Origin: Eledone cirrhosa | Lineage: Eukaryota | Reading direction: 5' to 3' | Length of the DNA stretch: 64,000 nt | NCBI GenBank assembly: GCA_964016885.1 | Contig: OZ024743.1 | Coordinates: 207,886,001 to 207,950,000 of the forward strand | Shown: positions 1 through 64,000 of the stretch, in pieces | Position numbering within the stretch: the first letter of the stretch is position 1 | Layout: each line of letters opens with the position of its first letter | Translations under genes and position numbers: made by a program | Notes under the pieces: model-generated | Databases searched by the model: none | Told to the model about the DNA's origin: nothing | Seen by the model: only the letters and a program-made list of their open reading frames with translations

Positions 1-120
1 TACGTAATTATTTATAGCTGTTATTACATTAAACATAGATGTATTTATTTTTATATGTTACACTCTAAGAATTAACTAAGTGAAATAGCATAAAAATAAA
101 GGCTTCGTTGGTTTAAGCTA

Positions 121-470
121 TTTTTATAAAGGATGCCACAGAATGTACGATATATAATGATTACAATATTTTTTAGCAACAACTCTAGTCCCACACTTTT
201 GAAGGTTTATTATAACATTCTGTGGCACTTTTGAGCTTGCGCATTTTTCATGTCTAGTTTAATATTTTTTTAAGGCAACGCTTCTAATAACTCTAGTTAA
301 ACAGGATATATATTAATAATAAATTATCGTTGTAATGTAATTAGATTATGTAACTGTTATTATAAATTATCTTATAAATATTAGTGTAAGATGTATAAAA
401 ATATGTTCAGACTTTTAATATAAACAACTACAAAAAACAATCAATATTAAATCAATATATTATACATAAT
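121..470 (+). repeat. Dispersed unclassified repeat, direct copy of ~43940-44290
   Basis: ttataaaggatgccacaga...ctctagtcccacacttttgaaggtttattataacattctgtggcacttttgagcttgcgc...caaaaaacaatcaatattaa recurs with few differences at ~43940-44290. Confidence 0.85.
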
Positions 471-815
471 AGAAAACATAAAATAAACAATACAAAAACA
501 AAATATTTACATACAATTGCAATTATCAGTGTATATACATTTTCTTTATATTCCCTGAGCAAATTAATAAGATTTGTTTTTATTGTACATAATTTGATGA
601 CTTGTTGGAGTGTATTAAAAGATAGCAACAATTTGTGATTAAATTGTTATCTTAAGCAACTCACTTTTTAATAGTTGTTGGCTGAGCGAAATTGTAAAAG
701 CCTATGAGCAAATATAAAAAAAAATACGCAAACAACATTTCCTTGTGTTATTACAACATTAGATAAAATAATTGAGCAATGTCGTTATATTTTGCTCTTA
801 TTGCATATTAATAGT

Positions 816-963
816 GTTTCTATTTTTCGGCACAAATCCATTACGGCAGTCCATCGAATTAGTAAGTATGAAAGTCGAAGTTAACCTCGGCAGGATTTGA
901 ACTTAGAATGCAAAGGACCATAACAATACTGCAAAGCATGGTGTCTGACGCTCTACCAATACT
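816..963 (-). mobile_element. tRNA-derived SINE family B, degenerate/internally deleted copy
   Basis: Reverse complement of the B-box region (ttcaaatcc) and gttaactt..ctttcat core shared with the SINE-B copy at 35433-35620. Confidence 0.7.
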
Positions 964-1429
964 TGTGTTGAGCTGGTCATTAATTTATGGTGGTCGTGCG
1001 TGGAGTAGAGCAATCGCTAGTTGAAATATTATGAACAAAACATTTTTATTTGCCGAAGAACATATTTTCAATACTGTTTGTGAATGTGACGAAGGAAATA
1101 CATTCTGATATGGAACAGTGTACAAAGTGTGTCTGTGAATAACATAATGTTACCTCATGTTGTTGTCAAGACATAATGGATTTCGTATATCCAGTTAGAA
1201 GATGAAACCTAGCCATCTCGGATTAGTTATATTTCATGCCATGTGTAAACGTGTTTGAGGATAGCAAAATATGCGTGTTTCTTGTCTGGAAACTTTCTGC
1301 TAAACTGATTGGTTTCGTTTTTGGCACTATACAATACTCATCCAACAGATAGCTGTATTGGATCCTTGATTGGTTAATATTTAGGTGAGGGTGCTTGATG
1401 CAGAGTTAGTGCAAAATGGATCAATGAGT

Positions 1430-1757
1430 GTAATAATAATAATGATAATAATAATGAAAATATTGTGTACAATGCGGAGGTGCACTACAACTCATCAAAA
1501 GTGCATATATAATACATAGGGTAATATAAAAACGTCAGGAAAAAAGAACAGTGCATGAGTCATGATATACACATATGTGCATGTGTATGGAAGGGGGACA
1601 TCAGGTGTAGTTTTGGTGTATTTCGGAATGTATGATGGTTTTAAAGGATGCAGTGTGTCATCAGCTAACAACTGATGCAGGAAGTTTGTTCCATCCTTCA
1701 GCAACTCTGAGCATGAAGAAATATTTCCTAAAGTCATGGGAGATACATCACAGCTAC
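1430..1757 (-). mobile_element. CR1-type LINE 3' end fragment with (ATT)n tail
   Basis: Similar to the 3' end of the CR1 element at 53447-53760 (gtgcactacaactcatcaaa, ttttaaaggatgcagtgt..cagctaa, caactctgagc.tgaa). aataataat tail on the + strand. Confidence 0.8.
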
Positions 1758-1779
1758 ACTATATATTTAAACATATATA

Positions 1780-1845
1780 CAGTGATACCTCGCTACTTGG
1801 CGGTTCAACTATCGCGGATTCACGATTTCGCGCATTTTTAGAATA
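1780..1845 (+). mobile_element. Probable pogo/Tigger-like terminal inverted repeat (left end only)
   Basis: ta|cagtgatacctcgctacttggcggttcaactatcgcggattcacgatttcgcg resembles Tigger-type termini after a TA. No clear right end found. Confidence 0.4.
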
Positions 1846-2302
1846 TATATATGAACACCTAAAATTTTTCATTAAATCCATTAAAATATTAATAATAAAC
1901 ACAGTTCTAATCATACGCTATATATATATATATATAAATATAAGTAATTAATACCGTATAAATGGTACAAAGACTGTTTATGTAAAATGTATTTCTCAAC
2001 AGAGTATTGAATACTTAGGAGAAATTCAAAACGAAGAGTGATAAAATTTCAAGCAAAGAGTTTAATTAGGTAATGACTTACAAATTTGTTTCAGTATATA
2101 GACAAAGCCTGAAGCGCTAATTATAATAATTAGTTAATAATATTACAAAATATATTAATATTATATTAAATATATACTGAAACAAATTTGTAAGTCATTA
2201 CCTAATTAAACTCTTTGCTTGAAATTTTATCATTCTTCGTTTATATATATATATATATATACGATATTAAATAAATGGAAACTATATTTATAAAACCATA
2301 TT

Positions 2303-2368
2303 TATTTCATTATATATATTTCAGGGATATCATATTAAAAATATGGTATGCCTTCTTCAGACAAAATA
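2303..2368 (-). ncRNA. Type I hammerhead ribozyme motif (inverted copy of 2458-2523)
   Basis: Exact reverse complement of the 2458-2523 motif. Confidence 0.7.
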
Positions 2369-2457
2369 CAATATAAACAGTCTTAATCAACTTTTTAAAT
2401 GGAAGTTGAAGTTGTAAGGTATGTCAAATCTATCTATTTATAAGACTGTTTATATTG

Positions 2458-2523
2458 TATTTTGTCTGAAGAAGGCATACCATATTTTTAATATGATATC
2501 CCTGAAATATATATAATGAAATA
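2458..2523 (+). ncRNA. Type I hammerhead ribozyme motif (minimal, palindromic helix III)
   Basis: Helix I tattttgt/atgaaata (with G-U pairs); core CTGAAGA (2466-2472); helix II aggcataccatatt-ttt-aatatgatatccct; GAAA; helix III ATATATAT; predicted cleavage after A2515. Confidence 0.7.
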
Positions 2524-2725
2524 AATATGGTTTTATAAATATAGTTTCCATTTATTTAATATCGTATATATATATATATAAACGAAGAATGATAAAATTT
2601 CAAGCAAAGAGTTTAATTAGGTAATGACTTAATATCGTAAATATACTCCAAATACTTGTTGAGTGCTTTTATATCAGTTATAAATATTTACTCGTTGTAA
2701 CCCAACAATTTAAATAAAACTTTGC

Positions 2726-2860
<135 letters not shown>

Positions 2861-4390
2861 TCTAGTCCTTCGCTCAAGATTAATCTATAAGTTTAGATGT
2901 CTGCCTTCGTTTAAGTAAATATTACAGTAAGATTTTTAATATAAACAACTACAAAAAACAATTAATATTAAAACGAAAAAATTATCAATGATAAAAGAAG
3001 CGGATGCAACTTTTTTTTTTATAAAGTTATATTCCTGTTTCTTTAAAGAACATTTCATTTTTGTTCTATTGTAGGCGAAATAATGCAATGGTTTAATAGG
3101 GAAGATATAACTTACCAATTATGTCTCTAACCGTGTAACGCTTTTTAAGTAGATAACTACAATTGAAAATACTAAAGAAATGGAACCAACAATTCAATTT
3201 GAAAGTCGTCTACTTATAGTGACAGTGTATTACTGGTACTTTATTTTATCGACCCCGTAACGATGAAAGGCAAAAATACAAATGCTTAAAATTTAAATTG
3301 CCTTAATTCTATCGTCTGCTGTTTCATTAAAGGGAGATTCTCGTCTGTATTTAATTCTATCGTCTACTGTTCCACTAAACAGATATACCTCCACTATCGT
3401 CTCTATTTATACATTTTAACTTATAACTTATACACATTTGATTTGAAATATTTTATCTAGTCCCCCCTCTCAATATTATGATGATTTCTTTCGAATGAAA
3501 CAGTTCTAGTCCTGTAGAAGCCATTTATATATATAATTGAACTGAGTTAAAAATTCACAATATTTATAATTAAATAAGCTCATATATATATATGTGTGTA
3601 TTTATCTGTTTATTGTATTATATATAATGTGTGTATATACAGGATGTCCCCCAAAAATATATACACACTTCAACAGCATTCTAATAACTATTGCCTGTAC
3701 AGGTAAAGTGTCAATCGAATGTTAGTTTCGTGTTTTAACAGTACAAATTTACAATACACACATAAAACCATTGTATATACATACATGAGTGTGTATACAC
3801 ATACATGAATGTGTATATACAATATATATGTATATATATATAGACACATATATTCACGGTGCAACGGAACATTAAAATATAGATGCGGGGGGGGGGGGTA
3901 TATATAGGGGCGCTGGGGATAAAGGAGTGTAAAGCGTAAGTGTGTAATTGATATATTGAAGGAGAGGAGCATGCAGCGATAGAGTAACAAATATATAGAG
4001 AGGGGGAGAGATGGTATTGAAGGGGAGGAGTGCAAAGCGAAAGAGTAAGAGAGATATATATAGAGACGGAACAGATAGAGAGAAACAGGCGTAAGTAACA
4101 GTGGAAGAGATATAGAGAGAGGGGGTAATAAATAAATGGAAATATAAGTGTAACAGTATAAGAGATATATAGAGAGGGGGAAATGTGTTATTGAAGGGGG
4201 AGGAGTGTAAAGCGAAAGCGTAAGATATATATAGAGAGAGGGGGAATAGTATATATATATATATATATTATATATATATCTCAACACTTACTCTGATTGG
4301 TTGAAAATTAGCCAATGACATACGATCACCACCACCACGGCTATCCCCGGAAAATTTATGAAGAAGTTACGCATATATGTTAGAACATGA

Positions 4391-5420
<1,030 letters not shown>

Positions 5421-5456
5421 TATATATATATATATGTATACAAATAATATTATATA

Positions 5457-5755
5457 TGTAGGAGGTGAGTTTTATTGTAGCACAATAAAGCAATGCAAAT
5501 ATCGGATGAGTAGCACTCAACAGTTTATTGGACTAGAGTATATATAAGAAGAAATTAAAAAAAAAAACACTTGTGAGCAAGGTAGTGTCTAGACACTACC
5601 ATGCACACAAATGTTTTTTTTTAAGCTTCATATCATGTCTCCCTATTTTATCTGATGAGAACGCAAATATCGTCCCTGGATGATATTTGTTGTTGAAATG
5701 TGCGTAATAAAATACATGGAACTTTTTTAACCATCTTTTAATTTCTTCTTATAAT
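5457..5755 (+). mobile_element. Short non-autonomous Penelope-like (pLTR) derivative with hammerhead
   Basis: 5' part (gtaggaggtgagttttattgtag.acaataaagcaatgc) matches the start of the PLE at ~26925-26970 (-). 3' part (cttcatatcatgtct...aataaaatacatggaact) matches the PLE end at ~24215-24350 (-). Flanked by (TA)n. Confidence 0.8.
5644..5714 (+). ncRNA. Type I hammerhead ribozyme motif
   Basis: Helix I tattttat/ataaaata (8 bp); core CTGATGA (5652-5658); helix II aacgcaaatatcgtc-cctg-gatgatatttgttgtt; GAAA; helix III ATGTGCGT (decayed palindrome); cleavage triplet GTA ending at 5706. Confidence 0.8.
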
Positions 5756-5859
5756 ATTATATATATATATATTATATTACACACACATATATATATATAT
5801 ATATATATTACCCACTCTACTAGTATTGAGTACTCTGGTGCGTTATGGTCCATCATAAA

Positions 5860-6088
5860 ACACACACAGTCCACGCTGTAATGTGGCCGAGTAGGTAACA
5901 CGGTAAAAAGTTCCCAGTTCCACACTAAATGTGGTTGGTGTTAGGAAGGTCATCCAGCCGTAGAAAACCTGCCAGACAGTCCTATATGAGCGAGACACAG
6001 TCACCTGACCAGCCTTGCCTCAAGTGGGACAACTCCCGTCTAACCCATGCTAGCGTGGAAAACGGACGTTAAACGAAGATGATGATGA
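5860..6088 (+). mobile_element. RTE LINE 3' UTR fragment with (GAT)n tail
   Basis: Matches the 3' UTR of the RTE copy at 22095-22324 (cacacagtccacgctgtaatgtggccg...ccagacagtcctat...cggacgttaaacg-gatgat). Confidence 0.8.
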
Positions 6089-6143
6089 TATATATATATA
6101 TAATATTATATATATGTATATATGTATATATAATATTATATAT

Positions 6144-6473
6144 ATAGAGCATTGGCCTTGCAATCGAAAGGTTGTGAGTTCAATTCTCAGACTGGGTGAT
6201 ATGTTGTTTCCTTGAGCAAGACACTTTATTTCACATTGCTCCAGTATACTCAGCTGTAGAAATGAGATGATAGGGACTGGGGTCCATATCATTCCACTGC
6301 AAAGTGGTCGTGCAGGTGCCACGGCAAAAAAGCACCCAGCACTCACTGTAAATGAGGTTGGTGTTAGGAAGGGCATCCAGCTGTAGAAATCAAGCCAGAA
6401 TCAGTTCCCGTCCCACCCTTGCAAGCAGGGAAAAAGCGGACTTAAAATGAAATGATGATGATGATGATGATGA
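6144..6473 (+). mobile_element. tRNA-derived SINE family A (5'-truncated)
   Basis: B box gagttcaattc; central ttccttgagcaagacacttt; 3' end cgtcccacccttgcaagcagggaaaaagcggac + (GAT)n. Near-identical to 7067-7411 and 13845-14186. Confidence 0.88.
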
Positions 6474-6511
6474 TATATATAATATTATATATAAGTATAT
6501 ATATAATATAA

Positions 6512-6674
6512 TGGCGGACGCCATGCTTTGCAGCAAAGGGTAACGGCCCTTTATGGTCTGAGTTCAAATCCCGCCGAGGTTAATTTTGGCTTTCATCCTT
6601 ACGGGGTCAATAAAATAAAGTACCAGTAATACACTGAGATAATTGCTGGCCTTGTGCCAAAAGTAGAAACAATT
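6512..6674 (+). mobile_element. SINE family B (5'-truncated)
   Basis: ctgagttcaaatcccgccgaggttaa...ctttcatccttacggggtc.ataaaataaagtaccagtaat...ggccttgtgccaaaagtagaaacaatt. Confidence 0.85.
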
Positions 6675-7066
6675 GTATATATATAATATTGTATTATATA
6701 TATATATAATATTGTATTATATTATATATATATAATATTATAGAATAATCGAGTATCGAAAAATCGGCGCACGAGTTCACGATAAACAAAATTCGATATG
6801 AGCGGCAGAGTGCTCACTAATTTAGATAAATCAGAGCTATAACTATCGTTAAAATACCGTCACACAGAACAAGTCTATAATCAACCGCACGATCGAAAAT
6901 TTGCGATCCGGAAGATTCGGGACACTCAGATAAAAAATATCAATAAATCAATAAATAAAATGAATGTAATATTATATACATATAATATAATATTATATTA
7001 TATATATATATATATAATATTATATTATATATATATAATATATTATATATATATTATATTATATTA

Positions 7067-7411
7067 TCATCATCATCATCATCATTTCATTTTACGTCCA
7101 CTTTTTCCCTGCTTGCAAGGGTGGGACAGGAACTGATTCTGGCTTGATTTCTACAGCTGGATGTCCTAACACCAACCTCATTTACAGTGAGTGCTGGGTG
7201 CTTTTTTGCCGTGGCACCTCCACGACCACTTTGCAGTGGAGTGATATGGACCCCAGTCCCTATCATCTCATTTCTACAGCTGAGTAAACTGGAGCAATGT
7301 GAAATAAAGTGTCTTGCTCAAGGAAACAACACATCACCCGGTCTGAGAATTGAACTCACAACCTTTTGATTGCAAGGCCAATGCTCTAACCACTAAGCCG
7401 TGTGCCTCCAT
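7067..7411 (-). mobile_element. SINE family A, full length
   Basis: On the minus strand: ggaggcacacggcttagtggttagagc (A box), gagttcaattc (B box), RTE-like 3' end and (GAT)n tail. Confidence 0.9.
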
Positions 7412-7422
7412 TATATATATAT

Positions 7423-7454
<32 letters not shown>

Positions 7455-7484
7455 ATATTATATATATATATATTATATATATAT

Positions 7485-7911
7485 ATGCTGCTGTATGGGT
7501 CTGAGACTTGGAGACTGACCAAGAAACTCACTCAGATGGTGGATGGGTGCTACACGAGAATGCTGAGGATGGCTCTGAACATTAATCAGTATACACTGAG
7601 GATGAAAAACTCAGAGCTGTATGGGAGCATCCCAAAAGTCAGCTCAAAAGTGACACAGAGGAGACTGAGGTTGGCTGGACATGCTCACCGACATCCAGAG
7701 TTGACATTGCACTCAGTGCTCCTTTGGGAGCCCCTACATGGACACACTAGAAGAGGAAGACCAAGGTTAACATATGTTGATGCCCTAAGGACAGACACTG
7801 GTCTGTTGGAGATGCAGGATATGGCAGCGATAATGAGGGACAGAGACCGCTGGAGAGAACTCGTCCATGGATCTCGGGAATTTTACCCGCCTTAGATAGA
7901 TAGATAGATAG

Positions 7912-7914
<3 letters not shown>
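7485..7914 (+). mobile_element. RTE-group LINE 3' fragment with (TAGA)n tail, open C-terminal frame
   Basis: Translation 'LLYGSETWRLT...DGCYTRMLRMALNI...RRLRLAGH...RRGRPRLTYVD...DRDRWR' is typical of RTE C-termini. Stop at 7895, then tagatagataga. Inserted in (TA)n. Confidence 0.88.
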
Positions 7915-7942
<28 letters not shown>

Positions 7943-7961
7943 TATATACATATATATATAC

Positions 7962-8005
<44 letters not shown>

Positions 8006-8020
8006 ATTATATATATATAT

Positions 8021-8190
8021 AATTGTTTCTACTTTTTGGCACAAGGCCAGTACATTACTGGTACTTTATTTTATAGACCCCGTAAGGATGAAAGGCAAAG
8101 TTAACCTCGGCAGGATTTGAACTAAAGGGACGTAACTATGCTGGAAAGCATGGCGTCCGACTCTCTACCGATACTGCCAATCCACCGCCC
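8021..8190 (-). mobile_element. SINE family B, near full length
   Basis: Reverse complement of gggcggtggattggcagtatcggtagag...gttcaaatcc...gtaccagtaat...gtagaaacaatt. Confidence 0.85.
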
Positions 8191-8206
8191 TAATATTATA
8201 TATATA

Positions 8207-10170
8207 TCATCATCTTTGTTTAAAGTCTATCTTCCACGCTAGCATGGGTTATAGGGGAGTTGTCCCACTTGAGGCAAGGTTGGTCGGGTGACCGTGTCTC
8301 GCTCATATAGGACTATCTGGCAGGTTTTCTACGGCTGGATGCCCTTCCTAACACCAACCACATTTACAGTGTGGAACTGGGAACCTTTTACCGTGTTACC
8401 TACACGGCCACATTACAGTGTGGAGTGTGTGATTTTTTTTTTGTCGTGACACCTACACGATCTCGATCTCATTATCTTATATATTTGGACTGGATGTTGT
8501 GGTACCAACTTTACAGAGAGGGTGGTGTTAGTGGGAGTGGGAGGATAAGGTAGGGGTAGTGGATTGGGGTGTATATTTGGTTAAGAGGTGCCTACTGACT
8601 GTAGGTTTCGCTTTGTACATAGGCAAGGTGGGTCTTCTGTATTACTGCGTAGCGCCAAAGATCTCGGTCCAGTGACATTGTCTTAGAGAGGTGCAAGTGT
8701 GTAAGGTCAGAATTTATCAAATCGTCCTAGGTTTTTCTGGGTCTACCTACTCCGTAACTATCAATTTTGATCGCCCTGCACTTTTTTATATAGCTGTCGT
8801 CTTTCATGTGCATCACGTGATCATACCAACGTAGTCTTCTCTCAAGTAAACAGCATCTGATCTTCTTATTCCTAATTTCTCACTTAGTTCATTTATGCTT
8901 TGCCGTTACTATTACACATCCAACGGAGCATGCATGCTTCATTCCTTTCCAGTCTGCGCAGGTCCTCTACACACAATACCCATGACTCACTGCCATGTAG
9001 CATTGCTGTTCGTATACAGGCATCATACAATCTGCCTTTCAGTTTTAAAGAGAAACCTTTTGTGGCCAACAGCGGTATAAGCTGTCTGAACTTGTTCCAT
9101 CCCGTTCTGACTCTGGCTACTGTACTTTCAGAGCACCCTCCACCACTGCTGAATTTTGTCATACACATTTTGAAGGGCTTTCCTAAATTTATATTTTAGT
9201 AAAAGTTCTTTTAGCTTCCAGAACTTCCTTTTCCACACCTTTCTGGATGTCTAATTTTGTCTCTTGCTTATTGAGTTGTCACCGACTAACCTATGTTGTG
9301 GGATACATTCTTCCACGGGCTATGCCTTAGTATTTGACACCATCTCTCTGTGCCTCGTTGCCTAACTAGCCAGAAGTCAATCTGGCTTATGTGCTCACCT
9401 GATTTTCAGGTTATTAGGTAGGCTTCTTGAAGTTAGTGTTGCAAATGGTTAGTGCACTTGCATCACAAAACTCAAGAAGCCTCACTCCTTCTTCGTTTCT
9501 TGAGCCATAACCGTGCCCACCTTGTACCCCAGTGTATCCATCCTGGAGCTGTCCATCATGACCATTGAAGTCCCCTGCTAGCATAATGATGTCTCTGTCC
9601 TGTCAGCAGTCTCATGCCTACAACTAATCTAATCTTAATTATTCTATTACTGACTAACTACCTCTATTGTTTAATCGACCCATCTCTCAGCCACTAATAT
9701 GCCCACCCCACCTAACCAATCATCATTACCTACTCAAAAAGCTTATCACTAAGATGTTTGCCAGCGATTTGTCTTGCAGAGACACTCCTCCATCTCACTT
9801 CTTGCAAGCAGTACACATCCACATGCCTTCTCTCTAGCATCTCCACTATCTCACCAGATCTACCTGTTAGAGTGCCAACATTAAGTGTGGCAACTCTGAG
9901 ATGCGACATCTTTATGTTCTTGTTCTTGTTGTGGTGCGATTGCTTGATGACGGTTGGGGGGTTCTTGCACATAGCTGCACCAGCCACCCCATTACCATGC
10001 AAAGCCCCAACATGGTTATTGTTATTGCTGTTTACGGGGTTATTACAATACTTATTTGTTGCGCTTATAATTTTTTGGCATTAATATATACTGGTTGGAT
10101 ATACTTCCTAACACCAGCCCCACTTTATAGCATGGACTGGGTGTTTTTATTCGTGCCACCAGCACTGAAT
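8207..10170 (-). mobile_element. RTE LINE, internally deleted (AP-endonuclease start joined to C-terminus and 3' UTR)
   Basis: APE N-terminus 'LRVATLNVGTLTGRSGEIVEMLERRHVDVYCLQEVRWR' (ORF 9730-10002); 'AGDFNGH' near 9560-9580; C-terminal 'RVRTGWNKFRQL...RLYDACIRTAMLHGSESW' (ORF 8893-9168). The RT core is absent. 3' UTR and tail at 8207-8600. Confidence 0.88.
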
Positions 10171-10187
10171 ACTATACATATAATATA

Positions 10188-10307
10188 TCATCATCATCAT
10201 CATCGTCGTTTAACGTCTATCTTCCACGCTAGCATGGGTTTAGACGGGAATTGTCCCGCTTGAGACAAGATTGGTCGGGTGACCATGTCTCGCTCGTATA
10301 GGACTAA
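10188..10307 (-). mobile_element. RTE 3' terminal fragment with (GAT)n tail
   Basis: Same terminal sequence as 8207-8315. Confidence 0.8.
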
Positions 10308-11351
10308 TATATATATATAATGTATATATAATATATATATAACATATATATAATATATATATAATCATAATATAATAAAGGAAGTAATGCGGGACTGCGT
10401 CCTGAATATATTTTTTTATCCCGTTAGTAAAATAAGTTAGATTAGATTACTTTCAATAAATAATGAATGAATATTACATAACTTATGTACTAAATTTCCT
10501 AGCTCTTGATTAAACATAAATATTCTTATATATAATGATTGCTTATTTTAAGATTCATTTCTTTAAAAATTTTCAACTGTCTACACTTCCGGTTAGCATC
10601 CGTTATATCAGAAAAATTATGTAAACGTTCATAATTTGCATCGTTATATAAGGTTTATATTTTGGTCGCTAATTTTCTCCTTTTTCGTTTTCATTACGTT
10701 TCTCCTAATGGATTTTATATATAATATCGTCTTCTTTAAATGTATCATGGATTACTTTACTGATTACGGAAGAGAGTGTAACACAGTCTCTCTTCAATTT
10801 CTGTGCATGTTCTCAACTACAATTTTATTTGACATATCATAACTACATGCATGTATATTTGCATATAATATCAATATGCACACTACACACGGTAGCAGAA
10901 AACCACCTGAAGGGTGGGTTTTCTGCTGATACATACTAATTCTGCGAATTAGCAAAAGTCATTAGAGCGTTGGATTAAATGCGCTCTGAGCTCATAGCCC
11001 GCCGAGGTCAAATTTGCTTTTCCTCTTCTCGAAATCAATAGGTAAAGTACTAGTACATATAATATATATATATAATATATAATATATTTAGAATATATAT
11101 ATAATATATATAATATATAGAAAACATATATATAACATATATAATATATATATAACATATTTAATATATATATAACATATATATAATATATATATATAAC
11201 ATATATATAATATATATATAACATATATATAATATATATATAACATATATATAATATATATATAACATACATAGAATATATAATATATATATATATAATA
11301 TATCATATATATAATATATATATCATATATATAATATATATATAATATATA

Positions 11352-11899
11352 TAAACCGTAAAAATGAAACGAAATTTCATTTCCCACTCTTAGTACGGCT
11401 GTTACTTAAATATAAGTACGTACACGTACATACATATATGTATACAGACGTACAGTAGTATGTATATATTATATACACACATGCACACATATATATATGC
11501 ACGTGGGAAATGAAATTTTGTTTCATTTTTACCGTTTATCGTTTTCGGTGCACCCGGCCGATTAACCCACTCGATATGCAAATTGGGCTACTCAGCCGTT
11601 AATATGCATAAGGTAAGTATATACGTTCAACAATCTGGCAGGAAGGTATACGTTGCTGACGATAGCTAATAAGCTTGAAACTAGTACAGCGTTCCTTTGT
11701 CAGTGTTGAACAAACGAGCAACGATGGTTGCTAGACACTACGGATTAATACGGGGTGTTTGTTTACAAACACACCGAGCATTATAATAAATGTTTGGTGA
11801 ATCCATACGTACATATATATATGTGTGCATGTATGTATATATATATACATACTACTGTACGTCTGTATATATATATGTATGTACGTGTACATACTTATA
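11352..11899. repeat. Interleaved inverted repeats around the hammerhead-bearing unit
   Basis: 11352-11387 is approximately the reverse complement of 11503-11538. 11411-11504 is approximately the reverse complement of 11807-11899. Confidence 0.8.
11643..11697 (+). ncRNA. Type I hammerhead ribozyme motif (intact core)
   Basis: Helix I aagg-tat-acgttg / cagcgt-t-cctt; core CTGACGA (11656-11662); helix II agct-aata-agct; GAAA; palindromic helix III ACTAGT; cleavage triplet GTA ending at 11686. Confidence 0.82.
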
Positions 11900-12034
11900 T
11901 ATAATATAATATAATATATATAAATATATATTATATATATAATATATATTATATATATATACCTAATATATATCTTCCATATACTGTACCGATTGTGTTG
12001 TTATTTCTGTTTACCTTCTACATACATATATATA

Positions 12035-12820
12035 CATGGTGTGGACGATATTTGTTTGCAATTTTCAACTGATAATTTTATGCAAATTTTTTTTACTTCC
12101 GTTGTCACTCTTGTCTTCATAAAAACAGTGACTATATTTCCATTATTTATTTTCAGAATAATTAATTATAAATAATTTTGAACCTCCAAATTTGTGGAAG
12201 AGACACAGAGTTCTTCTTGGAAGAGAAATAAGGAAATTTCAGACTTTCTCAGCTTCAGCAGAAGAATGGTGGAAAAGGTCAGAAAGGAATTGGAAGATTC
12301 AGGATTCGACTATGAAGCAACATCAGAGAGGAAAACACATGATCGACGATCTGATGCCTTCAGAACGCCCAAGTTCGTCGCTGAAGTTCAGGATATCATC
12401 AACAATGAACCTAGTAAGTCGATGCGTGACATTGCAAGGGAGAAAGGCGTGGATGAAAAGCTCATTAGGCTGGTGGTACATGAAGACATTCGCTACGTTT
12501 CGTACAAGATGAGGAAAGGACAATTTCTGTCAAAGGCGATGCAAGAAAAGCAACTGAAGCACGCAAAGAAGCTGATCAACAAGTTGAAACACCCACTGGA
12601 GCCAGTATTGCTGTGGTTTTTCTCCGAGGAGAAAAACTTCTGCCAAGACCAGAAGATCAACTCCCAGAACAACAGGTGGCTCGCTGTCTCATCCAAAGAC
12701 GTACCCAGAGTCATGCAGACAAAGTTTCCAGCGACAACATTGGTCTTAGGTGTCGTCAGCAGTCAAGGTGACATCATGCCACCTCACTTCTTCCCCGAGG
12801 GCCTCAAGCTTAACACCAAC
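12035..12820 (+). mobile_element. Tc1/mariner superfamily (maT/DD37D-like) transposon, 5' half
   Basis: ta|catggtgtggac left end. ORF 12194-12871 has HTH 'KSMRDIARE..VDEKLIRLVVHEDI' and 'WFFSEEKNF.QDQKINSQNNRW...VLGVVSSQGDIMPPHFF.EGLKLN'. Truncated before the second catalytic Asp. Confidence 0.85.
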
Positions 12821-12912
12821 CCTACTTTTGAAAAACACAAGAACTGTGAAACTGGTAAAGGAAACAAATAAATATTCTTAAAAAGACTCCAGTTGCATTT
12901 TCGATTTCTTTT

Positions 12913-13000
<88 letters not shown>

Positions 13001-13097
13001 TACGGCCAGCCACACGAACCTGTAACATCCTGAACAAGCAATGCCTGTGCTTTGAAGGTTTTTATGTACACATATATATATATTCATTTTATTAAGG

Positions 13098-13189
13098 CTG
13101 GAGTTTCGCTTTTTTATCACAGAGTCATCAGACAAGAACAAGGTCTGATGACCCTGTGATAAACAGGCAAAACTCCAGAGTAACAAGAA
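13098..13189. ncRNA. Head-to-head inverted pair of partial hammerhead motifs
   Basis: Plus strand: gt-CTGATGA-ccctgtgataaacaggc-aAAAC-tccagagt-A-acaagaa. Minus strand: ttcttgt-CTGATGA-ctctgtgataaaaaagc-GAAAC-tccag. Arms are 13098-13133 and 13143-13178. Confidence 0.72.
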
Positions 13190-13844
13190 TCACTTTTTAG
13201 CCAAGAAAATGAATATTAAACCTCTACTTCGGTATTGAGTACTCCTTTCTCTTATCTGTCATTCACAGTGATACTTCTACATATTATGTGAAGATAAACA
13301 CCCGCCAGACAGTCCTATGCGAGCAAGACAACCACTCTTGCCTCAAGTGGGAAAACTCCCGTCCAAACCCATGCAAGCGTGGAACATGGACGTTAAACGA
13401 TGATGAAACACAATTTGTGTGAAATCTTTCTCAGTGATATTCCTTAATGGGCTGTAAAAATATTAATGAATAATGGGGCCAACGTGACGACAGGTGGTAG
13501 GTGATCAGGCCGGTATTAACACCCATTCTGCTTCTGGGTCCCAAGGTAATGACAGTTGGTGGGTGGCCAGGCTGGTTTTAAGACCCATTCCGTTGCTGAG
13601 TCAAAGGCATTCCTGCCATGACTATTCTGATTATTTTGTTTCTCCAGAAATTGATAGATCTCCGTCGGTTTCGACAATGACTATTCCAGTTGTTAGATCA
13701 ACGCGATACAGTATGTGACAAGACTGGTCCATTGAAATATAGCTGCTGTCTGCCTTATAGTTTAAGTGGCTGAACATTCCACAAACATGTACCTTTAACG
13801 TAGTTCTCAGGGAGATTCAGCATAACACAGCATGTGACATGACT

Positions 13845-14186
13845 CATCATCATCATCATTTCATTTAACGTCCACTTTTCCCTGCTTGCAAGGGTGGGAC
13901 GGGAACTGATTCTGGCTTGATTTCTACAGCTGGATGCCCTTCCTAACACCAACCTCATTTACAGTGAGTGCTGGGTGCTTTTTTGCCGTGGCACCTCCAC
14001 GACCACTTTGCAGTGGAATGATAGGGACCCCAGTCCCTATCATCTCATTTTTACAGCTGAGTAAACTGGAGTAAATGTGAAATAAAGTGCCTTGCTCAAG
14101 GAAACAACACATCACCCGGTCTGAGAATTGAACTCACAATCTTTCGATTGCAAGGCCAATGCTCTAACCACTAAGCCATGTGCCTC
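13845..14186 (-). mobile_element. SINE family A, full length, with 7-bp TSD, nested in an older repeat
   Basis: catgact flanks both sides (13838-13844 and 14187-14193). The host repeat (cagggagattca..acacag..tgtgac) also occurs inverted at ~43170-43330. Confidence 0.88.
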
Positions 14187-14498
14187 CATGACTGGTCCAT
14201 TGAATTACATGTACCAGCTGATTGGCTTCCAAGCAGTTTCCACCAACCAAATTTCATTCACAAATCATAGGTCGAGCTTTGCCCTAGGATGCCACGCAGT
14301 GGAATCGAATCCTGGATCTAATAATTGAGAAGCGAATCTCTTAACCATTTGGGTATGTCTGGCTTACACCATGACTTACATACACACACACACATGCTTG
14401 GCTTACAACCATGAATAACACACACACACACACACGCACACACATACCGACAGTCGTAATGTCGGCGTGCGTGTGTATATTAATATTAAGGCTAATTA

Positions 14499-14548
14499 CT
14501 TGGTACTTGGGACTTTCGCCAGTTTATCACATGGTCATCAAACAAGAA
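14499..14548 (-). ncRNA. Degenerate hammerhead motif, same family as 13098-13189
   Basis: Minus strand: ttcttgt-tTGATGA-ccatgtgataaactggc-GAAAg-tcccaagt-A-ccaag. C3 of the core is mutated. Confidence 0.5.
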
Positions 14549-14559
14549 CATATATAGAG

Positions 14560-14628
<69 letters not shown>

Positions 14629-15097
14629 TGTGTGTGTGTGCGTGTGTGTGTGTGTGGTGACAAATGTCAAAATTGATGACTTAAAATAAAACAAGTCTTT
14701 CAAGTGGATGAAGGGGAATATTAATGAAAAAGTAAGTGGGTGTGGTGAGGGTGATGAGTAGGGGTTGCTAGAGAAACAAGGAAAGTGATGGGGACCAAAA
14801 GACCAGAGTGGTGTGGTTCAGGGTGGGAGAATAACTGTATTAGAATCAAAACCTATAAGAGTTCACCAAATATTGGCTAAACCTCAGTGTAAAAATGTAA
14901 GAACAGAAATAAATTAAAGAAAGAAGAAAAATGATAGCAAAAACAGGGAGGTGAAGGTTTGGGGGATTAACTGAGAGGGTGAGACAAACAGAGAGAGTGG
15001 AGATAGATAGATATAGAGAGAGAGGGGAGAGAGAAAGATATATATATATATAGACAGAGAGGGAGGGAGAGAAAGATATATATAGACAGAGAGACAG

Positions 15098-15170
<73 letters not shown>

Positions 15171-15253
15171 CATGCACACACACACACACACACAAATATA
15201 CAAACACATATATATATATATATATATACATACACACACACACACACATATAT

Positions 15254-15405
<152 letters not shown>

Positions 15406-15419
15406 CACACACACATATA

Positions 15420-16083
15420 TACTGACATGGCTATAAAATTGAGGCTTGGTGCGTCATTGCAAATGAGTCAAATGTTATTAATATTCGAAAACTCTGATTA
15501 TATTTATTGTATTCAGCCATGTAGGGCGAAAATTTTCTTTTCTATTTAAATTTGGCAAAGCCGGCCATTTATCGCTTCGTATACAGGAAATTGACGGGCC
15601 AGTCTGTTGATATGCAAATTTGGCTGATCAGTGGATCTGCTAATATGCAGATCTGACTGATCAGCCAATCTGCTAATATGCAAATCAGGCCAATCAGTCA
15701 CTGTGTATTTTTGAAAATACCATATATTTCAACTAGCTCTGAGTTTGGCAGGTGAACAGTGGAACAGTGAGCTGTACTGATAAAGGGTGATACCCAGAAA
15801 CATTAGTGTCTGAAGTTCTGTTTATATGCCAACACAAGAGCAAGCATGAAGAGTTCATTCTACTGACATGGCTATAAAATAGAGTCTTGTTTGTGTAATT
15901 CCAAATGAATCGATCCCGCCGAGGTTAACTTTGCCTTTCATCCTTACGGGGTCGATAAAATAAAGTACCAGTAATGCACTGGATATTGCTGGCCTTGTGC
16001 CAAATGTAGAAACAATTATTAACATTCAAAAAACTCAGATAACATTTCTTGTATTCAGCCATGTAGAGAACAAATTTTCTTTT
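15420..16083 (+). mobile_element. Partial-tandem pLTR/retrozyme-like unit (~440-bp period) inserted in TA/CA microsatellite
   Basis: tactgacatggctataaaat...gtattcagccatgtag..aaattttcttt occurs at 15420-15540 and again at 15861-16083. The second copy is interrupted by a truncated SINE-B at ~15913-16016. A hammerhead motif lies between the copies. Confidence 0.72.
15763..15822 (+). ncRNA. Degenerate type I hammerhead motif
   Basis: Helix I aacag-t-gagctgta / tgaagttc-tgtt; core CTGATAA (G8 changed to A); helix II gggt-gat-accc; GAAACA-ttag-TGT-C (GUC triplet). Confidence 0.6.
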
Positions 16084-16176
16084 ATATATATATATACACA
16101 CATATATATATATATATACACATATATATATATATACTCATATATGTATATATACACGTATATATATAGACACATA

Positions 16177-16733
16177 AGCCATAGTATCTAGAATAAGGAC
16201 GGGTTGGAAGAAGTTTAGGGAGCTGCTTCCTCTGCTGACGAAGACGGGTTTCTCCCTGCGTACGAAAGGCCGGTTGTATGATGCCTGTGTGCGGAGCGCG
16301 ATGCTGCATGCTTGTGAGACATGGGCAGCAACTGCAGAGGATATGCGACGGCTGGAGAGAAATGAGGCAAGCATGCTCCGTTGGATGTGCAATGTCAATG
16401 TGCGTGAACGACCCAGCATCGATGTGTTGAGAGAGAAACTGTGTCTGAGAGGGATAGAATGTAGTGTACGGGAGAGGAGACTGAGGTGGTATGGATGCGC
16501 ATGGAGGATGACCGATGGGTGAAGAAGTGCCAGGAATTGCCAATAGAAGGAAGACGTGGTAGGGGTAGACCATGAAAAACATGGGCGGAGGTGGTGAGAA
16601 CCGACCTCAGATCACTGAAGGTCACGGTGGAGATGACGAAGGACCGTGACGAGTGGAGAGATGCTGTGCTGAATAAGACCCGTCCCACCCTTGCAAGCAG
16701 GGAAAAGCGGACGTAAAATGATGATGATGGTGA
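16177..16733 (+). mobile_element. RTE LINE 3' fragment (partner family of SINE A)
   Basis: '[16 protein letters not shown]...MYDACVRSAMLHACETW...RRLRWYG'. Ends cgtcccacccttgcaagcagggaaaagcggacgtaaaatgatgatg. Confidence 0.88.
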
Positions 16734-16909
16734 TATACACACACACATATGGAATACTGTTAGCTTCTCGCTACAACAAATTCTATACTTTTCATTTATA
16801 TATATATACATATATATATATACATACATATACATATATATACATACACACACATATATATATACACACACACATATATATATACACACACACATATATA
16901 TATATACGC

Positions 16910-16994
<85 letters not shown>

Positions 16995-17058
16995 CAGATA
17001 CATATATATATATATATATACACACACACATATATCATATATACATATATACACATAT

Positions 17059-17459
17059 GGTGGCTGCCAACTCGTTTTCGAGTATGGCCACTAATTTATA
17101 TCCATGTAGGAGAACCCCTACCGATGCGCTGAACGAGTGTGACTTTTTAGTCCAGCCAGCAACTTGAAAACTCTGGTACAAACACTACACCTGTGACAAT
17201 TACTGACACATAGTGCTGGGCCCATGGTACCATGTGACAACAAGTGCAGAGAGATCTCCAGATATAAAGCAATGCCTGTGCCGTGAAGCTTTTATAGTGA
17301 GCAAAGGCACTGCACAAAGCCAGTCCCACTCTCTTAACCAAGATGATATTTACCAAAAAGAACAAGTCAACATCATTGGATACCATCAGGGTTGCAGGTG
17401 TTATATCAGAGTTTTCCTTCTCCTAGAATTCTGCCTTGACAAAGGCTAAGGGGTCATCT
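17059..17459 (-). mobile_element. Unclassified interspersed repeat, inverted copy of 51685-52065
   Basis: High similarity to the reverse complement of 51685-52065. Both copies are embedded in (TA)n. Confidence 0.8.
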
Positions 17460-17619
17460 ATATACATATATATATATATACATACATACATATATATATA
17501 TACATACATATATATATATATATACATACATATATATATATATACATACATATATATATATACATACATATATATATATACATACATATATATATATACA
17601 TACATATATATATATACAT

Positions 17620-17939
17620 AACTTTGAAATGTTTTGGCCAGTATTGGCCCAGGCCATGTCTAACTTAATAGCACCACCTGGCGAAGTCTTTCAATTCAGG
17701 AAGAGAATTACTGTTTGCGGAGACATATCCGGGTGTGGGTGGTTTGTCCGGGATTACTTGGAGGAATTTGTCCAAAGACTTCTTGAATTTTGTGTGGTCA
17801 GTTTCTGTTTTGACGTGTCCTGGTGTGATGTTGAAGAGAGCAGGGCCGATTGAGGTGAAATAATTGTGCCGTATTGTTGTTATGAGTTGCGATTTAGATT
17901 TTTGAATGGGACGGATAGCACGGGGCCCAAGCCTTGCAT

Positions 17940-17940
<1 letters not shown>
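17620..17940 (-). mobile_element. CR1/L2-group LINE extreme 3' fragment
   Basis: Translation '[22 protein letters not shown]....[20 protein letters not shown]...NSNSL' is typical of CR1-group ORF2 C-termini. Confidence 0.7.
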
Positions 17941-21330
<3,390 letters not shown>

Positions 21331-21331
<1 letters not shown>

Positions 21332-22324
21332 TAGCTCTTACAACTGCGCAGAGGGCTCTATAGAAATAGTGGACAGCTTCCGTTACCTGGGTGACAAAAT
21401 CAGCAGTGGGGGAGGGTGCTCTGAAAGTACAGTAGCTAGAGTCAGAACTGGATGGAAAAAGTTCAGAGAGCTTATACCACTATTAGCCGCTAAAGGGTTC
21501 TCCCTAAAAATGAAAGGCAGGTTGTATGATGCCTGCATACGAACAGCAATGTTGCATGGCAGTGAGACCTGGGCATTGTGTGCAGAGGATATACGCAGAC
21601 TAGAGAGGAACGAAGCTTGCATGCTCCGCTGGATGTGTAACAGTAATATACGTGAACGGCAAAGCATAAACGAACTAAGGAAAAAATTAGAAATAAGAGG
21701 GATCAGATGTTGTTTACTCGAGAGAAGGCTACGTTGGTATGGACACGTGATGCGCATGAAAGTCGATAGCTGTATAACAAAGTGCAGGGCAATAAAGATA
21801 GACGGTAGCCACGGAATAGGCAGACCTAGAAAAACCTGGGACGAGCTGATAAACTCCGACCTCACACACTTACACCTCTCCAAGACAATGTCACAGGACC
21901 GAGACCTTTGGCGGTACTCAGTAATAGAGAAGACCCGCCTTACCTAAATACATAGTAAAACCTACTACAGCCAGTAGGCATCTCTAACAAATACACCCCC
22001 GTCCCATCCACACCACCCCCTCCTATGTAAAGTTATGTTGGTGCCACACCATCCAGGCCGAAACAAATGAGATCGTGTAGGTGTCACGACAAAAAAAACA
22101 CACAGTCCACGCTGTAATGTGGCCGTGTAGGCAACACTGTAAAAACCTTCCAGACCCACACTGTAAATGTGGTTGGTGTTAGGAAGGGCATCCAACTGTA
22201 GAAAACCTGCCAGACAGTCCTATGCGAGCAAGACAATCACTCTTGCCTCAAGTGGGAATACCCCCGTCCAAACCCATGCAAGCGTGGAACACGGACGTTA
22301 AACGTTGATGATGATGATGATGAT
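21331..22324 (+). mobile_element. RTE LINE 3' fragment (open 192-aa C-terminal frame), 3' UTR and (GAT)n tail
   Basis: ORF 21369-21947 'DSFRYLGD...[12 protein letters not shown]...LHGSETW...RRLRWYGHV.R...GRPRKTW'. Same family as 8207-9150. Confidence 0.92.
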
Positions 22325-24212
<1,888 letters not shown>

Positions 24213-24249
24213 ATATATAAGAACAAAAGATAGTTAAAAGAGTTCCATG

Positions 24250-24320
24250 TATTTTATTATGCGCATTTCAAAAACAAATATCATCTAGCAATAATATTTG
24301 TGTTTTTATCAGATAAAACA
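24250..24320 (-). ncRNA. Hammerhead motif in the PLE 3' pLTR (core G8 mutated)
   Basis: Minus strand: tgttttat-CTGATAA-aaacacaaatattattgctagatgatatttgttttt-GAA-ATGCGCAT-A-ataaaata. Homologous to 5644-5714. Confidence 0.68.
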
Positions 24321-24679
24321 GGAAGACATGATATGAAGGTTAAAAAACACTTGTGGATAGTGCAGTTTTAAATCAACATATGAGAAGTAGTTTTAGATTG
24401 ATGCGTGATATTGGGAAAAATATTTTATTTTGAGCGGGGGAGGCGTTGGAAAGGATGAAAAGGAGGAGATGAGAGTAAAAAGTGGAGAGGGAGGAGTATA
24501 ATGAGGAAGGATGAGATAGGAGAGATCGGTGATAGAGAGAGAGAGAAAGCTTTTAAAACTGAGAAAGATATATTGTTTAACATAGTGAGGTTGAAAACCG
24601 TTGGAAGATAATGTATAAATTAAAAGAATTTGAAAATTAACGAAGAGAAAAATAATGTAAAGTTAAGGTTTGTATATTG

Positions 24680-24848
24680 AGGGGTTTAATAATATGTGTG
24701 ATGAAAAGAAAATGTTAATATGTATTAAGAATAATATTTAAGGGTTTAATAACATGTGCGATGGAAAGAAAAAGTTAATATGTATTAAGAATGATATTTA
24801 AGGGTTTAATAATATGTGCGATGGAAAGAAAATGTTGATATGTATTAT
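24680..24848. repeat. ~59-bp tandem repeat x3 inside the PLE 3' region
   Basis: gggtttaataa.atgtg.gatg.aaagaaaa.gtt.atatgtatta repeated three times. Confidence 0.8.
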
Positions 24849-25256
24849 TAAAAAGAACAACAGGTAATTTAAGTAAGGATATATTGTGAGATGAGCATGA
24901 ATGAGTTAGATGAAAGGGAGAAAAGAATAATGAATTGAGGATGAATAATCTAACGTCAAAAAAATGTTTATGTTTACGAAGGATGTTTACAAGGTGATAT
25001 AGAGTAAGAATGTATTGTATTATGTAATAATTGATTCTATGTTAGGCAACAGTGAGAAAAGGTACAGATTAGGGGTTAGACATTAAAAGAAAAAGAGAAG
25101 AAAGGGAAGTGATAAATAGGAGCGATATAGAATGAGTAACAAGTATTATAGAATGTATAATAACCTTTGAAATAAGGTAGAAAGATGGGTATATTTTTAA
25201 AGAAGTGTATATATATATGTGCCTTTGAGAAAAAGATTCTAAATTGATAAAGAATA

Positions 25257-26174
25257 TTAGCTGTATACTTTGTGGAATGTTTTGTGGAATTTATGCAAGC
25301 AGATAGAAAACAAGTCAGTGCGTCTATTTATTATAGAATCTAAATTAGATATAATGGTAAATTTTTCATTTAGACAGAGATTGCAAATTTTGGATAGAGA
25401 ACTGTTCAAGTATGGAGACGCAGAAGAAACCTTCTTCCAAAAGATGCTATATTTAATATTTTTGTCTTTCAAGGACCATATGAGTTCTGAGAGAGCCATG
25501 TTGGTTCTTTTAAGTTTGTATTTAAAAGACGAATGATGGTTATAAAGACGAGCTTTAAAAGAGGTGGAAGTGGAGCCAAAATAGGTGAAGGAATTGGTGT
25601 CAGTTATAACTTTACATTCGTAAATTAAGTTTTTATCAAGACAATGGTTGTTGAGAGGACATTTATTTTTAACAGGGCAATTGCAATTGCGATTAGAGAG
25701 ATTATTAACGAGTGACCTAGTGTTATCTAGAGAAGGAATTGGATTGGAGAAGTTATTTGCGATAGGAATAATAGTTTCTTGATTTAGAATGGGATTAAGA
25801 ACATTTAGCGAAGTTGTGTTTGACGTTGTATTTGGGTTTGCAGAAATTAGCCTAGAGTTTACAATGACGTTGGGAGTACTATTACTGTTATTATGATATT
25901 CAGTATTGGAAGGAAGAGATTTAGTATTTAGTATTTTATTGTTGTGTTTAGAGATAATGTTGGAAATGTTGGAGGATGTAGAATAGGAAAATTTTATAGT
26001 GTGTTTGTTAAATATTTTACTATAGATATGTGAGGGAGGGAAGCATTTATTTAAGGCACTAAAGAATAATTTAGGAATATTATTATTAATAGAGATGGAG
26101 AAAGGAGCATTATACCAGATTATGTTTTTGTATCTAGGTCTTTTATTAAAGTTATCAAATGTTATCAAATTCAA
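25257..26174 (-). pseudogene. Penelope-like linker + GIY-YIG endonuclease
   Basis: 'IIWYNAPFS', 'CNCPVKNKCPL...C', 'LIYECKV.......YFGST...FKARLYNH..SF', 'KICNLCLNEKFTI'. Confidence 0.88.
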
Positions 26175-26847
26175 TTTTTAGGTTATGTTGGTTAAAGAGA
26201 TTACGTATATTGTTCTTAATAATATTAAGGTTAACTATGTTGCAATTTAAGATAGTAAAGAGTCCATCGTCACGATAAATTCCACCGCGAAGTTGGGGAA
26301 TTTTCCGACTCAAAGAGTTCAAAATAAAGATACCAATTAAATCTGTCAATTGGGATGAATCGGATGCTCCCATTGTGATGTCAAAGTTGTTAGAGGTATC
26401 GGCTCTGTTCCAATATTTGTTGTTGAACTCTAGGATGGTTTTACGTGCGGTGAGAATGATGTGAAGTTCATCTGTGGTGATGTCAGAATATTTAAGTGCG
26501 AAAGATAGAGCATTATTGAGAAGTGAAGGCGAAATAGAAGAATAGTAGCTGGCAATATCAAATTGAACAAATTTTAATTTGTTTTTATTATTCAATTTGT
26601 TGAACCAGCTAATCACTTCAGAAGCACCAAACCATAAATTTAGGTTCAAAGAAGAGCAATTAGAACGAACCTGTGGGATATTTCTATCCAAGATGGCTTT
26701 ACTAACAACTCCCAGATCTGATTTAGAGGGGGCGATTAATCTAACAGGTAGTTCAGTGCGAAAATTGTTTTTGTGATCCTTGAGATTTATCCTCGGAGTT
26801 CTTGGGAGGAATGGTTCGGTCTTTTTTTCAATGCCAAGTTTTGACAT
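26155..26847 (-). pseudogene. Penelope-like reverse transcriptase, partial
   Basis: 'LKDHK....LPVRLI.P', 'FDIASYYSSI', 'ITMGAS.S..L.DL', 'YRDDG'. Ends abruptly after motif 5/6 at a 10-bp duplication. Confidence 0.88.
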
Positions 26848-26970
26848 AATCTCAGAGGCTTCAAAGTTTATGTATTCTAAATTATCATGGTTGGATTTAC
26901 AATATTTTTTCCTATTTTTTCTGATATCTGCATTGCTTTATTGTACTACAATAAAACTCACCTCCTACAT

Positions 26971-27294
26971 ATATATATACATATATAGATATATATATAT
27001 CTATATACATATATAGATATATATATATACATATATATATATCTATATATACATATATATATATCTATATACATATATAGATATATATATATATATACAT
27101 ATATATATATCTACATATATATATATCTATATACATATATAGATATATATATATATATACATATATATATATCTATATACATATATAGATATATATATAT
27201 ACATATATATATATCTATATATACATATATATATATCTATATACATATATAGATATATATATATACATATATATATATCTATATACATATATAG

Positions 27295-27342
<48 letters not shown>

Positions 27343-27460
27343 CTATATACATATATAGATATATATATATACATATATATATATCTATATACATATATAG
27401 ATATATATATATACATATATATATATATAGATATATATATATACATATATATATATATAG

Positions 27461-27503
<43 letters not shown>

Positions 27504-27534
27504 GCTATATATATATATATAGATATATATATAG

Positions 27535-27602
<68 letters not shown>

Positions 27603-27800
27603 CTATATATATATATATATATAGCTATATATATATACACATAGATATATATATTTATGTCTATAGATATATATAGAGATTATATATATCTATAGACATA
27701 TATAGATATATAGATATATATATCTATATAGATATATGTATATAGATAGATATATATCTATCTATATAGATATATCTAGATAGATAGATATATATACATC
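26971..27800. repeat. (TA)n/(TAGA)/(TATC) compound microsatellite
   Basis: Direct reading of the sequence. Confidence 0.95.
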
Positions 27801-28107
27801 TATAGGAGGCATGGCTTAGTGGTTAAAATAATGAATTCAAAAGAAAGAGAGAGAGAGAGATATTGGAAAATGTGTGAGATCCTCATTAAAACCCACCACC
27901 ACCAGACACACACCGAAATTCATCTTTGATATAGAAATTTGTAGAAGATATTTTTTATAAATTTAAGAGAGTTGATTCAGCTATAAGAAACGAATTTGAA
28001 AAACATCCTGCCATTATATTCATCAAAGGTCATCTATTGAAATTGAACCAGCAGGAAGGGAATTTTTACCAAGCCTTTCTAAACACTTATCTTGCTGTCA
28101 ACTTCAC

Positions 28108-28248
<141 letters not shown>

Positions 28249-28696
28249 TTCGTGCTTTAATTCCTTTAAACCTTCATCAACACTCCTTCACTCTCACACT
28301 CATTAACACCGCACCCCACCCCGCAGACACATCCAAATCTCTCTTAAATATAGCGTCACACATCACAACACAACCTGATCTCAGTTTGACAATCCCCACC
28401 GATGAATGCGAGAAAGTTCTCCAAGAAAGTTAACCAGGAATCTTTAAAATTCTTCCCACCGATGTTAACAAAGAACTTACTAGATCTACCAACTCATAAT
28501 ATTATAATATTATAAAATTAAATCCAATTATTTAGAACTACAAGTGAAGTCATTCTTTTCCTTTTTTTTCAAATTTATATATACAGAAATGGAAGTTTAC
28601 TAAAATCGAAGTTTTGGCTGTGGCCAAGCTAACGATATACAATCAGGAATGTGCAGCGAAGCACTCGATAAGGTTATGTCACCTTAAAGTAATAAC

Positions 28697-28867
28697 TATT
28701 TCTACTTTTGGCACAAGGCCAGCAATTATCCCAGTGCATTACTGGTACTTTATTTTATCGACCCTGTAAGGATGAAAGGCAAAGTTAACCTCAGCGGGAT
28801 TTGAACTCAGACCATAAAGGGCCGTAACTCTATGCTGCAACGCATGGCGTCCGTCCCTCTACTATTA
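28697..28867 (-). mobile_element. SINE family B with 14-bp TSD
   Basis: cttaaagtaataac at 28683-28696 and 28868-28881. Confidence 0.9.
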
Positions 28868-30000
28868 CTTAAAGTAATAACATACGTTAGAAAGCTTGAC
28901 AAATTCAAGACTGCGACCGGTGACCCAGCCACATGAACCAAAGCAACGAGAAAACCAACTCAGGTAAGAAGAACCTTCTGCCATGTTAGGAACCAGTATT
29001 AAATTTTGTTTAATAATTATTGGTGGTTGTGTAGTTAAAGTCTACCATACAGATAGATCAGGTTCTTTATCTGTCCGATATAATGTATTTTTTTCTCATG
29101 GCAGTGCCCCCAGCATAACTTGGTGGTTGTATGGTTGAATATTTGTCTACCATTCAGATAGCCCAGGTTCCTGTCTGATGCAGCATATTTCTTATTACAT
29201 GGCATTGCACCAGCATGGCCTCAGCTCATTGACTGGAACAAGCAGAGAGGTGAAAGAGTATCATTTTCCTGAATTCAAGCCCTGCTTTACTTTTCATTGT
29301 TTCAGGGTCAATAAAATACCAGTCATACTCTGAGGTTGACCTTTTTTTTTTTTTTTGTTGTTTCCTATCACCAAATTGTATTTGTTAAAAATTATGAAAC
29401 AATACTAAATTTGGAAGTATGTTTGTAACGTGAAGTTTAGAAAGCTAACTTCTGAGGATTTTAACTCAGATGTAAAGGGCCATAAATCTATGCTGCAAAG
29501 TATGTTGTCCAACGTTTTACGGATACTGTTAATCCACTGCCCTCAGCCACAAACATTAGTAATGAGAATATTAGTTATATTACTAAAACTACCAATTCTT
29601 GATTATTTTCAAACGATTTCAACAGCAGCATGTCATTTATTAGAAATATGTCAAAAAAGGAAGTTATCGGTAATAAAATCTCTGATTGCTAGTTTTAACA
29701 TCAGTAATATAGACATAATATATTTCGAGTATATATGTAATGTGACAAACTTGTTTCCAGTTATTATCAACGCTTCAAGACTTATCAAAAACTTCACCCA
29801 CATATTCCTGAGAAGATTGTGGGGAGAAGAGCCCTCAAACACTCCTTCTAGCAGGTCCTGTCAGAAGCAACCATCTCTAACTGATCCAGCTAGATCCCAA
29901 AGTGTGACCAGCCAAGCTCATGGATGTTATTTTGCTTGGAGTCTACATCTGGGTCTCTTACTGCTTAGTTTTGCCTATAAAATCTGTCCACCAATTCTTT

Positions 30001-30061
<61 letters not shown>

Positions 30062-30374
30062 AAGAGAGTGTGTGTTTTTGGTGATTGCTGAAGCGAAGTA
30101 AAGCAGCAAAACGCTGATAGAATGGTTGAACAAAGTATATAGTAAGATGATATCTGTCGCTAGTCATTGAAACTTCTCTCTCCGCTCTGTGTCGTATAAT
30201 GATCCCAGCACAGTTTAGTTGATCGGAGGAGGGTTTGTGTGCTGGGTTAAATAAATAACCGTGAAAGTAGGGATAACGGGGGGGGGGGGGATGAGAAGGA
30301 AGATTGTAGAGATGAAGGAGATGAAACAAGAGCTTGTGACACTCACTGTGTCTTTATACTACCGTTAGCTAGTG

Positions 30375-30410
<36 letters not shown>

Positions 30411-30571
30411 CTCACTAATATATATATAATTTCCTTTCCTTTTTCTTCGAAAATACTTAACATATATTTATATAGATGAAGTAATTCCGTCGGAAAGGTC
30501 CAGGAAAAAAAGAGTGCTCTATGTAGGTTACAGAGCTTATTAGTTATGTAATAAACAACATAAGATAATTA

Positions 30572-30632
30572 TTTCATTTACCAGTGGTTTCTTGAAAGCA
30601 AGCAAAATTTGCTTTCAGTCATCAGAATGAAA
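30572..30632 (-). ncRNA. Type I hammerhead ribozyme motif (inverted copy of 31239-31299)
   Basis: Exact reverse complement of 31239-31299. Confidence 0.85.
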
Positions 30633-31238
30633 AAATCCTGGTGTATTTGTTGACAGTGGATTTTAAAATCCACTGTCAATAAATAAACCAGGATTTTTTC
30701 ATTTTTTTTAAAAATCCACTGTCAATAAATACACCAGGATTTTTTCATTTTTTTAAAAAATCCACTGTCAATAAATACACCAGGATTTTTTCATTTTTTT
30801 AAAAATCCACTGTCAATAAATACACCAGGATTTTTTCATTTTTTTAAAAATCCACTGTCAATAAATACACCAGGATTTTTTCATTTTTTTTAAAATCCAC
30901 TGTCAATAAATACACCAGGATTTTTTCATTTTTTTTAAAATCCACTGTCAATAAATACACCAGGATTTTTTCATTTTTTTAAAAATCCACTGTCAATAAA
31001 TACACCAGGATATTTTCATTTTTTTTAAAATCCACTGTCAATAAATACACCAGGATTTTTTCATTTTTTTTAAAATCCACTGTCAATAAATACACCAGGA
31101 TTTTTTCATTTTTTTAAAAATCCACTGTCAATAAATACACCAGGATTTTTTCATTTTTTTAAAAATCCACTGTCAATAAATACACCAGGATTTTTTCATT
31201 TTTTTAAAAATCCACTGTCAATAAATACACCAGGATTT

Positions 31239-31299
31239 TTTCATTCTGATGACTGAAAGCAAATTTTGCTTGCTTTCAAGAAACCACTGGTAAATGAAA
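31239..31299 (+). ncRNA. Type I hammerhead ribozyme motif (intact core)
   Basis: Helix I tttcatt/aatgaaa; CTGATGA (31246-31252); helix II tgaaagcaa-attttgc-ttgctttca; GAAA; helix III ACCA-c-TGGT; triplet GTA ending at 31292. Confidence 0.85.
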
Positions 31300-31383
31300 T
31301 AATTATCTTATGTTGTTTATTACATAACTATATTTATACCCCCGTCCAAACCCATGCAAGCGTGGAACACGGACGTTAAACGT

Positions 31384-31417
<34 letters not shown>

Positions 31418-31523
31418 ATAGGAAAAGAGTCAGGACCCCAACGGCTGAGCTCCGGCCGTTTCGACAGATCCAGCTGTCGAAACGGCCGGAGCTCAGCCGT
31501 CGGGGTCCTGACTCTTTTCCTAT
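31418..31523. repeat. GC-rich 50-bp hairpin (6-nt loop) containing the 3' half of a hammerhead
   Basis: Arms 31418-31467 and 31474-31523, one mismatch. The right arm reads GAAACGGC-cggagctca-GCCGT-C. Confidence 0.9.
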
Positions 31524-33839
31524 TACCCACTCTACTACTCTTAGTATTGAATACTCTGGTGCGTTATGGTCCACCTGGTATCTTACCACACCCTCTTTGT
31601 TTATATATATATATATATAAAGAGAGAGAGAGAGAGAGGGGGGGGTGCGGGGGGGGGGGGGGGGGGGGGCATTATACATAGGAGTACTCAATGCAGAATT
31701 AGTATAGAGATATGTAAAATCCCGACCGCAAGCAGTTTTGGCAGGCGCCGTGTGTGTGTATATAAATTTGCATGAGTGCGAGAACTGGGAAGATGATGTA
31801 TTAGTCGATATATGATGAGATGCAGAGTGGGTAGAGTGAAAAGGTAAAATCCTAACGCTGTGCCCTGGTCGTTTCAACTTAACTTCCGTAAGTATTATAT
31901 ATATATATATATATAAATAATTATACTAAACTCGTCCTTTGCACTGAGTGCTGTTACCCTTGGATAAATCCCCCTAACTTTTACTACTACTATATATATA
32001 TATATATATAGACTCTTCACGTACATCGTATACATGTGTATGCATACAATGTATAAATGTTTTATGCGTGCAATGTATAAATGTTTTTAGATGCGTAATA
32101 TATGCATATCATACTATGTTTGTGTGCGTGTTTGTATGTGTGATTATGTATGTGTGCGTGTTTATGTGTTTCTATGTGTACGCGTTTATGTTTGTATGTG
32201 TGTTTATGCATGTGTGTGTGTTTCTTATCGTGTTTATGAATGTGTTCGTGTGCATGTGTGCATGTTTATGTATGTGTATTTGTGTTTATGTATGCGTTCA
32301 CGTGTGCATGTGTATGTGTGTGTGTGTGTGTGTGCACAAACAATGTAAGTTACAAAATAACTTTTTTCTACCAATTCAGAATCATCTGAAGAGATAAGAT
32401 GACCAGAGAGATATTAAAATGTCTAATTTCACAATTGATTAATAAATAGAAAGAGATTTCCTTTAATGAACTTCAAAAAGAAATGTGTTCTTAGTTTCTC
32501 TAATTAATTAAAACAGTAAAAAATATATTATTCAATAAAGTAATAAGCAAAAAACTGTTACGAAAATGTAATTAGTTTCAGTAAAACAGAAAATAGATAG
32601 CGGCAGACGTTTTAAGAATTTTAGTGGGTACAGTAGGAGGAATATGGTTCAACTTCAATTAAGAAGATACCAAAGTTTATAGATAGATTGTTAACCCTTT
32701 TGAAAGTAACCCGCCTCTGAGGTACTGTTATGTCCATTTTAAAGATGTCATCTCTTATATTAAAGCTGGTGAACTGGCTCAAGTACTGTTATCAAACTTT
32801 CCATTTTAAATCCGTCATATATTATGTTAAAGGTGAGGGTGAACTGGCAGTGTTGTTAGAACACAGGATAGAATGTTTTGTGGTATTCGCTCTGGTTCAC
32901 TGCTCTCTGAGTTCAAAGCCCGCCCAGGTCAACTTTGCTTTTCATTCTTTCGGGGTCAATACCAGTAATGCACTGAGGTCGATTTAATCGACTGTCTCCT
33001 CCCCACAAAAATTACTGGCCTTGTGCTTAACGTAGTAATCATATCATATTAAAAAGCGGCGAATTAACAGAGTCGTTAGAAGATCGGATAGAATGCTTTG
33101 CAGTGTTCTTTCCAACTCTGTTCTGAGTTCAAATCCCGCGGAGGAAAACTTTCTTTTCATCCTTTCGAGATCGATAAAAACATGCAAGTCTAGTGCCGGG
33201 GTCGACTGTTCTTCTATATCTTCATCACTTCCATTCTCTCATTCTATCCTTCTCTGGAAGAAATCTGTTGTGTTCAGACCTGGAGAGGAGATGGGCTCTG
33301 CTAGGTTTCAAAATGCTCAAGAAATGCTGTATATCAATACAGCACTCCTACGACTCCCTTAGGAATTAGGGGACCATGCCATGTCATCTTAAATTTAAAA
33401 TCTTTCGTTATAATTAATTTTATGTTCTTTCTAAACATCAATAAATGTTATTTTAAGAAAACCCTCCAGATTCTTGTTTATTTTCAACAGTGGTAATGTT
33501 GCCAGTGTGTTGGTTTGTCCCCAAAATATTCCTTTGACCCTTATGATGTGATGCGACCCAGACTGTCGCACTTGGTGGTAAGTTGAGGGTAGTTTTCGTT
33601 TTTGCCTCCCTCTATTTTTCTTTCTCTATATGTAAAGTTATTTATAAAAAAAAAATAAAACATCCAATATTACATTTCATCTCATGAGAAATGTGGCAAC
33701 AAAAGGGTTCTTTTAAAGTTTCGAAATCATGTGAATCGATTGGTGTGTGTGTCTGTCCGTTAAGTATTTCCGAAGAAAAGGTAAAGGAAAAAAAGAGTGC
33801 TCTATGTATTATGTTGAATATACATATCTGTACATACGA

Positions 33840-33937
33840 CTGTGAATACATATATACATACACATATATATATACATACACATTCATACATATATATACA
33901 CATACATATATACATACACATTCATACATATATATAC

Positions 33938-33980
<43 letters not shown>

Positions 33981-33987
33981 TACATTC

Positions 33988-34020
<33 letters not shown>

Positions 34021-34760
34021 AATAAATAAATAAATAAATAAATACATACATATATATATAAATACATACATATATATATAAATACATACATATATATATA
34101 AATACATACATATATATATAAATACATACATATATATATAAATACATACATATAAATATAAATACATACATATATATATAAATATAAATACATACATATA
34201 TATATAAATATAAATACATACATATATATATAAATATAAATACATACATATATATATAAATATAAATACATACATATATATAAATATAAATACATACATA
34301 TAAATATAAATACATACATATACATATAAATATAAATACATACATATACATATAAATATAAATACATATACATATAAATATAAATACATACATATATATA
34401 TATATAAATACATACATATATATAAATATAAATACATACANNNNNNNNNNNNNNNNNNNNNNNNNNNNNNNNNNNNNNNNNNNNNNNNNNNNNNNNNNNN
34501 NNNNNNNNNNNNNNNNNNNNNNNNNNNNNNNNNNNNNNNNNNNNNNNNNNNNNNNNNNNNNNNNNNNNNNNNNNNNNNNNNNNNNNNNNNNNNNNNNNNN
34601 NNNNNNNNNNNNNNNNNNNNNNNNNNNNNNNNNNNNNNNNACACACACACACACATATATATATATATACATACACACACATGTATACACACATATATAT
34701 ATATATATATATATACATACACACACATGTATACACACAACACACATATATATGTATGAA
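33840..34760. repeat. Compound TA/TACA/TAAA microsatellite containing an assembly gap (N, 34441-34640)
   Basis: Direct reading; 200 N bases. Confidence 0.97.
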
Positions 34761-35022
34761 TACATTTTTTTTATTCAAAGTATTTCATAATGTTGCAATT
34801 TCTTTCGGTAATTTCATGATTTTGGTCTTTAAATATTTCAACACTAAACTGTTTCAAAATATTTATATTTATCTTAAACACCTTTCATTTTATGTAAGAA
34901 GCTTTTTTAATCAGAAAGTTTGTTATATTATTAAATCCCTCTAAATTCTTGGCTATTTTCACAATGATTTGAACATCATAGAAGGTCTTTTATTAGAAAT
35001 ATGTTAGCGAAAGTGGTTAACT

Positions 35023-35681
35023 CAGAGATGGGGTACCTGCAGCCTTCTATGCCATTCTGTGCAGCCTTTTAAAAGAATTAAAAATGGGCAACAAATTTTT
35101 AATGTTTATTAATATGTTTTTGTTTATCTCTTATAATTTTAATTTAAACCATAAGATGAATGCATTTTAAATATCAAAGAGTAAAAGAAAATTCAACGAA
35201 ATAATCCATACTCATTAGTAGATTATAAGGGCCATTTCAGCACTTTCTATACTCGTGGTTTAGTTCTAATGTGATTCTAGAATGTACATTAAATTCCTGC
35301 TTGACTGGAGCCACTATCACCCGGGCTGGTTGGTGAGAACCTGCAGGGTTTTGGTACACGAGTGATTATGGTTTCTTGAATGTGGCCTTATTATATTACA
35401 AGTAAATTAATGTGGCATTATTATACCACAAGAGGGCGGTGAATTGGCAGTATCGGTAGAGGGTTGGACGCCATGCTTTGACGCATAGAGTTACGGCCCT
35501 TGCCATTCTGAGTTCAAATCCCACCGAGGTTAACTTTGCCTTTCATCCTTATGGGGTCGATAAAATAAAGTACCAGTAATGTACTGGATAATTGCTGGCC
35601 TTGTGCCAAAAGTAGAAACAATTATTATACCACAAGTAATTTAATGTGGCCTTTCAACATGTAAAGGTTCCCCCACCTCTG
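35023..35681. mobile_element. Non-autonomous hAT-type DNA transposon (MITE)
   Basis: TIRs cagagatggggtacct / aggttcccccacctctg. 8-bp TSD ggttaact / gtttaact (7/8 match). Subterminal (t)gtggc repeats. Confidence 0.8.
35433..35620 (+). mobile_element. SINE family B, full length, 16-bp TSD, nested in the hAT MITE
   Basis: attattataccacaag at 35417-35432 and 35621-35636. A box tggcagtatcgg, B box gagttcaaatcc. Confidence 0.92.
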
Positions 35682-36011
35682 GTTTAACTAAATGTTTAGC
35701 AAGGCGTTTATGGACAAATGCAGTTAAAAGTAATATTCTTTATTATAATAACATTTCCATGATAAATTCTAATTGCTAACTTTGCAAAAAGAAATAAGCG
35801 AAACTGATATATAATTTTTTAATTTTTTAGCGTTGTTTTGGCGATGTCACAGATGTGTAAAGACCCCCTTTGGTAACGAAATACCATGAGTTCCCTTCCG
35901 AATACAAGTCCAGACAAGATGTGTTTGTCAGCCATAAATCTTCTCTCTTCATGCCACTTATGTTGTCCAAGAGAAAGGCAAAGGCCGATACAACTTGACA
36001 CAAGATACGTC

Positions 36012-36158
36012 ACAACTCATTTCTACAGCTGGGTAAACTGGAGAAACGTGAAATAAAGTAACTTACTCAAGGACACAACACATCACCCGGTCCGAGAATC
36101 AAACTCACAACCTCCCGATTGCAAGCCCAATGCTCTAACCACTAAGCCATGTGCCTTC
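36012..36158 (-). mobile_element. SINE family A-like 5' portion
   Basis: Reverse complement of ggcacatggcttagtggttagagcattggg...gtgagtttgattctcggaccgggtgatgtgttgtgtccttgag. Confidence 0.75.
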
Positions 36159-36970
36159 ACTTATAGACATGTGGAGCTGCAATAATTTAAGGGGATTTTC
36201 AATACCCAGTCTACTCAGTAAGGTGGTGTAATGATTCCACGACAGAAAGTACCAAGTCCACTTTATAATGTGGTCTTGGTGACAACAAAAAGTACCCAGT
36301 AAAACCTGTAAGGTGATCATGCGGGCGTTCCGAAAGAAGCATCCAATCCACACAGTAAGTTAGTCTTGTTGGTACTACTACAAAAAGTACCCAGTGCGCT
36401 TGTAAAGTGGTCGGGCTGGTGCCACGATAAAAAGCACCCAGTCCACTCACTACGTTAGTCGTGCTGGTGCCATGACAAAAAGCAACCAGTACACTATGTA
36501 ATACGGTTGATGTTAAGAAGGACATCCAGCCATAGAAAACCCAGCCTAAATTACACCTGTAGAGCAAGTTATGGCCACCTGACCTGGGTAACCTCATGAC
36601 GAGGCAGCCTGTCTAACCCATACTACCATGGGAAATGGACGTTAAACGTTGATGATGATGATGGTGGTGGTGGCGACGATGATGGTGGTGGTGGTGGTGG
36701 TGGTGATGATGATGGTGATGGTGGTGATAGTGGTCGTGATGATGGTGTGCTTGCATCCGTTTCGCACCACATCATATATAACTCCCCCAACATCCTGGAT
36801 TACACCATCAGACATAACACAACAACTATCGTTAGAAACTGTATTATCACACCATCTATACATTGTGGGTAGAACGATAGTGAAATATGTTATTGCCTCA
36901 ACTCCTCCCCTACCTTAACTATTTGTGATGTCGTAGTGGTATTAAGCGGTGTGTCTTGGACATCGAAACC

Positions 36971-37013
36971 TGAAGAAGAAGAAGAAGAAGAAGAAGAAGA
37001 ACAACAACAACAA

Positions 37014-37087
<74 letters not shown>

Positions 37088-37111
37088 GCGGCAGCAGCAA
37101 CAGCAGCAGTA
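36971..37111. repeat. Compound (GAA)n(CAA)n(CAG)n trinucleotide repeat
   Basis: Direct reading of the sequence. Confidence 0.95.
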
Positions 37112-37429
37112 GTACTGGATTGGTACTTTAGTTATCTACTTCGAAAGGATGAAAAGCAAAGTGACCTCGACAGGATTTGAGCTGAGAGATCAGAGAAAAA
37201 GCAGAGAGCAAAAAACAGAATCATTGACAAATAAAACTATGTGTGTGGATGTGAGTGCGTCAGAGTGAGGGAGAGAGAGAGAGAGCATGTGTGTCACAGA
37301 GAGAGAGAGAGAAGGAGGGCGTGTGTGTGTGTGTGTCAGAGTGAAAGAGAGAGAGGGGCTGTGTGTGTCTAAAGTTCTGAAATTGACGGAGTTTCACAGA
37401 AAGAAAATATCCCATTTCTGGTACAGAAC

Positions 37430-38250
37430 GTGAGGCCGCCTGTGAGACGTGGGACCGGCTGGGACTTAACCCAGGAGACGTCCCTCCTCCTTCTCCCCCT
37501 GTTGACGTCAAGTCCCCCCCCCCCCCCCCCCCCCAACGCACTTGGGATGCCATCCAGTGCAGCCTGGCCTCAGACAGGCTCACGCGCCAGCTCGCGACCA
37601 GCACCGCCTTGTTTGTTTTCGTGCGGCCTCCAAACCCCACAGTGGTGCCTGGCCGCATGCCCTACCCTCCTACTCCACTGGCACGCAGCTAAACAACCAT
37701 AGCCTGCGCATCGGCGTTTCTCTGAGGCTCGGCCTCCGGATCTGCCAGCCACACCAATGTCGCTGCGGTTCCAGCGTGGACTCTTTCGGCCTCCACCCGC
37801 TTTCCTGTCGCCACAGTGCCGACAGCATTCCACGCCATGCTGCCCTCAACGAGGTCATAAAGCATGACTTGGATGCTGCAGGCTTCCCTTCCCAGCTCGA
37901 GCGGTGGGGCTGGATCGAGGGAACGGCAAAAGGCTAGATGGCATAACCATCTTCCCGTTCCGCGGTGGCAAACCCCTCGTCTGGGATGCCACTTGCACCG
38001 ACACTTTCTGCAGCCGCAACCTGGTGCCGTTTGCAACTGTCACAGGTTCTGCTGCACGTCGGGCTGAGGGGCCCAAACTCTTCAAATACCGGTCGCTCTC
38101 CGACAGGTTTGTGGTCGTACCCCTGGTAGTGGAGACTTCTGGTGTCCTCGGCTCCAGGGCTACCTCCTTACTCACCACCATAGGCGCTGAGCTGGCCAGC
38201 CGCAGGTGTGAGCTCCGCGAGTTGGAGTGGCTTTTCCAGTGCGTCTCCCG
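37430..38250 (+). mobile_element. CRE-clade non-LTR retrotransposon 3' fragment (zinc knuckle + restriction-like endonuclease)
   Basis: GC-rich island. Frameshifted translation 'SGAWPHALP...LRIGVSLRLG...CRCG...HPLSC...RHAALN...LE / GLDRGNGKRLDGITIFPFRGGKPLVWDATCTDT...K..KY....VVPLVVETSGVLG...WLFQ'. Confidence 0.85.
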
Positions 38251-38828
38251 CCTTCTCCATTCTGTCCGCCGAGGCTGTGGGTGGGTCCCATCGCGTACCG
38301 TTGTAGTTGTTGTATACAGATATTAACTCATCAATCCCATTGACCTAATCCAAAAGTTCTTATTTACACATAGAATAGAATGAGGTTTGACATGGCTATT
38401 GAATATGATATCATTTGTAGTGGAGGTGCATGGTAAAGGTGTTGGACTAACTATCAAAATGTCGTGGGTTCGGTTCCTGGATTGGGTTGTGTGTTGCGTT
38501 CTTGAACAAACACTCCATTTCACGTTGCTCCAATATACTCAGCTGAAAATGATTACCAACAGTAGCTGAGGGTTTAACCATGCAATGGACTGGTGTCTTG
38601 TCTAGAAGGAAGTCTTGTACTCCCAGTCACTGAAATCAGGATAAACAGCGGCCTAGTGAGTCTCCGGGCTCGCAACAGACTTTAGACCATTTGCAGTACA
38701 CACACAGACGGAATAAAATGAAGTTTGAGGTTGTTATTCAGTATTTTTCATCCAAGAATGTAACATGATATTCCGATTTCATAAATTATGTCCCAGTTTT
38801 AACTGTCAATGATTCAATTTTTTTCCTT

Positions 38829-38950
38829 TTGCTCTCTGTTATCGGAGCGGAGTTGACCGCCCTCAGGTGCGAGAGCCCCACGAGGTGGAGTGGCTGTTCC
38901 AACACGTCTCCCATACTGTCCCCCGGGGCGATGTATTGGCCATCCTGTCG
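38829..38950 (+). mobile_element. CRE-type extreme 3' fragment
   Basis: 'LLSVIGAELTALRCE..EVEWLFQHVS....GDVLAIL' parallels 38170-38250. Confidence 0.65.
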
Positions 38951-39369
38951 TAAGTTAATTGGATGTGGAGGATATTTGTTCGGTCGTCACTTCCTCTCTA
39001 TTTCTATATGTAGGAATAGCTTGAATCAATGGTTTAATAAACGCTTAGACTTTTACTTCTAAAGTCAACATTATATTTGTAATGTTATTTTGAAAGAATT
39101 GTGAGCAATTTGTAATTTTATTTATGTATATATATGTATTATTATTTAATAAAAATATTTACTTATAAAAGTCTATATTGAAGAATTCTAAACCAGATAT
39201 TGACCTCAACAATGTTTCTGATAATACTGAACCTTTCTTCTCTAAAGCAGAGCTGGACAATATGCTTGATTATGAGAAAAAAAATATCTTTAAAATTTAC
39301 TTAGAAATTATGAAACAAAGTTATCTTCCTTGAGTGGATGTCACGTGATTTAATATTTCTAAAAAATCA

Positions 39370-39810
39370 TTTGGGGGAGCTGGAACACTGACGACGAAGT
39401 TCTTGTCATTGTTAGTGGGCCACCTTACCGAGATATCCATACTTGGCTGTTCTAGTGCATTAGCCTTGCTATAACCTTGTATTACCGAGATATCAGGTGA
39501 TGCCTGTGAAGGTACTTAGTTGTTCCAACACCTTACCCTCACCATCATCCTGTCTTACCGAGGTATGAGGTGATGTCCATGAGAGAACTTGGCTGTTCCA
39601 ACACCTTAGCCTTGCTGTTAACCTGTATTACGGAGATATTAAGTGATGCCTGTGAGGGTACTTGGCTGTTCTAGTGCCTTAGCCTCACCATCGCCATGTC
39701 TTACCGAGGGTGATACCTGTGAAAGTACTTGGTTGTTCCAACACCTTGGCCTCACCATCACCCGTGGTAATGCTGCCATTGTGTTGACTTGCCTTAAAAG
39801 GTATTAGAGA
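39370..39810 (+). mobile_element. CRE-type 3' fragment with tandemly amplified ~70-bp coding segment
   Basis: ttaccgag..ggtgatgcctgtga.ggtacttggctgttccaacaccttagcct... repeated about 5 times, then cgtggtaatgctgccattgtgttgacttgc (RGNAAIVLTC). Confidence 0.7.
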
Positions 39811-40111
39811 GAGAAAGACTGCCAAATATACTTCTGTAAGTATTTATTCTTTTATCTAATTCAGAAACAGTTTTTTGCTTTATGTTGTTATTGTCGCTCG
39901 TCTCAGTATAATGTCTATAAATGACCAATTCTTAATAAATATCAAAATATTCCGTTGACTCTAGTGGTGTGTATGGCCGAATGTCGCACATGGTCGTTTT
40001 TCTCTCGCCCTAATGATATGTTTTTGTGCAATATATTTGTAAGGTTCTTAGTAATAATTAATTGTATTTATTATGTTTATATTTTCATTCTGTAAGAATT
40101 ATAAGCAATTA

Positions 40112-40493
40112 AGTGATAGCAAAAGATCTGACGGCCTTACCCTGTGCCCTTTGTCGAGAGGCAGGTGCCTTGTCTGGGACGTCACTGATAGTGACTCTTT
40201 TGCTTCTTCCTACATCCTGGATGCTGCGGTTAGGACGAGAGTCACAGCTTCCGCAGCCGAGCGGAGTAAGATCCTCAAATACTGTGATCTGTCGGCCAGC
40301 TACATTTTTCAGCCTGTGGCTGACGTTTGGGGGAGTCGGGCCGCTGACTTCAAGGTTCCTCTCTTCACTGGCGGCTTGCCTAATAGAGGTAACTGGCGAA
40401 TCTCGCGAGGGCGCTTGGATGTTCCAGCGCATTAGCCTCGCCATTACCCAAGGCAACGCTGCGAGTGTTCTGACTTGCCTCAAAAATCATTAG
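40112..40493 (+). mobile_element. CRE-type RLE 3' fragment
   Basis: 'KRSDGLTLCPLSRGRCLVWDVTDSDSFA...AAERSKILKY.DL...F.PVA' plus 'TGESREGAWMFQRISLAITQGNAASVL'. Confidence 0.85.
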
Positions 40494-41633
40494 AGAGGTT
40501 GCCCGGTACTCCTCGCGACGATGATGTCTTTTGTTCTGGTGTTGGCTCGGTTGTTCACCCGTTCCTTTACATTTTCTTTAATATTGCAACATTAAAAGAA
40601 TATATCCTTCTGAAAGAATCGCGAGCAATTTATAATGTTATTTATGTATATATTTAAAACATATTTGTTATGTTACTCTACTGTAAATTTATTTATATGC
40701 TTTGTATAATAAATGTGAAAATATTTATAATGTTATTTTTATATTTGTAAAAGTAAATAAATTAGATGGCGAAATAAAACCTGTCCACTTAATTTCTTTA
40801 ATCGGTTATGTGTTGGACGACATGCTTTGCGACACAGAGTTGTGGACATTTACGTTCGAGTTCAACTCCCACCGAAGTTAGCTTTGCCTTTCATCCTTAC
40901 GGGGTCGATAAAATAAAGTACCAGTAACACACTGAGGTCGATTTAATAGACATTCCCTTCCTCTATAACTGCTGGCATTGTGCCTAAATCAGAAACCATT
41001 ATTTGTTCAAGGATTATTTCCTGCTCGTCTATGCTGAAGTCACAAGTCTTTCTGCTTTTGATTTAAGGCCGATTAAATATTCCTCAATTGACTCCTCATT
41101 TTATATTGATGAGAACTGTAATCCAAGCCCTTTGTTTAGTTTTTATATAAGATGGCTTATGTCACAAATTCAGAATACGTTTTCTGATATTTATTTCTGT
41201 TTGGTCGTAAAATCCATATTTTGTATTAATTTTCGACTCTTTGATCCTGTGTTGAATAAAATATTGTTGTGTTTCAGTTTTCATCAAGTTTGTTGGTAGC
41301 TTTCAAATATATATTCCGCCAAGGTTAGCTTTGCCTTTCATCCTTAGAGGGTCGATAAAATAAAGTATCAGTAACGCACTGGATGTCGATTTAATAGACT
41401 TTTTCATTCCCTTCAAATTGCTGGCCATGTGCCAAATGTAGAAACAATTATTATTCTTCCAAACATTAGATAAATAATAAGTTACATCACAAAATTTCTT
41501 CAAATTCTTAATTAAAATCACAGGCAATGTTTTTCAATAGAAATGCGGTAACAAAGGGGTTAATTAATTTTTGTTTTTATGTTTTAATGTTACGTATACC
41601 TCTACCAACAACGAAGCCTTTTTATTTAATAAT

Positions 41634-41804
41634 TGTTTCTACTTTTGGTACAAGATCACCAATTATTCAGTATATTACTGGTACTTTATTTTATCGACCC
41701 CGTACGGATGAAAGGCAAAGTTAACCTCGGCGGGATTTGAACTCAGAATGGCAAGGGCCGTAACTCAATGCGTCAAAACATGGCGTCCGACCCTCTACGC
41801 CATG
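41634..41804 (-). mobile_element. SINE family B with 16-bp TSD
   Basis: ctttttatttaataat at 41618-41633 and 41805-41820. Further SINE-B copies at ~40810-41000, 41315-41450, 46215-46420, 46444-46556 and 61405-61600. Confidence 0.9.
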
Positions 41805-42309
41805 CTTTTTATTTAATAATGGCATTTGTTTCAGATATGTTCACATCATTCCTAATCATTTAAACGTGCTATAAAATGTCTTTTAAATATTCCAAAGAAA
41901 ATCCGTTAAATTTCTAGAACACAACCGCTGGTGTTCGCTGTGAGTTCGACAAATAAAATGTGTCCAGTATCCTTGTCATAGCCCTGTCTTAGCCTTGCTA
42001 TCACCCGTGGTAATGCTGTCGTTGTGTTGGCTTGTCTCTGAAAGTATTAGAGGGAGGTTCTGGTACCCATTGTGGTGTGTGACTGATTGACACACTTAGT
42101 GTTGACTTAATATTTTCTTTCGTTTTGATTATAAATTTTAATGTGGACTATTTATGTAATTAATATTGTATATATTATATGTGAGTTATATTTTCATTTT
42201 GTAAGAATTATAAACAATTTGTAAGCACTTCAACTATGATGACTGTTTCTGGAACTTTGCAAATCTAACTTTACGATGTCGATATCTCTTCGGTCGTATT
42301 GTCCAGGGT

Positions 42310-42785
42310 TAATGGGAAGAAAGAAGCTGGATGGTCATCCTCTTTGTCCTTGGGGGTAAGAGGTAGATGTTTCATCTGGGACGTCACAGTAAATTACTCT
42401 TTCTCTCCTTCCAACATCCTGGATGTTGTAGAGAAGGTGGCGGTCATTACATCAGTACCCAAACGTAATAAAATTCTAAAGTACTAGGAATTATCAACAT
42501 ATTTTTATCAGCTAATGGCATATAAGACATTTGCGGTAGCTGGGCCTCTGACAACGAAGTTCTTGTTTTGCCTTTCATCCTTACGTTGTCGATAAAATAA
42601 AGCACCACTTATGTACTGGGATAATTGCTGGCCTTGTGCCAAAAGTAGAAACAATTTTTGGTGGCTCACCTTACCGACGTATAAGGTGATGCTCCTATTG
42701 GGGGTGCTTGGTTATTTCAATATCTTAGCCTCGCTATCCCCCTCGGCAATCCTGCAAGTGTGTTGGCTTGCTTCAAAAATTATTA
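42310..42785 (+). mobile_element. Degraded CRE-type RLE fragment interrupted by a truncated SINE-B (~42567-42655)
   Basis: 'GRCFIWDVTV..SF..SNILD...K.LKY'. After the SINE, ctcaccttaccgac..ggtgatgct..ttggttatttcaa..cttagcctcgctatc..ggcaat. Confidence 0.7.
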
Positions 42786-42841
42786 GAAGGAAACTCCAGT
42801 GTGCTCCTTGTGATGTGTGGTTGGTTTTGGGAAGTCCCCCC

Positions 42842-42893
<52 letters not shown>

Positions 42894-43434
42894 ATATAAA
42901 TTGTGTTTATTTGTATGTATAATTATGTCATATTTTATAGATGAGAGAGGGCAGAACTTATTTGTTAAAAAAGAAAATATATATATATATATGAAATTTA
43001 TAACTGAAAAAGTTGTGGTGCATAAATAAGAAGTTTGTTGTTAGTACAGTGGACACAACATAGCAGAATGGTGAAACGGTTTGCTTCATATTCGTTAGAT
43101 CCCAGGTTCGATTCCACTGTGGCATATGTGTGAAATTGAGATGACGGAAAGTGTTTGGAATCCCATCAAATGAATTGTACTTGTAATTCAAAGAGTCAGC
43201 CATGTCACACACTGTGTCACATTGAATCTCCCTGAGAATTACATTAAAAGTACACGTGTCTGTGGAATGCTCGGCCACTTACACGTTACCTTTGTGAGCA
43301 TGTTCCGTTGATCGAACAAATGGAATACTCATCGTCGAAACTGACGAGGTCCATCGTTGCTAGTATATGATAAGTATGTGGAAACTAGTGATGTGTCAGC
43401 ATAAATAGTTAATAGATTCCGGGAAAGGACACAT

Positions 43435-44080
43435 TAAATAACTAGACCTGAAAAATGCACAAGCTCAAAAGGGCCACAGAATGTTATAATAAACCTTCAA
43501 AAGTGTGGGACTAGAGCTGTTGCTCAAAAATATTGTAATCATTATCTATTGGATTGGCAGTATTGGTAGAGTGTCGGATGCCATGCTTTGGCGCATAGAG
43601 TTACGGCCCTTGCCATTCTGAGTTCAAATCCCGCCGATGTTAACTTTGCCTTTCATCCTTACGGGGGTCGATAAAATAAAGTACCAGTAATACACTGGCT
43701 AATTGCTGGCCTTGTGTCTAACGTAGAAACAATTATCTATTGTACACTCTGCGGCATCCTTTTATAAAAAAGAGACTCATAACGAACTCAAGACGACACG
43801 ATAATTATTTAAGCTAATGTTCAATATCTCATATTAGATGTTTAGTAATGATTAATTGAAATGCACTTAAACCGAATTCTATATTATAAATTCACTTAAA
43901 TAATTATCGCGTCGTCTTGAGTTCGTTATGAGTCTCTTTTTTATAAAAGGATGCCACAGAGTGTACGATAGATAATGATTACAATATTTTTGAGCAACAA
44001 CTCTAGTCCCACACTTTTGAAGGTTTATTATAACATTCTGTGGCACTTTTGAGCTTGCGCATTTTTCAGGTCTAGTTTAA
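43435..44080. repeat. Fold-back (~190-bp arms, ~80-bp spacer) with SINE-B inserted in the left arm
   Basis: 43435-43813 minus the SINE is approximately the reverse complement of 43896-44080. SINE at 43552-43731 with TSD attatctattg. Confidence 0.88.
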
Positions 44081-44729
44081 TATGTTTTTAAGGCAACACT
44101 TGTAATAACTCTAGTTAAACATGATATATATTAATAATAAATTATCGTTGTAATGTAATTAGATTATATAATTGTTATTTTATAAATGATCTTATAAATA
44201 TTATTGTAAGATGTATAAAAATATTTTCAGACTTTTAATATAAACTACTACAAAAAACAATCAATATTAAATAAATATATTTTACATAATAATTGTTATA
44301 GTTGAATTAATAAAAATTAAATATTACATACAAATAGTCTAACATAAAAAAAATAATCTAACATAATAATAATAAAATAATCTAACATAAAACGAACAAT
44401 AATATGGACAAATATACAAGTAAATATGATACAACTAATATTATAAGCATGTTATAACGAACTGAAAAAAAAATAGTTATAAATTTAAAAAATCATATAT
44501 AAATTAACAATATAACTTACCAAAACTAGAAAAATATTTTGATGATAAACGACGAAATACAGGAGGAAGATTCAAAAGCAAAACGATAAATAAACGTGCA
44601 AACAAAGTGGTGGATGCTTTTGAGCAACAATTACTCTCATTGGTTGATTAGCCAATAAGATGCATTACAAAAGATGTTTGGCAGGGATCACCACGGCCAG
44701 CGAAACCCCTTGAATTTTTTATTCACAAG

Positions 44730-45036
44730 CTACGCATATATGACCACTTCCTCTTTGTACCAGTCTCCATCGAGACTTCTGGTGTACTTGGTCCCCACAA
44801 AGAAGAGGAAGATAGATAAATACCAGGGCCTGACCAACCACTTCCTCTTTGTACCGGTCCCTGTCGAGAACTCTGGTGTCTGTGGTTCCTGCTCTACTGA
44901 TTTCCTCCATAAAGTCAAAAAGACAGTAGACAGCATGAGGAAGGAGCCCTGTGATGTAAGGTGGCTGTTGCAGTGGGTGTCTCTGGACATTCTCCGTGGT
45001 AACATCTTTGCCATTTTGTTCGCTGGGCGTGGCTGA
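44730..45036 (+). mobile_element. CRE-type RLE 3' fragment
   Basis: 'KRKIDKYQGLTNHFLFVPVPVENSGVCG....FL......EP.DVRWLLQWVSLDILRGN..AIL'. Local duplication of the FLFVPV..ETSGV segment. Confidence 0.8.
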
Positions 45037-46689
45037 GGTACCACTCAAATTGGGGTTTAATGTCTGTCTTTCCCCATCTCCCTTTCTTGATCTTTTTTTT
45101 TCCCCTTTTCATTTTTTTTCTTTCTTTTCTGTTCTCTTTAATAGTGTGTTTTGTTTTTATTAGATACTGCTGAATTATTTTTATATAATGTCAATGGATT
45201 TTAAAAAAAAAATAATAATGATTTCTACTATAGGCACAAAGCCAGCAATTTTGCAGGGTGGGGGTCGATTTAATAAGGATGGAAGGCAAAGCTAACAACG
45301 TAATACAACCAGCTACCATACTATTTCTTTGAAGAAGGGTCCTACGACAAAACACGAGAACCCACCTCCCTTCTTACGGGACATAAAGTATTTTATATAT
45401 ATTGTTAGGGAGTTTGCTAGCTTATTACAGGGTTATGTGTGTTTGTACGGGCTTTTCTCTTTTTTTATATCTCCTTTTTTAAGGAATGTTGAGTGTTGTA
45501 CACAAGAGAGGGAGAGAGAGAGAAAGGATTGAGAGAATAAAGAAATGGAAAGAGAGGGGGAGAAAGGTGAGAGAGTGAGGGAGAAAGTGGGGTTGGGTAA
45601 AAGAGAGGAAGAGATAAGAAGAAATATGTGATAATGTGATGTAAATCATAAATGAAATAAACAATATATTTTCGATATAAATGTTTGTTTTACACACTAC
45701 TAACCTTATCATTTCACTAGACAAGATCAAGATAAAGTTTAATTTCTTCAGTCAATGACATTTCTAGTCACAAACCATTCTGATTATATCAAAAGACAAA
45801 GTACAGAGAATCTAGTTTTAATTTGGGTCATATTTCTCTTGTACCCTGTTTCCCCTGTTATAAGACAGATCTTATATCATTTTCCCTAAAAGAAAAAAAG
45901 GGTGTTTGGGCTTTTTTTTGTCAGGGTAGGGCTTATATTTTTACACAACAAATAACAGCAGGAGAGTTTTGATAAAAGTATCATTATATTATATTTACGA
46001 AGAGAAGAAACTTTTGTTTATAAATAACATTACAAATTGTTCACAATTCTTTCAGAATCAAAATAAAAACATATAATAAATACAATTAACTATTTCTAGG
46101 AACCTCACAAATATATGATAAAAGCGAGAGAAAGAAAAAAAAAGAAAAAAAAGGTTGGAGGGCAAAAACAAAAACAACCTTCAATTCATCAATAAGTGCA
46201 ACAATAGTTAATTGTATTGGCAGTAATTGGTAGAGCATCGGGCAACATGCTTTGCAGCAGATAGTTATGCCCCTCTACATTCTGAATTCAAATCCCGCTG
46301 AGATTAGCTTTGCCTTTCATCCTTACGGGATCGATAAAAGAAAGTACCAGTAATGCACTGGGGTTCATTTGATCGACTTTCCCCTCCCGCCAAAATTGTT
46401 GACCTAAATCAGAACCATTATATATGTTTAAATATATATATATGAGTTCAAATCCCGCCAAAGTTAACTTTGCCTTTCATCCTTACGGGGTCGATAAAAT
46501 GAAGTACCAGTAATGCACTGGGTAATTGCTGGCCTTGTGCCAAAAGTAGAAACAATTATATATGTTTATATTTTAATTCTGAAAGAATTGTGAAGTTTTG
46601 TAACATTATTTATGTTCTGAGTTTAAATTACTCCAACATTGACATTACTTTTTATCTAATTATGATTTCTAACAATGGCATAAGGCCAT

Positions 46690-47499
46690 CAATTTGAAGA
46701 GAAGACAAGGTTGGTTACTTACAGAAAATGCTCAAGGAAACTCTCTGACAAAGGCAAAGAAACTTCTGAACAAAGTGAAACATCCTGTTGAACCAGGAAC
46801 AATCTGGTTCTTCTCTGATGAAAAGAATTTTTGTCAGGACCAGGTGCACAACACCCAGAACAACATGACTTGCCTACCATCCATATGACATTTCTCGTCA
46901 TGAAGACCAAGTTTTCTCAAACTGTAATGGTTTTTAGATGTGTCTTCAGTGAGGGTGATGTCATGCCACGTCATATCTTTGAACAGGGTCTCAGACTCAA
47001 TTCGACTGGTTATATTGAGTTGCTGATTGCCTTCGTTGGAGAGGGTGGCTTCTGGAAGGCCATATGTGTGGCAGTAAGATTTAGCTCCTTGCCACACCTC
47101 TGTGAAGACTGAGAAGTGGTTGTCAGAGAATTTTTACAACTTCAGCCCCAACGTTTGGCCCCTTATCTCCCCTGTTTGCAATCCTATGGATTATGTATGG
47201 GGCACGGTTGAAAAAGACACCAACCGCACAGCTTCAACACCAAGACCTAGCTGATCGACAGGATTAAGAAGGTGTTTAAGGCTCTCCCTAGGGACACCAT
47301 GAAGACTGCATGTGCCAGATTCTGGAGCCGGATAAAGGTCATGGTTGATGCTAAGGATAGCTTCTTTGAGTGAATTTTTTCTTTTGACTGCTTTAATCTT
47401 TTTGCCACATTCTATTTTTCCAATAAATTTATTTTTGACTGAGATATTCACTTTATTTCCCTTTAAAAAAAACCTGTCAAATTTAGCCCAAACACCCTA
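46690..47499 (+). mobile_element. maT/DD37D-like transposon, 3' two-thirds, pseudogenised
   Basis: 'KAKKLLNKVKHP....WFFSDEKNFCQDQ..N.QN', 'W..D.APCH', 'WP..SP..NPMDY.WG.VE'. Right end ...tttagcccaaacacccta|ta. Confidence 0.85.
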
Positions 47500-47924
47500 T
47501 ATATACTTGAATATAATATGTTGGAAAAATAGACAAAAATCCTAACCTCATTTATAAGCCAAGGCAGGTAATCAACACATTGTTTAAATGGTGTGGTTTT
47601 GAAATTCTCATGAATTTTTAATGTTTGATATTTAAAATGTTTTAAGTGTTGTTTAGAATATAGTTTTTGCCTCACGACCCCATTACATAATGATTTTTTA
47701 CCAATTTCTGACTGTTTTGAAGGTCATATTCATTCAAAACATGGAAAACAATTGCTTTGATTCTAAATTTTTGTGAGTTATATTTATAATGTTCCATGAA
47801 TTCTATTTTTATGTGAAATATCATGATTATAATATCTTTCTAAGGAATTCTTGTTATTATAAATGTGAACAAAATAAAACATTTTTTACACAAAAAAAAG
47901 GAAATAACGAATTTCATGTTGAAA

Positions 47925-48090
47925 GTGAAACTGGTTTAATATTCACCTCCAAAGTGAGACCAGTGTAATATTCACCTCCAAAGTGAGACCGATGTAATAT
48001 TCACCTCCAAAGTTTAAGACCTCATTTAACACCTCAAAGTTTAACAACTCATTAAAATTCACCTCCATATTTTAACACCTCATTTAAGTA
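47925..48090. repeat. ~28-bp tandem repeat (aatattcacctccaaagtgagacc)
   Basis: Three clear copies plus decayed ones. Confidence 0.7.
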
Positions 48091-49254
48091 GAGTTTTGAA
48101 GTTGGTGAAAAATCAACAAAATATTAACCTCAATATATGTCGACCCCTCTATTTTACCATTTACTTCAGGTCTTTACATTCTGAGTTCAAACCCCACCAA
48201 GGTTAATTTTGCCTTTAACCCTTCCATGTCTATAACATAAATTATCTGTTAAATACATCTATTTGGATTAGAGACAATTATTTTCCTATTTGCAAGTAAA
48301 GAGTACATTTTTTCCAGATCAATATATTTTGTTTTTATTGTTTATCTATTTATTAATTTATTTATTTCCTGGCCAATCACTTAACTTTATCTCAGATTTC
48401 AGCCCCACCAACAGCGTTCTCTGAAGTTACAATATATTTTATTATCAGTTTTCTAGTTTGCAGTCTATCCATATGTTTATGAATGTATTTTTGTTGGTGA
48501 ATTGTGGCTGTGGAAACAGGATGTGATAAACATTAGAATAAAGTATGGCTGAACTCCATTTTAATGAAATAAATACCATATGTTTAAATGACGACAATAT
48601 ACTCACTATCTTTATGAATAATGCAGAAAATCTGATATAAAAACAAATTCTGTAAGAGTGACTTCCTAAAACAATCATCATCACCATCATTATTATAATC
48701 ACCACCATCATCATCACCATCATCATTTTAATCATCATTATCATGTTAATCGCCATCATCACCATCATTATCTTTGTTTTTATGTCTGCTATACCATGCT
48801 GTCAAAAGCTGGACGAGATAGTAGCTGGATGTAATAGCATTTTACAGCTGGATGTCCTTCCTAATGCCAACCCATACCTATTTTAAAGTGCTGTACTGAT
48901 TGAACTGCTAAACTATGAGTCCTTAACCATCTGCACCAGTATTTTTTACTGGTGTCTATATGATCTCAAAATTTAGATCGACTGATCTTATTGGAGTTAT
49001 CTTCCATCTTTTTGAGAGTTTAGTGAAAGTTTACTTTCTATAGGTCAGTATACAAAATTTTGTTTAATAAAAAGTATCAATATTTTACAAGCCTGAAGTG
49101 CCCCGGACCCCTGAAGGTCTAAATCGAGCCCTGCCAAGCTAGACTACTTCTGTTTAATATGTTTTGACTGAAATGTTACCCTTTTTATTAGAAGTATCAG
49201 TGTTTTCAAGATTGTTACAGTCTTGAACACTTATTTCATTCACTTGAATCCATC

Positions 49255-49660
49255 TACAATGAGGACCTGCATGCATCAGATAGCTCAGATATTGAATATG
49301 TGAGTGATTTCAAGTATCTAGATGGTTACACTGACTCTGGTCATAACATGGATGTCAGGATTGTTCAGTTGAGGAGTGGGCTTCACTCTCTACAGAAGTT
49401 GTGGAAGGCAGCCATCCACAGGGACAGAAAAACAAGAGTGTTTCTGGCCTTTTTAGAAATAATCCTTCTATACTGTTCAAAGTCATGGATGTTGAATAAT
49501 GTTCATCATAAGAGCCTTGATGGTACATAAACCAGAATGTTAAGTTTAGCATATAACATCTGGAGATATCATCCAACAAACAAGTCTTTATATAGATCCC
49601 TGCTTCACATCTCTGATGTTGTGAAGTGTTGTCATCTGGCCCTTGCTGGTCATGTCACTC
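49255..49660 (+). mobile_element. Degraded RTE-group LINE fragment
   Basis: 'DFKYL...ILLYCSKSW.L.....LDGT...ML..AYNI...HPTNKSLY...ISDVV...LALAGHV'. Confidence 0.78.
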
Positions 49661-50317
49661 TGGACCTTGCTGGTTATGTCACTCTGGCCCCTGCTGGTCA
49701 TATCACTCTGGCCCCTGCTGGTTATGTCACTCTGGCCCTTGCTGGTTATGTCACTCTGGCCCTTGCTAGTCATGTCACTCTGGCCCTTGCTAGTCATGTC
49801 ACTCTGGCCCCTGCTGGTCATGTCACTCTGGTCCTCCCCCCCCCATATGACTCTGGCCTTTGCTCATCTTCTCACTCTGGCCCTTGCTGGTCATATCACT
49901 CTGGCCCTTGCTGGTCATGTCACTCTGGCCCTTGCTGGTTATGTTACTCTGGCCCTTGCTAGTCATGTCATTCTGGCCACTGCTGGTCATGTCACTCTGG
50001 CCCCTTCTGGTCATATCACTCTGGCCACTGCTGGTCATGTCACTCTAGCCCTTGCCCCCATGTCACTCTGGCTCCTGCTGGTCATGTCACTCTGGTCCTT
50101 CCCCCCCCCCCCCCCATATGACTCTGGCCTTTGCTCATCTTCTCACTCTGGCCCTTGCTGGTCATATCACTCTGGCCCTTGCTGGTCATATCACTCTGGC
50201 CCTTGCTGGTCTTGTCAGTCTGGCCCCTGCTGGTCTTGTCAGTCTGGCCCCTGCTGGTCTTGTCAGTCTGGCCCTTGCTGGTCTTGTTAGTCTGGCCCTT
50301 GCTGGCCATATTACTCT
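49636..50317. repeat. 24-bp minisatellite (ctggcccttgctggtcatgtcact), roughly 25-28 units
   Basis: Direct reading. A higher-order duplication block occurs at ~49820-49930 and ~50083-50200. Confidence 0.95.
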
Positions 50318-50429
50318 TGTTTTTGTTCACTGTTGAGAGTTTCAAGGAATAGCTTTGATTCTATTACAAATGGTTAGTTTAGATACCCCCCCCCCACACA
50401 CACACACACTCACACACTCACATAATAAT

Positions 50430-51412
50430 AATAAATACAAAACAGAAACCAAACTAACAGAACAGATAGCTGTGAGAAAGGTGAAAACAAACAAGAAACA
50501 GCAGAAATTGTAAAAAACTTAAAATCCAAACTGAAAACAAACCTCCAGAATGCCATGTTAAAAAGATGGTAAGAAAATCCCTTACATGGCCAATACTTGA
50601 AAAAGTTGAATAGATAGGAAGTAGACAAAGAAAACACATACAACTGGCTACGAAACACTGGACTGAAAGCTGAGACAGAGGTTTCTGGTTGCAGCACAAG
50701 ACCAAAGCTTCCCAACCAGGAATCCCCTGAAATACATAATGAAATAGAACATAATGAGTAAATAAATGCAGATGATGTGGGGAAGTGGAGAAGAAACCAT
50801 TAGCCACATTATCTCAGGCTTCCCAGTCTTAGCCAAAAATGTACATACACAGACATGATAGTGTTGGCTTAATTTCCAATGTTTGTACTCTATGACATAT
50901 CTACAGACAAAAGATGGTACAAACACACACCAGAAAAGGTATCAGAGAATGACAAAGCAAACATTCTCTGGGATATGTCAATACATACAGAGAGGGAGAT
51001 CAAAGCCAACCAACCAGACATTTTTTTTTTTTGTAGTCTTTGATATCTTTTAATTGATGTATCATAGTCAATCCCTACAGACGACAACATATCTTCCAAG
51101 GCAATGGAAAAATTCTCCAAATATAAAGATCTAGAGATAGAAATAACTCAAATGTGGATGTTGAAGACAAACAATATCTATAATAATAGGTGCTCTGGGA
51201 ATGATAAAAAAAAACACAAACAAATACATAGCTAAAACCCCAGGACTTACAAATATATACAACATAAAAAAGATAGTACTATTAGGCGCTGCACACATAT
51301 TACAAAGAGTACTCGCAATACAATGGAACAAACATCACCAAAAAAAACCACACTGCACATACCCAATGCGCTGCATTTGGTAAGGCAATGATAACGTGCA
51401 AAACAATAATAA
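50430..51412 (+). mobile_element. R4/Dong-like RLE non-LTR retrotransposon 3' fragment, pseudogenised
   Basis: Frameshifted 'LHGQY..VDKE..YNWL...LKAETE...AAQDQ', 'CR.CG..EETISHIISG', 'RHD', 'WY.HTPE.V.EN...ILWD..I.T...I.AN.PDI', 'EK..KY.DL..EI...W', 'GALG'. (AAT)n tail. Confidence 0.82.
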
Positions 51413-51536
51413 TATTTTTTAAAAGGACCAAATTTTCCAAAATATTCACTACCATGGAATGCCAAAAGGAACATTTTTTTATGTTTGTATATGTATGTAT
51501 GTATGTGTGTATGTATGTATTCATATATATATATAT

Positions 51537-52063
51537 GGTCGGGTCGTTGGCGACTAAACTGGCAACCCCACCAAGGTTTCTTGGTGAGGAGGGTGACTTT
51601 GGACATCCTGCAGGACTAAAAACAAAACCTGTCAAAGGGCAAAGGACTTCTTAAGAGTCAATGGCCATCCAAAATCACCGGGAGAGATGACCCCTTAGCC
51701 TTTGTCAAGGCAGAATTCTAGAAGGAAAACTCTGATATAACACCTGCAACTCTGATGGTATCTAATGATGTTGACTTGTTCTTCTTTTTGGTAAATATCA
51801 TCTTGGTTAAGAGAGTGGGACTGGCTTTGTGCAGTGCCTTTGCTCACTATAAAAGCTTCACGGCACATCTGGAGATCTCTCTGCACTTGTCGTCACATGG
51901 TATCATGGGCCTAGCACTATGTGTCAATAATTGTCACAGGTGTAGTGTTTGTACCAGTTTTCAAGTCGCTGGCTCGACTAAAGTCATTTGTTCAGCGCAT
52001 CGGTAGGAGTTCTTCTACATGGATATAAAGTAGTGGCTGTACTCGAAAACGAGTTGGCAGCCA

Positions 52064-52065
<2 letters not shown>
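51537..52065 (+). mobile_element. Unclassified ~530-bp interspersed element inserted in (TA)n
   Basis: Second, truncated inverted copy at 17059-17459. Structured 5' end (caccaag-gttt-cttggtg hairpin). No credible ORF. Confidence 0.7.
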
Positions 52066-52116
<51 letters not shown>

Positions 52117-53234
52117 CATATGTATGCATGTATGTATATATGTGTGTGTGTGTGCATATGTATGCATGTATGTATATATGTGTATGTGTATGTGTGTGCA
52201 TATGTATGCGTGCATGTCTATGTGTGTGTGTGTGTGTGCATATGTATCTATATATGTATTTATATTTGTGTGTAGCTGTGTATATATGTATGCATGCACA
52301 TGTGTAGCTGTGTATGTACATATGTGTGTAGTTGTGTATGTATACATGCCTACATGTATGTATGTGGTGGTGGTGAAGATGAAACTATCCAGCAAAAATA
52401 CACACACGCACACATTCAACCTAGACACGCATTTCTAGTTTGAACGTATGTGTATGTGTCTGTGTATGTGAGTGTGTACGTTTGTGTGAGTGTGTGTCTG
52501 CACTTGTGTATGTATGTGTATATGTAAGTATGTGTATGTATAATATATATCCCACCCTTGCAAGCAGGGAAAAGCGGACATAAAATGATGATAATGATGA
52601 TACACACATATACATATAAAGTATATATGTGTGTGTGTATGTATATGTAGAGTATCAAATGTGTATTTCTTTAATTATACAATGATGTATAAATTAAATT
52701 ATCTGGAATTTGATTAGATTCACGAGAAAACATCATGTTTGGATTTGTTTATATGTTGTGTATGTATACACACAGATGTATACACATATATACATGCATA
52801 TAGATTGGATTTGTTGGTATATATGTATATACATGTATACACATGTATATATGTAAATACATGTATATACACATGTATAAACATATATACACATGTATAT
52901 ATATATGTTTATACATGTGTGTATATATATATATATACACACATGTATATACATATATATGCTTGTCTTTCACCATCCTCATTAATATTTGTTTGTTTCC
53001 TAAATTTGAAATATGAGAATTTCTGGAAGTAAATGATGGGGAATTAACTGGATAAATGGTGGATTGAAGAGTTACCATTGGATAATAGGTTTGGTTGTGG
53101 TTTGGATGTAGTTGTGGTTTGGATGTGGTTATGGTTTGATCTGGTTGTGGTTGTGGTTTGATCTGGTTTGGTTTGGTCTGGTTGTGGTTTTGTAGCTTGG
53201 ATTGGTTGTAGTTTGGTTTTGTCTTAACACATAT

Positions 53235-56200
53235 AATCTTGCATAAATGACAAAATGGTCAAGCATTTGCTGGAGGCTGGCTTACACATCATCTCCAAAA
53301 CAAAGTGTATGACAACTGATAAAAACAATGCCAATGTTAAGGAGTTTGTATATCCTGGTCACAAACTATCATCAAACAACAATGGAATGGTTGCTGCGCA
53401 GTATCACATCGCTCTAGGTTGGGCAGCTTTCAACAAGAACAAGGATAATAATAATAATAATAATAATAAAGAAATTATTGTGTACAGTGCTCAGGTGCAC
53501 TACAACTCATCAAAGGTGCATGTATAGTATATAGAATAATGTACAAATGTCAGGAAAATGAACAGTGTACGAATCATGAAATACATGTGTGCATGTATAT
53601 GGAGGGGGAATATCAGGTATAGTGTTGGTGAATCTCAGGAACCATGGAGGTTTTAAAGGATGCAGTGTCTCGACAGCTAATAACTAATGCAGGTAGTTTA
53701 TCCCATGCTTCATCAACTCTGAGCGTGAAAAAATGTTTCCAAAAGTCATGGGAGCTGTGCTGTTTTCTGACTTTGTTGGCATGCCCACGTGTGTTAGGCA
53801 CATGGAAATCAAAAAGGTGCTCAGGGTTGTTGTTGGCAAGATGATTAATAATTTTGTGGGTGTTTACCAAGTCAGTTGCCAGACGTTGGAGCTTCAATGT
53901 ATCCATGCCCAGGGAATCAAGGCGTTCAGAATATGTTAGATGCCTGATGGAGGGTATTTTCTTGGTTGCACGTCTCTGAACAGTTTCCAGGCAGTCAATG
54001 TTCTGAACAAGATAGGGGTTCCAGACTGGTGATGCAAATTCTAAGTGTGGCCGCACCATAGCTATATACAGCTTTAAATAGATAGCTGGAGAGCAGCTGA
54101 CTAAAGTCTTGCTGAGTGATGCTTAGACACTCTCGGCCTTCTTGACAATTTTAAAGATGTGCTTCATCCAACGCAAATCGCTGCTGACAGTAATGCCCAG
54201 GTTACGTTCACAAGAAGACTTCTTGATATTAGTGTTGTGGAGGGAGTATGTGGACGCTGGGTTTTTACTCCCAAAATGCATGGTGGTACACTTGTCCACA
54301 GCCTACTTGAGTTGCTAATCTGTGATCCATTGTTGCATTGTATCCAGTTCTGATTGCAGGAAAGATCTATAATGTTCAGGATCTGTCCTTGTTATCTCAA
54401 GGTACAGTTTGATGCCATCTGCATATTTCAGTACTGTGGCATTCTTTAAGTTGGCATCTATGTCATTAATATATGCCACAAACAAAAGGGGGCCAAGAAC
54501 AGATCACTATGGTACACCAGATGACATCTCATATATTGTGAGGAATGCTGTCCTAGAACCGTCACTACCCCTCTTCGACTGAGAATGAAGGACTTCAACC
54601 AGTTAAAAAGATCATCCTTCACACCCATTGCAGAGAGTTTTGCCATAAGTGTTTTGTGTGGCACAGAATTGAAAGCTTTAGCAAAGTCAAGGTAAACAAC
54701 ATCCACCCATGAGCCGCCATCAGTGATCTGGGTGATGTCTTCAAGAAACTCAATAAGTTGATCACAGCAGCTGGAGTTAGGGATAAATCCAAATTGCGAG
54801 GGCTGGATAAGACTGTAAGAGTTCCAGAAGTTCCAAAGTGTCTCTCTGACATGGGATTCCATCAGTTTGGCAACACAGCTAGTAAGACTGACTAGACGAT
54901 AGTTCACAGGTGATATGCAGTCACCCTTTTTGAACAGAGGAATGACACTGGCAGTTTTCCACTGCTCTGGAGTAGAACCGTTGTTTAGAGAAGAATTGGA
55001 AGAAGGGTGATAGCTGGTGCAGAAGTAAGTACCCACCACGTTTGAGAAGCAGGTACGTAACACCATCAAGACCAGGAGAGGCATGGTTGCATTTATTTTT
55101 AAGGTGACGTTGCAGCATTGCAGGTGTAAATTCCATAGTTGTAATAGAATTCGATGTCAGAGGTGGTGGAGACGGTACACTCTGGTCTTCAACTGGAAAT
55201 GTCTGCATAACATTCAGCAATGAGTTCTGTGTGCATTCCTTGGGGTCGTCAGTAACTTGGCTTGTGTGGGGATTGCAAAGAGGACCAACTGGAGAATGAG
55301 GCGTCTGCTTTGAGTGAACATAAACATACTTCCAGAACACCTAACTGTCAGGGTTGGTTGCTATGCGCTGCTCAAATTCAAGCACTGCCTTTTTTTGTCA
55401 CCTGCTTGAGATGGTTGGATGATTTATTTCGCTTTTTCCTATTGATATCTGATTTATGCAGTTTGTACTCACGTTCAGCATTACAACGTTCTTTCCTAGC
55501 AAGACGGACTTTTGCAGTCTCCCAAATTGCACTTTTGGGATGTTTTTTCTGCTTACGTGGCACCGATGCTGTACATGCTGTCCATATTGAGTTCAAGATG
55601 TTCTGGAGTACAATATTAACATCTCCAGAGTCGTAAAACTCAAGCCAGTTTGGACGTTGCAACTCGGTGCAGTAATAGTTCCAGTCAAAGTGAGCAGTTT
55701 GGAGATGGTTGTGGTTTTTGTTACTGCCCATGAGGGACAGATTGGCAATGATCATAGCATGATCAGAGTCACCTAAAGGTTTCTCAGTAGTAACACTAAT
55801 AACTGTTTCAGGAGTAGTGGTGAAGAGTAGATCCAAAGTGTTGTCACCTCTTGTTGGGGAGGTGATTACTTGGGACCAGTTCGAGTCCAGCACTAGCTCA
55901 AGGAAATCATTTGCACTTTGCGGCCAACGAAAGGTTTCCCAGTCAATCTCAGGGTGATTGAAATCCCCTGCAATAAAAACATGAGTGGCTGTTTTCCTGA
56001 CAGTAGCTCTGAGGATATCACAAAGTTGAGTGTCCTGATGGTAATTTTGGGGACAGTAAACGACTCCAAGTAGCAGTGTTGACATGGTCATACGTATATC
56101 ACAGAAAAATACTTCTTGCTGCGATTGGTTCAAATCAACACAAGGAATTGCTGAAAAATTTGACCGAACATAGACCATTACACAACCACCATGACGATTA

Positions 56201-56960
56201 ATGCAGTCTTTATGAAACAAGTTGTAGCCAGTTATGCTGAAAACCCCATCACAGAGTAAAGAATGTGCCCATGTTTCCGTGACTGTAATGAAGTCAGGGT
56301 TGATACTTTTGACATAGGAGTCAAAAAGATGTATCTTATTGCATAGACTTTGTGCATTTAAGGACAATTTGTACATTGATTCCAGTCTATGATTATGTGC
56401 AGGGGATGGCAGGTTGTTCTGATTTAGTTTCCCAGAGTTTTTTCAGTTTTTTTATTGCCAGTTGTTGTGGGTACAGTGTTTTCAGACCATCAAAACAAGT
56501 TTCCTATCATTTGAAGGCTAAGATCTTTGATATTTACAACCTACAAGTTGCGTTATATGGTCTTGACTGTGTTAATTGGATGACAAGGTCACTTCAGAAG
56601 CTCCTACATTCCAGAATCACATCATGAGACTTATGACTGGCGACCATATCTGTATTAGGGAGCTGCTCAACATTACCAAACTTAGACCAATTACATCAAT
56701 TGTCAAGTTAAGAGTACTCAAACTATACGGTCATATAAAAAGATCAACTCGTGGTGTGAGTAGGTTATGCCTTGAAGGAAGGTTGGCTGGTAAGAGAAGC
56801 AGAGGCCAGCAGCCAAAACAATGGCTTGACAATGTCAACCTATGGACTGGACTTGATCTTTGCTCTTTGAACTCTGCTGCTGGTGATCAAACTTTGTGGT
56901 GAGCGATATCTCATGTTGATGTGCAATCTGCAACTGGCAGAGTTTAGCGTCACAAGAGAG
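53235..56960 (+). mobile_element. RTE remnant split by the CR1 insertion (parts 53235-53446 and ~56480-56960)
   Basis: Left 'VKEFVYPG...IALGWAAFNKNK' continues on the right as 'HLKAKIFDIY.L...LYG.D...W...R.LKLYGHI.R...EG...GKRSRG...W'. Confidence 0.75.
53447..56475 (-). mobile_element. CR1-clade LINE, ORF2 nearly complete but frameshifted
   Basis: APE domain (55378-56376: 'LNAQSLCNK', 'TETW', 'GDFNHP.IDW', 'PTR..N.LDL', 'SDH'). RT ('W..A.V.PLFKKG....NYR.VSLTS', 'VYLDFAKAFN.VPH'). C-terminus 'VRPHLEFA.PVW.PY'. (ATT)n tail. Confidence 0.93.
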
Positions 56961-58598
56961 ACAATGAAGGTGATTGAGGCTCGAGTTCATCGATATTGAA
57001 ACAATGGCATCATATGTACAAACTTTATTATCATATTACAACACTGACTTCAACACTTTTAAATTTATTTATTTAATATATATAAATTAGATGTAACAAT
57101 ACATAAATAGTTTTCATCATTCTCAATATTCTACCCCCCCCCCCTCCTCTCTCTACCTCTAATCTACTTCATCTTTCTCTCTCTTCTCTCTTTATAGCTA
57201 ATTCATATCTGTTTTTTTTTGGAAAACACACATGGGGTGACCATCACTAATTTTTGAATGGGTGGAGGAATTGACTAACCATCACTAGTTTCTGACTGTG
57301 TGTATGGTGGTGGTGGTGGTGACTGACCATCACTAGTTAGAAACTATTGATGGTCAGTCACCACTACCACCATACACACAGTTTCTGATTGTGTGTATGG
57401 TGATGGTGGTGGGTGACTGACTATCACTAGTTTCTGATGGTGGGGGAGGGGTGGGTGATTGACCATAACTTGTCTTATTGTCACTAGTTTCTGACTCTAA
57501 AATATTCCTTATGATGCCAAAGTGTGGGTGGTGGAATAGAAGGAGGGAGAGAAAGAGACTAGTTAAGGGGGGGGGGGGGTATGAGAGGGAGATGGGGGAG
57601 AGAGACAGACAGGTAATAGAGAGGGGGCAGTTGGAAGAAAGGGGAGAGAAAGAGAAGGTAGATTGGAAGAAAAGGTGAACAGAAAATGAAAGTATGAAAG
57701 ATGGTTAAGAACAGAGAGAGCTGAAGCCATATAATAACTGTTATTGGTGAGAATGGAAGGGAATTATTCCATTTTGGTTGAGTGAACCAAGAAGTAATAA
57801 ATATGAAGTCAGAGAAATATGAGCAGTGAGGGAGGGGGGAATTATTGGTGCCAAGAATGGTTAGTATAGATTACTATAGTGTTATTGTGTGAAGAGAAGC
57901 TGAAATCTGATACAATAGATAAAGCTAGCTATAAAATTGCCATTATGTATGAGATAGATTCTTAAAGAGTTCTCTACTAGTTAAAGTAGGTCCTTTATCT
58001 CAAATAGAAGATTAACTCTGGAATGAGAAGAAAAAGGGAGGTGAGAGAGATTCTTGTTTGTTTCATCTGATTCTCAGAGTAAGGTGTTTATCCTACCTAC
58101 AGTAGAATATACATAACAACAAGAATAACAGTTTAACCCGAGGTCAGCACTGGCTCAGCAAACCTATGATCAAAGACTTTCTTGACATGACAACTCCAAC
58201 TTTTCTCAACCCTTGCATATAAGATGTTAGGGTGTCAATTGAGAAAGATTTAGCTGCTATTTCTATAAGGTTCCCCTCCCTTTATCAGATCCTACACTAA
58301 CTACTATACCATGTCCTTCCTCAACATTACTAAGGAACAACAAAAACAACAACGGAAGCTAAAATAAATGAGTTTTATATGAGTGTCACTTGAAAGTTGC
58401 TTCTTTTTCTTATGAATGAAAGGCTAACTATATACATAAATGAGACTTTTATTGCTCCAACCTGTCCACTCACCATCAATAACTACCCTAAATATACATA
58501 CATTTCACACACATTTTTGGTAAAGTTTGTCTATTTTTTTCTTCAAACTTACATTTTAGACTTAGTTCCGTTTATTTGTCTAGTTAATTTCTACGGAC

Positions 58599-58760
58599 TA
58601 AGAGGAAAGATTAGGTAAATTTTATCTGACGGTTCCTCATAAAGGAATATTGATAACATTTATCTGTTATTTCTTCAAAGTTACATTTTAACTAGATAAA
58701 TGTTATTGATATTCCTTTATAAGGAACAGTCAGACAAAATTTACCTAATTTTTCCTCTTA
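58599..58760. repeat. Imperfect fold-back (~68-bp arms)
   Basis: aagaggaaagattaggtaaattttatctgac...taacatttatct is approximately the reverse complement of agataaatgtta...gtcagacaaaatttacctaatttttcctctt. Confidence 0.75.
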
Positions 58761-59859
58761 ACTAGATAAATAGTCCGTAGAAATTAGCTCCATTTAAATG
58801 ATTAAAAAGAAAATAATTGGATAAATTTTGTCTGACTAGTCTTCAAACTTATATATATATATAAAATTATATATACACACACACACATATATGAAAGCAA
58901 ACAAGCAAGTAGGACTGTCAAACACACAAATCCAAACTCAGACACACCTAGAACAAACACAAAGCAATCATGGAATGCCCTCTACATAAATAATACACTC
59001 AGAAAACAAAGCCAACAATAAACAAAACATCTCATGGATATGACCACTGGATTCCAAACTCATAAAAATACATTCTTAAAAACAAAACCAATCATGAACT
59101 AAATGTCTCTATAAGAACTAAGACATCTTCTATAATCCCTACCTCAGATATCATCTATAAATCCCAACCCCGAACCCACTCTAAATATGAGTATGGAGGA
59201 GACGGACTTTTTCAAGCTGTAGCAATCAAATTACGCAGATAGTTTAATATCTATTCTTATACAGAAACTATTATCTGCAGTGACTACAACCCCATTATGT
59301 AATAACTCTTGCTCTACTCTCTCCTGTATAACCTTAATCTTAAACCCTCAAACAATCCCCCAGGATGGCGTGATGTTGAATACATGTTTCACTTTTATGC
59401 AATTTTGAACTTTGCATATCTTCTGCATTTAGTGTACATGTAATAGCTGGAAAGAAATGAAGCAAACAAGCTTCAATGGATGTGTGATGTTGATGTGCAT
59501 GGTCAGTGAAGCATGAATGAATTGAGAGTCATTTGATTCCCTTTATATTCAGTTTCTGTGTTGGTATGAACATGTGATGTTTATGGATGATGATTATTGG
59601 GGGAAGAAGTACCAGGAGTTCCTAGTGGAAGGAAGCTGCAATAAAGGAAGACAAAGAAAAAGAGATAACAGAACACAATAAGTGGAAGGAAGAATGCTGG
59701 AATGGTCATGTCCAACCTAAGTAAGTTTAGAAAAATGGATATAAAAAGGAGGAAGGTCATGAGGATGGAGATGATGATAATGGTGATGATGATGAGGATG
59801 ACGACCCTGCATTTGTATCTTTTACAATGGTCTAATGAGAATCATGGCTGAGTGATTTT

Positions 59860-60150
59860 AGTTGGTGGAAGGGCATCCAACCAGAAAAAAACTTCCTGCC
59901 AAAAATATGACACCCAAAAGTGGTTGGTGGTAGACAGGAAGGGCATCCAGTCAGAAAAAATACCCTGCCAAAAATATGACACCCAGTCCACTCTATAAAG
60001 TGGTTGGTGGTAGACAGGAAGGGCATCCAACCAGAAAAAATACCCTGCCAAAAATATGACAAGTACCATAAATATTCCCACTAATTGTGTAGTCAAACCC
60101 ATGCAAGCGTGGAAAAACAGGCATAAAAATGATGATGATGATGATGACAA
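59860..60150 (+). repeat. Triplicated RTE/SINE 3'-UTR motif followed by an RTE-type (GAT)n tail
   Basis: ggaagggcatcca..cagaaaaaa..cctgccaaaaatatgac x3, then caaacccatgcaagcgtggaa..gatgatgat. Confidence 0.75.
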
Positions 60151-63100
60151 TGATGAGGGTGCCGATGATGATGAAAGAAAAAAGAATGGAGGAAAGTAGG
60201 ACAATATAAAAATATTTCTCCCTATCAAAGTTATTTGATCAATATTCAGAAGTGAATCAGTGCAAATGTTTGACAATGTTATATATTAAAGTTGCTTTAT
60301 CTATGATATGTTGAATCTGTGGATATAGAGACATACACAAAAGAAGGCATTATTATACCTTTTCATCTTACCCCCCCCCCCCCCCCCCAATCTCTTCATC
60401 CCTCATTCCTCTTCTCCTCCAATCAATTAAAGTACAGTATATCATAATACTGGGTCAACTAATTGCTTACTCTTCATCCTCTCTCTCCTCCTCCTTCATG
60501 TCCCCCTCCTCCCTGGCCTCCTCTTCCTTCTCCTCCCAGTCCAGCAGTGGCTGTCACTTGGTACTATAGAAAGGTTCACTGTTGGAAGGTTGGAGGATTC
60601 AGAGGCAGTAGACATAGATAGTGTAGATAGGGTTTTAACTGGTGAAATATCTTGTTAGGCTTGGAATGCTAATGTTTTTTACTACTACCCCCCCTCTCTC
60701 TCAATCTCCCTTTCTCTACTAGCAGTGATCACTCTCCAAGTTGTTTCAACCCTTAATATCCTCTAATGATTTATCACAAAATATCTAAACAAATAAAATA
60801 TTAACAGTTTATTTATATAGTTGTATTTTGTTTGTAAAAGTTTGCAGTAAAATAAGATATACAGAGATGAGTGAATATAAAACATCAATTTAAACGTCTG
60901 TATAGAGCTAGTAAGCCATGGCAGGCTAGAGGAAGTATCTAGTACTTCTTATGGTTGAGAAATAAGATATAAATAAAATAAAATTAAAATATTTCATAAG
61001 AAGGGAAAAACCATTGTTGTGTAGTTCAACAATAAATCTATTTTATTTCTTCATTGGAACACCTCTGGTTTTATAAACATGATTCAACATAAAAGTAAAC
61101 CTGTCTCCATCAGAGATGTAACTAGGGGTATAGCAAGCATGACATGAGCCATGGACACCACATGAAGGGGACATCACTTGGACTAGGAGTACTTTTCTAT
61201 TGAAGTCAGATAAGCTATCACCAGATATCATATACCCGAAGAAGTTTCTTTTTTCACTCTATCTTTGATTATCATGGGTGAGATACACTATGGTGGCTGG
61301 ATCATTAAACTGTTTATATAAAATATTAGGCCTCCAAAGGTAAAAATACAGTGCTGGGAACTACATGACCACATAGTATGACTTGTTAAATAGGGTCTAG
61401 GGTGGTGGATTGGCAGTAATTGGTAGAGCAACGGACAACATGCTTTATGGCATAGGGTTACGCACCTTTACAATCTGAGTTCAAATCCCGCTGATCAACC
61501 TTACGGGGTCGATAAAATAAAGTACCAGTGATGCATTGGGAGTCAATTTAATCGACTTCCCCTCCCCCCAAAATTGTTGTCCTTGTGCTTAAATCAGAAA
61601 GCAAAATTTGGGCAAGGGTGCAATTTCACTTCTTGCTATAGCCAATATTTTCCCTCGTTACACCTCTCCACAAATGCTTGTGATTGTTTTTCTATCTCAA
61701 TCAACAACTGAAGAGATGTATTTTATGAAAGTCACCTCACTCATGTACTACTTTAAACCACTAATAGCTTTAACAGAAACTTAAAAAGTATTTAAAAACA
61801 AAAAAAAAAGCAATATGAAACAAAAAGCCATCTTGTATAGGTTACAACTTTTCTTATATCATAAACTCACTGACTGGAACATACAGTCACACAGATTCCT
61901 TTTACTAAGGTCTTCATCCCAGCTTTTAAAGGGTTTTCTCTAAATAAAAAATAGATCTCATTTGTTTTTTATATGTTTAGACTATAGAAAGGGAGAAATA
62001 ATGAAATAACATGCTTTGTTTGCTTGTTACTTTTTTTCTTTTTTGGATTTTTGTTGTGTTATATATATGTATATATTTCTTTTTTAGTTGTTTATAACTC
62101 TTCACCATCCCCACCACTACCATCACCACCACTTCCACTACCACTATTAACATCATCATCATCACCACCACCATCACTTCCATCTCCACTATCACCAGCT
62201 CCACTTCCACCACTATCCCCATTCCTAGCATCACCATCATTATCATCACCACCACCTCCCAACTAAATCATTAAAAATACAAGAGACATCACAACTTGGG
62301 AGGCCTAACTTTAAATTATTGGTTTCAAGAGTGTTTTGTGGTTGATATGGTTGTTGATGATGATGATAAAAACATCCAGAAAACATCTTCACCACCATCA
62401 CTATCACCATCATCGCCACCATCACCATCATCTTCACCACTTCCATCACCCCATCACCATTATCATCATCTTCATGACCACCACCACCACCATCATCATA
62501 ATCACCACTACCACCAACACTACCATCATCACCACCACCACTGCCATCATCATCATTATTTCTTACATTTTTTTTGTAATGATAATTTATTTTCATTATA
62601 TATCTTCCCCTCAAACCATAAGGATCACTACCAAACCTTTTAAAACCAAGAAGAATAGGGCATAATTTGCTTATCTTATCTCTGTCATTGCTATGTATCA
62701 TTACTATCTTTATATCTGCTATATTTCCATCATGAATCATACAATGGTACACCTCATCACAAGGTTCACACTGAAACAGCTATTGTATTTATAACAATGA
62801 AACTCCTTGCTCGACATTAAATACAACAGCTTCAAAGAAGAAAACTAAAATTGCGTTCATTCATCTAATGTTTAATGTTAGTTTACATGGACGACCGGTG
62901 GAGATGAAGTGAGAGAGAAAAACTTGGGTATAAGAAGAATCAGTCAGTGTGCCAGAAAAAGAAGACTGTGCTGGTGTAGACATGTGACGTGCATGCCTTT
63001 GGAGTGATGTTACTCACCAGTGTGTGTAGCTCAGAGATCAGAGAGTCACTCCAGGTAGAGCCACTACTTCTCTGAATTGAGAGATCACAGCTCCGGTACT

Positions 63101-63359
63101 ATGGGCATGTGGTTAGAGTGTCTCAGGAAAGAATCGCTGGACATATTTTACAGGTAAAACCAACCAACAGGAGACCCAGGGATAGATCCTGAGCAAGATG
63201 GTTGGATAACATCCATGAGCTTGGTTGGTCTCACTTGGGGATCCAGGTGGATCAATTGGAGATGGTTGCTTCTGACAGACCTACTGGAAGTAGTGTTTGA
63301 GGATTTCCCCCTACGAACCTCTCAAGTGTAAGTGGGTGAAGAACAAAAACAAGACTGTG

Positions 63360-63640
63360 CTTGTATAGACTTTGTATATAGTACACATTCTAACTGTGTA
63401 TATAGTACACAGTTAGACTTTGTATATACTACACAGACCTTGTATATAGTATACAGACCTTGTGTATACTACACAGTTAGACCTTGTATGAAGTACACAG
63501 TCAGACCTTGTATGTAGTACACAAACCTTGTGTGTAGTACACAATTAGACCAGTGTGTAGTACACAATTAGACCTTGTGTATACTATAAAGTTAGACTTT
63601 GTATATACTACACAGTTAGACCTTGTATATACTACACATA
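63360..63640. repeat. ~23-bp tandem repeat (gtatatactacacagttagacctt)
   Basis: About 10 degenerate copies. Confidence 0.8.
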
Positions 63641-63850
63641 ACACAAAGGACATAGATTTCACTGACCCTAAACATAACAGTAGAAAAATAAATAAATAAA
63701 AAATGTTAACTGTGACCCCCAGTTGTAAAGAGTAAGTACCAAGTGGGTCATTTACTTTAAATATTATCCCAGCTGACTACACTGATATATATCATCATCA
63801 TATCACCAACATCATTTTACCATCCATTTCGCCATGCTTGCATGGACACG

Positions 63851-64000
<150 letters not shown>

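Follow-up and report, generated by a model that had tools for sequence, protein, structure and literature searches.

The window, i.e., the 64,000-nucleotide stretch of Eledone cirrhosa DNA that we analyzed, contains what is likely a 5'-truncated, head-to-head pLTR insertion of a Penelope-like element (PLE), with a tandem array of short units at its apex. Extra units of this kind recur in the genome, and the boundary that they have in common between loci is the apex, on the 5' side, their 3' end being variable and usually placed in T-rich microhomology with the apex. On balance, the array was probably made by slippage at the DNA level, in a burst, from a single junction that arose as the two arms were joined. 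The palindromic insertion itself is a known PLE product and is common in this genome (680 exact cores, 77 + 115 close palindromes).

The insertion has two CTGATGA cores, at 31246 (+) and 30625 (-), each within a hammerhead motif. As noticed in the original prediction, the two motifs are identical and lie on opposite strands, and the arms are complementary without mismatch over 85 bp outward of the cores (30541-30625 and 31246-31330). On the inner side of the cores, 38 of 39 positions match between the left arm and the last unit. The spacer-less palindrome that had been described at the apex is indeed present: it is centered between 30664 and 30665 (GGATTTT/AAAATCC) and has 37 pairs, with 2 mismatches to unit 1. 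The extent first proposed, 30541..31330, holds at its right end, whereas on the left the arm runs on into the family tail and starts around 30476. In other words, the insertion spans about 30476-31330. It is flanked by a candidate 9-bp target-site duplication, and no ORF is left in this copy. Its features are, from left to right:

30464..30472, + strand: left copy of the candidate target-site duplication, 9 bp, followed by a 3-nt filler and then the tail; AT-rich, may be chance
30476..30540, - strand: PLE "tail", about 65 nt, on one arm only; stops at the second fixed 3' end of the family
30541..30664, - strand: left (tailed) pLTR arm, 5'-truncated at the apex
30572..30632, - strand: left type I hammerhead motif, mirror of the right copy
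30661..30668, no strand: apex TTTTAAAA, 8-bp self-complementary overlap of both arms; a hot spot of the family and likely the RNA 5' end
30665..31245, + strand: 13 tandem units of 44-46 bp, pLTR positions about -44 to -1
31206..31330, + strand: right (short, tail-less) pLTR arm; stops at the first fixed 3' end of the family
31239..31299, + strand: right type I hammerhead motif, predicted cut after 31292; made of the helix I 5' strand (31239-31245), the core CTGATGA, a 9-bp helix II, GAAA, and a short near-palindromic helix III
31330..31338, + strand: right copy of the candidate target-site duplication

The core boxes and the three helices of a predicted hammerhead are present in the pLTR, and the arm folds as type I, with helices I and II and a 3-bp helix III (z -1.93). 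The predicted pairing of helix III between two copies amounts to -10.2 kcal/mol. Rfam gave no hammerhead at the gathering threshold, nor among the 71 matches at E<=10, and its miRNA-type matches reflect hairpins only. The motif resembles the minimal, type I hammerheads of metazoan PLEs, as presented in PMC4209133, by its long helix II, the base between core and helix II, and a helix III that is short and palindromic and would require a dimer. According to the same paper, pLTR hammerheads occur in pairs, with the two motifs on opposite strands and 100-700 bp from each other. Unlike those hammerheads, the predicted motif here is accompanied by 45-bp units that stop short of CTGATGA, such that there is no catalytic core per unit. 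The unit region can also form an extended helix I by pairing with the stretch that lies 3' of the hammerhead (window 31216-31328; weak, z -1.84), which would put the short 3' end at the base of the helix.

To place the insertion in a family, we searched for its arm, which gave 1354 first-look candidates, and for an 18-base core, which had 680 exact matches versus 1 for the control. In longer copies, a microsatellite-rich UTR and then an RT-like ORF are found upstream, on the same strand (L048, L053, L070, L074, and L114), and both the arrangement pLTR-tail-ORF-3'UTR-pLTR and inverted copies occur among L048, L053, L070, L074, and L110-L120. A sister subfamily, whose arm is 86% alike, has intact frames of 713-715 codons directly behind pLTR and tail. 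By eye, we take these frames to carry RT-like motifs (D..FYPS, MGS, YRDD, FLD) and VVY..YVG. Pfam matched them to RVT_1 weakly, at E 0.019-0.038 only, and gave no GIY-YIG match in the sister ORFs. The PDB sequence and profile searches with the ORF product were without match, its AlphaFold model was unusable (pLDDT 39), and the pairwise EN comparison was not significant. The nearest Atlas clusters (scores 0.96-0.99) have GIY-YIG and RVT_1 in part of their members. Together with the layout of pLTR, tail, and hammerhead, these neighbors make it likely that the family is an endonuclease-containing (EN+) PLE. The initial attribution of the hammerheads to PLE pLTRs agrees with the family copies, the RT-like ORF, and the same Atlas neighbors. 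The near-identical intact ORFs suggest that the sister subfamily was active recently. In L109-L120, the core of this subfamily reads CTGAGGA, and another hammerhead-like copy, which is degenerate, lies about 470 nt past the stop codon.

The family shares many traits with the EN+ PLEs described in passages of PMC8557442 and PMC3846280 and in PMC11167929: head-to-head inverted pLTRs, a junction palindrome, a tail on one arm, AT-rich or microsatellite targets, a pLTR hammerhead, and an RT ORF behind pLTR and tail. For PLEs, the first two of these sources describe inverted copies with 5' truncation, palindromes at the junction, tails, and insertion into microsatellites. The family differs from these accounts by its tail, about 65 nt here versus 30-40, by the multi-copy arrays at the apex, and by a fixed apex with an extra G. 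How head-to-head inverted pLTRs form is "undefined" according to PMC8557442 and an open question in PMC3846280, and the present family provides a large natural sample for how they arise.

Using exact patterns, we retrieved 77 close palindromes with spacers of 61-121 nt, 8 with spacers of 122-182 nt, and 115 of the sister core with spacers of 95-155 nt. The sequences of the first 50 of the 77 places, the first 50 of the 115 places, and all 8 of the 122-182-nt class were taken for comparison. There are two fixed 3' ends in the family, the short end and the tail end, which lie beside TA-rich targets, one of each per palindrome. Exactly one arm was tailed in 46 of the 49 palindromes from the first set (one place of another family was dropped) and in 46 of 50 from the sister set (one of the 50 being another family). 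Both fixed 3' ends also appear as loose ends in raw reads. In L007 (1475-1525), a 24-bp direct duplication sits at the 3' end of the short arm, adjoining the TA target, i.e., a restart at the priming end. The enzyme of the Anolis PLE nicks and extends both strands in vitro, and reverse transcription of this element starts from two internal sites that bracket the tail (PMC11167929). Given these start sites and the single tailed arm per palindrome, we infer that two cDNAs, one per start site, were primed on opposite strands and joined head to head. In PMC3846280, junction palindromes are explained by self-priming on an antisense template, whereas the family here fits twin priming on sense RNA.

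The 5' ends of the arms are concentrated in a narrow range: 74 of 164 lie 43-46 nt before the core (82 palindromes), a peak biased by the selection on spacer length, which favors the range but not so narrow a peak. An untemplated extra G precedes the native G in 16 of the 31 unambiguous arms of the first batch (27 of 42 before 9 ambiguous and 2 duplicate arms were removed by eye) and in 3 of 11 arms of the second (4 ambiguous removed). Extra G's in L1 and SVA are attributed to cap copying in PMC3287187. That arm ends pile up some 45 nt ahead of the core, in many cases with an additional G, suggests that the apex is the capped 5' end of the RNA. One short and one tailed arm, a fixed apex, and a possible cap G thus predict twin priming on sense RNA and run-off where transcription starts. 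A second cluster of arm ends lies at -62, with a G in all 7 arms of the first batch and in 4 of 7 of the second; a local ATCTAT stutter accounts for it equally well.

Apex fold-back (opposite-strand) joints with 8 shared letters were found in the raw reads of three other samples (5, 2, and 2 reads; library chimeras are possible), and there were no "go back" joints among those listed for the raw reads. In L203, L200, and L174, the apex fillers are copied from further downstream in the element (in L203, from the 5' UTR up to the start codon) and are long-range template switches at the join. In L053:8300-8420 (-) and L110:2280-2400, GGTAAAT at the hammerhead cut site and TTTATACAG just past the tail have what we take to be a resemblance to a splice donor and acceptor. 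The candidate 5' UTR intron of about 100 nt between them would presumably hold both RT start sites.

The array of the window was characterized with TRF (period 45, 13.0 copies, 97% matches, score 1072), which bears out the earlier count of about 13 near-identical units of some 45 bp. It is also correct that only the last unit runs into CTGATGA. The unit bodies are identical except for 2 private changes, and the junctions read T7-8/A4-6. Each unit had been said to end at the 5' strand of helix I plus a variable oligo-T. The first part stands, with 12 of 12 junctions ending at CATT, but the second does not: the 3' end of the unit is ambiguous within the T run, and CATT plus the element's own TTTTTAAAA already gives T7A4, hence the "oligo-T" is mostly the start of the next unit. 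The T/A split varies between junctions, mostly T7A5 and T8A4, and the neighboring T6 run has a constant length in 22 of 22 intact cases.

The same locus is carried by contig C345, about 98% identical over some 7.5 kb up to the scaffold gap of the window. This contig covers the window between about 26.6 and 34.4 kb and runs 24 kb past the 200-N gap (34441-34640); it is an unplaced haplotig or gap-filling contig, and may be an allele or a noisier consensus. Its array has 10 units, a count that may reflect either of these. It has the unit-1 and left-arm variants in common with the window and 3 private variants. The flanks differ by 8 substitutions and 7 indel events in the 2580 bases compared, 2 of 7 segments being unaligned. 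The junction patterns of C345 and of the window contig (C4) are not collinear, with 5 of 9 mismatching and 1421 of 2000 shuffles fitting equally well, which indicates that turnover or consensus noise is present. We do not take the T/A code of the junctions for a clean record of what happened at insertion. No record bridging an array junction was found in the X1-X3 contigs (one sample) or the X7 raw reads, where RAD-seq is sparse and contigs tell of presence only; with the same reservations, the depth in bin 30694-30704 is 0, 3.7, 0, and 0 in these four sets.

The units had been predicted to be bounded by a ribozyme helix, with the boundaries at other loci set beforehand as the refutation test. 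This prediction largely fails, because unit ends elsewhere span from upstream of -19 to +58 (the C of CTGATGA being +1; the unit-end patterns detected ends from -6 onward only). The exact junction of the window has 16 matches, every one in C4 or C345, i.e., at this locus alone. The ends of extra units at other loci are:

L142: 3 copies of 19-20 bp, ends about -5 in the T run; units start about -21
L122: 38-bp unit, ends about -4; bounded by a 10-nt repeat
L123: 27-bp unit, ends -1/+1, CATT(C)
L140: 24-bp unit, ends -1/+1, CATT(C)
L121: 50-bp unit, ends +7 to +9, past the core
L082: ends about +32, in helix II
C26 array (see below): 6 copies, ends +56 to +58
L172, L197, and L084: ends upstream of -19
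L221: 3-copy case at a similar site

Three events end at the 5' strand of helix I (window array, L123, and L140), two of which have microhomology to the restart site, ATT in the window and CATTC in L140. Microhomology to the apex was found in L121 (GATT), L122 (10 nt), the C26 array (AATT), and the window (ATT). A search of the genome for other apex arrays had been suggested: extra units do recur at PLE apices, which ties the process to PLE insertion, and apart from these three events their boundaries are mostly off helix I. A script flagged direct repeats of at least 8 nt in 12 of the 49 spacers of the first set and 14 of the 50 of the sister set. On inspection by eye, true apex duplications, 10-38 nt long, account for 4 and 12 of these, respectively, the others being trivial or due to chance. 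We searched with one exact pattern for units restarting at the predicted cleavage site and found none, and the ribozyme cut site was rejected as the unit end. An exact pattern for restarts 0-60 nt past the core gave no match and did not recover L082 either, which shows that exact patterns undercount. The unit was likewise rejected as an R region ending at a poly(A) site (AATAAA 25-30 nt upstream), because T, not A, follows CA at the junctions.

The pLTR family of the window has a second array at an apex, made of 6 x 99 bp, at G000:C26:21520387-21520817 (L223:1428-2050). Its layout is that of the window, with a tailed arm, apex, array, and short arm. Each of its units, unlike the 45-bp units of the window, holds a complete type I hammerhead, and ends about 12 nt past the predicted cut site. 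All 5 junctions end at AATAAT(T), and the 3 unit-body variants are all singletons. The tandem copies could form a dimeric helix III, and the array, which judging by its sequence plainly derives from a PLE pLTR, is a candidate for a nascent retrozyme. It resembles the non-LTR retrozymes of bioRxiv 10.64898/2026.07.22.740005 in having a whole type I hammerhead per unit, and fits the proposal made there that retrozymes derive from PLE pLTRs. It is unlike them in that its units are not cut-site-to-cut-site monomers, and the units of the window have no ribozyme. We found no spread of the window or C26 array to other loci. An apex that seeds tandem arrays, one of them with whole hammerheads, would provide a concrete route from PLE pLTRs to retrozymes.

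The origin of the array that we favor would involve the following steps. The enzyme would nick both strands and prime two cDNAs at two internal start sites near the RNA 5' end, both cDNAs would run off at the capped 5' end inside the pLTR, and their ends would join via the self-complementary TTTTAAAA, with snap-back fill-in. In the window, one end would have copied itself over 45 nt before joining, giving a first duplication ending at CATT. The resulting 41-45-bp perfect repeat within a hairpin would then have undergone several rounds of slippage in a short burst, at the time of integration or soon afterwards, and the copy number would have changed somewhat later. The 3' end is constant within an array (12 of 12 junctions in the window, 5 of 5 in C26) and varies between loci, which fits a single junction being copied rather than fresh re-priming at each round. 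The array junctions also lack the G or GG that marks run-off ends. All unit-body variants are singletons (2 in the window, 3 more in C345, 3 in C26), pointing to a burst rather than slow turnover; without C345, the rough probability of this under steady turnover is 0.009. The 13-mer lies far beyond the simple geometric tail of apex duplications, hence slippage would need positive feedback from the first long perfect repeat in a stable hairpin. Several points weigh against slippage. The varying T/A split, set against the constant T6, could record separate priming at each junction, and every unit end lies at a T-rich site that could pair with the A run of the cDNA, as RNA or DNA. The junction T7-8 is nearer the native T5A4 start of the RNA than the T4A4 of the apex. 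The extra G is weaker in the second batch, and C4 and C345 are not collinear, with 7 indel events in the C345 flanks.

Part of this would be expected if the PLE RT had recycled one short RNA or RNA circle, delimited by the RNA 5' end and a fixed internal 3' end, by end-to-end jumps, thereby adding 5-12 copies in one reaction. This would be telomerase-like, with the RNA 5' end rather than helix I as the template boundary. The arrays are star-like with singleton variants only, the T/A split varies between invariant bodies, the units of both long arrays start at the inferred RNA 5' end, and two long arrays and 3-copy cases (L142, L221) lie at similar sites; circular RNA templates have also been proposed for PLE tandems (PMC4209133). 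We nevertheless consider recycling less likely than slippage, as it does not sit well with junctions devoid of a run-off G or GG, with C26 junctions that match the apex-specific filler (AATT then TTAAAA) and not the native start, with L142 units that begin about -21, off the hot spot, or with unit ends that fit neither the predicted cleavage site nor poly(A) addition. The wider scheme, in which the RT runs off the capped RNA 5' end and re-uses a short template many times in one reaction, yielding at the apex of twin-primed insertions minisatellites (45 bp in the window) and, where the re-used stretch includes the hammerhead, nascent retrozyme arrays (99 bp in C26), is just as tentative. It is less probable still that a minisatellite grew slowly over generations, by slippage and unequal exchange, linked to the insertion by its first copy only. 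Such growth would account for the 13 versus 10 units and the non-collinear junction codes of the two contigs, although C345 may be the noisier consensus, and transposon-derived minisatellites are common (PMC9659126). It would also suit a 13-mer so far outside the geometric tail. It is at odds with the finding that no body variant is common to more than one unit within any of the three arrays.

The first version of the hypothesis, repeat addition with the 3' boundary set by helix I of the hammerhead, now seems very improbable. CATT(C) is indeed where the window array stops, as do the single duplications L123 and L140, but the other ends lie at about -5, -4, +7 to +9, +32, +57, and upstream of -19, the exact window junction is confined to this locus, and a block by the helix would be expected at its outer end (about -7), not its inner end. 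We give equally little credence to the array, or its length, being an assembly artefact of a palindromic locus. In favor of an artefact, two contigs from the one assembly disagree in copy number, and there is a scaffold gap in the window at a distance of 3 kb. Against it, the array is present in two separately assembled contigs, whose variants are partly shared and partly private, other loci have a different array as well as intermediates of 2-3 copies, and apex fold-backs are present in raw reads.

Telomerase, an RT of a related class, also produces near-identical short units in tandem beside a fixed 5' template limit. The array differs from its products in having no dedicated template with an alignment region and in its intrachromosomal site. 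Repeat addition by the RT itself, should it occur, would be a missing link to telomerase processivity, but the evidence leans to DNA-level slippage. Similar short inverted or direct copies, bounded by microhomology and able to seed tandems, are known from foldback or templated insertions at breaks, which are host repair products (PMC11724301), and in transposon-derived minisatellites short templated copies at a joined end can seed tandem arrays (PMC9659126). Unlike in these systems, the joined ends here would be two retrotransposon cDNAs. In the literature covered by our searches, we found no account of arrays at the apex of a PLE palindrome, nor of a fixed, possibly cap-marked apex.

Two further repeats follow the insertion in the window. 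At 31339-31417, abutting its right end, there is a short repeat end with a (GAT)n tract, also found in L025 and L047, which is probably the truncated 3' end of another retroelement. At 31418-31600, a palindrome of another family has 50-bp arms with 1 mismatch and a 6-nt loop, its right arm being about 75 nt longer. This is the same short-arm/long-arm layout as that of the insertion, and relatives with different loop lengths are found in L005, L008, and L025; it is possibly a second PLE family.
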